Below are positions 1 through 56,894 of a stretch of DNA of 56,894 nt, piece after piece; within the stretch, counting starts at the first letter, position 1, and the number at the start of each line of letters is the position of its first letter. The notes beneath the pieces were generated by a model, which saw only the letters and a list, made by a program, of their open reading frames with translations, ran no database searches and was not told where the DNA came from. The stretch is from NCBI GenBank assembly GCA_964619725.1, contig CAZUFC010000048.1, positions 1-56,894 on the forward strand. Reading direction: 5' to 3'. The DNA is from an uncultured bacterium. Its GTDB lineage: Bacteria > CSSED10-310 > CAZUFC01. The position numbers and the translations under genes are program-made.

Positions 1-88
1 ATGTCAACGTCGTTTTTCCATGATCTATGTGACCTATCGTACCAACGTTTAAATGAGGCTTTGACCTATCAAACTTTTGCTTTGCCAT
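1..88 (-). CDS. tuf: Elongation factor Tu, 5' fragment (runs off window start)
   Basis: Reverse strand from ATG at 88 reads [36 protein letters not shown] at 98-101; downstream of Thr-Tyr-Gly-Thr tRNAs. Not in the ORF track. Confidence 0.97.
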
Positions 89-211
89 CCTTAAAGTCTC
101 CTGTTTTCCAACCTTACTTGATTAGCGATCTTTATTCCGCCTTTCGCCGATATGTCTTATCGCCTTGTTACGACTGTTATTGAATGATTTCTCTAACCCC
201 GCATAAAGCAA

Positions 212-283
212 AGCCCACGACCGGGATTGAACCGGTGACCTCTTCCTTACCAAGGAAGTGCTCCACCTCTGAGCTACGTGGGC
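212..283 (-). tRNA. tRNA-Thr(GGT)
   Basis: GCCCACG/CGTGGGC acceptor stem, CTTCC-TTGGTAA-GGAAG anticodon arm, GGTTCAATCC T-arm; no encoded CCA. Confidence 0.96.
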
Positions 284-324
284 AAAAACGATCGCGCTTC
301 TCGTAAGCAGAACTGAAAAATTTA

Positions 325-398
325 AGCGGGAAACGGGATTCGAACCCGCGACCCTCAGCTTGGAAGGCTGATGCTCTAGCCGGCTGAGCTATTCCCGC
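325..398 (-). tRNA. tRNA-Gly(TCC)
   Basis: GCGGGAA/TTCCCGC acceptor stem, anticodon loop CTTCCAA, GGTTCGAATCC T-arm. Confidence 0.96.
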
Positions 399-410
399 TT
401 GTTATCTCAT

Positions 411-493
411 TGGGGAGAGGAGGATTCGAACCTCCGAAGGCATCAGCCAACAGATTTACAGTCTGCCCCGTTTGACCGCTTCGGTATCTCCCC
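411..493 (-). tRNA. tRNA-Tyr(GTA)
   Basis: GGGGAGA/TCTCCCC acceptor stem, anticodon loop CTGTAAA, long variable arm. Confidence 0.96.
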
Positions 494-512
494 ATTCCTC
501 GTCTCGTCCGCA

Positions 513-585
513 AGCTGGCGAGAGGACTTGAACCCCCGACCGGCTGATTACAAATCAGCTGCTCTACCGGCTGAGCTACGCCAGC
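513..585 (-). tRNA. tRNA-Thr(TGT)
   Basis: GCTGGCG/CGCCAGC acceptor stem, GCTGA-TTTGTAA-TCAGC anticodon arm; first gene of the canonical Thr-Tyr-Gly-Thr-tuf operon. Confidence 0.96.
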
Positions 586-598
586 AATCGAATCACAG

Positions 599-627
599 AT
601 ACTAATACCCCCTTAAAATCCTGTCAA
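599..627 (-). promoter_or_regulatory. sigma70-type promoter of tRNA-tuf operon
   Basis: TTGACA-N17-TAGTAT immediately upstream of tRNA-Thr(TGT). Confidence 0.75.
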
Positions 628-680
628 GAGAAAAATGTAAAAAACATCACTTGGTTCGTTTAAAAATGAACCTCCCTCTC

Positions 681-1598
681 TCATTTCCTCCCCTTTTTTT
701 CTCTTTCTTTCATTATGCGTTGCCGCACGACCTCGTAAATAGCCATACCGCCGGCAACTGAAGTATTAAGGGAATTAAGGTTTCCCCTCATCGGCAAAGA
801 AACCAGCAAATCGCACCTGTTCCGCACCATTCGACTCAATCCCTTAGCCTCATTTCCTACAATCAACGCCAAAGGTTTGGTCAAATCGACATCAAAGATG
901 AGCCCCTTAGCCGAAGGATCAAGGCCGATAGCCCAAACGCCGTATTTTTTCAATTCCTGGATGGCCTGCTGCATAGACCCGATCGTAAGCACATTGACAT
1001 ATTCGATAGCCCCTGCTGAAGTTTTTGCTGCCGCCGGAGAATCCGGCATCGCATTACGTCTTTTGGGTATAATCACGCCGTCGACCCCGCCGCTCTCGGC
1101 GCTGCGCATTAAAGCGCCTAAATTCTGAGGGTCCTGTATCTCATCAATTCCGAGCAAAAAGTAGGGACTGTTTTTCTGATTTATTTTTTTCAGAAATCCC
1201 TGCATGTTGAGCTGTGCACGCTTTTTTACCACGGCCAGCGCACCCTGGTGAACGGCATCAGAGGTCTTGGAATTCAGATGCTCCCTGGAAACTTCCTTTA
1301 CTTCTATGGACCGGTGTTCGGCTAATGATATGATCCTTTTTATGCGGTCGTTCATCTTGTTTTGTTCAATTAAAATTCTGTAAACCTGCCGATTGCCGGC
1401 TTCCAATAATTCGACAATCGGATTTATCCCGTAAATGTTGGCTCGGTCTTGATTCGTTTTTTTTCTGCGCCTTCTTTTTCGATCATGACTCTTTACATTT
1501 TTCCTGCTTCCTGTCTGATTTCTGTTTCCTCTACTGCCTCTCCCTCCACTCCTGTTTTCCCTTTTTTTACCGGAAGCGTGTTTTTTATCGCTGCCCAT
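681..1598 (-). CDS. rlmB: 23S rRNA (Gm2251) 2'-O-methyltransferase, SpoU family, with basic N-terminal extension
   Basis: IYGINPI, HQG, DPQNLGALMRSA, GNEAKGLS and SLNTSVA motifs; position after gltX. Confidence 0.9.
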   Translation of the reverse strand: MGSDKKHASGKKRENRSGGRGSRGNRNQTGSRKNVKSHDRKRRRRKKTNQDRANIYGINPIVELLEAGNRQVYRILIEQNKMNDRIKRIISLAEHRSIEVKEVSREHLNSKTSDAVHQGALAVVKKRAQLNMQGFLKKINQKNSPYFLLGIDEIQDPQNLGALMRSAESGGVDGVIIPKRRNAMPDSPAAAKTSAGAIEYVNVLTIGSMQQAIQELKKYGVWAIGLDPSAKGLIFDVDLTKPLALIVGNEAKGLSRMVRNRCDLLVSLPMRGNLNSLNTSVAGGMAIYEVVRQRIMKEREKKGRK

Positions 1599-1653
1599 CT
1601 TTCCTCAGTCCCTTCAATTAGACGGGCGCCCGCTTTTTTCGACTATGATGAAC

Positions 1654-3171
1654 TCAAAGCGAGCGCTGTTGCTCTTTCAATAATTCCAAAGACATTTGCA
1701 ACCTGACGTCGACATCAGTGATCTTGTCATGGAAAATTTTATTCCCTTTATGCAATAACGGAATGAACTGATGCAATTCGGGTCCGCTCAATTTTCCCGT
1801 GAGTAGTATTCTCAAGGACATAAAAAGATTTCTTCCTTTAAGCTGGGTTTTTGACTTCATTTCCCTAATCCAGCTCAAGAATCCTTCCGTATCGCTTATA
1901 TTCTTTTCATCCATATCATCCAGGAGAAACTGGGCGAATTCAATCAAATCGACTTTCTGCGTTATTTTTCTGAAACCTTCCAGTCCCCGATCTTCTAACG
2001 CTTCGAATTGAAAGAAAAATGCGAGTAAATTCCTCAAATCATCGTCATTCTGGATTTTCGGTCTGAATTCCGTCACCGTCGCGTCAAACCACTCTCTCGC
2101 TTCTGAAAAATCGGTCAGGAATCTCCAATCATCAGATATTTCGCTCCAATGATTCCAATGGGTCTTAAAATCTTTTTCAGACAGTTGATTTAAGAAATAA
2201 CCGTTAATATGTTTCAATTTGGCTGTTTCGAATATGGCGGGGGAACGGGAAAGCCTTGAAACGTCAAAAATTTCAATGAGCTTCCGGCGCGGAAGGATTT
2301 CCGTTTCATCTCCCGGAGACCAGCCCAGGAGAGCGAGAAAGTTCAAAACGGCATCCGGTAAATACCCCTGTCGAATCAAATTGTACAGAGAAAAGGCGCC
2401 GTGTCTTTTGCTGAGTCTGGAGTGGTCCGGTCCGAGTATCATAGAAATGTGCAGAAAGGCAGGCGGTTCCCAGTTCATAGCGTAATAGATCATTATCTGC
2501 CGGAACGTGTTGTATAAATGATCATTTCCTCTGATGACATGAGTGATCTTCATGAAATGATCGTCAACGGTTGCGGCAAAGTTGTATGTCGGTCTTTTGT
2601 CGTTTCTCAGCAGAACGAAATCTCCGATCGTGGCCTTGTCGATTTTCTGAACACCCATAACCTCATCATTAAACATAACATCGCCGGCGGGGACTTTAAA
2701 CCTGATAACATAGGGCTTATCCGAATTCAAGTTTTCTTGAATCTGTTCCTGCGTCAAAGATCGACATTTGCCGCTGTAGTGTAATGACAATCCCTCCTCT
2801 TTTCTGCGCTCTTTTTCTTTTTCAAGTTCTTCCATGGTGCACCAGCACCTGTAAGCCGCATCGCTGCGAATGAGTTCCTCGGCGATTCGGATATAAAGGT
2901 CCATTCTTTGCAACTGACTGTACGGACCGTAAGGTCCTCCCGCATCAGGACCTTCGTCCCAATGAAGTCCCAACCACTTCAAATCTTCAAATATGTAGCG
3001 TTTCCACTCTTCCGAGGACCTTTCCGTATCCGTATCCTCGATCCTCAATATGAAAATTCCATTCGTACTTCCGGCAAACAGCCAGTTAAAAACAGCAGTA
3101 CGAACATTGCCTATATGAAGCCTTCCCGTGGGACTCGGCGCAAATCTCACTCTAACGGTTTGCTGATTCAC
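1654..3171 (-). CDS. gltX: Glutamate--tRNA ligase
   Basis: RFAPSPTG-HIGN, LRIEDTD, VIRGNDH, RLSKRHG (KMSKS equivalent). Confidence 0.95.
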   Translation of the reverse strand: MNQQTVRVRFAPSPTGRLHIGNVRTAVFNWLFAGSTNGIFILRIEDTDTERSSEEWKRYIFEDLKWLGLHWDEGPDAGGPYGPYSQLQRMDLYIRIAEELIRSDAAYRCWCTMEELEKEKERRKEEGLSLHYSGKCRSLTQEQIQENLNSDKPYVIRFKVPAGDVMFNDEVMGVQKIDKATIGDFVLLRNDKRPTYNFAATVDDHFMKITHVIRGNDHLYNTFRQIMIYYAMNWEPPAFLHISMILGPDHSRLSKRHGAFSLYNLIRQGYLPDAVLNFLALLGWSPGDETEILPRRKLIEIFDVSRLSRSPAIFETAKLKHINGYFLNQLSEKDFKTHWNHWSEISDDWRFLTDFSEAREWFDATVTEFRPKIQNDDDLRNLLAFFFQFEALEDRGLEGFRKITQKVDLIEFAQFLLDDMDEKNISDTEGFLSWIREMKSKTQLKGRNLFMSLRILLTGKLSGPELHQFIPLLHKGNKIFHDKITDVDVRLQMSLELLKEQQRSL

Positions 3172-3201
3172 CCTGTAATTCCTCCCTTTATTACCTTTAA
3201 T

Positions 3202-3231
3202 ATTATACCCCTAATTCAGCTTTAATATCAA
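3202..3231 (-). promoter_or_regulatory. Putative sigma70 promoter of gltX-rlmB
   Basis: TTGATA-N18-TATAAT followed by a GGAGG RBS. Confidence 0.55.
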
Positions 3232-3285
3232 AACGGAGTCGTTTCAAAACCAGACAATACCTCAAAAGCTTTCTCAAAAGCAACA

Positions 3286-3786
3286 TCAAACAGCCTCGAT
3301 ACGTTCATCGGAGTCTATTTTAATCGTGGCTGCAGCCTGAGCGGCGATGCCTTCTCCTTTTCCAATGAATCCTAATCCTTCCGTTGTGGAAGCTTTGACG
3401 TTTACATTTTCCTCCGGAATTCCCAAAACTTCCGCCAGTTTTTTTCTCATATGACTTCGATACGGGTTTAATTTCGGATTCTGAGCGATGACGACAGAGT
3501 CAATGCTGATGGGCAGAAAATGTTTGTCCCTGATTAATTTATTTACTCTGGCGAGCAATTCCAGGCTGTCGATGCCCTTATAAGCATCATTCGAATCGGG
3601 AAAGTGCATACCGATATCACCCAATCCGGCAGCTCCCAGTAGAGCATCGCAAACGGCATGGGTCAATACGTCCGCATCGGAATGACCCAGCAAACCTTTT
3701 GGGAAAGGAATGCTTACGCCGCCCAGTATCAGCGGCCTGCCCTCGGTTAATCTGTGAACGTCAAAACCCACTCCCACCCGAATCAT
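3286..3786 (-). CDS. ispF: 2-C-methyl-D-erythritol 2,4-cyclodiphosphate synthase
   Basis: GFDVH, GHSDADV, DIGMHFP, KASTTEGLGF motifs. Confidence 0.97.
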   Translation of the reverse strand: MIRVGVGFDVHRLTEGRPLILGGVSIPFPKGLLGHSDADVLTHAVCDALLGAAGLGDIGMHFPDSNDAYKGIDSLELLARVNKLIRDKHFLPISIDSVVIAQNPKLNPYRSHMRKKLAEVLGIPEENVNVKASTTEGLGFIGKGEGIAAQAAATIKIDSDERIEAV

Positions 3787-4567
3787 AATGTTGCCTTTTC
3801 TCCAATAATACTTTCACTAAATCCAGGTCTTCCTTGAAAGTAACTTTGATGTTGTCTGCCGGCCCCCGAAAGAGAACCACCGTTTCCCCTGCACGCTCTA
3901 CGAGCGAAGCGTCGTCCGTACCATAATAACCAGCTTCCGACGCAGCCCTGTGGGCTTTATAAATAAGGTTAAAACGGAAAGCCTGAGGCGTCTGGACAGC
4001 CCAAAATCGTCGTCTTTCAGGCGTATCCTTGACTTTTTTAACTTCTCCGTCATTCTGTTCTATCATCTTGATGGTGTCTCGCAACGGATGCCCAGCAACT
4101 GCAGCGCCGAACCGGCGCGCCGCTTCGATCGATGCGATCACGACATCTTCACCTATCAAAGGACGCGCCGCATCATGAATTATTATCAAAGCGTCTTCTC
4201 CAACTTCTTTTCGCTTTTGCCCTTGCGTAATTTCATTCCCTGGTTTCTCTCCATTCCCCTCCTCGCCTGACTCCAACAACTCTTTAATTTTTTCCAGTCC
4301 AGAACGGATGGAGTCCTGTCTTCGACTTCCGCCGGCGCAGATAATTTTCACTTTGTCCAAGCCATATTTCTTAACGACATTTTCCCTGCAATAGTCTATA
4401 TTGCCGGCTGATACGACTAAGGCAACAGCATCAACGAAACGGCATTCCTGAAATGTCTTTAACGAAAAGTAAACCAGAGGTTTTCCTAAAATCCGCAGGT
4501 ACTGCTTCTCAATCTTCGACCCAAATCGGCGACCGGAACCGCCGGCTGTAATCAATGCCGTAATCAT
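3761..4567 (-). CDS. ispD: 2-C-methyl-D-erythritol 4-phosphate cytidylyltransferase
   Basis: AGGSGRRFG-KQY, HDAARP, QTPQAF, TDDASL, NIKVT motifs. Confidence 0.96.
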   Translation of the reverse strand: MITALITAGGSGRRFGSKIEKQYLRILGKPLVYFSLKTFQECRFVDAVALVVSAGNIDYCRENVVKKYGLDKVKIICAGGSRRQDSIRSGLEKIKELLESGEEGNGEKPGNEITQGQKRKEVGEDALIIIHDAARPLIGEDVVIASIEAARRFGAAVAGHPLRDTIKMIEQNDGEVKKVKDTPERRRFWAVQTPQAFRFNLIYKAHRAASEAGYYGTDDASLVERAGETVVLFRGPADNIKVTFKEDLDLVKVLLEKRQHYDSGGSGF

Positions 4568-4578
4568 AAACGCAATTT

Positions 4579-5622
4579 CTACTGCTGACGTTCCTCTTCA
4601 TCCTCTTTCAAACGGCTGAAAATCATTCTTCCTGCCGTCGTCTGCAATACGCTGGTAACCGCTACATCGACATTCTGACCGATGAGGTCCGCCGCATTGT
4701 CTACAACAACCATTGTGCCATCATCCAAATAGGCGACCCCCTGGCCGTATTCCTTTCCCTCTTTCATTATATGAGCTTTCATGACTTCTCCCGGCAATAC
4801 CACCGGTTTTACGGCATTCGCCAGCTCGTTGATGTTAAGCACGTGAACGCCCTGCAATTCTGCAATTTTATTTAAATTGAAATCATTCGTAACGATTTTG
4901 GCGTTCATTACCTTCCCCAATTCGACCAACTTCGCATCCACCTCACGAATATTCGAAAAATCCGTTTCAACGATCTCTACCTCCACATCTATTTTCTTCT
5001 GAATCTTATGAAGAATATCCAAACCCCTTCTTCCCCTGTTCCTCTTTAAAACATCGGATGAATCCGCAATATGCTGCAATTCCTTGAGAACAAACCGGGG
5101 CACGACTAAAGTGCCTTCAATGAAGCCTGTTTCAGAAACATCCGCAATTCTGCCGTCTATAATTACGCTGGTATCCAGGATTTTGGTGGATGATTCAGGG
5201 CTTGTCCCGAGGATCATTTTCTTAAAGGTCGCAAAATCAAATTTTTTTCCGCGACGCCAGCCGTACGTCAAACCGATATAGCCGAAAAAAACGTTCAGGA
5301 GAAAATTCAAATAACGCCATTTTGACGAATAATAAATAAAGGAAGTAAAAAATCGATGGATTATTTCTCCGAAAAATACGCCGACCATTAAACCCAGGCC
5401 TCCGCCGATAAGCATTTTTAAAGGCATGCGCGTGATGGATTTTTCAATCAGGATGGCTGACAAAGAGAGAACGATTCCGGTCGCCAATCCCAGTGCAAGA
5501 TGAATGATCGTATCAGCTGCGGTGATCTGTTGTGCGACGAGGTAGCCTGCCGAGGTACCGAGGATGAAAAATAGTATCCGGATAAATAAAATACCTGCCA
5601 CGTCTCCCCCCTTCTTTACCAT
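4579..5622 (-). CDS. Membrane PIN/TRAM domain protein (YacL family)
   Basis: 4 N-terminal TM segments, [15 protein letters not shown] motif, C-terminal TRAM ([13 protein letters not shown]...AGRMIF); usual position upstream of ispD. Confidence 0.92.
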
Positions 5623-5730
5623 AACGGACTCTCCAGTTGGTTCAAGAAATCTGCGGAATTTCCGGTGAGATTCGTCAGTACCGCAATTTATTCAATATAA
5701 AAAGGGTTGATTCGTACATCCCACCGTCAA

Positions 5731-5759
5731 ATTATATTATTTTGAACACAGCAGGTCAA
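5731..5759 (-). promoter_or_regulatory. sigma70 promoter of PIN/TRAM-ispD-ispF
   Basis: TTGACC-N17-TATAAT. Confidence 0.7.
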
Positions 5760-5845
5760 TAAGAAAAAACGTTAAACCCTCAACCGGCGTTTTTCAGTCT
5801 TTCCCGGCCAGAAAAACAGCATCGCAATACCCTTTGAGCGACCTG

Positions 5846-7396
5846 CTAAAGTGCGGACGATAAAGGCAGCAATCCGAGCAGATACTTCAGGTCCCTGTCG
5901 GCGAATGAGATGCCTGCGCCGAAGTAAATATCAGAATCTTCATCCAGGAAATCATCCCAGCCGACATGGAGCGTAAAATAATCATAGAATTTTAATCCGG
6001 CATCCATTTTCATATGAAAAGGGTCTCTTCTGAAATCCCAGCCTTCGACAGATAGCTGGAACCGATCATCCCACAGCAGCAAATCGGCTCCGGCCCCGCC
6101 CTTCGACTCAATTAATCCGCCTCTAAGCGCCAGATTCTTCAATCTCTTTGCGATTTGCAGCGAAAACAGATAAGTGTCAGTCGTTTCTTCCTTGTGAATC
6201 GTCTTTCTCTCATATCCGTCCACCGTGCTCCAGGTTTCAACGACCGTATCGGTTATGACTTCCCTTCCTGCAGGACTGTCAACCAGATCGACCAGATAAT
6301 ATTTGTCCTGCCGGGGCTGAATTCTTAAAGAAAGCCTGTTTCTCCACTCATCCATGTCCGTTAAATATTCTCCCGTATATCCGATAAACGTTTCATACTC
6401 AGAAAACCTTCCCAGAACGCCCTTTGCCTCATCAAGCGTGCTGTTCAAACTGACGAGCGCATTGTTCAAATTGTCGTGAACGTCATCCTCCGCAACGAGT
6501 TTTCCGATGGTGCCTTCCCCCTTTTCAATTTTTCCCGATATTTCCCGAAAGGAACGAAGCGTTTCTTCCAGATGATTGGAGGCAACCCTCAGATTGTCAA
6601 GGCTCTCATCAACATCGCCCTGATTTTGTTTCAAAACTTGAGAAGTCGAATCCAGCAGATCGGCGAGACTGTTCAGCACTTTCGGAAGCTTGTCGTCTAA
6701 TTCCGAGGTGATAGATTCGAAATTATTAACGGATGCTCCTATTGAATCTTTATTCATTGTCACCAGGTCATCCAGGTTTTTGGATAGTTTTTCCATATTG
6801 TCGACTATCTGGGAAAAATCCTCAGAATTTGACGCCACAATATCTTTCAATTCATAGGAAAGTTCTTCGATATTATCGAATATTTTTTGAAGTCCTGTTT
6901 TTCCCTTTTCCGTACCCAGAACATCTCTGAAGCTGTCCGTCACGGCTTTAATGTCCTGTCCGATTGAATTAATGGAGGAAACAAGCTGGTCCACGCTCAC
7001 AGGCTCGCTTCCAACCAACGAGTCGCCTTCCTGAATTTTCGGAGCATCCTGAGTTCCTCCTTTGATTTCCAGGAGTTTTTCTCCCAGGAGTCCCTGCGAC
7101 CCGACGGCGGCCTTCGCATCGGCTGGAATCTGCACGCCGGAATCGAGTTTTAAAGTCACTTTTGCCTTTCCTCCGACCAGTTCTATGCTTTGAACTTCGC
7201 CGACGCGCACCCCGGCGTAGAGGACCGGCGCCCTGTTCTCTAGTCCGGCAATCGTGTCGAATGTTGCTGTAACAGTATATCCGTCCTCCTCTCCCATTAT
7301 TCCGAGCGTACCAATACGAATCGAAAAATAGGCGAAAACGACGATGGCCAGAAGGACAAAAATTCCGACCTTAGCTTCCGGAGCAAAAGCCGCCAT
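5846..7396 (-). CDS. mlaD: Long MCE/MlaD family lipid transport protein
   Basis: N-terminal TM, MCE motif (GLENRAPVLYAGVRVGEV, GLLGEK), long helical region, GEGTIGKL, beta-rich C-terminus; after mlaE/mlaF. Confidence 0.88.
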   Translation of the reverse strand: MAAFAPEAKVGIFVLLAIVVFAYFSIRIGTLGIMGEEDGYTVTATFDTIAGLENRAPVLYAGVRVGEVQSIELVGGKAKVTLKLDSGVQIPADAKAAVGSQGLLGEKLLEIKGGTQDAPKIQEGDSLVGSEPVSVDQLVSSINSIGQDIKAVTDSFRDVLGTEKGKTGLQKIFDNIEELSYELKDIVASNSEDFSQIVDNMEKLSKNLDDLVTMNKDSIGASVNNFESITSELDDKLPKVLNSLADLLDSTSQVLKQNQGDVDESLDNLRVASNHLEETLRSFREISGKIEKGEGTIGKLVAEDDVHDNLNNALVSLNSTLDEAKGVLGRFSEYETFIGYTGEYLTDMDEWRNRLSLRIQPRQDKYYLVDLVDSPAGREVITDTVVETWSTVDGYERKTIHKEETTDTYLFSLQIAKRLKNLALRGGLIESKGGAGADLLLWDDRFQLSVEGWDFRRDPFHMKMDAGLKFYDYFTLHVGWDDFLDEDSDIYFGAGISFADRDLKYLLGLLPLSSAL

Positions 7397-7440
7397 TGTT
7401 TTCCTCCTCTGAAAAATTGATTATCGAAATAGTCGAGCGT

Positions 7441-8208
7441 TTATTTTTCTTGTTTTTCATAGCGTCCCTCGATGAATCTTTTCACTATGAGATTATCCGT
7501 ATTTTTTAGGGCTTCCGGCGTTCCCACCTGGATTATCTTTCCCTGATTCAACATGGCGATTCTGTGCGCTATTCTGTAAGCGCTCGCCATATCATGCGTA
7601 ATAGTAATGGAAGTCATGTTCAGTTTTCTCTGCATTTCAACGATCAGTTTGTTTATCACGTCGCCAGTGATGGGATCAAGTCCTGTAGTAGGTTCGTCAT
7701 AAAGCATAATTTCCGGCTCCATGGCCAAGGCTCGTGCAAGACCGACCCTTTTTTTCACTCCGCCGCTTAATTCTGAAGGCATGACGTCCTTCATATTCTT
7801 TAATCCCACCAGTTCCAGCTTTTCCAGAACCTTTCGGCGAATCTCCTCAGCAGTGAGACGTAAATGTTCCTTCAACGGAAAAGCCACGTTCTCATAAACG
7901 CTCAGGGAATCGAACAAAGCAGCCCCCTGAAAAAGCATGCCGAACTTGCGGCGTACGTATGACTTTCCTTTCGTATCCAACTTTGTAATATTTTGATCGT
8001 CGATGTAAATATCTCCCGAATCAGGCGCAAGCAAACCGATGACATTTTTTATCAAAACGCTTTTTCCCGTACCGCTGCTTCCAATGACCACCATGCTTTC
8101 TCCTTTGAAAACATCCAGATTCAAACCCTGAAGCACCTTTTTATCACCGAAGCTCTTATAAAGATTACTGATCCTTATTTTCGGCTTATTGTCTGAATTT
8201 GAGTCGAT
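7441..8208 (-). CDS. mlaF: MlaF/Mkl-type ABC ATPase (start probably ATC at 8208)
   Basis: GSSGTGKS Walker A, MLFQGAALFDSL, LSGG, YDEPTTGLDP; conserved IRISNLYKSFG lies upstream of the track's GTG start at 8136. Confidence 0.9.
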   Translation of the reverse strand: MDSNSDNKPKIRISNLYKSFGDKKVLQGLNLDVFKGESMVVIGSSGTGKSVLIKNVIGLLAPDSGDIYIDDQNITKLDTKGKSYVRRKFGMLFQGAALFDSLSVYENVAFPLKEHLRLTAEEIRRKVLEKLELVGLKNMKDVMPSELSGGVKKRVGLARALAMEPEIMLYDEPTTGLDPITGDVINKLIVEMQRKLNMTSITITHDMASAYRIAHRIAMLNQGKIIQVGTPEALKNTDNLIVKRFIEGRYEKQEK

Positions 8209-8225
8209 GGTCCACTCCGTTTTTA

Positions 8226-8999
8226 TTACAGCAGAAGAGCGGTCATAAAATAATCTGATATTAAAATGAGCATCATGGAGACGACGACGGCCCTGGTCGT
8301 GGCCTGCCCCACGCCCTCAGCGCCTCCTGCAGCGTAAAATCCCTGAAAACATCCTATCATAGCGATAATGACGCCGAAAACGCCTGATTTGACGAGTCCG
8401 CTTACGACATCGTTCATTTCCAGATATTCAAAACTGCTTCGAATGTAAACCAGCGGATTAACGCCCAGTATTTCCACCCCCACAATGTAACCGCCGAAAA
8501 TGCCGATGCCGTCCGCCAGTATCGTCAAACAGGGAAGCATGAGAAGACACGCTATAAATCTCGGTCCAATAAGGTATTTAACCGGATCAACGGCCAGTGT
8601 GATCAAAGCATCGATCTGCTGAGTCACCCTCATCGTACCCAACTCTGCAGCCATTGCCGAACCGACTCGTCCCGCAACGATCAAACCTGTGATCACAGGT
8701 CCCAATTCTCTCGTCATTGAAAAAGCAACCAGGGTACCCATCAGACTCTCAGCATGAAATCGTCTGAAAGTCGAATAGCTCTGCAAAGCTAAAACGCCTC
8801 CGGTAAAAGAGGCTGTGACAAGCACCACCGGCAGCGACCGCCATCCTATCTCATGCATCTGCTTGAATATGTTTTTTAATCGAAACGGAGGAATAAAGAT
8901 CGTTTTTATAGCTTTCCAGAATAAAAGCGCAAGACGTCCGCTTTCCTCAAGAAAAGCATAAAACGGCGCACCGAGCAACTCGATTATTTTCTGGAACAT
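8226..8999 (-). CDS. mlaE: MlaE family ABC permease
   Basis: RELGPV, AGRVGSAMAAELGTMRVTQQIDAL, GAEGVGQATTRAVV. Confidence 0.95.
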   Translation of the reverse strand: MFQKIIELLGAPFYAFLEESGRLALLFWKAIKTIFIPPFRLKNIFKQMHEIGWRSLPVVLVTASFTGGVLALQSYSTFRRFHAESLMGTLVAFSMTRELGPVITGLIVAGRVGSAMAAELGTMRVTQQIDALITLAVDPVKYLIGPRFIACLLMLPCLTILADGIGIFGGYIVGVEILGVNPLVYIRSSFEYLEMNDVVSGLVKSGVFGVIIAMIGCFQGFYAAGGAEGVGQATTRAVVVSMMLILISDYFMTALLL

Positions 9000-9013
9000 C
9001 CTCTGATTTCCTG

Positions 9014-10468
9014 TCAGGGGAAATGAACATGATCTTCCGGCAATCCCTCATCCACTTCTGCAGTATCTGCCGCTGATGTATCTTTCTCTCCATAAGGGAG
9101 ATGAACTCTGTCCAGATTCGAGAACAACATAAATCGATTCAGAAAAGCCAGTAAAATTGAACCAGTCGGTCCATTCCTTTGCTTTGAGATGATTAATTCG
9201 GCTTTTCCCTCCGAAGGTTCATCCTGCGATCCTACTTTAATCGATTGAATGTTGTAGACCTCCGGGCGATACAGAAAAAGCACCAGGTCCGCATCCTGCT
9301 CTATAGCGCCCGATTCTCGCAGGTCCGAAAGTTGCGGGCGCTTGTCGATTCGTTTTTCAACTTCACGGCTGAGCTGGGAAAGAGCGATGACCGGGATTTC
9401 CAGTTCCTTCGCCATCGCTTTCAAGGAGCGGGATATCTCCGATATTTCCTGTTGACGATTGTCTTGACGACGCTCTATACGCATCAGTTGCAGATAATCG
9501 ACGAAAAGGACTTTTATATCGTAGACGGATTTCAATATTCTCGCCCTGGCCCTTAATTGCGAAGGATTCAAAGCGGGCGTATCGTCAATATATATTGAAG
9601 CGTTTCCCAGGATCGATGCCGCCTGAGTCATTCTACCCCACTCATTGCTGTTGACGTACCCGGTACGGACCTTCTGGGCATCGACCTGAGCTTCCATGCA
9701 GAGCAGCCTGGTAACGAGAGATTCCTTCGACATTTCCAGGCTGAAAAAGCCGACGGGAGTCTGCTTTTCTACGGCGACATACAAGGCCATGTTAAGCGCC
9801 AGCGACGTTTTACCCATGGCCGGACGAGCCGCCAATATTATCAGCTCACCTTTGTGCAGGCCGGAGGTCATCTGATCCAATTTAACGTAACCCGTCGGTA
9901 CCCCCGTTATCAACTCCTTCCGGTTATATAGCGTCTCAAGCTCCTTGAAAGTATCAAAAACCAGCTTGGATATCGGTTGCGCCCGCTGAGAACTCAACCT
10001 CTCCTCCAATCCCAACAGACTGTGCTCCGCTTCGCTCAGAATCTTCTCTACGTTGTCACTGTCTTCATAACTGCGGCTCAGCAACGCATCGGCTTCCATA
10101 ATGATCTTACGTAAAATAGCCTTCTCCCGCACGATCCTGGAATGACTCTCGATATTCGCCGATGTCGGAACAGCATCCAGAAGAGAAGCTATGAAAGCAG
10201 CGCCGCCCGCATTATCAAGCTGCTCTTTCTTCTTCAAAACGTCTATCAAGCTGATAAGATCGATCGCCTTCTCGCGCTCATACAACTCGCAGCATTCTTG
10301 AAATATTATGCGATGCTTTTCCGAAAAAAAATCCTCCTCCGTTATGTAATCCATCGCCACATTAATGGCTTCAGGTCTCAACAATACAGCCCCTAAAACC
10401 GCACGCTCGGTATCCGGACTGCTTGGAAGTTTTTTTTCGTAAGATTTATCAGCAGATTCCCGTTTCAT
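9014..10468 (-). CDS. dnaB: Replicative DNA helicase
   Basis: AARPAMGKT, FSLEM, VDYLQLM, LSQLSR, DLRESGAIEQDAD, KQRNGPTG; no intein. Confidence 0.97.
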   Translation of the reverse strand: MKRESADKSYEKKLPSSPDTERAVLGAVLLRPEAINVAMDYITEEDFFSEKHRIIFQECCELYEREKAIDLISLIDVLKKKEQLDNAGGAAFIASLLDAVPTSANIESHSRIVREKAILRKIIMEADALLSRSYEDSDNVEKILSEAEHSLLGLEERLSSQRAQPISKLVFDTFKELETLYNRKELITGVPTGYVKLDQMTSGLHKGELIILAARPAMGKTSLALNMALYVAVEKQTPVGFFSLEMSKESLVTRLLCMEAQVDAQKVRTGYVNSNEWGRMTQAASILGNASIYIDDTPALNPSQLRARARILKSVYDIKVLFVDYLQLMRIERRQDNRQQEISEISRSLKAMAKELEIPVIALSQLSREVEKRIDKRPQLSDLRESGAIEQDADLVLFLYRPEVYNIQSIKVGSQDEPSEGKAELIISKQRNGPTGSILLAFLNRFMLFSNLDRVHLPYGEKDTSAADTAEVDEGLPEDHVHFP

Positions 10469-10577
10469 TCAACCGATTCATTTCGCCTGTATTCTTTAAA
10501 TTAATTAATTCAACTGATTCCTTTGCAAAGATTTTACAACCTTCGCAGCCGATGACTTTCTTCTCTGTTCGCCCAGC

Positions 10578-11021
10578 TCAGGCCTTGACTACCCACACTT
10601 TCAATCGGGCCTCAACATCAGGATGCAACCTGATCAAAACCGGATAAATGCCTAAAGTCTTTATCGGCTCCTCGATCACGATCTGCCTCTTATCAAGTTC
10701 GATTCCCTCGCTCTTCAAACTCTTTATGATGTCGATAGCCGTTACCGATCCAAAAAGCTTCTCTTCCTCCCCGACCTGCTTCGGAATAGTACAGGATATC
10801 TTTTTTATCCTCCTCGCCAGGTCTTTCGCTATCCTTAGCTCCTTCGTCTTCTTCGCTTCCATGACCTTCTTTTCATGCTCTATCATGGCAATATGTCCTT
10901 TGGTGGCCCTTACGGCCAGACCGCGGGGAATTAAAAAATTCCGCGCATAACCATCGGCAACCTGGACAAATTCGCCCACTTTTCCCAAATTCTGGACGTT
11001 TTCTTTTAATATAATTTTCAT
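10578..11021 (-). CDS. rplI: 50S ribosomal protein L9
   Basis: MKIILKENVQNLGKVG, VADGYARNFLIP, KLFGSVT; start moved to ATG 11021 (GCAGGAG RBS). Confidence 0.96.
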   Translation of the reverse strand: MKIILKENVQNLGKVGEFVQVADGYARNFLIPRGLAVRATKGHIAMIEHEKKVMEAKKTKELRIAKDLARRIKKISCTIPKQVGEEEKLFGSVTAIDIIKSLKSEGIELDKRQIVIEEPIKTLGIYPVLIRLHPDVEARLKVWVVKA

Positions 11022-11077
11022 CTTACACTCCTGCTTCTGCAAAACCAGTCTGATTCACAAGGCCAGTCATTAAAATT

Positions 11078-11482
11078 TTACTGCTGCGTCTCTCCCTCCC
11101 CTTGCTTCTCCTCGCTTTTCCCTCCTCCCCTTTTGTCCTGCGAGTCCTCTTCCTCACGCCGCTTAAGGAATTGCACATTAAATGCATCCACCTCATGCTT
11201 GCTTTTTTTCTCTCCCTCAAAGTTCGTCCAACTCCTTTGCCGTAATCTTCCTTCCACTAAAACCGGACTACCCTTTTCCAGGTAATCGCGACAATTCTCG
11301 GCAACTCGTCCGAATGTGACAACATCAATATAACAAACATCCTCGTAAATTTCCTTCTCCACGCGATATCTGTAATTCGCGGCCAGGGGAAAGACGGTAA
11401 CAGCCAATCCTCGGGACGAATATCTGAATTCAGGGTCCCTAGTCAGATTTCCAGCTAAAATGACTCGATTAAACCGAATCAT
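11078..11482 (-). CDS. ssb: Single-stranded DNA-binding protein (no acidic DDxPF tip)
   Basis: NRVILAGNLTRDPE, KGSPVLVEGRL OB-fold motifs; follows rpsF. Confidence 0.9.
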   Translation of the reverse strand: MIRFNRVILAGNLTRDPEFRYSSRGLAVTVFPLAANYRYRVEKEIYEDVCYIDVVTFGRVAENCRDYLEKGSPVLVEGRLRQRSWTNFEGEKKSKHEVDAFNVQFLKRREEEDSQDKRGGGKSEEKQGEGETQQ

Positions 11483-11835
11483 TCTCCGTTCTCAACGGCT
11501 ACGGATTCTTCAGCCTTGCGTTTTTTGCCTTTCAATCTTTTCTCGTCTATCGATACGATTAAAAACTTGAGGACGTTATCGTCGATTTTCATCTTTCTGT
11601 CCGTCTCCCTGATAACCGCATTTTCGACCTGCGCCTGGAATAATAAATAATAACCTTCCGTCAACTTCTTTATTTCGTAAGTAAGTTGGCGTTTTCCCCA
11701 TTTTTCCTTCCAGATGACCTCGCCCTTTTCGCTTTCAATCTCACCGACGATCCTTTCCACAAATTGATCGATCTGTTCATCAGACAAATCGGGTCTGAGA
11801 ATGATCATAATTTCATAGTATTTCAGGATTACCAC
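11479..11835 (-). CDS. rpsF: 30S ribosomal protein S6
   Basis: YEIMIILRPDL, WGKRQLTYEIKK, EGYY motifs. Confidence 0.95.
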   Translation of the reverse strand: MVILKYYEIMIILRPDLSDEQIDQFVERIVGEIESEKGEVIWKEKWGKRQLTYEIKKLTEGYYLLFQAQVENAVIRETDRKMKIDDNVLKFLIVSIDEKRLKGKKRKAEESVAVENGE

Positions 11836-11878
11836 TCCTCTCTTATTGATTCCTGTTCCCCAGTCTCTTCATAATAGG

Positions 11879-12490
11879 CTAACAGCTCCGACCAGGCAAC
11901 TCATCTTTTTGAACTTTCCGATTAAAACGATTCATCGCTTTCGTCACATCGCTAAAAATAACGAATTCAAGCGCCTCAGCCGCCCTATCCAACATAAATT
12001 CGTAAGTCTTCTCCGAAGCCTTATCAATGTCCCTCAACACATAATCGGTAACGGACAAACCGGGCGGAGGCCCTCCTACGCCCACTTTCAAACGAAAAAA
12101 GTCGGATGTCCCTATTTCCTTGATAATCGAACGAATACCCTTGTGCCCTCCATCGCCTCCGTTCCATCTGATTTTCAACTCGCCGGCTTCTATATCCTTG
12201 TCGTCATGCAAAACCATCATCTGCCCCGGCGTCGCCTCGTTCTCTTTCAAAAACCGCTCTACAGCGACTCCGCTCAAATTCATGAAAGTTAAAGGCTTAA
12301 GGAAATGAATTTTGCCGGTTTTGGCTGAAAAAGATGCGGACTGATAAAGATTTTTTTGCTTCCATTTCACGTTGCTTTTTTTCTCGATAAATTTGTCCAA
12401 TACCATAAAACCCAGGTTATGCCGGGTATTCTGATACCGGCAACCCGGGTTTCCTAATCCGACTATCAACCGTATATCTTCCGCCTTCAC
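11879..12490 (-). CDS. pth: Peptidyl-tRNA hydrolase
   Basis: LIVGLGNPG, TRHNLGF, KPLTFMNLSG, GGHKGIRSI. Confidence 0.96.
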   Translation of the reverse strand: MKAEDIRLIVGLGNPGCRYQNTRHNLGFMVLDKFIEKKSNVKWKQKNLYQSASFSAKTGKIHFLKPLTFMNLSGVAVERFLKENEATPGQMMVLHDDKDIEAGELKIRWNGGDGGHKGIRSIIKEIGTSDFFRLKVGVGGPPPGLSVTDYVLRDIDKASEKTYEFMLDRAAEALEFVIFSDVTKAMNRFNRKVQKDELPGRSC

Positions 12491-12556
12491 GGTCCTTACT
12501 TTTCCTTTGCTTTAAGAAAACCCAGTTTATGGAAGATATAGCAGCAACTTTCAACC

Positions 12557-12631
12557 TGGCTGGGGCGGGAGGATTCGAACCTCCGCATGCGGGACCCAAA
12601 ACCCCGTGCCTTACCGCTTGGCGACGCCCCA
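12557..12631 (-). tRNA. tRNA-Gln(TTG), CCA encoded
   Basis: TGGGGCG/CGCCCCA acceptor, GCCA end, anticodon TTG, typical position after ispE. Confidence 0.94.
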
Positions 12632-12652
12632 GTTCAAACATTACGTCTGTAC

Positions 12653-13540
12653 TTAATCAATCATTTCAGGAAGGTACGGTTCGGATAATATTCGTGCCGT
12701 TCTTAACCATGAAACCCTCTTGTCCGCTTTCATCACTTCCGCTGCCCTTTCCGCTGTTTTTCGGCTTTCGTATAGTCCAAAAACCGTTGATCCGCTTCCC
12801 GTCATCACTGCTTTTGTCGCGCCGGTTTTTAAAAGAGCTTCCTTCAATCGCGCAATATCAGGATAATAATCGCAAATCACCGACTCAAAACTGTTTTTCC
12901 ACTGATCCATCCCCAAAAAACGGCTGTTCCGCCATTGGGAAACCAGATTTTTATCACTTTTTATCAAACGTGTCAACCCCTGTTTAAACAGCGAATAAGC
13001 CCATTTTGTAGAAATCTCAAATCCCGGATTCAACAGCAAAGTACAGAAAGGTCGCAAACGTGAAGGCAAATCAGTCAGAATTTCTCCTCTTCCCCTCGCC
13101 AGAGCGACACCTCCTTTGATGAAAAAAGGCACGTCGCTTCCTATTTTTTCGGCTATCTTCTCCAGATCGTCTCTTGCCATCCTTAAATCCCACAATTGAT
13201 TCAGTCCTTTCAATACTGCCGCTGCATCGCTGCTTCCTCCGCCGAGTCCACCCCCCGCCGGAATTCGTTTCTTTATTTTAATGCAAACTCCTTTTTCGAC
13301 TTTTCGGCTTTTCTTCAGCTTATCCGCAGCCGTATAAGCGAGATTCCGTTCGCCGGAGGGACAATCGGCCTCATCACATTCAACGTCCAGAAAATTTTCC
13401 GTTTCCGTTAATTCCAGTTCGTCACACAGATCAACGGTCTGAAGAATGGTCTGTATCTCATGATAACCGTCAGCTCTTAATCCCAGAATTTCCAGATGCA
13501 AATTTATTTTAGCCGGCGCCTTGATTCTCAGCCTTTTCAA
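12653..13540 (-). CDS. ispE: 4-diphosphocytidyl-2-C-methyl-D-erythritol kinase
   Basis: APAKINLHL, GGGLGGGSSDAA, GSDVPFF, MTGSGS; TTG start at 13540 with GGAGGG RBS, overlapping the upstream stop. Confidence 0.95.
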   Translation of the reverse strand: MKRLRIKAPAKINLHLEILGLRADGYHEIQTILQTVDLCDELELTETENFLDVECDEADCPSGERNLAYTAADKLKKSRKVEKGVCIKIKKRIPAGGGLGGGSSDAAAVLKGLNQLWDLRMARDDLEKIAEKIGSDVPFFIKGGVALARGRGEILTDLPSRLRPFCTLLLNPGFEISTKWAYSLFKQGLTRLIKSDKNLVSQWRNSRFLGMDQWKNSFESVICDYYPDIARLKEALLKTGATKAVMTGSGSTVFGLYESRKTAERAAEVMKADKRVSWLRTARILSEPYLPEMID

Positions 13541-14490
13541 TTGAACCAACCCTCCGAAACTCTTCTCATAAGAGTGTTCCATTCCCTTTCATTCAATTCG
13601 ACTCTAAGACTCTCTGAAAAGGAATCATCGGGAAGAAATTCGTCATCCACGGGTGAATTGATGGAAGATATTCTGTTTTTTATATTCAAAACCGCTGAGG
13701 AAGAAGAATGGCTGATGTTCAATGATCTGGGCAGCTCCATTTGCGCCGCTTGCTGATATTCCAGATATTCCACCGTCCAGGAACCTTTCTGCCCGGTCGG
13801 ATATACGATCTCCAGTAATCGCCCGGTGGCTCCCTCAAGTCTGAGAATATATTCGGCGGAATCGCCTGCCGCTGATTTCACTTTGTAAGTGTTGCCGTTG
13901 AGCGGTCCGAGGACATCCCCATCACCTGAGATTTCACTCGGCGGCAACGCGAGCAACGCATCAATAAGTCGTTTCGAGGTGATGTCTCCGAAAGGCAATG
14001 GAATCAATTCACAATTTTCTGTGCACACGTAAAATCTTTTCTCCGAAGGGAATCTCAAGAATCCAGAAGACTCTGAAATTGACCAGGAAAACATAAGCGA
14101 CCCCAGAGGATTGAAGCCGTCAAGCCGAATTTTATCAGGCGTCGACGCAGCGTAAGCGCCTTTAATCCTTCGCGACTTTTTCGCCTCGATATACATGCCC
14201 TTGAGGAATCCCCTGACTGATTTTACGTTTGAGCGGCGCGTTTCCATCTTTTGCAGAAAAAGAATCCATTCATTTTCAGGGTCCGGAATGGATTCGATCT
14301 TTTTATGACAGGAAGCCGAAAGCAAGAAAAGTCCCAGGCTGAACGCAAGCATGACGATTGCAGCGATTCCTGGATGACGGGAAATTTTGTCCCGCTTCCC
14401 GCTCTCTGAAAATTCGCATCGCTGAAAAAACGGGTCGTTCAATTTCTGCTTTTTCAAAAACTTATATTTTAAATTCAAGGATTTGCGCAT
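13537..14490 (-). CDS. LolB-like outer-membrane lipoprotein (start probably later, e.g. ATG 14352)
   Basis: Lipobox LSASC; IRLDGFNPLG and LPRSLNI motifs; TPR-lolB-ispE synteny. Confidence 0.65.
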   Translation of the reverse strand: MRKSLNLKYKFLKKQKLNDPFFQRCEFSESGKRDKISRHPGIAAIVMLAFSLGLFLLSASCHKKIESIPDPENEWILFLQKMETRRSNVKSVRGFLKGMYIEAKKSRRIKGAYAASTPDKIRLDGFNPLGSLMFSWSISESSGFLRFPSEKRFYVCTENCELIPLPFGDITSKRLIDALLALPPSEISGDGDVLGPLNGNTYKVKSAAGDSAEYILRLEGATGRLLEIVYPTGQKGSWTVEYLEYQQAAQMELPRSLNISHSSSSAVLNIKNRISSINSPVDDEFLPDDSFSESLRVELNEREWNTLMRRVSEGWFN

Positions 14491-14499
14491 TCCGCTCTG

Positions 14500-16272
14500 C
14501 TATTCCCTATTACTTCCATTCAGTTTCTCAAGTGCCCGTCGAATTTTATCCCTCAGTTCCTCTTCCTTTTCAGGTTTTAACGATAAAGCCGCCTCCCACT
14601 GCTCCAAAGCCTCCTGAAGCCGTCCTGTTTTGTAATAGGCATCCCCGAGATGCTCTCGAATTACCGGATCATCTTGACTCAGGAGTTCCAGGGACCTTTC
14701 CAGTTCTTTCACGGCGGCATCATATTCTTCCAGCTTGAAGTAGCCCCATCCCAGGCTGTCGACGAAAGCCGGATTATCGGGTTGAATTTTCAGGGCCTCT
14801 CGAACATGACGCATGCCTTTTTCCAGCATGATGTCTCTATCAATCAGCATATATCCCAGGTAATTATGCGCTCTGGCATTTTCCGGATTCATTTTCAAAA
14901 CCAGCTCCAGCTCCCTTATCGCGTTTTCGACGTCACCGGCCTGTTCGTAATAAGCGCCTAGAGCGAATCTAAGCTCTTCATTTTCAGGATTTAACGACAA
15001 TCCTTTTTTGTAGGCATCATAAGCTCTGTCCTTTTCGCCGACTTCCATGTAAACGTTTCCCAACAATAAAAAAAAGACGGGCTTCTCTCCGTTTCTTTCA
15101 ATATGCCTTTTTATCCTCTCGACCGCCTCCGCTTCGCGTCCGGAATCGATAAGTATTCCAGCGATACGCTCCAGGGGCAAAATATCGGCAGGCTCCTCCC
15201 TTTGCAATTCAACCAGAATTTCGACGGCGGCTTCCGAGTTGCCCAGGTTCTCTTCGCATTCCGCCAGCAGATATTTGGCGCTGCGATTCTCCGGCTGGTA
15301 ATTCAGCAACTCTTGCAGAACAGGACGAGCATCCTCGTAACGCTCCAGCAAAGTATATATATATCCCAGGCGACCGTAAGCCGCCAGGATAACGAATCTT
15401 TGATTGACCAGGGGTTCCAGCAAATCTGCCGCTTCTTCCAATGCCCCTTCTTCGGCCCATAAATCCGCCAGAGTCAGACGCACCTCAATGCTGTTGGGGT
15501 CCATATTCAGCAATTTGCGATAAATCTCCGCCGCCGGTTTTGAGCGGCCTGTTTGCTGATAAAGCAAGCCCAACTGCGACAACGCCTGAGAATAATTTGG
15601 GAATTTTTCAGTCAGAAAAAGCAATATCTCTTCCGCTTCCTTATACTGACCGGTTTCAGCCAGAATCGTCGCTTTCCAATACAATCCATCCTTGTTCTCC
15701 GGCTCTCTCCCCAAAAATTCATTTATTATTTCGAGAGCGGCGGCGTAATCCTTTAAAGCAGCTTTTATCTTGGCCGATTCAATATAAGAAGAGGAATCCT
15801 CAGGCGCCAGCGCCGTCAACTTCCGGTATTGAGTCAATGCAGCTTGCAGATCATTCCTCAGAGAATAAATGGAGGCAAGCAGCTTATTCGAAGGAATATG
15901 CTCCGGGTCAGCCATTAAGGCATCCTCAACCTTGGCTTCAGCCTCATTTAAATAATGAACGCGGTCTTCTTTTTCTTCCAGCGAAAGAGCAATCTGCAAA
16001 TAGAAATCAGCGAGGACGTAATGCAAGTATGCCGATCTCGGATTGTACACTATGGCTTGCTGCCTGTATCTGATCGCTTTCTGAATCTCTCCGTTCATTT
16101 CTGCATTGTAGGCCATAGCAGAATAAATTATGCTCTTTCTACTTTTCGTCTCAGCATCCTGATACTGTGAATCCGGCGGGGCATTGTCCGTATACGGTTC
16201 AGGCAAATTCACGTTTTTTACGCATCCGGTCAATCCCATCGTGGTCATTATTACGATTAAAAATTTTTTCAT
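14500..16272 (-). CDS. TPR-repeat lipoprotein
   Basis: Lipobox LTGC; many TPRs; NYLGYML...DSLGW...EHLGDAY C-terminal signature. Confidence 0.9.
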   Translation of the reverse strand: MKKFLIVIMTTMGLTGCVKNVNLPEPYTDNAPPDSQYQDAETKSRKSIIYSAMAYNAEMNGEIQKAIRYRQQAIVYNPRSAYLHYVLADFYLQIALSLEEKEDRVHYLNEAEAKVEDALMADPEHIPSNKLLASIYSLRNDLQAALTQYRKLTALAPEDSSSYIESAKIKAALKDYAAALEIINEFLGREPENKDGLYWKATILAETGQYKEAEEILLFLTEKFPNYSQALSQLGLLYQQTGRSKPAAEIYRKLLNMDPNSIEVRLTLADLWAEEGALEEAADLLEPLVNQRFVILAAYGRLGYIYTLLERYEDARPVLQELLNYQPENRSAKYLLAECEENLGNSEAAVEILVELQREEPADILPLERIAGILIDSGREAEAVERIKRHIERNGEKPVFFLLLGNVYMEVGEKDRAYDAYKKGLSLNPENEELRFALGAYYEQAGDVENAIRELELVLKMNPENARAHNYLGYMLIDRDIMLEKGMRHVREALKIQPDNPAFVDSLGWGYFKLEEYDAAVKELERSLELLSQDDPVIREHLGDAYYKTGRLQEALEQWEAALSLKPEKEEELRDKIRRALEKLNGSNRE

Positions 16273-16301
16273 TTAATTCACCTTACTCACTTCCCGGAAA
16301 A

Positions 16302-16330
16302 ACTATAAAATCCTTCTGCTTCTGTGTCAA
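16302..16330 (-). promoter_or_regulatory. sigma70 promoter of the TPR-lolB-ispE operon
   Basis: TTGACA-N17-TATAGT. Confidence 0.75.
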
Positions 16331-16482
16331 TGTCCGGAAGGATTCCGGGAGAAACGACCCGGCCCCTCCGGCAGAAAGGAATTGAAATGTTTTACTTGAA
16401 GTGTTATTGACAAAAGTCTCTTAGTTTGCAAGGATAAACTAACCTCAAGGGACGGACCGCGACTTTACGGAGGTTATGAATT

Positions 16483-16794
16483 ATGGCGGCATTAAGCATT
16501 CGACTGGCGATCGTTTTTATCATTCTCTCGCTGACGGTGTGGGTCTGGCAGGACCAAGGGCACGAACTTCCGATCAAGAATCTGGATTTCATCCTTTTCG
16601 TGATAGCAGGAATATTTATACTGATATGGTTAATTTTCCGAATAATCCTTCTGTTTACGGCGATCAAGCAAAAAACCCGGAAGAACAAATGCATTCGTTG
16701 CGGCAGACGCACGGAGCCGGGCTTAATATATTGCAAATATCATCTTCGTGATGCTCAGCGGGAAGCGATAGAAAAGACTTTTGATGAACAATAA
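16483..16794 (+). CDS. Small 2-TM membrane protein with C-terminal CxxC-x11-CxxH zinc-ribbon-like motif
   Basis: GGAGG RBS 9 nt upstream; two hydrophobic helices; CIRCGRRTEPGLIYCKYH; 30 nt upstream of the aldehyde dehydrogenase. Confidence 0.75.
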   Translation: MAALSIRLAIVFIILSLTVWVWQDQGHELPIKNLDFILFVIAGIFILIWLIFRIILLFTAIKQKTRKNKCIRCGRRTEPGLIYCKYHLRDAQREAIEKTFDEQ

Positions 16795-16824
16795 TCCCCA
16801 AAATTAGATTCAAGGATTGAGCAT

Positions 16825-18318
16825 ATGATTACAGACAAAGATTTAGTATCGGTTCAGGAAGCGCGGAATTTGCTGAAAAAGGCTTCGGAAGCTAAAAACG
16901 AACTGCTCAACATGGACCGCCGACAGATTGACGATATTGTGCGCGCGATGGCGGAAGCCGGCAGACGTCACGCTGAACCGCTGGCGCAGATGGCTGTGGA
17001 AGAGACCGGTTTCGGGATTGCAGCGGATAAAGTGACGAAGAACATCGTTGCTACGAAAAAACTTTATGAATTCATAAAGGAGATGAAGACTGTTGGGATT
17101 CTCCGACATCTAGAAGAAAAAAGGATTATCGAAGTAGGCGTACCGATGGGGGTTGTTTTCGGAATCACTCCCTCCACCAATCCTACTTCCACAGCGATGT
17201 ACAAAATTATTATTTCGGTGAAAGCGAGAAACGGCATCGTCATCAGTCCCCATCCTGCAGCCGTCAAATGCACCATGGAATCGACGCGAATACTCGCCGA
17301 AGCGGCCCAATCCGCCGGAGCTCCCGCCGATCTGATATCCTGTATGACCACCCCCACTATGTCGGGAACGAAAGAGGCCATGCAAAATAAAGCAACTTCG
17401 GTTATCCTGGCTACGGGAGGCACCGGGCTGGTCAGGTCAGCCTACAGTTCCGGGAAACCTGCTTTCGGAGTCGGTCCGGGTAATGTGCCGGCCTTCATCG
17501 AAAGAACTGCAGACGTTCCCAGGGCTGTCAGGGATATTATCGCCGGAAAAACTTTCGACAACGGAACGGTTTGCGCATCGGAACAGGCGGCTGTCGTCGA
17601 GGAACCTCTCAGAAAACAGGCGATCGACGAATTCATCAGGAATAAATGTTATTTCCTGAAACCCGATGAAATAGATAAGGTCGGCAAAGTCCTGATACTC
17701 CCCACAGGAGGCATCAATCCCGGCATCGTCGGGAAAAGCGCTCCTTTTATCGCGCAAAAAGCGGGCATCAACGTCCCTTCCGACACTAAAGCCCTGATAG
17801 CCTGCCTGGACGGCGTCGGACCGGAATATCCTCTTTCCTGCGAAAAATTGTCTCCCGTCCTGGCGTTCTATACTGTTCACGACTGGCAGAAGGGTTGTGA
17901 ATTGTGCATTAAATTGCTGGAATACGGCGGAATGGGGCACACTCTAGCCATACACTCGAAAAACCGGAAGGTTATACTCGAATTCGGACTGAAAAAACCG
18001 GCTTTCCGGATCATCGTTAATTCTCCCGCCACTCAAGGCGCCATCGGCAGTACAACAGGCCTTGATCCCGCCCTGACGCTGGGTTGCGGGGCGCCCGGAG
18101 GCAGCATCACATCCGACAACGTATCCCCCCTGCACCTGATACACACAAGAAGAATAGCTTTCGATATACGCTCAGATGCAACTCCTGTCTTCTTCGGTCC
18201 GAAACTCGACCAAAATATCGATGTTCAAACCTCTGCTTTTTCTCCTCAAATTTCGGAAGAATCCATCTCCAGAATCGTCAGGGAAATCGTGGACGAAAAA
18301 CTGAAAAAAAGTCGCTGA
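16825..18318 (+). CDS. CoA-acylating aldehyde (acetaldehyde) dehydrogenase, EutE/AdhE-N family
   Basis: [12 protein letters not shown]-terminus, [30 protein letters not shown] catalytic Cys, EKLSP, LTLGCG. Confidence 0.92.
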
Positions 18319-18396
18319 GTTTCTATCAGCGACGGATTAAACAGATGACCTTAATTTTACTCAAAGCATGTTTCTGAAGACCGGGAGGCTTTAAAC

Positions 18397-19410
18397 ATGA
18401 GGATACTTGTTACGGGCGGCGCAGGATTCGTCGGATCGAATCTTGCCGGTAAATTATTGAAAGAGGGACATGAGGTTCACGTGTTAGACAATCTTTCCAG
18501 AAAGGGAACCGAAAAGAACATAGAATGGCTGAAAAGTTTGAACGGCAACCTTTCATTTACGAAAGGCGACATCCGAAATGAAGAAACAGTATCTGAACTA
18601 GTAGGAGACGTGGATGCTGTTTTTCACCTGGCGGCTCAAGTAGCCGTTACCACTTCCGTGGTCGATCCCATTGATGATTTCAATATAAACCTTAAAGGAA
18701 CGCTGAATCTGCTGGAAGCCGTTCGAAAAAACGCTCCCCAGGCACATTTTTTCTACACATCGACTAATAAAGTGTACGGAAAAATGGAGTCAACCTCCGT
18801 GATAGAAAAAGACTCGCGCTACCAATATGAAAACTTGCCGGATGGAGTCGCCGAAGATACTCCTCTGGATTTTTATTCTCCATACGGTTGCTCGAAAGGG
18901 GGAGCGGATCAATATACGATCGATTATGCAAGAATTTACGGGCTGAAAACAACGGTTTTCAGAATGTCCTGCATCTACGGAGACCGGCAGATGGGAAATG
19001 AAGACCAGGGCTGGGTAGCTCATTTCATCATTCAAGGGGTGAAAAATAATAAAATTACGATCTACGGAGATGGAAAACAAGTTCGAGACGTATTATACAT
19101 CAGCGACCTGATCGATCTTTTCCTAACGGCCATGGATAACCCGCATAAAGTTTACGGACAGGCATTCAACGTTGGCGGGGGCAGCGACAACACGATGTCT
19201 CTTCTGGAATTTATTAAAATTTTGAATGATTCATTCTCCCTTGGACTAACCTATGACTTTGACCAGTGGAGACCGGGCGATCAAAAAGTATATGTCAGCA
19301 ACACATCAAAGGTGAAAAAAACGCTGGGCTGGTCTCCTCAATATTCCGTTGAAAGAGGCGTTGAAAGCCTTTATCATTGGATCAGGGCCAATAAATCTCT
19401 GCTGCCTTGA
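18397..19410 (+). CDS. NAD-dependent nucleotide-sugar epimerase (CDP-paratose 2-epimerase-like extended SDR)
   Basis: TGGAGFVG, AAQVAVTTS, STNKVYG, YGCSK, EDQGWVAHF, RPGDQ. Confidence 0.88.
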   Translation: MRILVTGGAGFVGSNLAGKLLKEGHEVHVLDNLSRKGTEKNIEWLKSLNGNLSFTKGDIRNEETVSELVGDVDAVFHLAAQVAVTTSVVDPIDDFNINLKGTLNLLEAVRKNAPQAHFFYTSTNKVYGKMESTSVIEKDSRYQYENLPDGVAEDTPLDFYSPYGCSKGGADQYTIDYARIYGLKTTVFRMSCIYGDRQMGNEDQGWVAHFIIQGVKNNKITIYGDGKQVRDVLYISDLIDLFLTAMDNPHKVYGQAFNVGGGSDNTMSLLEFIKILNDSFSLGLTYDFDQWRPGDQKVYVSNTSKVKKTLGWSPQYSVERGVESLYHWIRANKSLLP

Positions 19411-19437
19411 CGTTCGTTCCGCATTACCGGATTGGGG

Positions 19438-19466
19438 TTGCAATTCAATTTTTGAGGAATTACAAT
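19438..19466 (+). promoter_or_regulatory. sigma70 promoter upstream of rseP
   Basis: TTGCAA-N17-TACAAT. Confidence 0.6.
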
Positions 19467-19687
19467 TATTTTTGGAATCCGGATTTTGCGGATTTCAGAT
19501 CAATTTATGATGTAATAAAGCTGCTGATGACTTTGCGGATGATGTTTGGGCTTACTCTCTTAAAAAACGCGTAAAATTTGAATGCTTTAAATAAATCTCC
19601 AGAAACCTGCAAGCCGAAACCGTTTTTGTCCAGGCCCTGCAACTTTATCGGCAAGGTGAAATAAATGATACTGAGGAGCGTATTTCA

Positions 19688-21004
19688 ATGATTAGCGGGA
19701 TCATATTCAACATTGTGGCTTTTGTCTTTGTTTTGGGCATATTGGTTTTCGTTCATGAGTTCGGTCATTTTATTATGGCGAAATTGAACAAGGTGTACGT
19801 TGAAAAATTTTCACTCGGTTTGGGGCCCAAAATTGTGGGAATAAAAAAAGGAGAAACGGAGTATGTGATATCCGCGATTCCTTTAGGAGGTTTCGTCAAG
19901 CTGAAAGGCGAGAATCCCGACGAAGAATTGTCGGGAGCTCCTGACGAATTATATTCCAAGGGTATTTTGCAGAGACTGTCCATTTTTGCGGCCGGTCCGT
20001 TGATGAACATATTTCTTGCCGTGGCGGCAATATCAGTTGTGAATATAATTGGAGTCGAAGTTCCGTCTTATCTGAAGGATAAACCGGAAATCGCGGGAGT
20101 AATGGAAAAAAGCCCTGCTGATGAAGCAGGGTTCAAGCGGGGCGATCTCATAACCGCGATCGGGGATAAAAAGATCGATACGTGGGAAGAAGCGGAGCTT
20201 CAGTTGTCTTTAACTGCCGCGGAGACTCAGGTATCGGTTCTGCGGGCGGGAGAAAAGCAAACTCTTGATTTTAAACCTTATCCGGACCCCGAAAGCGCAG
20301 TTTCCATGGGAGGAATATTAGCGCCTTTGGATGTGGTTATTCAGGACGTATCAGGCGATTCTCCCGCATCTGCTGCCGGATTGCAGGCAGGCGATTACAT
20401 CGTTGCCGTAAATGATCAGGAGATTCATACCACTTCCCAATTTTTGCTACTGATATCCGAAAATGGCGGGAATTCTCTGACTATGCGTATAGAGCGGGAG
20501 GGTGAAATACTGGAGAAGGACGTCAAGCCTGAATTTAATCAAACAGAGGAAAGATGGCTGATAGGCATAACGTTCACTGAGACGGCAAAGGATTATTATT
20601 TAAAAAGTTATGGATTTTTCGGGGCAATTAAGCAGGGAGTGAATCAAACCCTCAATATGTCCAGGGCGATTTACGAGCTGATCTGGCAACTTCTTACGGG
20701 CAAAGCGTCGGTCAAGAATCTGGGCGGGCCTATCCTGATCGCCCAGTTCGCAGGACGAGCCGCAAAACACGGTCTCATATCATTAATTTCCTTCATCGGT
20801 TTTATCAGCATAAATTTGGGAATACTCAACTTGCTCCCCATTCCCATCCTGGACGGAGGACATATTCTTTTTCTTATTCCTGAGGTTTTCACAGGCAAGC
20901 CTGTGAGTATGAAAAAGCGTATGATCGCTCAGCAGATCGGATTCGGAATACTGGTTCTTCTTATCATTATAATATTTTACAATGATATTATGCGAATCAC
21001 TTGA
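19688..21004 (+). CDS. rseP: Site-2 intramembrane zinc metalloprotease with two PDZ domains
   Basis: HEFGH, IPLGGFVK, AAGPLMN, two SPA..AG PDZ motifs, NLLPIPILDGGH. Confidence 0.95.
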   Translation: MISGIIFNIVAFVFVLGILVFVHEFGHFIMAKLNKVYVEKFSLGLGPKIVGIKKGETEYVISAIPLGGFVKLKGENPDEELSGAPDELYSKGILQRLSIFAAGPLMNIFLAVAAISVVNIIGVEVPSYLKDKPEIAGVMEKSPADEAGFKRGDLITAIGDKKIDTWEEAELQLSLTAAETQVSVLRAGEKQTLDFKPYPDPESAVSMGGILAPLDVVIQDVSGDSPASAAGLQAGDYIVAVNDQEIHTTSQFLLLISENGGNSLTMRIEREGEILEKDVKPEFNQTEERWLIGITFTETAKDYYLKSYGFFGAIKQGVNQTLNMSRAIYELIWQLLTGKASVKNLGGPILIAQFAGRAAKHGLISLISFIGFISINLGILNLLPIPILDGGHILFLIPEVFTGKPVSMKKRMIAQQIGFGILVLLIIIIFYNDIMRIT

Positions 21005-21019
21005 GGACATTGCAGCTAA

Positions 21020-22258
21020 ATGAGCAAGATAGCGATTATCGACCTCCTGTTTACCTGGCCTCCAGACGGCGGCGGCCGAACCGACCTCAAGGAATTCATG
21101 TGTCGATTGGCTAGGGACCACGATGTGACGCTGTTGTGCCCTGATTATCGCCAATATTTTCCACGAGGTGAAATTGACGGCGACTTCCAGAACATTGAAA
21201 TCAGAAAAATCAAATTCAACTATTTGACCTTCAATTTTTTCCTGACGGCATCCCGGTTTCTCAAGGAAACAGAAGCCGTTAAACCCGACAGCGTTTTCAT
21301 CGGGGACGCCTGGTATTTGAAGCCATACCTGATGAACGCGTTGAAGAATTATCAACCCGTCGTTCGATTTTATGCCTATGAATCCTTCTGTCTGCGTAAG
21401 GGGCAGTTCTTTCGGAAAAATAAAGCCTGTGATTATAATTATCTGGAAGGCGGCCTTAAATCTTCTCTCTTCTGCACCCTCTGTGCGGGCTGGGATATAA
21501 AATTCCGCAGCGATACAATGCACGGGCAGGAATTCTGGAACTCCTTGTGCTGGCTTCCGACATACAAAAAAAAATTCATTCGGGCTCTGAAAACTTCCGG
21601 ACCTCTCATAGTATATAATTCTTTCCTGGCGGACCGCATCAAACCTTTTAACCAGAATGTAAAAATCGTACCGGCCGGGATCGACCCCGAAAAGTTCCAT
21701 ACAGAATCACTCCAATCAAGATATAGCTCAAGAATTCCGGAAAAAAAGATCATAACCATGGTTGGAAGGGCTTACGATCCGACAAAAGGATTCAACGCCC
21801 TATACAGCGCCTGTCGTTTAATCCGCAAAAAACGAAACGACTTCCTTTTGCAGATTACGGAAAAAGACACTCAAATCCTGCCTTCAGACGATTTTATCCG
21901 ATCAGTCGGCTGGCATCCCCAGGAAATACTGGCTGATGCCGTCTACAAAAATTCAGATATTTGCGTCGTTCCCTCCCTCTGGAGAGAACCTTTCGGCATT
22001 GTAGCCCTCGAAGCCATGTCTTGCGGCAGACCCGTCGTCGCCTCCAAACTCGGCGGTCTTCAGCACAGCATCGTAGAAGGAAAAAACGGTCTTCTCTTTG
22101 AACCGGGAAATTCTGAAGAATTGGCGGAAAAACTCGAATTCCTGCTCGATTCTCATGAAACAAGAGAAAAAATGGGGCAAGCCGGCAGAAACATGGTCCT
22201 GGAAACCTATAACTGGGATAAAATTTATGAAAATCATTACAAACCGCTCTTTCCTTGA
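21020..22258 (+). CDS. Glycosyltransferase family 4
   Basis: KGF, VVPSLWREPFGIVALEAMSCGRPVV, NGLLFEPGN GT-B motifs. Confidence 0.92.
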   Translation: MSKIAIIDLLFTWPPDGGGRTDLKEFMCRLARDHDVTLLCPDYRQYFPRGEIDGDFQNIEIRKIKFNYLTFNFFLTASRFLKETEAVKPDSVFIGDAWYLKPYLMNALKNYQPVVRFYAYESFCLRKGQFFRKNKACDYNYLEGGLKSSLFCTLCAGWDIKFRSDTMHGQEFWNSLCWLPTYKKKFIRALKTSGPLIVYNSFLADRIKPFNQNVKIVPAGIDPEKFHTESLQSRYSSRIPEKKIITMVGRAYDPTKGFNALYSACRLIRKKRNDFLLQITEKDTQILPSDDFIRSVGWHPQEILADAVYKNSDICVVPSLWREPFGIVALEAMSCGRPVVASKLGGLQHSIVEGKNGLLFEPGNSEELAEKLEFLLDSHETREKMGQAGRNMVLETYNWDKIYENHYKPLFP

Positions 22259-22501
22259 TCCCTTACCCATATGAATCGAAGGTTCCTTATTCCATGAAAA
22301 AAATATTAATTCTGATTAAAATCTCATTCCTTAACCTCTTTTTAATCTTTTATCTCTTCATTCTGCTCATTTTCTCCAAAATGATGTCTCCTTCAGCCTC
22401 ATGTAATGCTGATTCTTCAACGCCGAACGGAAATAAAAATTTTCAATAACCCACGGCCTGATCAAATGGGGGTACAATTTTTGCTTTTCGCCTTTTCTCT
22501 T

Positions 22502-22530
22502 ATCCGTGAAAATCCGTGCTATCCATGGTT
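22502..22530. repeat. Short REP-like tandem motif ATCCGTG x2 + ATCCATG
   Basis: atccgtgaaa-atccgtgct-atccatggtt at 9-10 bp period; partly complementary CCACGG at 22451. Confidence 0.4.
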
Positions 22531-22656
22531 GCGGAATTATTACGATCTTTTCCAAAAACCCGGGTATTTTGTTCATCGCCATAACCTAAACCGGCTCTGC
22601 AACAGCGAATGCCGGCTTCAGAATCTATATTTGTTTCTCATCAGGAGGTCATCAAT

Positions 22657-22983
22657 ATGATCAGTTATCAAGATTTTCAAAAACTGGATATGCGCATCGG
22701 CAGAATATTGAAAGTAGAAGATGTGCCTAAAGCCGACAATCTTTATAAAATTGACGTCGAAATCGGTTCAGAGCAAAGAACCATAGTTGCGGGAATGAAA
22801 CCTTACTATTCAAAAGAAGAAATGGTAGGTCTTGACATCGTTGTGCTTACTAATCTCGAACCGCGTAAAATCAGAGGAATTAAAAGCGAGGGAATGTTGC
22901 TGGCAGCGTCTACTCCCGAACATGAAGAAGTCGTTCTGCTCACAACCCACAAAAAAATCCCTTCGGGCTCGCAAATTTCATAA
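22657..22983 (+). CDS. Stand-alone tRNA-binding OB-fold protein (MetRS C-terminal/Trbp111/CsaA-like)
   Basis: DFQKLDMRIG, RTIVAG, NLEPRKIRGIKSEGMLLA; AGGAGG RBS before ATG 22657. Confidence 0.9.
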   Translation: MISYQDFQKLDMRIGRILKVEDVPKADNLYKIDVEIGSEQRTIVAGMKPYYSKEEMVGLDIVVLTNLEPRKIRGIKSEGMLLAASTPEHEEVVLLTTHKKIPSGSQIS

Positions 22984-23128
22984 GAAACCAAAAGAGCACG
23001 GCTTCGGAGCACAATATACGGTCATTGTGACACAATGGATTCTAAAACGCGTCTGCCCTGTCGCATGAACGTTTCTGCAGGTTTTTCCCCAATCAGACAG
23101 GCGAATGCGACGAAGAAAGGCAACTCTT

Positions 23129-23956
23129 ATGCAAATTCAATCACTCAAAAAATTGTCGCCCTCCATATGTAAATCCCTGAAAGGCGTTTTCACCGATATT
23201 GACGATACTCTTACCTTGAACGGCAAATTACCCCCCGTCGCTTATGAGGCTCTGGAGATTCTCCAATCCAGGGACCTATTAGTGATACCCGTCACCGGAC
23301 GTCCTGCGGGATGGTGCGATCACATCGCTCGATTCTGGCCCGTCGACGGAGTAATCGGAGAAAATGGGGGCCTTTATTTCTACTGGGATGGATCAAAATT
23401 GCGGCGACGTTATATGCAGGATGAACAAACGCGAAAAAACAATCGAAAAAAACTGGAATTCATAGGCCAGGAGATATTTCAAAAAGTTCCCGGTTCAGCT
23501 CCGGCTTCCGATCAGCAATATCGCGAATTCGACCTGGCAGTCGATTATTGCGAGGATGTGCCTCCCCTGGATGCCGACGCTGCCGCTAATATCGTATCTA
23601 TTTTTCAAAAATACGGCGCTCAGGCAAAAATTTCTTCTATCCATGTAAACGGCTGGTTCGGAGAATTCAATAAATTGATCATGTGCCGCATTTTCCTGAA
23701 AGAAGCTTTTTCCATCGACCTGGCTTTGAAAAATGAAAAATTTCTCTTCATCGGCGACTCTCCGAATGATGAACCTATGTTTAAATTTTTTAAGGTGACG
23801 GTGGGGGTCAATAATATTCGAAAGTTCCTGGATCAAATGGAATTTAAACCTGCCTACATTACGAACGAGCGGGGAGGATACGGTTTTCGAGAAATGACGG
23901 ATTATATCGTCAGCGAACGTTTTTCGGATTCAGCAGACAGGCTGGAGGCTACCTGA
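23129..23956 (+). CDS. HAD-IIB family hydrolase
   Basis: DIDDTLT, VTGRPAGW, ENGG, FIGDSPND motifs; start uncertain (23105 or 23129). Confidence 0.9.
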   Translation: MQIQSLKKLSPSICKSLKGVFTDIDDTLTLNGKLPPVAYEALEILQSRDLLVIPVTGRPAGWCDHIARFWPVDGVIGENGGLYFYWDGSKLRRRYMQDEQTRKNNRKKLEFIGQEIFQKVPGSAPASDQQYREFDLAVDYCEDVPPLDADAAANIVSIFQKYGAQAKISSIHVNGWFGEFNKLIMCRIFLKEAFSIDLALKNEKFLFIGDSPNDEPMFKFFKVTVGVNNIRKFLDQMEFKPAYITNERGGYGFREMTDYIVSERFSDSADRLEAT

Positions 23957-24404
23957 TCTTCATGAGCCATTCGATGAAATGATTCATTTCCTCTTGCGTC
24001 ATTGATTCTGTGAATTTACTGTGAGTCTCGTTCCGTAAAATTCCTGCTGTCGTTTCAGCATCCAATCGTTTTGAAATATTTTTCAATGAACCCGCTTCTT
24101 CGCCTTCACAACGCATTCCATGACAGGCTGCACATTGTTTCTTGTAAAATTCAAAACTTATGTTGCTATTGGATACTCCCTGAACCGCTAAGGAAATCTG
24201 ATGCTTCGGCTGCAGAATCTGTTTCTGGCTGGAAGACTTATCCTCCTGAAGCTTCAGAAAATTCTGGTTCGATTCTTTCAATAAAACCACTTTTGTTTGA
24301 GGGGGCGAATCATCTCCGCAGGCCTGCAAGGAAATTAAAGCTATGCTGCCGGCAGCAAGTGCAAATCCTAATTTCATTACAGAAAGCAAATAGTTTTCTT
24401 TCAT
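23949..24404 (-). CDS. Monoheme c-type cytochrome lipoprotein
   Basis: Lipobox LQAC; heme motif CAACH in the C-terminal domain. Confidence 0.75.
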   Translation of the reverse strand: MKENYLLSVMKLGFALAAGSIALISLQACGDDSPPQTKVVLLKESNQNFLKLQEDKSSSQKQILQPKHQISLAVQGVSNSNISFEFYKKQCAACHGMRCEGEEAGSLKNISKRLDAETTAGILRNETHSKFTESMTQEEMNHFIEWLMKIR

Positions 24405-24521
24405 TTCACAGCCTCCTTCTGCAGGAAAACGAAATAAAAAATTTCTGTGAACCAGTAATGGGGTAATAAGATATTATATGCAAATGAGCGCCGGAGGAGT
24501 TTTCCGGTTAATCGCTCTAAT

Positions 24522-24842
24522 CTACAGCCCTTCCATTTTCTTTTTTCTTTCCAGAAATTCCCTATATTCCTTTAAGGAACGTTCCAATTCCTCGCGTTCT
24601 TTAATCAGGCGATTACGTTCTATATTCACGGTCGAACCGCCGATCGAGTTCGAGAGACTGACGCTGCGCTCCAGTTCTGCGATCTTATCATTAAGTTCTT
24701 CCAGTTGCTTTTCGAGTTTAACGAGCTTTTTTTCTTCAGGAGTCAATTCTCTTGGAATGAGAGTCCATTCGTTCAGGGTTGCGTGATTATAAAAGAGCAA
24801 ACCCAAGCCTACAGCTACGATAAATATTACGAAATATTTCAC
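24522..24842 (-). CDS. Small membrane-anchored coiled-coil protein
   Basis: N-terminal hydrophobic helix, E/K/L heptads; GAGGG RBS before GTG. Confidence 0.7.
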   Translation of the reverse strand: MKYFVIFIVAVGLGLLFYNHATLNEWTLIPRELTPEEKKLVKLEKQLEELNDKIAELERSVSLSNSIGGSTVNIERNRLIKEREELERSLKEYREFLERKKKMEGL

Positions 24843-25034
24843 CTTACCCTCCTGTTCGATTGAATATCCTTTCTTTTCTTATGATAATTAATCTTCTGCC
24901 GGAAATAAAGTTTTATTTTTTTCTTGCTTCTCCCGGCTTGTTTTCACTTTGAGACTCAGTTATTGTTTAACCGCCGAAGCATTGCCTCGTTTCTCCGTTT
25001 CGGCGAAATCGGACGATTGAGTAAAGGAGTAATT

Positions 25035-26207
25035 TTGAAAATATTAAAGAATGTCCGGTTGATCGGTTTTGAAGGCAATTTCGATCATGTTCTGAACGGA
25101 CATTTGCTCATTGATAAAGACCGCATTTCAATCATTAAAGGCGAATGTCCGGACGCAGATGCGAAAATCACAGACATGAAAAACTCCTTTGCAACCCCCG
25201 GAATGATAGATATTCACATCCATGGACTTGCAGGCATGGATTTTTCTCAACCTTCCGACAGCGCCGCTTTCGAAATTTTACGACAAAAATTGGCAGAAAA
25301 CGGAACCGTTGCTTTTCTGCCGACCATCCGCGCAGAAGCAATTAAAAAAATGATTGGAGCGGCGCGCAGAATCTCAAACCTGACCGAAGCAGTTATTGAT
25401 AGAAATTCGGCTGAAATTCTGGGTATCAACCTGGAAGGACCTTTTCTTTCAAAAGAATATTCCCGTTTTCACGCAAAAAAGGATTTACAGGACATTACTG
25501 CAGATAACCTAAAGTGCGTTTGGAGCGAAATCTCCAATTTTCTCCGCGTTATAAGCATATCTCCGGAAATTCCCGGAGCTTTTGAAGCGATTCGTTTTTT
25601 TTCAGAAAGAGGTGTAATAGTATCTGTCGGTCATACCGGTTGCAGTTTGAAGGAATTTCAAAATGCAGTCGCATGCGGCGCTCGTTCAGTGACTCATATT
25701 TACAACGGTATGCCGCCAATGCATCATCGTCGCCCGGGTCCTGTTTACGGCGCTTTGACCATGCCGGAACTTTTTGCAGAGTTCATCGGAGACGGACGGC
25801 ATATAGTACGTGAAATGGTACTTTTCTTATTGAAGAACAGAGGTGTGGACAACTGTATTCTTATCAGCGATTCGACCGCTTTGACGATGTTCGAGAGCGA
25901 AACCATAAAAGTCGGTTCCCGGACGCTTCAACGAAGCGGTAAAATTGCGACTGATGAAAACGGGGTGATTGCGGGAGCAGCCACACTGCAGTTGCACGGC
26001 ATATATAATCTAATTGATTGGGGAATTCCGTTTGGTCAGGCCGTCAAAACAGCCACCTACAATCCAGCCCGTTTATTGGGCCTGGAGAATGAAAGAGGAA
26101 TCATCAAAGACGGGGCCAAAGCGGATATACTTATTTTCAATGAAAAAAAACGTTTGGCGAAAATCTTTAAAAACGGGCTCTGTATACACGCCACTTCGCC
26201 CATTTAA
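25035..26207 (+). CDS. nagA: N-acetylglucosamine-6-phosphate deacetylase
   Basis: PGMIDIHIHG, NLEGPFLS, SVGHT, THIYNGM, DGRH, LISD, TYNPARLLG; TTG at 25035 after AAAGGAG. Confidence 0.9.
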   Translation: MKILKNVRLIGFEGNFDHVLNGHLLIDKDRISIIKGECPDADAKITDMKNSFATPGMIDIHIHGLAGMDFSQPSDSAAFEILRQKLAENGTVAFLPTIRAEAIKKMIGAARRISNLTEAVIDRNSAEILGINLEGPFLSKEYSRFHAKKDLQDITADNLKCVWSEISNFLRVISISPEIPGAFEAIRFFSERGVIVSVGHTGCSLKEFQNAVACGARSVTHIYNGMPPMHHRRPGPVYGALTMPELFAEFIGDGRHIVREMVLFLLKNRGVDNCILISDSTALTMFESETIKVGSRTLQRSGKIATDENGVIAGAATLQLHGIYNLIDWGIPFGQAVKTATYNPARLLGLENERGIIKDGAKADILIFNEKKRLAKIFKNGLCIHATSPI

Positions 26208-26222
26208 GAAAGTTTTCTCATT

Positions 26223-28094
26223 ATGAAACAAAACAGAAAAAATATAATCATTACTCTCGATCTCATCATTATCCTTATTTCTTCCATTTTTGCAACACGT
26301 CCCCTTTTCACGCCCAAAATGTTCTACAGCCATGATTATATGGCGCCCGTCATACGGACGCTCCAACTTCATCGCACCCTGACGGACCATCATCTTCCTC
26401 CCCGCTGGTACCCCGATTACGCACTCGGATTCGGCCTTCCTGAACTTGTTTTTTTCCCACCTTTCAGCGTATACCTTCCAGAAGCCTTTTACGCCGCCGG
26501 ATTCGGACTTTATTTTTCCGTAAAATTCAGTTTTTATATTATGTTCGTTCTCGCCGGCATTTTTATGTATCTCTGGGCAAGAGACTACTGGGGAAGACTG
26601 GGCGGTTTGATCTCAGCAATCGCATACCTTTATGCTCCATATCATATCCTGGATTATTTCGTACGGGGAGACCTGCATGAAACTGCGGCCCTGGCTTTTT
26701 TTCCGCTCGCCTTATTCTCCTTCAACAGGTATTTCGCAACCGGCAAAAAGAAATACATCCTTTTAAATGTCGTTTCCTACTCGCTTATTGCCTTATCCCA
26801 TACCCTAATGAGCATGCTATTTACGCCTTTGCTCTTTTTCTATATCCTGCTCCTGAAATATCAGCACAAACCATCATCACGGAAAACTCCTAAAGCTCTT
26901 TTCCACGTTTTTCTTGGAATAATATGCACTTCTTTCTATTGGTTACCCGGTTTCTTCGAACGCCGCTTCGTTAAACTTGATACCATGACCCAGGGATTCG
27001 GGAATTTCCGTGATCATTTCATTCGTCTTCACCAGTTGTTCAATCCTCAATGGGGTTACGGAGCCAGTGTTAAAGGGGTTGAGGATACAATTTCTTTTCA
27101 GATCGGAAACGCGGCTATCTTGCTTTCCCTCATCGGAATATTGAGTATTCCGTTTTCCCGTCGTCGAAATGCAGGCGGAAAAAACGTCATTTTCATATTC
27201 GTAATTGCAGCCTTTTTTATTTCCGTATTCTTCATGCTGGATATTTCCGCTGAATTGTGGGAGACGATCCCTTTCCTGGCTTATTTTCAATTCCCATACA
27301 GATTCCTTGCCCCGGCCTCACTTCTGATCTCCTTTTGCGCCGGAAGCAGCATACGTCTGTTTCATAATTCAAAACCGATCACTCGTTCTCTTTTCACCGC
27401 AATCGCTGTCTTTGTATTACTCATTCTAAACGTCGGATACTGTCGCGTAGTCGGATATGTCGAAACCCCGGAATCGCAATGGAACTACGAAACACTCAGA
27501 AAATTCAGGGACTCCATACAAACCGGGGAATATATCCCTCGATGGGTTAAAGGATTCCCTCCGCCGAAAAATTTTAATTTTGTGCTGGAAAAAATCCCGG
27601 AAAACGGATTCTCACGAGAATCCATGAATAAACGTTTAAAATCAAGAGTAGAAAAATTTAAACACTTGGAACTCTACGAAAAAAAAGAAATTCCCGTGGG
27701 CTCACGAATCATTCGTCCTCAAAAATATAACATATTGAAAGGAAATCCTTTGATTTCCAAATACCATTTCTCTTCGGGAGAAATCTCATTCCTCTACAGC
27801 TCCCAAATATCATCGGAAATTCTGCTGGGCTCCTTCTTCTATCCGGGATGGATGCTTTATCTGGATGAAAAAGCTGTTTCCCAGCCCCAACCCGACCCGA
27901 ATAGCGGATTAACCCTTCTAAAACTGCCTCCCGGAGTTTTTAAAGTCAAAATCCTTTTTCAGGAAACTCCATTGCGTATCGCATCCTGGATACTCAGTTC
28001 CTTAACCTTTCTCGCTTTGTGCATCTATCTTATAGCTTCTTATCTTTTTCAAAATGAAGAAGATACGCAGAAATCTGATCAATTCATGCCCTAA
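26223..28094 (+). CDS. Multi-TM GT-C-fold membrane protein (PTPS-related/YfhO-like putative glycosyltransferase)
   Basis: SHD, PRWYPD...GFG.P...F.PP, YLYAPYH...RGDL.E, QFPYRFL, FYPGW motifs; about 12 TM segments. Confidence 0.75.
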   Translation: MKQNRKNIIITLDLIIILISSIFATRPLFTPKMFYSHDYMAPVIRTLQLHRTLTDHHLPPRWYPDYALGFGLPELVFFPPFSVYLPEAFYAAGFGLYFSVKFSFYIMFVLAGIFMYLWARDYWGRLGGLISAIAYLYAPYHILDYFVRGDLHETAALAFFPLALFSFNRYFATGKKKYILLNVVSYSLIALSHTLMSMLFTPLLFFYILLLKYQHKPSSRKTPKALFHVFLGIICTSFYWLPGFFERRFVKLDTMTQGFGNFRDHFIRLHQLFNPQWGYGASVKGVEDTISFQIGNAAILLSLIGILSIPFSRRRNAGGKNVIFIFVIAAFFISVFFMLDISAELWETIPFLAYFQFPYRFLAPASLLISFCAGSSIRLFHNSKPITRSLFTAIAVFVLLILNVGYCRVVGYVETPESQWNYETLRKFRDSIQTGEYIPRWVKGFPPPKNFNFVLEKIPENGFSRESMNKRLKSRVEKFKHLELYEKKEIPVGSRIIRPQKYNILKGNPLISKYHFSSGEISFLYSSQISSEILLGSFFYPGWMLYLDEKAVSQPQPDPNSGLTLLKLPPGVFKVKILFQETPLRIASWILSSLTFLALCIYLIASYLFQNEEDTQKSDQFMP

Positions 28095-28377
28095 CCAAGT
28101 AATCCGTTTTAACTGAATTGAAAACAAATTGGGAATATCCCTTCGTTTTCCCAGCGAACATCGTCTAATTGCCGCAGGTTCAGCCCACAAATATCGGCCT
28201 GGATCAAAAAATCGTCTTTTGAGGTTACAATTCGACAGAACATTCCATCATTTTGTATCGATTCCGATTGCGATACGGATACATATCCCGATTACTGAAA
28301 CAAACCGTCAAAAGTTTGGCAAGAAGTGTAACCCAGGTTTGATCAGTCCCCTTTTATTCCTTACTCCCGGAATCACT

Positions 28378-30168
28378 CTACTGATAAATCTTTTCGATTT
28401 GATCCTCATAGTGCTTCTGAATGTTCTTCCGCATGAGTTTCAGCGTAGGGGTCAGCTCTTTGTTTTCTTGAGTCCACTCTTTGGGAACCAGAACGAACTT
28501 TTTGACTTTCTCATATTTGGGCAGGTCTTTCATGAGTTCATCCATCTGGGACTGATAAAGTTTGAGGACTTCGGGATGCTCTACCAGTTTTTCTCTGTTC
28601 GACGCGGCGATATTATTTTTAGCTGCCCATTCTTCGAGATAGTCAAAATTGGGAACGATTAAAGCGCCCACGAATTTTTTCTTATCGCCGACGCACATAA
28701 CCTGTGAAACTAATTGGCTGGATTTGAGTAAATTTTCGATGGGCTGTGGTGCGACGTTTTTTCCTCCCGAAGTGACTATCAGCTCCTTTTTCCGGTCGGT
28801 GATGGTTAAAAATCCGTCTTTAATAAATCCGATATCGCCCGTTTTGAACCAGCCGTCTTCCGTAAAAGCTTCCTTTGTCGATTGTTCATCCTTGAAATAA
28901 CCCTTCATCACATTTGGACCTTTAATCAAAATTTCACCGTCATCCAGAATTTTTATCTCCACGCCCGGCAACGCAGGTCCAACGGTACCGAAACGAATAT
29001 CATCCAACCTGTTGACGTTCGTCACAGGAGAAGTTTCCGTTAAACCGTATCCTTCCACTATCGTGATTCCCATTGCACCGAAAAATTCAGCTATCCGTCT
29101 TTCCAGAGGTGCGCCCCCCGACACCGAGAATCGCAAGTTGCCCCCTAACTTCTGTTTCACTTTGCTGAAGACGAGTTTATCCGCTAACATAAAGGCTGCT
29201 TCGTTAAAAATTTCCGATCTGCCTTCACTCTTTAACTTCAACCGCTTCTTGCCCACACCCAGCGCCCACTCAAACAAATTGCGCTTCAACGCGGCTTCCG
29301 ATTCTATGTTTTCCAGTACCTTTGAATACATTTTCTCGTAGATGCGAGGAACGCTCACAATGATCGTAGGCGCTATCTCCTGCAGATTCTGGGGCACTGC
29401 AGCGATACTCTCTGCATAACATATAGTCGACCCTACCGATATGGTCGTGTAATATCCCGCCATCCTCTCAAAAACATGACTCAACGGAAGAAACGATAGA
29501 AAAGTATCCTCACTCGTTATTTTTAAAACCTGAAGAGCGGCGTGGACATTAGACATGAAATTTTTGTGGGTCAGCATGACGCCTTTCGGTATTCCCGTAG
29601 TCCCGGAAGTGTAAACTATGCTGGCAAGATCATCTTCATCAATCGCATTCATACTTTTTTTCAAATCGCCTGATTTCTTTCCTCGGTTCTTTTTCCCACT
29701 CTCAATAATCTCATCAAGCATTAAAACGCCTTCTGATTTCAAGGAATCATCATAAGAGTCGGAAACGATGATATATTTTAAATGAGGCAAATCAGCCCGT
29801 ACTTCAAGAATTTTTTTGAGTTGATCTTCATTTTCCACAAAAATAAGCGCAGCCTCGCAGTGATTTAATATATATCTTATTTGCATCGGTTCCAGGGTCG
29901 GATAAACGGGAACAGACGATCCGCCCAAACATAAAATGGAAATGTCGGCTATAACCCACTCGGGACGATTCTCTGATAATATAGCGGCTTTGTCTCCCCT
30001 TTTAATTCCTTTTTCCTTCAATCCTAAAGCCGCATTTTCCACCTGCTCTCCCCATTGCTTGTAGCTTGTCGCGCGCCACTCCCCGTCAACTTTATACTTC
30101 GTCGCCGTCCGTTCCCCATATTTTTCCACCGACTCAAAAAACATCTGAGGTATGATATTGGTCGCCAT
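28378..30168 (-). CDS. Long-chain fatty acid--CoA ligase
   Basis: YTSGTTGIPKG, EGYGLTET, GWFKTGDIG, ELTPTLK. Confidence 0.93.
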   Translation of the reverse strand: MATNIIPQMFFESVEKYGERTATKYKVDGEWRATSYKQWGEQVENAALGLKEKGIKRGDKAAILSENRPEWVIADISILCLGGSSVPVYPTLEPMQIRYILNHCEAALIFVENEDQLKKILEVRADLPHLKYIIVSDSYDDSLKSEGVLMLDEIIESGKKNRGKKSGDLKKSMNAIDEDDLASIVYTSGTTGIPKGVMLTHKNFMSNVHAALQVLKITSEDTFLSFLPLSHVFERMAGYYTTISVGSTICYAESIAAVPQNLQEIAPTIIVSVPRIYEKMYSKVLENIESEAALKRNLFEWALGVGKKRLKLKSEGRSEIFNEAAFMLADKLVFSKVKQKLGGNLRFSVSGGAPLERRIAEFFGAMGITIVEGYGLTETSPVTNVNRLDDIRFGTVGPALPGVEIKILDDGEILIKGPNVMKGYFKDEQSTKEAFTEDGWFKTGDIGFIKDGFLTITDRKKELIVTSGGKNVAPQPIENLLKSSQLVSQVMCVGDKKKFVGALIVPNFDYLEEWAAKNNIAASNREKLVEHPEVLKLYQSQMDELMKDLPKYEKVKKFVLVPKEWTQENKELTPTLKLMRKNIQKHYEDQIEKIYQ

Positions 30169-30329
30169 TTTGTTTTCTCCTTTTCCTCCTTCTTATTTCT
30201 CCTGAACCCTTTTATGAACGAAAGAGTTTCCTTCTTTCACTGCCGTCAGAGACGTTCTTTTTGCAGCCTTGATCCTACCGCTCAAATTACAGAAATTGAA
30301 TCGCCTGTTCAAAAGATTGCTGCTGAATT

Positions 30330-30358
30330 ATTCTATTTTTTTCTCTTTATTTTGTCAA
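30330..30358 (-). promoter_or_regulatory. sigma70 promoter of acyl-CoA ligase
   Basis: TTGACA-N17-TAGAAT. Confidence 0.72.
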
Positions 30359-30514
30359 TCGTTATCATAACGTCTAGAACAGGCTATGAAAAACGCCGAC
30401 GTCCCAAACATCTGATCAATGTGGGTCCGCAAAAAAGCAGCTTGACCTTTAACGCCTGAATGAGCTATTTCTTATTGACGCCACCGACGAGTATTTATTA
30501 AAAGGCTGGATCCA

Positions 30515-33500
30515 ATGTCGTTCTTTCCGCTAATCAGTTCAATCTCCAATCTTTTGATCCTCTTTCTCTTCTGCAGCGGCGCCCCCTTCCTGCCGGCCGT
30601 TTGCTTCGCCCTGAGCCTCCTGCCCTGGATCATCTGGAAGTTTAAAAAGGCAGAGATCTCTCTCATGTCCATACTTCCGATTTCATCGCTTCAGGCCGCC
30701 TATCTCGGTATAATTTGCATCGCTGCCGAACCGCCTGCGTCCATTATCGAGAGACCCGATTTGACGATTCTTAAAGCCGCATCCCTCCTCTGCCTCCTGG
30801 CCGCTCCTCTTCTGTTTCAATATCAAACATGGATGAACATCGCTCTCCTCCTACCCTTTTCTCCTCTATTCCATCGCGAAATTGCAAATTTCTGGTTCTT
30901 GCCCGCTCTGAGCCTTATAGCGCTGCTCTCCGCAGAAAATGTGCGACATAAAACGCTCGATCTGCTAAAGCGAAATTCTGCGGGTTTCCTTTTACTCCTC
31001 TTTATATCTGCCCTTACGATTTCCATTATCCTTTCTCCTGTACCTCAGACGGCATTTGAACAATCACTCAAATTTTTTTGCCTTATCCTTTTTTTCATCA
31101 ACATAGCCGTTAAACCGAACTCCAAAAAATATAATTTATTCATAACCAGTTGTGTTCTTTTCGCTTTATTTTCTATGGGAACTTTCGCCAAACTGCTCAG
31201 ACAAATCGAAATACTCGGTTTCATTAACGGAATCAATTTAAGACTCTGGTTCGCAGGAATGCATTATAACGTAGTCGCAATGCAGATGCTCCTGTTTTTT
31301 CCGGGTTTGATCTATCTGGCCGGGAAAAAAAATAAATTTTACCTGCGAATGACGGCTATTCCGGCTCTTTTTTTCGCTTCCTTCACAATATTGGGCACGT
31401 TCAGTAAAGCTGCGATCCTTTTGTTCTTCTCTCAATTGATTACGCTCTCTTTTATCCTGTTCCGAAAAGGCAAAAAGGAAGCATCCCGGCATTATGCAGG
31501 ACCGGCAGTTGTTACGATGATTCTCATAATCGCATCTGCCGCCGTCTTTGTATCGCCTCAACTTCGCCATGCCGTCGAAGAACGCATATTTCAATCGTCA
31601 AGTTATTATCCCCGATTGTATATCTGGAAAATCGCCGGTCGCATGGCGCTCGATTATCCTTTTTTCGGAACAGGCCTATTCGCTTTCCAGAATCAAAAAT
31701 CTTACGCCCCGCCCTATGATTGCTCGGTATGTCTCGATGTGAAAACTCTCCTGTCTTCCCACCTGCAAACGCATGCTCACAATATCTATCTTGAAATGCT
31801 TCGCTCCATCGGCATAGTAGGCTGCAGCCTTCTTATTCTTGTTGTGATCGCATTTTTTAAAAAAGAAAAACACAGTAAAACGGCTTTTATTAGATTGAAA
31901 TTTTACTGTGCGGCCGGATTAATTTCGCTCGCAATCTACGGCTTGATTGATCACCCCTTGACCGATATGTCCCTCGCAGCACAAATCTTTCTCTTTTCAG
32001 CCCTGATGGTACCGGAATTAAGCAGCCGCATGACAACTTACAGAAATCCTTTTCTTCGCAAAATTAATACGTGGAGCGCCGGTCTTTTCTGTCGACTTCT
32101 CCTTCCTCTTCTATGCTTCCTCTTTATCGTCACTGGAGTCGCCCAGGCGCTTCAATCCTTTCATGATGAAATCATTCGGAAAAACGCCGGTCGACTATCT
32201 CATACGCAAATTGAACGTCTTATAAAACTCAACCGCGTTTTGTCCGGCTTCAAACCTCTTTCTTCCGATCCCCTGATGAATTTAGCTCAGAATTTTGAAC
32301 GAATCCACCGCTTCAAAATCGCCGCCTACTATTGGAAAAAAGCTTCTGAACTGAATCTCGCAGACCCATTCATTCCCCTCCGCCAGGGCATGAATTCTAT
32401 GGCCAGAAGTCGCTTCGCCGAAGCAGAAACGTATTTCAATGAAGCTTTTTATCGGGACCCCAGGTCGATCGAATGCCGAAACAGCCTGCTTTTTTCCGCC
32501 TATGCACTCACAGCCCAGGAAAAAACGCACGAAGCCTTCTCGACTTTGAAAAAAAGCTTATATGAAAATCCATCGCAGATCGTTAACGCTCTCTGGCTTG
32601 AAACATACGATTCGATACACAGAAATAATGCCCTCTTGTTCCCCTCTGAACCGGTTTCAATCGCAGAAATGTTCGTAACTTTTTGCGGCGAAAACAAAGA
32701 ACAATTTGAAAACAAATATGCAAGAACGAAAAAGTTGTTCAAGGTCCCTCCTGAATTCGAAGCTTCTTTTCTCCTGAATCGAAATGCTCTCATGTGTGAT
32801 ATAAAAAATGAAATGCTTTCCCTCGATAAAGTCGACGAAAAGCTCTCCTGCAAAATGTTGAACGCCGGAAGAGTTTTCGCATTCACCGGCAGGATTGAAG
32901 AATCGAGAAGCCTGTTTGAATTGTACTTCAAATTTTTTCCTTATTCGGCTGAAGGGCGGCGAGAATTGGTTGAATTGGACCTCATGGAAGGCAATTATGA
33001 GTCGATTGAGAGAATGGCCGAAGAGAATCGGCTTTATCATTATCTTGTCGATCATTATCTTGATTTAAATGAATATGATAAGGCTTTGTCTGCATTTGAA
33101 AAGAGTCTTGGAGCGAACCTTAATCTTTCCGGCCGATTCTACGAAGAATTTCTCGAAGCAGACGATGAAATTTATTTGGACAAACTCTGGCAATTATTAA
33201 AAATCGACCGGTATCTCTATCCCGACGTAAAGAATTATGCGGCCACCGCTAAAGTCGAGTTGTTGAAAAGCAATGTGAACAAATCGAAACATTTCTATTC
33301 CAAAGCCGTCAGTTATCTGAAATTCAAAATGGACCGTCAACTCGGGCAGTTGGACGATTTCGAAGATTTCTCGCTTGTCGGCGAATTGATGAGGGATATT
33401 TATGAGGAGCTGCCGGAAGGTCGCGAAAAACTTTTTAATGAATTGGATCGCCTGTCGTTAGAACATGAAACGCTAATCAGGGCATTTTTTCTGCAAAATT

Positions 33501-34333
33501 CGGACGATCCGGTTAAAGCGATGCAAATGTTGCTGAATGTTAATGAAGAAGGAAATGCCGGACCTTCCGTTGCGCTCCTGACTGTTCTGCAGCTCCTGCA
33601 AAACGAACGACTCGAAACTGCCGAAAAATACCTGGAATCATTACTCGAGAGATATTATTCGCCTTCCCTGGCTGCGAAGTTGTCTTTTGTAAAAGTTCGC
33701 CTGAATAAAATCGATGAAGCTTTTCAACTTTTTAAAACCACGCTGCATGTTCCCGACGGAATGAAACATCCTTCCCCCCTGCTCTGGTTCGCGTTTCTTA
33801 AAGAGGCTGCGAATGAAGGTGATCGAAGCGCGGCACGGAGGATACTTAACCGGTTGTCCGACCAGACCATTAAAGACGAAAGACTGCTGAAACAGATCAT
33901 TGACATTTCCGATCAGCTCGAAGCCTGGGATATCAGTGAGGAACTGATCACAAAGGCGGAATCCTCTCTGCAAAACTCAGAAACCGTGATATTGGCGGAA
34001 GCCCGCAACTATCTGCGTAAAGGCCGGTTTGATCTGGCTGCTGACAAGTATAAACAGTTGCTTGATTTCAATGAATTTTTCACTGAATCATACATTCAAT
34101 TGGCGTTGATCGAAAAAGCAAATGGAAATATCCCTCAGGCGCTGTCATATCTTGAAGAGGCTGAAGCTAAACTCGGAGAGAATGCCGACGTGTTCTACTG
34201 CCGGGCTCTTATTTATGAATCCGTTAAAGATTATGACGCGGCGATTGCCAATTATCGAAGGGCATTAAAGAAAAATCCCAGAAGACTCGATATCCGGGAT
34301 GCATACGATCAACTCTCGGAGGCGCTCGATTAA
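30515..34333 (+). CDS. O-antigen ligase/O-oligosaccharyltransferase-like membrane protein fused to a long TPR region
   Basis: TM-rich N-terminal ~540 aa with TFSKAA, RLYIWK, PFFGTG, HAHNIYLE (Wzy_C-type); ~700 aa C-terminal TPR/helical region. Confidence 0.8.
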   Translation: MSFFPLISSISNLLILFLFCSGAPFLPAVCFALSLLPWIIWKFKKAEISLMSILPISSLQAAYLGIICIAAEPPASIIERPDLTILKAASLLCLLAAPLLFQYQTWMNIALLLPFSPLFHREIANFWFLPALSLIALLSAENVRHKTLDLLKRNSAGFLLLLFISALTISIILSPVPQTAFEQSLKFFCLILFFINIAVKPNSKKYNLFITSCVLFALFSMGTFAKLLRQIEILGFINGINLRLWFAGMHYNVVAMQMLLFFPGLIYLAGKKNKFYLRMTAIPALFFASFTILGTFSKAAILLFFSQLITLSFILFRKGKKEASRHYAGPAVVTMILIIASAAVFVSPQLRHAVEERIFQSSSYYPRLYIWKIAGRMALDYPFFGTGLFAFQNQKSYAPPYDCSVCLDVKTLLSSHLQTHAHNIYLEMLRSIGIVGCSLLILVVIAFFKKEKHSKTAFIRLKFYCAAGLISLAIYGLIDHPLTDMSLAAQIFLFSALMVPELSSRMTTYRNPFLRKINTWSAGLFCRLLLPLLCFLFIVTGVAQALQSFHDEIIRKNAGRLSHTQIERLIKLNRVLSGFKPLSSDPLMNLAQNFERIHRFKIAAYYWKKASELNLADPFIPLRQGMNSMARSRFAEAETYFNEAFYRDPRSIECRNSLLFSAYALTAQEKTHEAFSTLKKSLYENPSQIVNALWLETYDSIHRNNALLFPSEPVSIAEMFVTFCGENKEQFENKYARTKKLFKVPPEFEASFLLNRNALMCDIKNEMLSLDKVDEKLSCKMLNAGRVFAFTGRIEESRSLFELYFKFFPYSAEGRRELVELDLMEGNYESIERMAEENRLYHYLVDHYLDLNEYDKALSAFEKSLGANLNLSGRFYEEFLEADDEIYLDKLWQLLKIDRYLYPDVKNYAATAKVELLKSNVNKSKHFYSKAVSYLKFKMDRQLGQLDDFEDFSLVGELMRDIYEELPEGREKLFNELDRLSLEHETLIRAFFLQNSDDPVKAMQMLLNVNEEGNAGPSVALLTVLQLLQNERLETAEKYLESLLERYYSPSLAAKLSFVKVRLNKIDEAFQLFKTTLHVPDGMKHPSPLLWFAFLKEAANEGDRSAARRILNRLSDQTIKDERLLKQIIDISDQLEAWDISEELITKAESSLQNSETVILAEARNYLRKGRFDLAADKYKQLLDFNEFFTESYIQLALIEKANGNIPQALSYLEEAEAKLGENADVFYCRALIYESVKDYDAAIANYRRALKKNPRRLDIRDAYDQLSEALD

Positions 34334-35097
34334 TCGCAGGCCTTCCTTCTCCCGTCTTTTAACTTGCCGCGATGATAAAACAACACCCTCAGATTGTCCC
34401 TCGTATCTCTTACCGGTCGTAACTTCTTTCCCTGATGAAAAGTGCGGGAAAAATATGAAACAGGCGTTTCTATTATTTTCCTTCCGTTTAAGTAAGCCGT
34501 CAGAAGCATATCCAGGTCCCAGCCGAATCCGTCCGTGCCCGTCGGCAACTCATGCAATATTTTTTTCGTCCAGCAACGGTGCATGCAAAACGGGTCTCTG
34601 AACTTTGTTCGAGACACCATTCTGATCAAGCGTTCCAGAATGAAAGTCCCCAAATCAAAAAAAACAGCAGCCGGCCACTCCGGCAGCCGTGGATTCCGCC
34701 TCATGCCGAATCTTTTCCTTCTCCGAAATCCCAGTCCTATGTCCGCTTTTCCCCGGATAACCGGACGCGCCACCCGAAAAATATCGGCCGCCTTGTATTC
34801 CAGGTCTGCATCAAAAACAGCCATGCATTTGCCCGAAGCCTCTACAACCCCCTCCATCACTGCTCCGCCTTTACCGGCGCTCCGCTGATGGATCAGCTTG
34901 TCGATCTTGCCCGCTTGCAGCATTCTTTCCAAAGTCTCTCGAGAACCGTCGGTGGAGCCTCCATCAACAGCGATGATTTCTACATCCAATCCCGAAGGCT
35001 TGTCTCTATGCACCGACAAAACGCTTTTTTCAACCGTATCCGCTTCATCCAAAACCGGAATAATTACTGTGATGTCCTTATCATTCTTCATACGCAC
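34330..35097 (-). CDS. Glycosyltransferase family 2 (polyprenol-phosphate glycosyltransferase-like)
   Basis: VIIPVLDE, VDGGSTDG, GKGGAV, DADLEY, R..QGKK. Confidence 0.9.
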   Translation of the reverse strand: MRMKNDKDITVIIPVLDEADTVEKSVLSVHRDKPSGLDVEIIAVDGGSTDGSRETLERMLQAGKIDKLIHQRSAGKGGAVMEGVVEASGKCMAVFDADLEYKAADIFRVARPVIRGKADIGLGFRRRKRFGMRRNPRLPEWPAAVFFDLGTFILERLIRMVSRTKFRDPFCMHRCWTKKILHELPTGTDGFGWDLDMLLTAYLNGRKIIETPVSYFSRTFHQGKKLRPVRDTRDNLRVLFYHRGKLKDGRRKACD

Positions 35098-35308
35098 TCT
35101 TCCGTTCCGACAAAAAATATGAGGAACCGGCTCCTGTTCGTTTTTTATATTACTTTGCAGGCCAGGTCAAGACTGCAATTCACAAGTTTCAAAATTCACA
35201 TCTACAGAAGAAATGAAATCGGCAAAACAGCAAAAGTTCAGAAAACTTCGAGGAAATTTTCATATCAGGGAAGGAGCAGCCATCTGTCAAACAGCAAACG
35301 GCATCCAT

Positions 35309-35488
35309 TCATTCTTCGTATTCTATCGTAGAAAGATTATCGCTGCAAGCGCCGCAGTCGGTTTTTCTGAATGTGCAGTTTTTACAGGCTTGTTTTTTTC
35401 TTTTCAGTTCTTTTCTTTTATGCAGAATCAGCCATACCAGGAGGAGAACAAATACGAGTATCGCCGCCAGGTTGTAAATTATGCTCAT
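35309..35488 (-). CDS. FeoB-associated Cys-rich small membrane protein (59 aa)
   Basis: Manual translation MSIIYNLAAILVFVLLLVWLILHKRKELKRKKQACKNCTFRKTDCGACSDNLSTIEYEE; TM + basic + two CxxC; 60 nt after feoB stop; below ORF-track cutoff. Confidence 0.82.
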   Translation of the reverse strand: MSIIYNLAAILVFVLLLVWLILHKRKELKRKKQACKNCTFRKTDCGACSDNLSTIEYEE

Positions 35489-35548
35489 TTTCCAATAATC
35501 CCAAAGCAGAACTGAGAATAAAAAGGTAATAACACCGATTTACTGATA

Positions 35549-37732
35549 TCAGGCTCCATATCCCAATAACACTCCTCCCTGGTACACAACCAGCGCCAGC
35601 AGATAGGCGGTTAAAAGACCGTACCCCACGGTGAAGAGGCTCCATTTCCATGATTTCATTTCCCTGAAGATAGTGGCCAGCGTAGCCAGGCAGGGCAGAT
35701 AAAAAAGGCTGAAAATTATAAATGACAATGCTTGCAGCGTACTCCAGTTCCGTCTCAGCCGTCCCTGCAGGTCAGCGCTGAAGTCCGCATCCGTATTGTC
35801 CTCAGTCTGCTCAACTAGAGTTCCTTCATTTTCAGGTCCATATAAAACCCCCAGGCTCGACACGACAATTTCTTTCGCTACAAAACCGAAAAGCAGAGCC
35901 ACGGTCGGTTTCCACTCTAAGCCGATCGGTTTCATCACAGGCGCCAGCGTTTGTCCGATTTTTCCCGCATAACTTTGCTGACTGTTGGGTTCTACTCCCC
36001 AGGGAAAATAACCCAATATCCAGATCATGACGACGCCTGCCAGAATCACGGTCCCGACCTTTTTTAAAAATATCCATGAGCGATCCCAGGTCCTTATGAA
36101 CATCCCTTTTAACGTCGGTAATCGATACGGCGGCAATTCCATCACGAAAGGAGCCGATCCTTTTTTGAAAAACATGGACTTAATGATCAAAGACGAAAAA
36201 ATGGCCACGGCTACTCCCAGCATTACAATCGAAAATACTACGGTACCGGCGTAATTATGCGGAAAAAAAGCGCCGGCCATAAGTATCCAGATCGGCATCC
36301 TGGCTCCGCAACTGATAAATGGATTCACTACAATGGTCAGTATTCTGTCGCTTTTGTTCTCCAAAGTTCTGGCCGCCATAATCGCCGGCACATTGCAGCC
36401 GAAACCAATGAGTATTGGAATGAAGGATTTGCCGTGTAATCCGATCTTGTGCATAAAGCGATCCATCACGAACGCTATCCTGGCCATGTAACCAGTATCT
36501 TCCAGAAACGCTATGCCTAAAAATAAAAGCATTATATTAGGCAAAAACGCCAGAAGCGAACCAATGCCGCCCAATAATCCTTGTACCACAAACCCCTGCA
36601 GCCAGACCGGCCCGACCCTCAATATCGGGCCCAATCCATTACCTAATACTCCTATAAAATATTCTATGCCCTTTGCGAAAGGCTCTCCGGCCGTAAAAGT
36701 AAACTGAAAAAGCAGCCACATTACCGCCAGCAACATGGGAAAACCGAAAAAACGATTCAGAAGAATATTATCGATTCTCTCCGTCATTTCCACTCTGTCT
36801 TTCAAAGCAAACTGAACGCATTCCCTGATCAGTCCTTCAACTATTCCGTATCGCCGCTGGACTATAAGCAAATCAGACTTCTCGCCCGTGGCCGTTTCCA
36901 GAAATCGAGCCTCCGATTCCGACAGATCGAGTATCGTCTCCCTGTCGCCCGTTATATTGTATTGTTCAAATATCGAATGATCACCCTCCAGAAGCTTTAT
37001 CGCTATCCACTTCGCCGTTATCGAGTCGGGAAAAGTCAAATGCCTGACTATATCCGGCGCCAACCGCCCTATCGCTTCATCCACAAATCGGCCATATCTG
37101 ATCTCCAACCTCTCGACGGGCATTGTCGCCCTTTCCCCGATCGCCTTCTTCAGCTCCTCGCTGCCCTTTGCGCGGTTCCCCACCGTCAATATCACAGGAC
37201 ATCTCAAAAGCCGGCTTAACTGCTCCGCATCAATCCTATCTCCCTTCGCCTCAACTTCGTCAGCCATGTTTAACGCTATTACCAGCGGACATCCGATCTC
37301 CAACAATTGCACCGTCAAATATAAATTCCGCTTCAAATTCGATGCATCAACCACGTCTACCACCACATCAGGCCTCTTCTTCAGCAAATATTCTCCCGCT
37401 ATCCGCTCATCTATGCTCACCGTACTTAAACCGTAAATTCCAGGTAAATCTACGAATGAAGCCCTCTCTCCGTTTATCTCTCCCGTTCCCGTCTTGCTCT
37501 CAACCGTTACTCCCGGCCAATTGCCCACCTTCTGTCGCGCTCCTGTCAAATTGTTGAATATAGTCGTCTTTCCTGAATTGGGATTCCCCGCAAGCGCTAC
37601 CGTATACTTCACTTCCTCCGATCGCCTGTAAGGCTCCGAAGCTTCGACTCCGCCTCGCCTTCGCCTCAGTCGCTTGCGTAATCCCCGCAATCCGGCTTCC
37701 CGGTCCCCATTGTCCTTGTTCTGATATTTCAT
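35549..37732 (-). CDS. feoB: Ferrous iron transporter B
   Basis: GNPNSGKT, VGNWPGVTVE, DLPGIY, NMAD, GFGCNVPA, CGARMP, LPPYRLP. Confidence 0.97.
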   Translation of the reverse strand: MKYQNKDNGDREAGLRGLRKRLRRRRGGVEASEPYRRSEEVKYTVALAGNPNSGKTTIFNNLTGARQKVGNWPGVTVESKTGTGEINGERASFVDLPGIYGLSTVSIDERIAGEYLLKKRPDVVVDVVDASNLKRNLYLTVQLLEIGCPLVIALNMADEVEAKGDRIDAEQLSRLLRCPVILTVGNRAKGSEELKKAIGERATMPVERLEIRYGRFVDEAIGRLAPDIVRHLTFPDSITAKWIAIKLLEGDHSIFEQYNITGDRETILDLSESEARFLETATGEKSDLLIVQRRYGIVEGLIRECVQFALKDRVEMTERIDNILLNRFFGFPMLLAVMWLLFQFTFTAGEPFAKGIEYFIGVLGNGLGPILRVGPVWLQGFVVQGLLGGIGSLLAFLPNIMLLFLGIAFLEDTGYMARIAFVMDRFMHKIGLHGKSFIPILIGFGCNVPAIMAARTLENKSDRILTIVVNPFISCGARMPIWILMAGAFFPHNYAGTVVFSIVMLGVAVAIFSSLIIKSMFFKKGSAPFVMELPPYRLPTLKGMFIRTWDRSWIFLKKVGTVILAGVVMIWILGYFPWGVEPNSQQSYAGKIGQTLAPVMKPIGLEWKPTVALLFGFVAKEIVVSSLGVLYGPENEGTLVEQTEDNTDADFSADLQGRLRRNWSTLQALSFIIFSLFYLPCLATLATIFREMKSWKWSLFTVGYGLLTAYLLALVVYQGGVLLGYGA

Positions 37733-38499
37733 CCGCTTCCCAGCTTCTTTACCAATATCGTACCTGCCTCCTCCTTACGGAGACTCAACCGGTAACCCAA
37801 CAAACCCAGTTCAATCGGATCCCCCAGCGGCGCCGTCCTTATTACATCCACCTCCGATCCAGGCACCATACCTAAATCAATTAATCGCTGCCGTAATTCG
37901 CTGTCCGTTCGAAGTTGTATGATTTTGCCTCGCTCGCCGGGCTTTAGTTCCGATAGATATTGGATGCCCTCCATGCTCTCTAAACAGTCACGCTCCGTTT
38001 CACACGCTTCCAATACATGACAGTCCTTCGCTCCACCCATTAAAGCACAAAAATTCTTGAACCTCTTCAGAAGCTCCTGGCCGCCCTCCGGACATGTATG
38101 AATAAATTCCAAAAATCCCACCAGCTTGTCGATCGTTTTTATCCCTAAATGATGCTCTATCGCACATGCCTCCCGCTCAGAAGTCTCCCGGTCCAAATCC
38201 AATATCTCTATAAAAAAATTCGTTATTATCTTATGCCGTTGAAATATTCGGCGCGCTAATCGCTCTCCCGTGCTCGTCATCTCTACAGTCTCGTGAGCCT
38301 TATAATTGATCAATCCCGCCTTGTTGAGTCTCTTCAATGCTGCAACTACACTCGCAGGCATCACGTCAAGATGCTCGGCGATATCCTTGATGCGGGGAAC
38401 CCCCTTCTCCTCGCGCAGCCTGTATATCGCCTCAAGATAATCTTCCTGACTGGAACTGAGTATCCCGACCTGCATATCCTTCTTTTCCTCTTTCCCCAT
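37729..38499 (-). CDS. DtxR/MntR family metal-dependent repressor with C-terminal FeoA domain
   Basis: EDYLEAIY, RH..TNFF, EACAIEH, Cys-rich linker, FeoA motif RLIDLGMVPG..APLGDP..LSLRKEEA; start at 38499 with GGAGGG RBS. Confidence 0.92.
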   Translation of the reverse strand: MGKEEKKDMQVGILSSSQEDYLEAIYRLREEKGVPRIKDIAEHLDVMPASVVAALKRLNKAGLINYKAHETVEMTSTGERLARRIFQRHKIITNFFIEILDLDRETSEREACAIEHHLGIKTIDKLVGFLEFIHTCPEGGQELLKRFKNFCALMGGAKDCHVLEACETERDCLESMEGIQYLSELKPGERGKIIQLRTDSELRQRLIDLGMVPGSEVDVIRTAPLGDPIELGLLGYRLSLRKEEAGTILVKKLGSG

Positions 38500-38527
38500 A
38501 GCGCGCCCTCCGTTCATGTCGGGCTAA

Positions 38528-38558
38528 TTAATTTAGGCGCGACTAATTTAAATGTCAA
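38528..38558 (-). promoter_or_regulatory. DtxR-type operator palindrome overlapping the feo operon promoter
   Basis: TTAATTTAG-GCGCGA-CTAATTTAA (38528-38551) overlaps TTGACA(38553-58)-N17-TAAATT(38530-35). Confidence 0.75.
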
Positions 38559-38590
38559 GTCGCCTCAACTTTAATCTTAACGCGTGACCC

Positions 38591-38636
38591 GCGTCTTCAT
38601 CGCTTGCATGTGTCTGCACGCCGGCGATGAAGACGC
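38591..38636. repeat. Perfect 13-bp inverted repeat (possible terminator or RNA hairpin)
   Basis: GCGTCTTCATCGC-N20-GCGATGAAGACGC. Confidence 0.7.
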
Positions 38637-38745
38637 TGATGTCCGGCGGAACAACCTTAATCATTATCCGGGCGAATCCCGCTAATAGAGAATAAGCCTC
38701 GATGCGGTTTTGGCGGACAAAGACCGTTTCTTTAATGATTTATAA

Positions 38746-38997
38746 TTACTTTTTATGCGAAAAGTCTCTGTTCGGTTTGTAATCTGAATCCTGATCGTTA
38801 AGGGCGGCGCAGAAGAAAGACTCTCTCATTTTAGCCTTTTTATAGTGAGGACAAAACATGGGATTCCCGCCTTCACAATATTTGGACTGCTCTTCCACGC
38901 TGGGGATCATGATCTTTTTAGGCCAGTAGGCATGGCAGCAGCGCATGGTAAAGGAAACACTCTCCGAACGAAAACTGGTCATAAACGGACACTTCAT
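38746..38997 (-). CDS. Small Cys-rich hypothetical protein (83 aa)
   Basis: AAAGGAG RBS 7 nt before ATG 38997; MKCPF...CCHA...IPS..E...YC...FCPHY, 6 Cys. Confidence 0.78.
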   Translation of the reverse strand: MKCPFMTSFRSESVSFTMRCCHAYWPKKIMIPSVEEQSKYCEGGNPMFCPHYKKAKMRESFFCAALNDQDSDYKPNRDFSHKK

Positions 38998-39144
38998 GTC
39001 CTGACTCCTTTGAAAGCGAACACAAATGATCGTTTTCGCGCAAAAACGCTGTGCATCAGCGCACAGCATAATTCCTTTTTGACTCCAGCTATGTTGAATT
39101 TAATCATAAGCTTGCGACTCACATCCTGAACATTGAATTTATTC

Positions 39145-39160
39145 TGCAAATTCCATACCG
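39145..39160 (-). promoter_or_regulatory. Putative sigma54 (-24/-12) promoter of the Cys-rich protein
   Basis: CGGTATGGAATTTGCA = GG-N10-GC ending TTGCA; IHF-like AAACAATGGGTTA at 39232-39244. Confidence 0.6.
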
Positions 39161-39350
39161 CAAAAGGATGCGACGAATTTGCAGGACATTTCGGAACGCT
39201 GGTCGCAATAAAAAAAGCATTGAAAGAATCGTAACCCATTGTTTGATCATTCGCCTTAAAAAAATACGACCCTGAAACTAGCAGGAATCGGAACGGAAAA
39301 AACTTGTCTGAAAGGTGAAAAGACTTTTCATCCTGAATGGCGAGCGGAGA

Positions 39351-39380
39351 TTGACAATTAAATGCTCTCATTGTTATATT
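39351..39380 (+). promoter_or_regulatory. sigma70 promoter of Nat-type ABC operon
   Basis: TTGACA-N18-TATATT with TGn extended -10. Confidence 0.6.
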
Positions 39381-39431
39381 CGATTTGTCTTTTTGGAGCG
39401 CTGTAACGTTTTTTCAAAGGAAATCAATAAA

Positions 39432-40712
39432 GTGCGGTCATTGATAAAGAGTATACGAGAGACGCTGCTGATTTTCAGGGTTGAGGCGCTTTCCCTTCTC
39501 CGGGACCGGCATACGGTGATTTATACGATCATCATGCCGATTTTTTTATACCCGATCATGTTCTGGACGATGAACCAGGTGGGAGCGTTGGAGAAGGGAT
39601 TTGAGTCTCGCGAGAAGGCACGGATATCGATAGAGGGAGAAGGCATATTTCCTGAAGGTGTGGAATTTTTGCGTGGTTCTCCAGATTTTGAAGCGGTGAA
39701 GGTTTCTTATGACGAGGAATCGTTACTGGACGGAGAAATAGAAGCGGCGCTGGAAATTTTTGAGGAGGATCGAAGCGTTGAGCCGCCCTGTTTTCGGATG
39801 CGGATATATTATGACGGAGCATCGGACCGTTCCCGACGGACGGCGGACAGCATAATCGACCGTCTTGATTTGTATAGGGATATTTATTTGGAGGAATTTT
39901 CGGACCAGCGCTCTCTGTCTGGTGAGATGTTTTTACTTCCTGCGGTCGACAGGGTTAATTTAGCTGAGAGCCGTGAGATAGGGAAATTTATTTTAGGCCG
40001 GTTATTTCCCATGATGATTGTTATAATGGCAGCTATGGGTACGTTGTATCCCGCGATTGAAGTCGTAGTTGGAGAACGTGAGCATGAAACGCTTGAAAGC
40101 ACCCTCGTCTTACCCACGCGGCGATTACATATAATGGCGGCGAAATATTTAGCGGTAGCAGCAGGCGGCGTTTCAGCCGTTTTTCTGAATTTGTTTTCTA
40201 TGTCTCTGGTAGTAGGCAGCACGATATTCAGCGCGAAAAAATTTCAGGAAATAGATTTTTCCTTTCCATTGGAATCCATTCCTCTGATTTTTTTAGCAGC
40301 GACATTGCTGTCTTTGTTCTTCGGCGCTGCCTTAATCCTCCTGGCCTCGTTCACCAGAAATTTCCGGGAAGGCCAGGGATTCGTAACTCCTTTTTTTATA
40401 ATAAGTTTTCAACCAGCTTTAATCGCCTCTTTTCCCGGATTCGAGCTGACGCCTTTAACGGCGCTCATACCGATAGCGAACGTTTCCCTTTTGTTTCGAG
40501 ATGCGCTGAATGGCAATTATTCGTTGTTAAACATAAGCCTGGTGTTTTTATCTTTAATCATCTGTACGATTCTGGCGTTATGGCCCGCAGGCCGTTTATT
40601 TCAAAGAGAGGATTTCCTGTGGAAAGGATTCAAGGGAGCGTTCAAAGATTTCATGAGATATTTTTTCAAGGATGCAGGAAATGGGGGAAGCCATGCCGGA
40701 AGCATTAATTAA
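39432..40712 (+). CDS. NatB-like ABC-2 permease
   Basis: LLRDRHT, periplasmic loop, VVGEREHETLESTL, IPIANVSLL; GTG 39432 after AAAGGA (start approximate). Confidence 0.85.
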   Translation: MRSLIKSIRETLLIFRVEALSLLRDRHTVIYTIIMPIFLYPIMFWTMNQVGALEKGFESREKARISIEGEGIFPEGVEFLRGSPDFEAVKVSYDEESLLDGEIEAALEIFEEDRSVEPPCFRMRIYYDGASDRSRRTADSIIDRLDLYRDIYLEEFSDQRSLSGEMFLLPAVDRVNLAESREIGKFILGRLFPMMIVIMAAMGTLYPAIEVVVGEREHETLESTLVLPTRRLHIMAAKYLAVAAGGVSAVFLNLFSMSLVVGSTIFSAKKFQEIDFSFPLESIPLIFLAATLLSLFFGAALILLASFTRNFREGQGFVTPFFIISFQPALIASFPGFELTPLTALIPIANVSLLFRDALNGNYSLLNISLVFLSLIICTILALWPAGRLFQREDFLWKGFKGAFKDFMRYFFKDAGNGGSHAGSIN

Positions 40713-41445
40713 AGTGACTGAGTTGGGCAAGACGTTTTACGACAAGCAGCGAGGCGAGATAAAAGCTGTGGACGAGGTTTCTTTTGAATGTTTTCCTGGA
40801 GAGATATTCGGATTACTTGGACCCAATGGAGCGGGAAAAACGACGACTTTACGCATCCTGGCCACGGTAATTCAGCCCTCGTCAGGGAAGGCAGAGGTTT
40901 ATGGTCATGATATTATTGAAGAACCTCAGAAGGTCAGGTCTTCTATCGGTTTTCTCTCTTCAACCACTGGACTTTATCCGCGACTGACTCCCAGGGAGAT
41001 ACTTGAATATTTCGGAAAACTGTACGGAATGTCGACGGATAAACTGGGGCCGCGAATTGAAGAACTGTCCGAAACGTTTGATTTCGAGGAGTTCATTGAC
41101 GTACCATGCGAAAAACTGTCCACGGGCATGAAACAGAAAACATCCATAGCCCGAACGGTCGTGCATGATCCGCCGGTTCTTATTTTCGACGAACCGACTG
41201 CGGGACTGGACGTTATAGCGGCAGGGGCGATGATCGATTTCATTCGGGGCTGCAAGGACAGGAATCGCACGGTTCTGTTTTCCACACATATTATGAGCGA
41301 AGCGGAAAAGATATGCGACAGACTGGCTGTAATCCATCAAGGCTCCATTCGCTCCATCGACACGCTGAGCAATCTTCAGAGGATTACGGGCAAAAAATAC
41401 CTGGAAGATATTTTCAAATTTTTCGTGTCGGAAAATAAAGAATAA
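40693..41445 (+). CDS. NatA-like ABC ATPase
   Basis: GPNGAGKTT, TGLYPRLT, LSTGMKQK, FDEPTAGLD, STHIMSE. Confidence 0.92.
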   Translation: MPEALIKVTELGKTFYDKQRGEIKAVDEVSFECFPGEIFGLLGPNGAGKTTTLRILATVIQPSSGKAEVYGHDIIEEPQKVRSSIGFLSSTTGLYPRLTPREILEYFGKLYGMSTDKLGPRIEELSETFDFEEFIDVPCEKLSTGMKQKTSIARTVVHDPPVLIFDEPTAGLDVIAAGAMIDFIRGCKDRNRTVLFSTHIMSEAEKICDRLAVIHQGSIRSIDTLSNLQRITGKKYLEDIFKFFVSENKE

Positions 41446-41451
41446 TCAGAG

Positions 41452-43401
41452 ATGGATACGAATATATTCAAAATAGTTCTCTGGAAAGAAATTCGAGATA
41501 TATTAAAAGATAAGAAGACGCTTTTTCTCACAGTGCTTGTTCCTTTTCTCAGTTATCCTCTTATTCTGCTGGGAACCGGTTATCTAAAAAACGTCTCTGA
41601 AGAGCAGGAAGCTCAGGAAACGGTAATAGTCGGTTATAACGGTTCTTCTCGTTTCATTGAAATGTACTTTCCAGATTCGGAATTCGAGAATTTCAAATGG
41701 ATACCGATGCAAGACGGAACCCAGTCAGTCGAGTTAAAAGAGATTCAGGCTTTTCTTTTCGTGCCGGAGGAATTTTATAAGGAAAGCGATCAGGTCCCCT
41801 ATGTGGATATTTACTATAACAACACGAGCGACCTTTCCGGCAGCGCAGCCCGTAAAATTGAAACCACACTTGAAGAGGCGAACTCGACAATGTTACGCCT
41901 CAGAATAAAAGAAGCAGGTTTGGATATCGATCCGGAGAGAATGCTCGATTATGAAAAAAAAGACGTCTCAACAGCTTTACGAAAAAGCGGAAGCCTGGCC
42001 GCAAAAGCCGTCCCTTTCCTTCTGGTTCTGATGCTTTTTTCCGGCGCTTCTTTCGCAGCATTGGACATTATCGCCGGTGAAAGGGAAAGGGGTTCCCTGG
42101 AATCTCTCCTTACCACGCCTGCAGACCGCACCGCCATCATTGCCGCCAAATTCAGCGCCGTGTTCCTGACCGGCGTGGGAGCATCCATCGTCAACATTAT
42201 CGGCCTCAGCGTCTCCGTATCGATGGGATTGCTGGATTTTTCAGGTTTAATCGCGGATTACCAGTTTGTCCTTTCCTACGCTTCTCTCGCTATTCTTTTA
42301 TTGCTGATGCTTCCGGCAGCCGCTTTCATATCTTCTTTGATGATAATCGTTTCAAGTTTCGCAGAATCCTTTAAACAAGGACAATACCTCGTCTTTCCTC
42401 TCTTCTTCCTTACGGGCATGCCGGCCCTTAGCGGCCTCCTGCCCGGACTGAAAATCGATTCCATCATGGTTGTTTTCCCCATCGCCAATATTGCCCTGCT
42501 GGCGAAAGAATTGTTTATTAATCGTTATAACATTCTCTTTATCATGCTGACTTTCGGGATTAATTTTCTTTACGCCGGAATCGCTCTTCGACTGGCCGTC
42601 AAAATCCTCAACCGGGAGGGAATAGTCGGCTTTTCCGCTATATCAAGGGCCGAAAGGGATTGGACAAAAAAAGCCTTCTCCCTTTTCGCATTCATCTGGC
42701 TGATAATGTTCTACTTCGCAACCCCCCTCCAGGCATCAGACATCCTCAAAGGCCTTCTCATTACAGAATGGGGCTTCATCCTCCTGCCGGCTTTGATTTT
42801 TATATACATTAACAGACTTGATCTTAAAAAAACTCTCAGCATCAAAAAATTTAATCCTCAGCAGGCAGGCGGCGCTTTCTTCGCTTTCACCGCGGGCCTG
42901 CTCGGCGCCGTATGGATTCTTCATTTTCAATCCAAATTTTTCCCCGCTCCCGAGGGACTTTTTAAAGCATTCGAAAACATGTTCATGGATAAAGATATAT
43001 CTCCGCTAATGAAATTCATTGCCTTTGCCTTTTCGGCGGGAGTGTGCGAAGAGGTTCTATTCAGAGGCGTTTTGACTGACGTATTATCGCGAAAACATCA
43101 TAAAGCCTTCGTCATCATCGTGGTCAGCCTTCTTTTCGGCATTTTCCACTTCAATATCTACCGAATCCTTCCCACTGCAGTCGTAGGCGCCGTTTTGACC
43201 TGGACTCTGCTTGAAACAAGATCAATATTTCTCCCCATCATCATGCATATCCTTCATAATTCCACGCTCATATTCCTTGATCCTGAATTCTTAAGCTCAG
43301 TCAGTAAGCGCCCCGAAGCGCCTCTTTATATTCTAATCAGTCTCTTTATCGCCAGCGTTCTGTTCTCCGGGAAAGCCTGGCGAAGAAAGGAAGTACATTG
43401 A
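41452..43401 (+). CDS. NatB-like ABC permease fused to CPBP (CAAX/Abi) intramembrane protease
   Basis: IAGERERGSLESLL permease motif; C-terminal CEEVLFRG, FGIFH, HILHN CPBP motifs. Confidence 0.88.
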   Translation: MDTNIFKIVLWKEIRDILKDKKTLFLTVLVPFLSYPLILLGTGYLKNVSEEQEAQETVIVGYNGSSRFIEMYFPDSEFENFKWIPMQDGTQSVELKEIQAFLFVPEEFYKESDQVPYVDIYYNNTSDLSGSAARKIETTLEEANSTMLRLRIKEAGLDIDPERMLDYEKKDVSTALRKSGSLAAKAVPFLLVLMLFSGASFAALDIIAGERERGSLESLLTTPADRTAIIAAKFSAVFLTGVGASIVNIIGLSVSVSMGLLDFSGLIADYQFVLSYASLAILLLLMLPAAAFISSLMIIVSSFAESFKQGQYLVFPLFFLTGMPALSGLLPGLKIDSIMVVFPIANIALLAKELFINRYNILFIMLTFGINFLYAGIALRLAVKILNREGIVGFSAISRAERDWTKKAFSLFAFIWLIMFYFATPLQASDILKGLLITEWGFILLPALIFIYINRLDLKKTLSIKKFNPQQAGGAFFAFTAGLLGAVWILHFQSKFFPAPEGLFKAFENMFMDKDISPLMKFIAFAFSAGVCEEVLFRGVLTDVLSRKHHKAFVIIVVSLLFGIFHFNIYRILPTAVVGAVLTWTLLETRSIFLPIIMHILHNSTLIFLDPEFLSSVSKRPEAPLYILISLFIASVLFSGKAWRRKEVH

Positions 43402-43405
43402 ACCG

Positions 43406-44128
43406 ATGAAAGTCGTCGTCGTCATGCCGGCTTACAACGCCGGTCCTACCCTTCTGAAAACTTACCAGGCCATTCCACACGATCATGTCGATGAAATCAT
43501 TCTTGTAGACGATTTCAGCCAGGACAATACCGTCTTACTTGCCTCGCAATTGGACATCAAAGTCATCGAACATCCTGAAAACAGAGGATACGGCGGCAAT
43601 CAAAAAACTTGCTACGATACCGCTCTGAAAGACGGAGCGGATATTATCATTATGCTTCACCCCGATTACCAATATGATCCCTCAATTATTCCACAGATGG
43701 TCGAACCCATCGCCTCTGACAAAACAGATGCCGTTTTCGCCTCACGCTTTCTGGGAAATCCTCTTAACGGCGGCATGCCTCGATATAAATATTTCTCCAA
43801 TAAAATCCTTACATGCCTGCAGAATCTGGCGCAAAACACTTCTTTTTCCGAATTTCATACCGGGTACAGAGCTTTCAGCCGCCGGTTGCTCGAAGATATA
43901 CCCTATCATAAAAATTCAGACGATTTTGTTTTCGATAATGAAATAATTTTTCAAATGCTCGTCCGTAAAGCCCGCATAATGGAATTACCCGTCGAAACTC
44001 GTTATGAAAAAGATTCTTCAACTGTTTCGCTCAAAGGCAGCATCAAATATGGAATCGGCGTATTACGTACAATTTTTAAATATCTGCTTCATAAATGGAA
44101 AATCAAACGCTTTTCTTTATTCGAATGA
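43406..44128 (+). CDS. Glycosyltransferase family 2 (DPM-synthase-like)
   Basis: VVMPAYN, LVDDFSQD, NRGYGGNQK, HPDYQY, EFHTGYRAF. Confidence 0.92.
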   Translation: MKVVVVMPAYNAGPTLLKTYQAIPHDHVDEIILVDDFSQDNTVLLASQLDIKVIEHPENRGYGGNQKTCYDTALKDGADIIIMLHPDYQYDPSIIPQMVEPIASDKTDAVFASRFLGNPLNGGMPRYKYFSNKILTCLQNLAQNTSFSEFHTGYRAFSRRLLEDIPYHKNSDDFVFDNEIIFQMLVRKARIMELPVETRYEKDSSTVSLKGSIKYGIGVLRTIFKYLLHKWKIKRFSLFE

Positions 44129-44153
44129 AGTTAAACCTGAAAGGAAAAAATCA

Positions 44154-46142
44154 ATGAACGCTTACTCCAGCAAATCCACAAATAAATCATCCTTCCCGAA
44201 TTCTCCGAGTTCCTTTCTTTCCCTTGCTGCCCTTTCTTCATTCCTCTGCAGCTTTCTGCTTTCAACCGCTCTCATGCCCTGCCCCTCCGGTGCGACTGCA
44301 GCCGACAACAAAAGCGATATCATCCCACATCTCCGGTCAATGCATGATCAAATACGCGAAATTCAACGCCATTATGTAATTCAGGATGACTCCGCCATTC
44401 AGGAATCCAACCGTGAACTGAATGAACTTCTGGAAAATAGGGAACTCTTGAACGATGATAATACTATGCTGCTTAAGGAAATTGCCGGAAGCGCCGAATA
44501 CTCCGATGAGCTGAGAATCGCTGCCTCCGTTTTTCTGGGTTATCACACGCAGGCGACGGTAAAAGAAAACACGGAGTCGGTCATAAGACCTCTGACCGGA
44601 TTCCTGGCCAAACGTGAGTCGATGGAGCCGTTCGATTTCGTTACCGGACTCTTTAAACTGTATGAAAACTGGTCTCGACAAAAACTAGATGACCTTTCAG
44701 TCCCTTACCTTGTATACCGTTTCGCTGTGCCTTCAGCACAAGATTCCGAAAATGAAAAAGCAATGCTTCAGGAATTTCGCATCGCTGCAACCATCTTTGC
44801 CGGGGCTGTCGGCGACATTCGCGCTGTTACGGCTTTGAAAAGTATGCCTGAAGCAGTCGCTGATCATACTAATGTCTTCGATCCCGTCGGTTTTGCACTC
44901 GGTCTGAGCGCATTAAAATCCCCTGTAACAAGAGATATGCTTTTCGAATCGGCAGCCGTCGGTGGAGTTGAATCGGTTACCGGAATAAAAGCTCTTTATG
45001 CTCTTGGAACCGCAAAAGATGACCGTATTGTAGAATACGCCGCAAAATTTTTTGATCATTTGGAAACCGAATACGATTCCGATGAGACGAAACATGCAAA
45101 AAAAGCGTTCAGAAAACCTGAATCTCCAGTGACTTTGCCCCGCAGCATAACCATCGAAAACCTCATTAATATACTCAGCCGCATGAAAAACGATCGCCTC
45201 ACTCAAGTATTTCTCAGGCTTCTTAAGTCGAAACCCGAACTCATTTCAAAATTACAAGATTACATCGCTTATTCCGGAAACTTCTCTGATCATAAATGGC
45301 TTATGAATGCTATGCTGGAATCAGCCAAGTGGGAATCATTGCGTTTTATGCCTTACTTCATTGATGAACTGGAAACAACCGATGTCGAATACCTGTTGGA
45401 TGCATTGAATCAAGGTTCTGAAATGCAGAAGATGAAAATATTGCAAATTTTCGAACAAATGCCGGCAGACCTTTTAACTCCTCAGATTGAAAACGCAGCC
45501 AAATCCCTGGCAGTCTCCGATCAATCCGAATTGGCGGCCGCCCAGGCAGTCGACTTATTACTCAGATTCCCCGAAACCAATACGCAAGCGTTCCTGAAAA
45601 AACTATCGAGATCAGGTCCACTTGAAAAACCGCGGGCGCTGGCCTTATGGACGCTCTTTAAATTTGCTGATGCTGATGAGAAAATTATTATAGATGCTAT
45701 CGAAAGCGATAATCCTAAATTGAGAATTACAGGAGCGGATACGCTGATCCTCCATTCGACCACCATGGATAAAAGATTAACAGGATTGAAAGGGGAAGAA
45801 TGGAAAAGTATGCTCAAAGCGCTGCACCGGATGCTTCTTCAGGAAACGGATATTCATATCGCTGAGAGGATGCTGGAAGCCGCCTGGCGACATCGGCCAG
45901 GCAGAGTATTCACTCCGGATTTCAATTATTCGGAAGAAGAAATTGAATTTCAGGAGCAAATCGCCCAGCGATTTATATATCCTCAGAAATGGCCTGAATC
46001 TGTTCGGCTTCACCTGACGACTTTTCTCAAACTGCTGAAAACCGAAAAGGCCAAATCTCTCCTGACGCAAATGAAAAATTCCGACCCGTCTGAAAAGGTC
46101 AGAGATCGAGCCGCTCTGCTTCTAAGGATGTGGTCCAGATGA
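44154..46142 (+). CDS. Secreted HEAT-repeat-like helical protein
   Basis: Signal-peptide-like segment ending ATA-AD; HEAT-like units (ALYALG, D.NPKLRITGA, DPSEKVRDRAA); start set at ATG 44154 after AAAGGA. Confidence 0.7.
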   Translation: MNAYSSKSTNKSSFPNSPSSFLSLAALSSFLCSFLLSTALMPCPSGATAADNKSDIIPHLRSMHDQIREIQRHYVIQDDSAIQESNRELNELLENRELLNDDNTMLLKEIAGSAEYSDELRIAASVFLGYHTQATVKENTESVIRPLTGFLAKRESMEPFDFVTGLFKLYENWSRQKLDDLSVPYLVYRFAVPSAQDSENEKAMLQEFRIAATIFAGAVGDIRAVTALKSMPEAVADHTNVFDPVGFALGLSALKSPVTRDMLFESAAVGGVESVTGIKALYALGTAKDDRIVEYAAKFFDHLETEYDSDETKHAKKAFRKPESPVTLPRSITIENLINILSRMKNDRLTQVFLRLLKSKPELISKLQDYIAYSGNFSDHKWLMNAMLESAKWESLRFMPYFIDELETTDVEYLLDALNQGSEMQKMKILQIFEQMPADLLTPQIENAAKSLAVSDQSELAAAQAVDLLLRFPETNTQAFLKKLSRSGPLEKPRALALWTLFKFADADEKIIIDAIESDNPKLRITGADTLILHSTTMDKRLTGLKGEEWKSMLKALHRMLLQETDIHIAERMLEAAWRHRPGRVFTPDFNYSEEEIEFQEQIAQRFIYPQKWPESVRLHLTTFLKLLKTEKAKSLLTQMKNSDPSEKVRDRAALLLRMWSR

Positions 46143-46225
46143 ACTTTGCGCCACGGGATCAGCGCCCGTCCGCAGACGCATTTTTGATTCAACATGCATG
46201 AGCAGACAGGCGCCGATAAATTTCG

Positions 46226-46399
46226 CTAATTCGTTTTCTCTGATTCTAATCCCTTGCTCACCAGGAATGAAAAATTCTTCTCCACATTCTCTTTTAGTAT
46301 CACCCCTAAACCCACTAAGGCCAAAAATATCTGCTTTCTTTTCACAAGAATCAGGGTGGCTAAAACCATAATGAGAAACCAATAAAGTTTTTTAAACAT
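46226..46399 (-). CDS. Small membrane protein with phasin-like C-terminal helix (57 aa)
   Basis: Manual translation MFKKLYWFLIMVLATLILVKRKQIFLALVGLGVILKENVEKNFSFLVSKGLESEKTN; GGGAGG RBS 7 nt upstream. Confidence 0.7.
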   Translation of the reverse strand: MFKKLYWFLIMVLATLILVKRKQIFLALVGLGVILKENVEKNFSFLVSKGLESEKTN

Positions 46400-46501
46400 T
46401 AATGAACCTCCCGCTAAATCTTTTCCTTCTTAATGACCGGCTCGAGACCCGGTAATTCCAGGAACCGCTCTTCGCTCTTACTTTCTGATATTTCCTCAGA
46501 A

Positions 46502-46660
46502 TTAAAAAATCGTATAAATCAACGGCGCAACAGCGGATTGTTCCGTCAGAAGAATAATTATGCTGAAGACGAGCATTATAATGATAATGGGAGCAAGCCA
46601 CCATTTTTTCGTTTCTTTCAGGAACATAAAATATTCTTTTAATATGCTGGATTTTTTCAT
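46502..46660 (-). CDS. DUF5989/SxtK-like small membrane protein (52 aa)
   Basis: MKKSSILKEYFMFLKETKKWWLAPIIIIMLVFSIIILLTEQSAVAPLIYTIF; KKWWLAP and SAVAPLIYTIF signatures; GAGG RBS; TTGACA-N18-TAATCT at 46699-46728. Confidence 0.88.
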   Translation of the reverse strand: MKKSSILKEYFMFLKETKKWWLAPIIIIMLVFSIIILLTEQSAVAPLIYTIF

Positions 46661-46806
46661 TCTGTTTCACCTCTCAACGGAATTGGCAGTCCGATCACAG
46701 ATTACTTTTTCCATACCCGCTATGTCAATACCGGATGTTTGAAACTTCTGATGCAGCGTCAGCAAACCCGGCAGTTGAATGCGCCTTTTAAAGCGAATTG
46801 CTGAAG

Positions 46807-48825
46807 TTAGTCATTGAGCAATTCTTTCATCAATTTCGTAATTTCCGTCTGGAAAGGTTCAGTAATTTTTTTGGGCGTTTTCCGGTCCATATGGAGCAGC
46901 CCCATGGACTGGATACCCGGCTGCTGCCGGTACCAATCAAAAACTGATTCCCAGACTATTCCGCACATCAGCGGATATTCTCTGAAGGATTCTTTAAAAG
47001 CATTGAAAGCATCTTTGAATAATGCCAGTTGAGTTTCTTCCAGGGTGCCGTGTTTATAACGATAATCCTTTTTTTGGGGATTCCTCAACAGCCAGAACTT
47101 ACCTGATGTCGTAGGGGATGACCAGAACCCGAAAGCGGTGATTAAATGCGGTTTATCAGGATGATATTTCATGGCTTTAACAAGGAATTTCCTGACTCCT
47201 CTGCCTGCAGAAATGCCGTATTTTGCCCCGAAATAAGCGCTCCAGCCCGCAGCATCGCATGAATATTGCGAAAAATCCTTCGCTCCCTGGTCGCCGGCGC
47301 TCGCCGCCTGTACCAAAAGTCTTTTATCGGAATAATTATTTCTGTAATCAGATATCATTCGTTCCAGATATTCCTTTTTGCCGTAGGGCTTGCGCTTACC
47401 CCCCAAGTCGGCGCCCAGATTCCAGAACAGAACGGATGGTCTGTTGCGATCTCTGAAAATCATCTCACGCCACATCTGAATATCGATCCGCCTTTCTCTC
47501 TGGGCCTCGAAATGCGGAGATCGATGTTTGTAAAGCGGAATTTCTTCCATTACAGCCAATCCCAGGCTGTCAGTGAAAAAATAAGTGAGAGGGTGATTAG
47601 GATAATAGCCCGTTCTTATGAAATTGGCGTTGAATGTCTGTATGACTCTCAGGTCATGATGAATTTGTTCAGGGGCGCCCGTTCGACCGCTCTCCGGCCA
47701 TTCCTCATGCCTTAACACGCCGAACAGCCTTATTGGAATATCGTTCAAAAGTAACCGTCCCGTCTTGTCCGTCCTTACGATCCTTATCCCTGATTGCGCC
47801 TGACGCCGGTCTTCCACTTTTCCATTGACGATAATGGTCAATTCCACGAAGTATAAATGGGGATGTCCGGGCGACCATAACCTGGGGTTCTTTATGAGAA
47901 GGTCTGAACAAAAAACGACGATGCCTTCCGATTCTGTTTCGGGCACCTGGAAATTCTGAACTGCAAAATCTACTGATTCACCCTTATGACCGTTTGATAT
48001 TGTCGTTGACGCATCAATCTTACCCGTTTCCGCTTCGTAAACATTCCATCCCGCTACAATATCACCCGGATTTACCCTGGAATCCAATCCCGCAATCACA
48101 CACTCAGCTCTGAATCCGCTTCCGTCCCATAAAGGCAGCAAATCCAGTCTCTCGATCCGCAGAAAATTCAATTTTTCTATGTAAACGTCGTGAATAATGC
48201 CTGTATAGTTCGTCCATTCGCAACATTCCGAAGGTATAATGTCGTTCCTGGTTCCCCATGGGATATTATCCACCCGCAGAACAAGAAGATTGTCTCCCTT
48301 CCGTAAATCTTCCGGATTCAGGAGAAAGACGAAAGGAGTATATCCGCCCTCATGATATCCCAGCCATTTCTCGTTCAGCCATACATCGCAAATATAATTA
48401 ACGGAAAAAAAGACCAACCTGTATACGCTCCTGTCGTAAGAAACGGGTATCTGAAATCTCTTGCGATAAGCTACGCCGTCTTCATACCGTTCAGGTCCGG
48501 AATCTGCCTCGCAAGCCGGCATCTTATTAACAGAACCCGGTACGCTGCAGACTTCCCAGTGCGAATCGTCATACTCAAATTTATGACATTGGTTAATCTC
48601 CTTTTCCAGTATTTCAAGCGTATCCTTCCCTGGACTCCGTCTGTCCGTAAGACTGAGATCATGATCAGCCGTAAATTTTCTATATTTCCATTCCCCGGAA
48701 AGATCGAATCGATCCTTGCGTTGAAGCTCAAAACTGGGATAAACCGTGCCGTTTTGAAAAGGGACCTGCAATCCGTTTATTTTTTTTAATTCAAATGTAG
48801 GTTTCAAATCCCCGGCCTTCAACAC
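46807..48825 (-). CDS. Glycoside hydrolase family 2-like protein lacking the catalytic glutamates
   Basis: LSGEW, SVNY..DVWLN...GYHEGGYTPF, NYTGIIHDV, GVLRHEE, RT.YYPNHP, RDRNRPSV; NE motif reads AD, nucleophile motif reads ITAFG. Confidence 0.88.
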   Translation of the reverse strand: MLKAGDLKPTFELKKINGLQVPFQNGTVYPSFELQRKDRFDLSGEWKYRKFTADHDLSLTDRRSPGKDTLEILEKEINQCHKFEYDDSHWEVCSVPGSVNKMPACEADSGPERYEDGVAYRKRFQIPVSYDRSVYRLVFFSVNYICDVWLNEKWLGYHEGGYTPFVFLLNPEDLRKGDNLLVLRVDNIPWGTRNDIIPSECCEWTNYTGIIHDVYIEKLNFLRIERLDLLPLWDGSGFRAECVIAGLDSRVNPGDIVAGWNVYEAETGKIDASTTISNGHKGESVDFAVQNFQVPETESEGIVVFCSDLLIKNPRLWSPGHPHLYFVELTIIVNGKVEDRRQAQSGIRIVRTDKTGRLLLNDIPIRLFGVLRHEEWPESGRTGAPEQIHHDLRVIQTFNANFIRTGYYPNHPLTYFFTDSLGLAVMEEIPLYKHRSPHFEAQRERRIDIQMWREMIFRDRNRPSVLFWNLGADLGGKRKPYGKKEYLERMISDYRNNYSDKRLLVQAASAGDQGAKDFSQYSCDAAGWSAYFGAKYGISAGRGVRKFLVKAMKYHPDKPHLITAFGFWSSPTTSGKFWLLRNPQKKDYRYKHGTLEETQLALFKDAFNAFKESFREYPLMCGIVWESVFDWYRQQPGIQSMGLLHMDRKTPKKITEPFQTEITKLMKELLND

Positions 48826-48939
48826 AATGATTCCATCCTCCTTCTTGTCATCTAATCGTTCCGATTTCCCTGGAACGTCAACCTGTGCACAATGTTATTA
48901 TTACGAGGCATTTTAATCAAGCGCCGACTGAAAAGCGAC

Positions 48940-48987
48940 TGACGGGCGTCAAAAAGCGCTTTCCATCGCGGTGATTGACGTCCGTCA
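48940..48987. repeat. 13-bp imperfect inverted repeat after the anti-sigma gene (possible terminator)
   Basis: TGACGGGCGTCAA-N22-TTGACGTCCGTCA. Confidence 0.5.
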
Positions 48988-48991
48988 ATTA

Positions 48992-50140
48992 TCAACGATC
49001 TTCCGTAGTATTCCTTGTCTCTTGTCCGTCGGATTTAGAACGTTTCGGAAATTCAGGTTCTCGCTGTTCAGACGAAAAACGATCCTTTATCTTGATTTCT
49101 ACAGTCTCTGGCTCCGCAACGAAATAGATACGAACGAAAAGGCGCTCCAGGTTTTTGTCAGCTCTATGTTTCTGTGTTTTTTCATCTTGCTCCATCATTA
49201 CGTTCATCCACCCGTCGACGTATTTGGAAAGTCTCGGACTTCCGCTTTCAAGTATCCTGACGGAAAGCAATTTTTCATCGCCGGCCAGATAAATTTCCAT
49301 ATCGACGAACGTATCCTCATTAACAAAATCCGGGAATTCTATTGCTTGAAGCCTGTTAATTAAAGCCGCATCCTGTTTTTCAGCGCCCTTTTTCACTTGT
49401 GAAGCCGTTCTCAACGTCCATGTCGGCGCTTCCTCTTCCTGCGGTTTTTCCATCATCGCATCCATTTCCTTTAAATCAATTTCATCAGAAATACCTCTTC
49501 CCAGCCTCCGTTCATCCACACCGCCGCTGATTTCGTTTGGTCGAGCCGCAGGTTTTTCCGCTGCCTTAAATTCTTCATGATATGAGGCTTCATGGCGGCT
49601 CTTTTTTTCAGACTTAGCGAATTGCTTTCCGTCCATGCGATCTTTCACCCTCTGAACTCCGTTTTCCTCACTGATCTGCCTTCCCTCGTCCTCGCTTTTT
49701 TCTCCGGGCCTTTGTTCTCTGACTCCCGTTTCCTCATTCGTTGAAACTGCCGGAATTGAATTTGTTTCAAATAATGAGTCGTTTCTGTCCGCCATATGAT
49801 AAAATAAAAAAGCCGTAGTTATGACCAGCATGACTACCGCAGCCGTCTGAGGCATAACGATGTAATCCAGCCAATTGACTCTTCTGATTTTTTTCCTGCG
49901 CCCTAATTTTCTTTTTTCTTCCATCAAACGCGAAATCGTCGCTTCGGTAAAATTCTTCGGCGGTTCCTGAGATTCAGCCTCCATCAATAAATTGCGCGTC
50001 GCTTCCAATGCCTTAAATTCTCTACGGCATTCCTCACACTCGTCTATGTGAATTAAAAACTTCTTCCTCCGGCGCTGGTTTATTCTGTCATCCAGAAACT
50101 CATTCATGTATCGACGCGCCCAAAGGCAGTCTTTTTTCAT
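48992..50140 (-). CDS. Zinc-finger (zf-HC2) membrane anti-sigma factor
   Basis: C...HIDECEEC (HxxxCxxC), single TM, charged linker; ATGA overlap with the sigma gene. Confidence 0.85.
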   Translation of the reverse strand: MKKDCLWARRYMNEFLDDRINQRRRKKFLIHIDECEECRREFKALEATRNLLMEAESQEPPKNFTEATISRLMEEKRKLGRRKKIRRVNWLDYIVMPQTAAVVMLVITTAFLFYHMADRNDSLFETNSIPAVSTNEETGVREQRPGEKSEDEGRQISEENGVQRVKDRMDGKQFAKSEKKSRHEASYHEEFKAAEKPAARPNEISGGVDERRLGRGISDEIDLKEMDAMMEKPQEEEAPTWTLRTASQVKKGAEKQDAALINRLQAIEFPDFVNEDTFVDMEIYLAGDEKLLSVRILESGSPRLSKYVDGWMNVMMEQDEKTQKHRADKNLERLFVRIYFVAEPETVEIKIKDRFSSEQREPEFPKRSKSDGQETRNTTEDR

Positions 50141-50802
50141 AAAAAATCCCTCAACTTATCTTTTAACAATGATCGCCCCCGGTTTATCCTCGATTTTACC
50201 GTGCCTAATCCCACTTTCAACGCTTCGCTGATCTCTTCATAAGTCAGCCCGTCAATGTCCCTCAAAACAACCGCCAAGCGAAATTCCACAGGCAATTCAC
50301 TCAAGGCTCTTTTTATCCCTTCCTGCAATTGCACGGATTCCGCCATTCGATCAGGATGCGGCTGCTCAGAAGATAATTTTTCAATCGGAGACAGCCTATC
50401 TTCCTCGTCGTTCTCCAAAGGCACCTGTAATTTGCGTTTGCGTCTTTTCCATTTATCGAGCCTGTTCAAACAACGATTTACGGTGACTCTGTAAATCCAT
50501 GTCCTTAAACTCGATTTCTCCTTAAACGAATTGATGGATGTGTATACCGCCAGAAAAACCTCCTGACTCAAATCATAAGCCTCTTCTCTGTCGCTCAATA
50601 TTCTCAACGCCAGATTGTAAACATTCCTCCGGTACATCGATACGAACTCTCTGAAAGCGCTCTCCTCTCCGTACTTCAACCGGGAGATTAAAGCCTTCTC
50701 TTCTTGGCCGATTTTCCTGTTTCCGATTCTCATCTTACCGTTTTTAACATAGTCTATGCCTTCTGTGAAGTAAAGAACCGGACCTTCCTGCAAGGGAAGC
50801 AT
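50137..50802 (-). CDS. ECF sigma factor (RpoE/SigW-like)
   Basis: AYDLSQEVF, TWIYRVTVN, LRDIDGLTYEEI, GTVKSRINRGR; ATG 50802 after AAGGAGG. Confidence 0.94.
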   Translation of the reverse strand: MLPLQEGPVLYFTEGIDYVKNGKMRIGNRKIGQEEKALISRLKYGEESAFREFVSMYRRNVYNLALRILSDREEAYDLSQEVFLAVYTSINSFKEKSSLRTWIYRVTVNRCLNRLDKWKRRKRKLQVPLENDEEDRLSPIEKLSSEQPHPDRMAESVQLQEGIKRALSELPVEFRLAVVLRDIDGLTYEEISEALKVGLGTVKSRINRGRSLLKDKLRDFL

Positions 50803-50831
50803 AGTTCGCTCCTCCTTCATTTCCATAATAA

Positions 50832-50858
50832 TTGACAGATTCTTTTGACGAATGTTCC
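50832..50858 (-). promoter_or_regulatory. ECF-type autoregulatory promoter
   Basis: GGAAC-N17-GTCAA directly upstream of the ECF gene. Confidence 0.68.
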
Positions 50859-51026
50859 GGTTTATTTTTCAATTTAATTCTGTCATGTATAATAATTCGC
50901 GACGCCGAAGAAATTTTCGTTTGCAGCGTCAATTTTCTGAATTAAAAGCAATAATGAAATATCAAATCAAAAACTCAGGCGTCCGAAAACGAGAGGCGAC
51001 AATCTTTATGAATTGGAGAAAAACAA

Positions 51027-52349
51027 ATGAGAAGCAATCCCTGGTTTAATTTTCGTATAGTTTTCTTAGCGGTATTTGCTGTTTGCTGTCCCCGGGAATC
51101 ATTGTTCTGCTCATCCCTCAGCGATCCTACGATCAACCTGGAGATAATACTCGACGCGTCAGGAAGCATGAACGGTCAAGCCGCGGGAATGAAAAAAATC
51201 ACCATCGCCGAAGATGTGGTGAAAAGGTTTGCCGAAAGATTGTATGGACGCTCCGACTTGAACCTGGGGCTGAGGGTATACGGGCATCAATCGCCGAAAT
51301 CGGAGCATGACTGCTTCGACTCCCGTCTGGAAAGCCCCTTGCGAGGCGTTGAAAAAGATTCCATAATCCAGGTTCTCGAAAGAGTCGAAGCTAAAGGGTA
51401 CACTCCAATTGCATATTCGCTTGAAGAGGCGCTGAAGGATTTTCCGGCTGTATCTCCCTGCGTGAACGTCATCATTTTAATTACGGACGGAGTGGAAAGT
51501 TGCGGAGGGGATCCATGCGCAGCAGCCAGAAAACTTCAAAACAGCGACAAGCAAATAACCGTTCATGTGATCGGTTTTCTTTTAAATGAAAAAGGGAATA
51601 AGACCATTCAATGCATTCCCCAGGCATCGGGCGGATTCTATTACGATGCCTGCAGCGCAACCTCCCTGGAGAAAGCATTCAAAGACGCCCTGGATGTGTC
51701 TCTGCATGGAGGATACGTTTACATTAATTCTACCGATTACATCGAAAACTGTAAGATCATGGACCAAAGAACAGGGGGATTCCTGAAGCGCTGCTGCTCC
51801 AGAACTAACGTCAATCTTCTGCCCGGCCTTTATAAGATCGAAATACCTTCTGATCCTCCAATAATTAAGGAAAACGTCCTCGTAAGAAAAAACGAAAAAA
51901 CCGTGGTCGAAATGAAAGGCTTCGGCCGCATTAAAATTGAAACCCGCGATTATATCGCCGGTTGCCGCATTATTGACGAAAAAAGCGGTGAAGTTTTTAA
52001 AACCGTATATTCAAATGTGAAAATTAAAGTCCCTGCAGGAACATACCGGGTCGAAATACCCTCTGAACCGCCTGAACTCATCGAAAATGTCTCGATAGAA
52101 ACCGGAGAATATAAAATCGTCAAGCCTGTCGCGAAAGGCTATCTTTATATTCAAACCCGATCAATCGTCGAAGGATGTCGCATCTATAGAAAAGAAGATG
52201 GAAAACTGGTAATGACGGCTTATTCAAAAGTTACCCTGGACCTGCCTGCAGGCGAATACCGCGTCGAAGTGCCCGCAGAACCGGCTCCTGTCGAACGCAC
52301 TGTCGTAATAGAAGGCGGAAAAAAACAAATTCTCCGTATAAGCCGCTGA
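51027..52349 (+). CDS. Secreted VWA-domain protein with three C-terminal beta-sandwich repeats
   Basis: MIDAS DASGSM, GYTPIA, LITDGVESCGGDPC; three ~70-aa repeats with P.G.Y.VE.P. Confidence 0.88.
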   Translation: MRSNPWFNFRIVFLAVFAVCCPRESLFCSSLSDPTINLEIILDASGSMNGQAAGMKKITIAEDVVKRFAERLYGRSDLNLGLRVYGHQSPKSEHDCFDSRLESPLRGVEKDSIIQVLERVEAKGYTPIAYSLEEALKDFPAVSPCVNVIILITDGVESCGGDPCAAARKLQNSDKQITVHVIGFLLNEKGNKTIQCIPQASGGFYYDACSATSLEKAFKDALDVSLHGGYVYINSTDYIENCKIMDQRTGGFLKRCCSRTNVNLLPGLYKIEIPSDPPIIKENVLVRKNEKTVVEMKGFGRIKIETRDYIAGCRIIDEKSGEVFKTVYSNVKIKVPAGTYRVEIPSEPPELIENVSIETGEYKIVKPVAKGYLYIQTRSIVEGCRIYRKEDGKLVMTAYSKVTLDLPAGEYRVEVPAEPAPVERTVVIEGGKKQILRISR

Positions 52350-52404
52350 TCTGAAACCCGTTTGTCGCTGGATTCCTCCATCCAGTCGCTTTTGCCGACG
52401 CAGA

Positions 52405-53031
52405 TTACCCGATCAGATGAATAAGTTCGCCACCCGGATCAGGCTGCAGATTCTTTTCATACGGAGGGATTCCAGTGGAAGCGGGAGAATCCTTTTCTGA
52501 GCGTACCATTTTTTCATTGTTTTCTCTCCCCAGTTCAATCTGAGCTTTCGCTGCTTTTCGTGAAGCCTCAGCTGCGGCTAGTCGGTCCTGCATCGACGGG
52601 TCCTTTGGAGCCAGAGCAGCTCGTCTTACCTGCTGCATCTTCCTGATGGTCGCCTTCGGATCATTCGGCACTTCGGATGTATCGATTTTCACTTCTCCCG
52701 CAACCGCATACTGCTTACCGTCCGGACCTGTTTTGTACTGATAGCTCGCTCCGCCTCTTGCATACGGACCGGCAGCCGATTTGTGCGCCTGTTCGTGAGC
52801 CCTTACCTCCCGGTCGATCTTCTTCAGTTCGTGAACTACCTTCTTTTCTTCTTCCGTTAGTTCGTCTCCGCTGCAGGCCTCACTTTGTCTCCCTGTTTGT
52901 ACCCCTTTTTCGCCCAACTCCTCCAGATTCCTTGAACCTCTTCCTCGATCGTCTAAATGCGCTCGCGTACCACATTCCGAGAATCCCGGCTTCAAATGTC
53001 CATATCCTGATTGGATTCCGTTCACAACCAC
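52405..53031 (-). CDS. SrpA/SprA-related protein (CJM1_0395-type putative metalloprotease)
   Basis: [37 protein letters not shown]. Confidence 0.88.
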
Positions 53032-53087
53032 TGGATATCCCTCCGGAAATCTATTTCATGGGGAAGAGCAGCTTCCCCTCCTATATT

Positions 53088-53114
53088 ACTTCGGCATCAT
53101 TGACGGAAACTTTA
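53088..53114 (-). promoter_or_regulatory. Putative sigma28 (FliA) promoter
   Basis: TAAA-N15-GCCGAAGT (extended -35 CTAAAGTTT) about 55 nt upstream of the SrpA-family gene. Confidence 0.68.
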
Positions 53115-53223
53115 GAAAAAAAACACAAATATATCGCCGGCGCTCTCGAAAGTCCCGCTCAAACGAGCTTAAGCCTTCTGAAAACTGTTTTTGCGTCTGT
53201 AACCGTCCCGGCGCCTGGAGACT

Positions 53224-56200
53224 TTACAGACGAACTTGTCGTGATCCGGTGCAAGTTTGACGGCCAAGGACGATAACGACAGTCAGAATCGCAAGCAGGA
53301 GCAATTCACCTTTCATGTCTGACGAAGGAATGACGGGCGGCTCAGGTGAAGCTGAGGGCGTGGGGGAAGGAGTTGCCGTGGCTTGCGGAATCAGGACCAG
53401 GCGGTTTCTCTGAGGACCGACGGCAAAGTCTGCAACGGTGATCAAGCCGTTTTCATCGGCAATAGCGATGCCGTCGTCCACCAGAGTATTATCGCTTACG
53501 GTCCTGTTTTCCCAGGCGTATTGAGCGCCGGGAGTAACGATGAAGTTTTGGAGTCGGCGCGGGGTTACGTCGACCGTTTGAACTATTCCCGTACCGCAAT
53601 CGTTCGTATAGGGATCGGCGCTGATGGAACAGAGAGCAATTCTCCATAAATTCGGATCATCAATTGGCGGTCCGTCCCAGGGGTCCCATGAAGAAGACCA
53701 GCGCAATGTATGATTGAACTTTCCTGGTTCAGCAGGCGGCAAGTCCAGATCATTATCCGCGTTGCTGAGCCCCGGAATCGTTTCACTTTTTATCGCTTGA
53801 AAATTGCTGAAGGGCGCTGCCCCGGCGATTGTATGCGGTAACCCGTTAAATCCCTGCCAGAAATGATCGGCTGATGTGACGGCGCCGCCCCACGTGCGTT
53901 TTCCGGCATTGAACGCGCCATAGGCCGGATATCCCTGAGTAGGCCATTCAATGACGTAATCGTTCATGCCGTGAGCCACGCCAAAGGGGACCATTTCATC
54001 GCCTGATCTTTCCTGAATGTTATCCTGATGATTCTGCCAGTCCCATACGCCCATGCCGTCATATTTTTTCAAATGGTCAGCCCAGTCTCCCGGTCCGTCA
54101 ATTTCGACAGGCAGATTCAATTCCGGTGCGCCCCATTTCCATGCGACGTCGACCCTCCAGTCTATGCCGCCGCCGTCCCCGCATGTGCTGTAATTCGTCA
54201 TAGGCTCGCTCGCATAAGCCGCAGCGAAAACATTCGGGTAACGCAACGACAGGGCAAGGGTCCCGCTGCCGCCCATGGAATGCCCGAAAACATAAAGTCG
54301 CTCGGGGTCCGGTATCGCTCCCGGAGGGTTCCTCAATAAATCATACAGAATACGCAATATGCGTTGCTCGGTGTAATTTACGATCACATCACACTCTTCC
54401 ACGATATTGTTTAATCGATAATCGTGATCGCCGGCGAAACCGAAATACCAAGTTTCGCTTACGTCGTAGAGATAAACGGCATAAGTACACCAGTACTGGT
54501 CCGGCAGGTCCAGTACCGGGCCGTAAGAGTTGCCGCCCCATCCATGCAGATTCAAGAATAGCGGAACCGATGGAGGAACGCTTCCTCCGCATAAACTTTC
54601 CCTGGGTTCATATATGACATAATCGTATGCATATTGTATTGACTCCGAGACAGCCGGATCGGCAGGATCGAGTCCGAAATAACCGTTAGCGGCATGAGGC
54701 GCATGAAAAGTGGGATTCCATTGTCTTAAATCCATATACTGCAGGTAAAGATGTCCTCCTTCCCCAATATCCATATCGACTTCCACCGGTAAAGGATCGT
54801 TTACGGCTTCCATTACCGGACCGATACTGTTTTCATTCGTAAAATCCGTCACGTTCTCCTGGTCATACGGACTGACGCTCGTAACCGCATAATACGCGGT
54901 TCCGCTTTCCTCACCGCCGAAATCCTCCATGCACAACGTCCAGACAAGCAATCCCTCACCCACCGCCAGTTGTTCGCCGCCGTCCTCAATGACAAAACGC
55001 TCTAAATAACGCTCTTCCCATACGCCGCTGCCGGTGTTGTACCGGTTCGCGTAAAAATTTCCCGATCCCTCGCTGACCTCATACAATAACGTCGCCTGAT
55101 CCAGGTTGGAAGCGTCTATCGATTCCTCATACCGGTAGATACGATAACTCTCACCAGTCAACTCGCTTAACTCCATCCACGTTATAAACGTCTGACCGCT
55201 TCGATGCACCGCAGTTAAGTCCACTGGTTGATCCGGCATTGGCGCCGGCGTTGCGGTAGCCGCCGTCGAATTAATGATGACTGCAGCATCGTAAGGACCC
55301 AGATTCACCGAATCCGCCTCCTCATACGTCAAAGTTCCTGTGGGAATGCCATCTCCGGGAACAGGTCCTCCGCCTGAGGCTGAAACCAGATAACTCTCTT
55401 GCGGCAATACATATTCACCCGGGTCTGCTGAAGTAGGGTTCACAAGGACAAGTCCGTTATCAAAATTCCGTATATATATTCCCGGGTCCGGCGCCCATAA
55501 TTCCGATATGTCCCCGGGCAGATAGCTGTAAGCGCCGATTGGAATATCATACTCAGGATACCATTCCAGTCCCAATCCGCTGAACATGGCCAGATAACAT
55601 GCAGCGCCCTTGCACAACAAATGACAGCCCGTATAAAACATACGGGTATCATAGTCATCCGCAGCCATATAATTCTGACATATGATCACCTTGCCCTCAT
55701 GCTGCAAATCAAGAATACGATTCATCTGAAGCTGCCAGTCGGAAAAATCGAATGGCGACTGTACTCCCCACATCGCGAATTGCTCAACCATTACTCCGTC
55801 CGTCAGTGAATAATCTATCTGTGATACCGTCGTTACAAGCCCCGCTGCATTGGGAATCAGATAAAAGGGGTCAAGCTGATTCGCAAATTCCGAATGTACG
55901 TGTGCTAAAAATCCGTTTAAACTGGGGTCCCAGAAATCGAATTGATTCGTTCCGTCAGGCCACCACTGAGACGGACTCGTATTCCATGGATAGGAACAGG
56001 AATCGGCAAACACTCCATCTGACAAGTTCAAACTCCGCCTGCGCAAAGACTCATTAACGAACCAGTCGCGATAATCATCCACTTCCGGGTCTAATACCCA
56101 CCAGTTCCAATCAGTCTGTAATATGCGCTGATCAGGATGCGGACTGGTCGGATGCGTCAAAAAGAACTCCGGATAATTCTGATCAAGATCGTCATAAGGG

Positions 56201-56538
56201 TCCGGCAACCACTGGTAACCCTCCGGATGCGTAAATTCTCCTATTCCGAATCCCAGCAGATAATCCAGAAGTATAAAGTCAGGATTAACAGACCTGATGG
56301 GATCGAGTATGTCCCGGGTTAACTTCTGGCATCCCACAAGATGTGTTGCGGCAAATTCATGCTGCTCATCCGTCATTCCCGGCAACAACTGATCGGAAAA
56401 ATGACGAATGTCCGATGTCGTGTCCGGCCAGGGCCGCCCCGCATTGGTTGTCGAAAATGTCATGAATAATACAATGATCCACGCAACTCTTTTCATAATC
56501 CTATCCTTTTGCAATGGTGAAATCCTTGCGACGGTCAT
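53224..56538 (-). CDS. Secreted multidomain protein: putative glycoside hydrolase (GHL15-like) + alpha/beta hydrolase + IPTL-CTERM-like tail
   Basis: Signal peptide; DGVFAD, DGVMVE, GLVLVNP; LHGWGG and GHSMGG; T/P/S linkers; C-terminal IPSS...G-hydrophobic-R tail. Confidence 0.72.
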   Translation of the reverse strand: MTVARISPLQKDRIMKRVAWIIVLFMTFSTTNAGRPWPDTTSDIRHFSDQLLPGMTDEQHEFAATHLVGCQKLTRDILDPIRSVNPDFILLDYLLGFGIGEFTHPEGYQWLPDPYDDLDQNYPEFFLTHPTSPHPDQRILQTDWNWWVLDPEVDDYRDWFVNESLRRRSLNLSDGVFADSCSYPWNTSPSQWWPDGTNQFDFWDPSLNGFLAHVHSEFANQLDPFYLIPNAAGLVTTVSQIDYSLTDGVMVEQFAMWGVQSPFDFSDWQLQMNRILDLQHEGKVIICQNYMAADDYDTRMFYTGCHLLCKGAACYLAMFSGLGLEWYPEYDIPIGAYSYLPGDISELWAPDPGIYIRNFDNGLVLVNPTSADPGEYVLPQESYLVSASGGGPVPGDGIPTGTLTYEEADSVNLGPYDAAVIINSTAATATPAPMPDQPVDLTAVHRSGQTFITWMELSELTGESYRIYRYEESIDASNLDQATLLYEVSEGSGNFYANRYNTGSGVWEERYLERFVIEDGGEQLAVGEGLLVWTLCMEDFGGEESGTAYYAVTSVSPYDQENVTDFTNENSIGPVMEAVNDPLPVEVDMDIGEGGHLYLQYMDLRQWNPTFHAPHAANGYFGLDPADPAVSESIQYAYDYVIYEPRESLCGGSVPPSVPLFLNLHGWGGNSYGPVLDLPDQYWCTYAVYLYDVSETWYFGFAGDHDYRLNNIVEECDVIVNYTEQRILRILYDLLRNPPGAIPDPERLYVFGHSMGGSGTLALSLRYPNVFAAAYASEPMTNYSTCGDGGGIDWRVDVAWKWGAPELNLPVEIDGPGDWADHLKKYDGMGVWDWQNHQDNIQERSGDEMVPFGVAHGMNDYVIEWPTQGYPAYGAFNAGKRTWGGAVTSADHFWQGFNGLPHTIAGAAPFSNFQAIKSETIPGLSNADNDLDLPPAEPGKFNHTLRWSSSWDPWDGPPIDDPNLWRIALCSISADPYTNDCGTGIVQTVDVTPRRLQNFIVTPGAQYAWENRTVSDNTLVDDGIAIADENGLITVADFAVGPQRNRLVLIPQATATPSPTPSASPEPPVIPSSDMKGELLLLAILTVVIVLGRQTCTGSRQVRL

Positions 56539-56608
56539 AACCCTTTACTCCTCTTATTGTATTAACTCTAAACCAAAAGGCAAATATTACAGAGATTCGG
56601 CGAGCCCC

Positions 56609-56847
56609 TCCCTTATCAATAAGAATCACTTCATAGACTCCCGGAGAATCTCTTCAGTTATCTCAGAAGTATCCCCATTCTCAAGTCCTTCAGCAATTCC
56701 TACGAAACGAAATAATCACAGCCGGCTTTGGGTGGGGTGCTTCAAATATTCTTCAACTGCCTTCCTGATGATAGCCGACTTCCCGGTCTTTGACGTCTGA
56801 GACAGTTTCTTCAGCATCAAATACTGCTCATCTTCCAAGTAAATAAT
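56609..56847 (-). pseudogene. Degenerate RHH antitoxin (VapB-like) plus N-terminal remnant of a PIN toxin
   Basis: IYLEDEQYLMLKKLS...SAIIRKAVEEYL, in-frame TGA at 56716-18, then FVGIAEG...EEILRESMK*; overlapping GTG-ATT-CTT-ATT-GAT (VILID) at 56629. Confidence 0.6.
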
Positions 56848-56894
56848 CCCAAGCCATGCCTCGTAAGCATAAGGGATGGCATAAAGCTTAACGG

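Follow-up and report, generated by a model that had tools for sequence, protein, structure and literature searches.

The protein encoded at 46807..48825 on the minus strand of the window, a stretch of 56,894 nucleotides from an uncultured bacterium, raises the question of what a glycosidase fold may do once its catalytic residues are replaced. The family concerned, GH2, is among the best-studied glycosidase families (LacZ, GusA), and automatic annotation calls every member of it an enzyme. The protein studied here (P0001; 672 aa) is full-length, yet predicted from its sequence to be unable to use the family mechanism.

Gene, fold and relatives

The P0001 gene is an open reading frame of 672 codons (2019 nt) without interruption. 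As read from the sequence, it starts with a GTG at 48825 (minus strand) and is preceded by the Shine-Dalgarno sequence AAGGAGG (48837..48843, minus strand), located 11 nt 5' of this start. An in-frame TAA about 25 codons 5' of the GTG, with no earlier start codon in between, rules out a hidden N-terminal extension or a signal peptide lost by frameshift. Neither a signal peptide nor a T9SS domain was found in P0001, and its N-terminus aligns with the mature start of secreted homologues, in agreement with the signal peptide-free protein described by an earlier, sequence-only reading of this DNA. The codon usage of the gene ranks 13th among the 37 genes of the window, a typical position in a genome whose weak bias gives this comparison little power. 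Based on the strong Shine-Dalgarno sequence and the codon usage, the gene looks native and expressed.

P0001 fits GH2 as a homologous family, the jelly-roll, the Ig-like sandwich, and the (beta/alpha)8 barrel all being present. Indeed, Pfam domains PF02837 (50.8 bits), PF00703 (41.9 bits), and PF02836 (73.9 bits) were each retrieved above their gathering score, and 122 GH2 sequences from the PDB match P0001 at E <= 0.001, among which chain 6ncy_A at E 1.4e-33 (HMMER alignment). The AlphaFold2 model has a pLDDT of 91.0, which falls below 50 solely at residues 573-593, and a pTM of 0.93. Foldseek ranks GH2 beta-glucuronidases and beta-galacturonidases as the closest matches of this model (6ncy_A, E 1.4e-45, TM 0.69/0.79). 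With the reading frame intact and the three GH2 domains found, the uninterrupted 672-aa GH2 protein with a conserved scaffold that had been proposed from the sequence alone was recovered as such. The model shares its fold and domain order with the solved beta-glucuronidases and beta-galacturonidases (6ncy/6ncz, 6mvg, 5uj6, 8dhe, and 6ncw; TM 0.67-0.82). These are, however, active enzymes with merely 18-22% identity to P0001 in the structural alignment, whereas the GH2 subfamily to which P0001 belongs has no characterised member. In addition, the best match of P0001 among the NCBIfam equivalogs, NF050095 (BetGlucuronLacZ4), reaches 139 bits where the cut-off is 950, and all 11 matches to named GH2 enzymes (LacZ4-type, LacZ, GusA, GalA/GalB etc.) are far below their cut-offs.

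The uncharacterised subfamily consists of T9SS-sorted proteins of Ignavibacteriota and Bacteroidota and of cytoplasmic proteins of 650-680 aa from Paenibacillus and Bacillus (e.g. P0003 and P0041; L006, L009, and L012), which share the three domains with P0001 and are 36-41% identical to it over 97-100% of the protein (E ~1e-130 to 1e-139). Many of them are secreted and carry a signal peptide and the T9SS domain PF18962, in contrast with P0001. A word-indexed search yielded no orthologue of P0001, the protein itself (100% identity) being followed by matches of 39-41% identity. Similarly, the best non-self match in a phmmer search over 1.84 billion representatives was 40% identical, and a scan of genome contigs gave 43 homologous loci, the best one with 38% identity. 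The DnaB protein of the same genome finds its best match, a protein named candidate division CSSED10-310, at 56% identity, and the isolation is therefore not peculiar to the P0001 gene.

The surroundings of the gene differ from those of its active homologues as well. Of the four loci examined among the 43 fetched, three have the gene after ABC sugar-permease genes and beside a GH30, GH5, or GH16 gene, two of them also with a LacI-type regulator; such GH neighbours hint at beta-glucans as possible substrates of the active homologues. The members from Bacillales are found in operons for sugar utilisation that include a LacI regulator and an ABC transporter, whereas the P0001 gene is not part of such an operon; no gene for an ABC sugar permease, a LacI regulator, or a GH30, GH5, or GH16 protein occurs near it in the window.

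Replacement of catalytic residues

The motifs W-x-x-x-N-E, T-E-F/Y-G, and R-T-x-H-Y-P of the relatives read WNLGAD, ITAFG, and RTGYYP in P0001. HMMER pairs them with WSVGNE, VTEFG, and RLAHYP of 6ncy_A, setting A472-D473 under the N-E of the acid/base motif and A564 under the nucleophile Glu, so that the equivalence of catalytic residues assumed in the sequence-only reading holds in the alignment to this solved enzyme. The homologue set used for comparison comprised 119 proteins, namely the best 120 of 1138 matches minus P0001 itself, and within this set the replacement of all three motifs was borne out. Indeed, A472-D473 (codons GCC GAC, 47407..47412, minus strand), at the end of barrel strand 4 (residues 465-472 in the model, ending at the acid/base site), correspond to N-E in 119/119 homologues, and A564 (codon GCT, 47134..47136, minus strand), at the end of barrel strand 7 (modelled strand 560-565 at the nucleophile site), corresponds to the nucleophile Glu in all of them. 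The codon positions given earlier for these residues are right, as is the spacing of 91 residues between D473 and A564; the catalytic residues of E. coli GusA are E413 and E504.

The changes extend to the pocket. Y407 (codon TAT, 47605..47607, minus strand), within RTGYYPNHP, replaces a His, and E203 (codon GAA, 48217..48219, minus strand), in a loop of the N-terminal domain, replaces an Asp; the equivalent His and Asp hold the sugar in solved GH2 enzymes. Likewise, K535 (codon AAA, 47221..47223, minus strand), in the loop after barrel strand 6, stands for a Phe, and E626 (codon GAA, 46948..46950, minus strand), at the end of barrel strand 8, for a Trp, the His, Asp, Phe, and Trp being present in all 119 homologues. 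Thus, D203, H407, N472, E473, E564, and W626, which are kept throughout the set and hence in the uncharacterised subfamily, are E, Y, A, D, A, and E in P0001, and D203E, T529S, F535K, and W626E are changes at family-invariant positions beyond those listed in the sequence-only reading. Altogether, eight of the ten conserved pocket positions of the subfamily are changed (EYADSYKAWE in P0001 versus DHNETYFEWW). The nucleophile was also kept in 95 of 96 further proteins from a second search. Because the homologues of both searches keep their catalytic residues in this way, the deviation of P0001 is, as judged from the alignments, far beyond chance.

In active retaining glycosidases of clan GH-A, strand 4 ends with an acid/base Glu that follows Asn (N-E), and strand 7 with a nucleophile Glu; P0001 has neither. 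That both catalytic glutamates are replaced, as had been claimed, is therefore right as far as the change itself goes, with the qualification that the acid/base position still holds a carboxylate (Asp) and that only the nucleophile position is truly without one. With D473 and the additional carboxylate brought by W626E, some catalysis by P0001 may exist. Substrate-assisted catalysis of the GH18/20/84 type was considered too and rejected, since strand 4 does not end in a D-E pair. As to the age of the changes, N to A (GCC), W to E (GAA), and F to K (AAA) each take two to three base changes, F535K from TTY taking three; because several of them need that many substitutions, the catalytic-site changes are, on these codon grounds, old.

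Sister lineages and constraint

In a mixture-model tree, P0001 falls in a clade of four proteins, (P0001,(P0122,(P0392,P0393))), with a support of 96/92. The three clade mates are 35-39% identical to P0001 and resemble it in having about 650-670 aa and no T9SS domain; in P0122 and P0392, however, the catalytic and pocket residues are all intact. Two insertions that flank catalytic strands are common to P0001 and P0122, one of 4 residues after strand 4 and one of 20 residues that has FWLxRNPxxKDxRxxHG as its conserved core, a core that is absent from all other proteins collected and from the 43 genome loci. In P0001, the latter insertion, of about 20 aa, follows strand 7 (residues 573-593, 47047..47109, minus strand; core FWLLRNPQKKDYRYKHG), is common to the intact P0122 and P0392, and coincides with the sole low-confidence stretch of the model. 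Because two rare insertions are shared, the sisterhood of P0001 and P0122 is, on this evidence, real. P0393, whose locus-tag prefix is that of the same MAG as its intact paralogue P0392, has lost the nucleophile Glu as well, now Ala (TAFG), but keeps N-E and His407; Y531, W568, W626, and the 20-aa insertion are lost. Since P0393 keeps N-E and His407 and has lost other residues and the insertion, the nucleophile change from Glu to Ala has, as reconstructed from these sequences, arisen twice independently within this four-protein clade. The loss in P0001 would have occurred on its own lineage, after the split from catalytically intact sisters. A separate clade contains ten representatives of about 1500 aa, in which a degenerate GH2-like module lies behind a GH84 domain.

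Outside the active site, P0001 resembles a protein under constraint. It retains 68 of the 84 columns that are invariant in the family; the 16 losses are the highest number among the sequences tested, 13 similarly distant and catalytically intact lineages losing 4-14 of the same columns, none of them at 407, 472, 473, or 564. By conservation class, P0001 matches the consensus in 81/80/55/30/15% of positions, versus 89/82/53/33/18% for its intact sister P0122. Tajima relative-rate comparisons of the two proteins gave p >= 0.14 with eight of ten outgroups (p = 0.019 and p = 0.051 with the others), with slightly more unique changes in P0001 in nine of the ten comparisons. The path lengths from the base of the clade, again in the mixture-model tree, are 1.26 substitutions per site for P0001 and 1.17, 1.16, and 1.45 for the other three, suggesting no marked acceleration of the P0001 branch, the length of which is about that of the intact P0122. 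In addition, invariant columns deviate at 7 of 17 positions at the C-terminal ends of barrel strands versus 9 of 67 elsewhere (Fisher p = 0.016, with a self-chosen strand-end window), a distribution in which the losses are, by this count, clustered at the strand ends that form the active site and not evenly spread. As a rough estimate, free drift sufficient for seven changes in 17 active-site columns would have put many stops into 672 codons. Because the invariant columns are largely kept, the branch is like that of the intact sister, the losses lie at the active-site face, and the AlphaFold model is confident, P0001 does not appear to be decaying. With its catalytic residues gone and its fold and non-catalytic conserved residues apparently constrained, it fits the description of a pseudoenzyme. 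The earlier suggestion that active-site changes without a frameshift point to selection is strengthened by this conservation pattern, which argues for continued constraint over decay.

Function, alternatives and significance

P0001 is regarded here, with moderate confidence, as a cytoplasmic GH2 pseudoenzyme that is maintained by selection and is a full-length homologue of the uncharacterised subfamily. It would have kept the three-domain fold and lost the apparatus of clan GH-A (N-E to A-D, nucleophile Glu to Ala), and most of the polar and aromatic residues lining the sugar (-1) pocket would have changed too. Hydrolysis of glycosides via the double-displacement route of the relatives is not to be expected, and P0001 would bind rather than cleave. 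Summed over eight catalytic-face loops, the net charge amounts to +7 in P0001, compared with -3 to -9 in seven relatives, as calculated for self-chosen loop windows. This basic face suggests an anionic target; with the former catalytic face turned from acidic to basic, an anionic ligand or partner would be the most likely one, with sugar phosphates and nucleotide sugars, acidic glycans or lipid head groups, nucleic acids, and acidic proteins as candidates. P0001 may instead be a non-catalytic subunit or a regulator of another protein.

Some observations would also fit a gene that has been inactivated and is useless, not yet hit by a stop or frameshift. This applies to the top count of invariant-column deviations (16/84), the slight excess of unique changes over P0122, the singleton status of P0001 in the collections searched, and its position outside any sugar-utilisation locus. 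Such a relic is nevertheless improbable, given the intact 2019-nt frame with its strong ribosome-binding site, a conservation profile and branch length resembling those of the active sister, losses concentrated at the active-site face, and an AlphaFold confidence of 91, which fits a well-preserved fold; moreover, changes of two to three base substitutions imply a long time, over which a 672-codon frame free of constraint ought to have been disrupted. An equally low probability is given to a re-wired enzyme, in which the nucleophile-less pocket turns over glycosides by another route. It might be an inverting phosphorylase, a transglycosylase, or a 'natural glycosynthase' acting on alpha-sugar-1-phosphates, with D473 as single acid and the new basic residues holding the phosphate, or it might use a new carboxylate pair, e.g. 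D473 with E626 or E203. The Asp at the acid/base site and the carboxylate brought to the end of strand 8 by W626E are in line with this, as are the basic residues gained by the catalytic-face loops (F535K, along with the K/R-rich stretches that follow strands 4 and 7), and the same change of Glu to Ala occurring twice independently in a small clade, P0393 keeping N-E. Replacement of the nucleophile by Ala is, moreover, the classic glycosynthase change. GH130 phosphorylases are reported to become hydrolases when basic phosphate-binding residues are swapped for carboxylates (PMC4599007), and the reverse path is therefore conceivable for P0001. However, with eight of ten conserved pocket positions changed, including the Asn before the acid/base residue, any donor sugar would need a new binding mode; the intact sisters possess the 20-residue basic loop too, and its placement in the model is of low confidence; and no sugar-kinase, transporter, or phosphomutase genes are found near the P0001 gene.

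A more specific version of the pseudoenzyme explanation, to which still less weight is given than to either of these alternatives, connects P0001 to its neighbours, as a member of the sigma factor's regulon or by binding the cytoplasmic side of the sigma/anti-sigma pair, e.g. as a cytoplasmic sensor of sugars or envelope precursors. Indeed, the genes for a SigW/RpoE-like ECF sigma factor (50137..50826, minus strand; true start probably the ATG at residue 9, preceded by AGGAGG) and an anti-sigma factor (48992..50140, minus strand) lie directly upstream on the same strand, as the sequence-only reading had noticed. A glycosidase-derived sensor has a precedent too. The anti-sigma factor combines an N-terminal zf-HC2 domain with a single hydrophobic segment that spans the membrane and a long extracytoplasmic part that matches no family; this last part is presumed to do the sensing, which is at odds with a P0001 without signal peptide. 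In addition, a 166-nt gap separates the anti-sigma gene from P0001 and contains a hairpin after the anti-sigma stop (48938..48989, minus strand), which might act as a weak terminator or attenuator; the intergenic stretch as a whole folds no better than shuffles (z -0.55), and a scan for sigma-70 promoters and terminators gave no more sites than shuffles. Both the sigma gene (50858-50833) and P0001 (48964-48940) have the motif GGAA[AC]-N16-17-GTCA upstream, but it was defined post hoc and is not significant, five copies in the window comparing with 2.2 expected and 6 of 100 shuffles equalling this number.

The glycosynthase interpretation is not supported in the form offered by the sequence-only reading. 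Engineered glycosynthases, in which the nucleophile Glu is changed to Ala, Ser, or Gly, retain the acid/base residue together with the entire sugar pocket, and they depend on activated donors. P0001 resembles them in that its barrel, of the retaining clan GH-A type, has an Ala in place of the nucleophile, A564 being the small, non-nucleophilic residue that a natural glycosynthase would need. A retained acid/base residue and -1 subsite would be needed as well, and these P0001 lacks, N-E having become A-D and at least five more pocket residues being changed (D203E, H407Y, T529S, F535K, and W626E). The pseudoenzyme explanation finds parallels in other GH families, where a glycosidase fold is kept, catalytic residues are replaced, and the role is one of binding, sensing, or regulation, mostly in eukaryotes. 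The GH18 chitinase-like lectins are such glycosidase-derived pseudoenzymes; they keep their sugar-binding residues, whereas P0001 has changed most of its pocket. Three further reports describe the fungal GH3-like NGS1 (PMC12954445), heparanase 2 (PMC12406646), and the beetle GH28 pseudo-polygalacturonases (PMC6549527) as other examples. A full-text literature search found no paper on a natural GH2 pseudoenzyme.

Together with P0393 and the GH84-fused modules, P0001 indicates that non-catalytic GH2 folds may be a recurring, so far undescribed class in bacteria, and genes like this one should not be counted as glycosidases in metagenome surveys. The intact P0122 and P0392 on the one hand and the presumably dead P0001 and P0393 on the other offer a compact test system for the re-use of a glycosidase barrel, or for a natural glycosynthase or phosphorylase. 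In its broadest form, for which the chances are considered slim, a bacterial GH2 barrel has been turned into a non-hydrolase, either as a cytoplasmic sensor or regulator whose basic site binds an anionic sugar derivative or partner and possibly feeds the adjacent envelope-stress ECF module, or as an evolved 'glycosynthase' or inverting phosphorylase in which the Ala makes room for phosphate and Asp473 is the single acid. If this is true, the repeated change of Glu to Ala would point to a way out of hydrolysis that GH2 evolution can take repeatedly.

Catalytic site and homologues of P0001

P0001, the GH2-like protein of the window, is encoded by an uninterrupted ORF of 672 residues (46807..48825, minus strand), as the sequence-only reading had it, starting at a GTG codon (48825) with a strong Shine-Dalgarno sequence (AAGGAGG) 11 nt before it. 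Since an in-frame TAA occurs about 25 codons 5' of this start, there is no space for a longer N-terminus. Codon usage was typical, ranking 13th of 37 in the window in what is a weak test. All three GH2 domains exceeded the Pfam gathering scores; NCBIfam matches were to named GH2 enzymes only, every one far under its cut-off (139 bits versus 950 for the top match). Alignment to a GH2 structure, which had been proposed as a check of residue equivalence, was performed with the solved hybrid glucuronidase/galacturonidase 6ncy as reference (HMMER, E = 1.4e-33) and paired WNLGAD with ...WSVGNE (acid/base motif W-x-x-x-N-E), ITAFG with VTEFG (nucleophile motif T-E-F/Y-G), and RTGYYP with RLAHYP. Together with the codons GCC GAC at positions 472-473 and GCT at 564, this indicated that the residues, motifs, and coordinates assigned earlier to the altered sites were all right. 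Both catalytic glutamates are replaced indeed, with the qualification that the acid/base position keeps a carboxylate (Asp). Residue numbers in GusA and LacZ, along with the functions of the corresponding positions, are taken as background.

The closest relatives of P0001 constitute an uncharacterised GH2 subfamily (36-41% identity across the full length), comprising T9SS-sorted proteins of Ignavibacteriota and Bacteroidota and cytoplasmic proteins of 650-680 aa of Paenibacillus and Bacillus. D203, H407, N472, E473, E564, and W626 (P0001 numbering) were present in all 119 listed homologues (the best 120 of 1138 matches, minus P0001), versus E, Y, A, D, A, and E in P0001, and the nucleophile was kept in 95 of 96 further proteins retrieved by a second search. 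At ten conserved positions of the pocket, DHNETYFEWW in the subfamily corresponds to EYADSYKAWE in P0001.

Genomic context and source organism

The genes of a SigW/RpoE-like ECF sigma factor (50137..50826, minus strand) and a zf-HC2 anti-sigma factor, which has a single membrane segment and a long portion outside the cytoplasm, lie upstream of P0001 on the same strand, bearing out its placement downstream of such a pair. The longest ORF probably overextends the sigma factor at its N-terminus; residue 9 is encoded by an ATG (50802) that has GAAGGAGG ahead of it at a typical distance. The 166-nt gap before P0001 contains a hairpin. A motif, GGAA[AC]-N16-17-GTCA, resembling an ECF-type promoter, occurs ahead of both P0001 (48940..48964, minus strand) and the sigma gene (50833..50858, minus strand). 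This recurrence is suggestive only; with 5 copies in the window versus 2.2 expected, the motif, defined after the fact, is not significant. The functional link between P0001 and the ECF module is therefore only positional.

Downstream of P0001, two small genes on the minus strand, each with its own ribosome-binding site, encode a DUF5989 protein of 52 aa (46502..46660; Pfam E = 2.6e-21) and a hydrophobic protein of 57 aa without a family (46226..46399); a terminator-like hairpin (46103..46080) follows them. An ORF of 712 aa without Pfam or NCBIfam match (44004..46142, plus strand) is convergent with the GH2-like operon; as listed, its 5' end lies within the preceding GT2 gene (overlap of about 125 nt), and the true start may be further downstream. 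The only window region with a G+C content above 0.50 harbours a protein of 1104 aa (53224..56538, minus strand) with a domain of the hypothetical glycosyl hydrolase family GHL15 and a weak match of esterase type.

Active homologues of Bacillales occurred in sugar-utilisation operons. Indeed, in three of the four loci examined (L006, L009, L012, and L001, out of 43 homologue loci fetched from genome contigs), ABC sugar-permease genes directly preceded the GH2 gene, which was adjoined by GH30, GH5, or GH16 genes, with a LacI-type regulator in two. The Caldilineaceae locus had GH17-like proteins and a TIR-SH3 protein as neighbours. The neighbours of the active relatives hint at a beta-glucan-related ancestral substrate. 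No ABC sugar-permease, LacI-type, or GH30/GH5/GH16 genes were found in the neighbourhood of P0001 in the window.

The window represents chromosomal DNA (GluRS, IspD/E/F, DnaB, L9, Pth, MlaDEF, and RseP genes) of a deeply branching, poorly sampled bacterium, a diderm in view of its Mla genes. The closest match of DnaB (9014..10468, minus strand) was a protein named candidate division CSSED10-310 (56% identity), the next reaching about 53%, and the species-representative collection does not contain the source genome. The organism belongs to a deep orphan lineage, which explains the absence of an available P0001 orthologue in the collections searched.

Probable maintenance and possible function of P0001

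Of the 84 columns without variation among the 119 homologues, P0001 departed at 16, versus at most three for any member of that set in a leave-one-out count, a comparison that is unfair to P0001 because it is a distant lineage. A fair control was provided by other, catalytically intact lineages of similar distance (35-41% identity), which departed at 4-14 of the same columns (9 for P0122, 13 for P0134/P0145/P0142, and 14 for P0158), and none deviated at 407, 472, 473, or 564. Matches to the family consensus by conservation class were nearly equal for P0001 (81/80/55/30/15%) and its intact sister P0122 (89/82/53/33/18%). At the C-terminal ends of the model's eight barrel strands, on the face where TIM-barrel glycosidases have their active site, deviations of P0001 were overrepresented (7 of 17 invariant columns versus 9 of 67 in the remainder; Fisher p = 0.016, with strand-end windows of our own choice). 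The AlphaFold2 model was confident (pLDDT 91.0, pTM 0.93; only residues 573-593 disordered) and superposes on GH2 glucuronidases. In addition, the eight loops of the former catalytic face carried a summed net charge of +7, versus -3 to -9 in seven relatives. The shift stems from the E564A and F535K replacements and from stretches rich in K/R that follow strands 4 and 7, and may point to an anionic ligand or partner.

Most likely, P0001 is a putative cytoplasmic GH2 pseudoenzyme maintained by selection, probably binding rather than cleaving its ligand. That it is a relic, not yet broken, seems unlikely. Indeed, several replacements required two or three base changes (AAY to GCC, TGG to GAA, and TTY to AAA); remodelling of the pocket therefore took long, and by our rough estimate an unconstrained frame of 672 codons would have gathered many stops in that period. 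Re-wired chemistry, making P0001 a phosphorylase, a transglycosylase, or a natural glycosynthase, or providing it with a new carboxylate pair, is likewise doubtful. One sub-case of the pseudoenzyme reading, a dedicated function together with the ECF module, is improbable.

Phylogeny and other GH2-like proteins with altered catalytic sites

P0001 groups with P0122, a protein of 668 aa with every catalytic residue intact (SH-aLRT 94 and 99 in quick trees, the first with a long-branch warning). Both share a four-residue insertion after strand 4 and, following strand 7, a loop of 20 residues whose conserved core, FWLxRNPxxKDxRxxHG, was absent from all other proteins gathered and from all 43 loci. 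These two rare insertions make the grouping credible. Searching with P0122 added P0392, which is intact and 56% identical to P0122, and P0393 (50% identity), both annotated as hypothetical proteins and, by their common locus-tag prefix, from one Deltaproteobacteria MAG. A mixture-model tree resolved (P0001,(P0122,(P0392,P0393))) with support 96/92 and path lengths from clade base to tip of 1.26 for P0001 and 1.17, 1.16, and 1.45 for the others. Tajima tests of P0001 versus P0122 were non-significant with eight of ten outgroups (p = 0.019 and 0.051 in two); unique changes were slightly more numerous in P0001 in nine of the ten comparisons. This indicates a rate of evolution in P0001 roughly similar to that of its active relatives.

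The nucleophile motif of P0393 also reads T-A-F-G; N-E and His407 are kept, and Y531, W568, W626, and the 20-residue loop are lost. As the intact P0122 and P0392 stand between P0393 and P0001 on the tree, the two nucleophile losses are independent. The branch of P0393 is about twice as long as that leading to its intact paralogue P0392 (0.53 versus 0.24); these two could represent an active/inactive pair, for which mixed oligomers would be conceivable. Furthermore, ten cluster representatives of about 1500 aa from outside the window (P0144, P0170, P0173, P0177, P0180, P0187, P0189, P0197, P0203, and P0222), monophyletic with support 100, carry F5/8-type-C and GH84 (NAGidase) domains followed by a C-terminal GH2-like module of the P0001 subfamily. 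The acid/base and nucleophile residues of these modules are mostly replaced (S-E/G, T-R/E, H-N/Q, T-H/A, and so on), so that the GH2 fold looks to have been reused there as a non-catalytic accessory module. A full-text literature search retrieved no paper describing non-catalytic GH2 modules. Together, P0393 and the GH84-fused modules indicate that such modules are not confined to the window.
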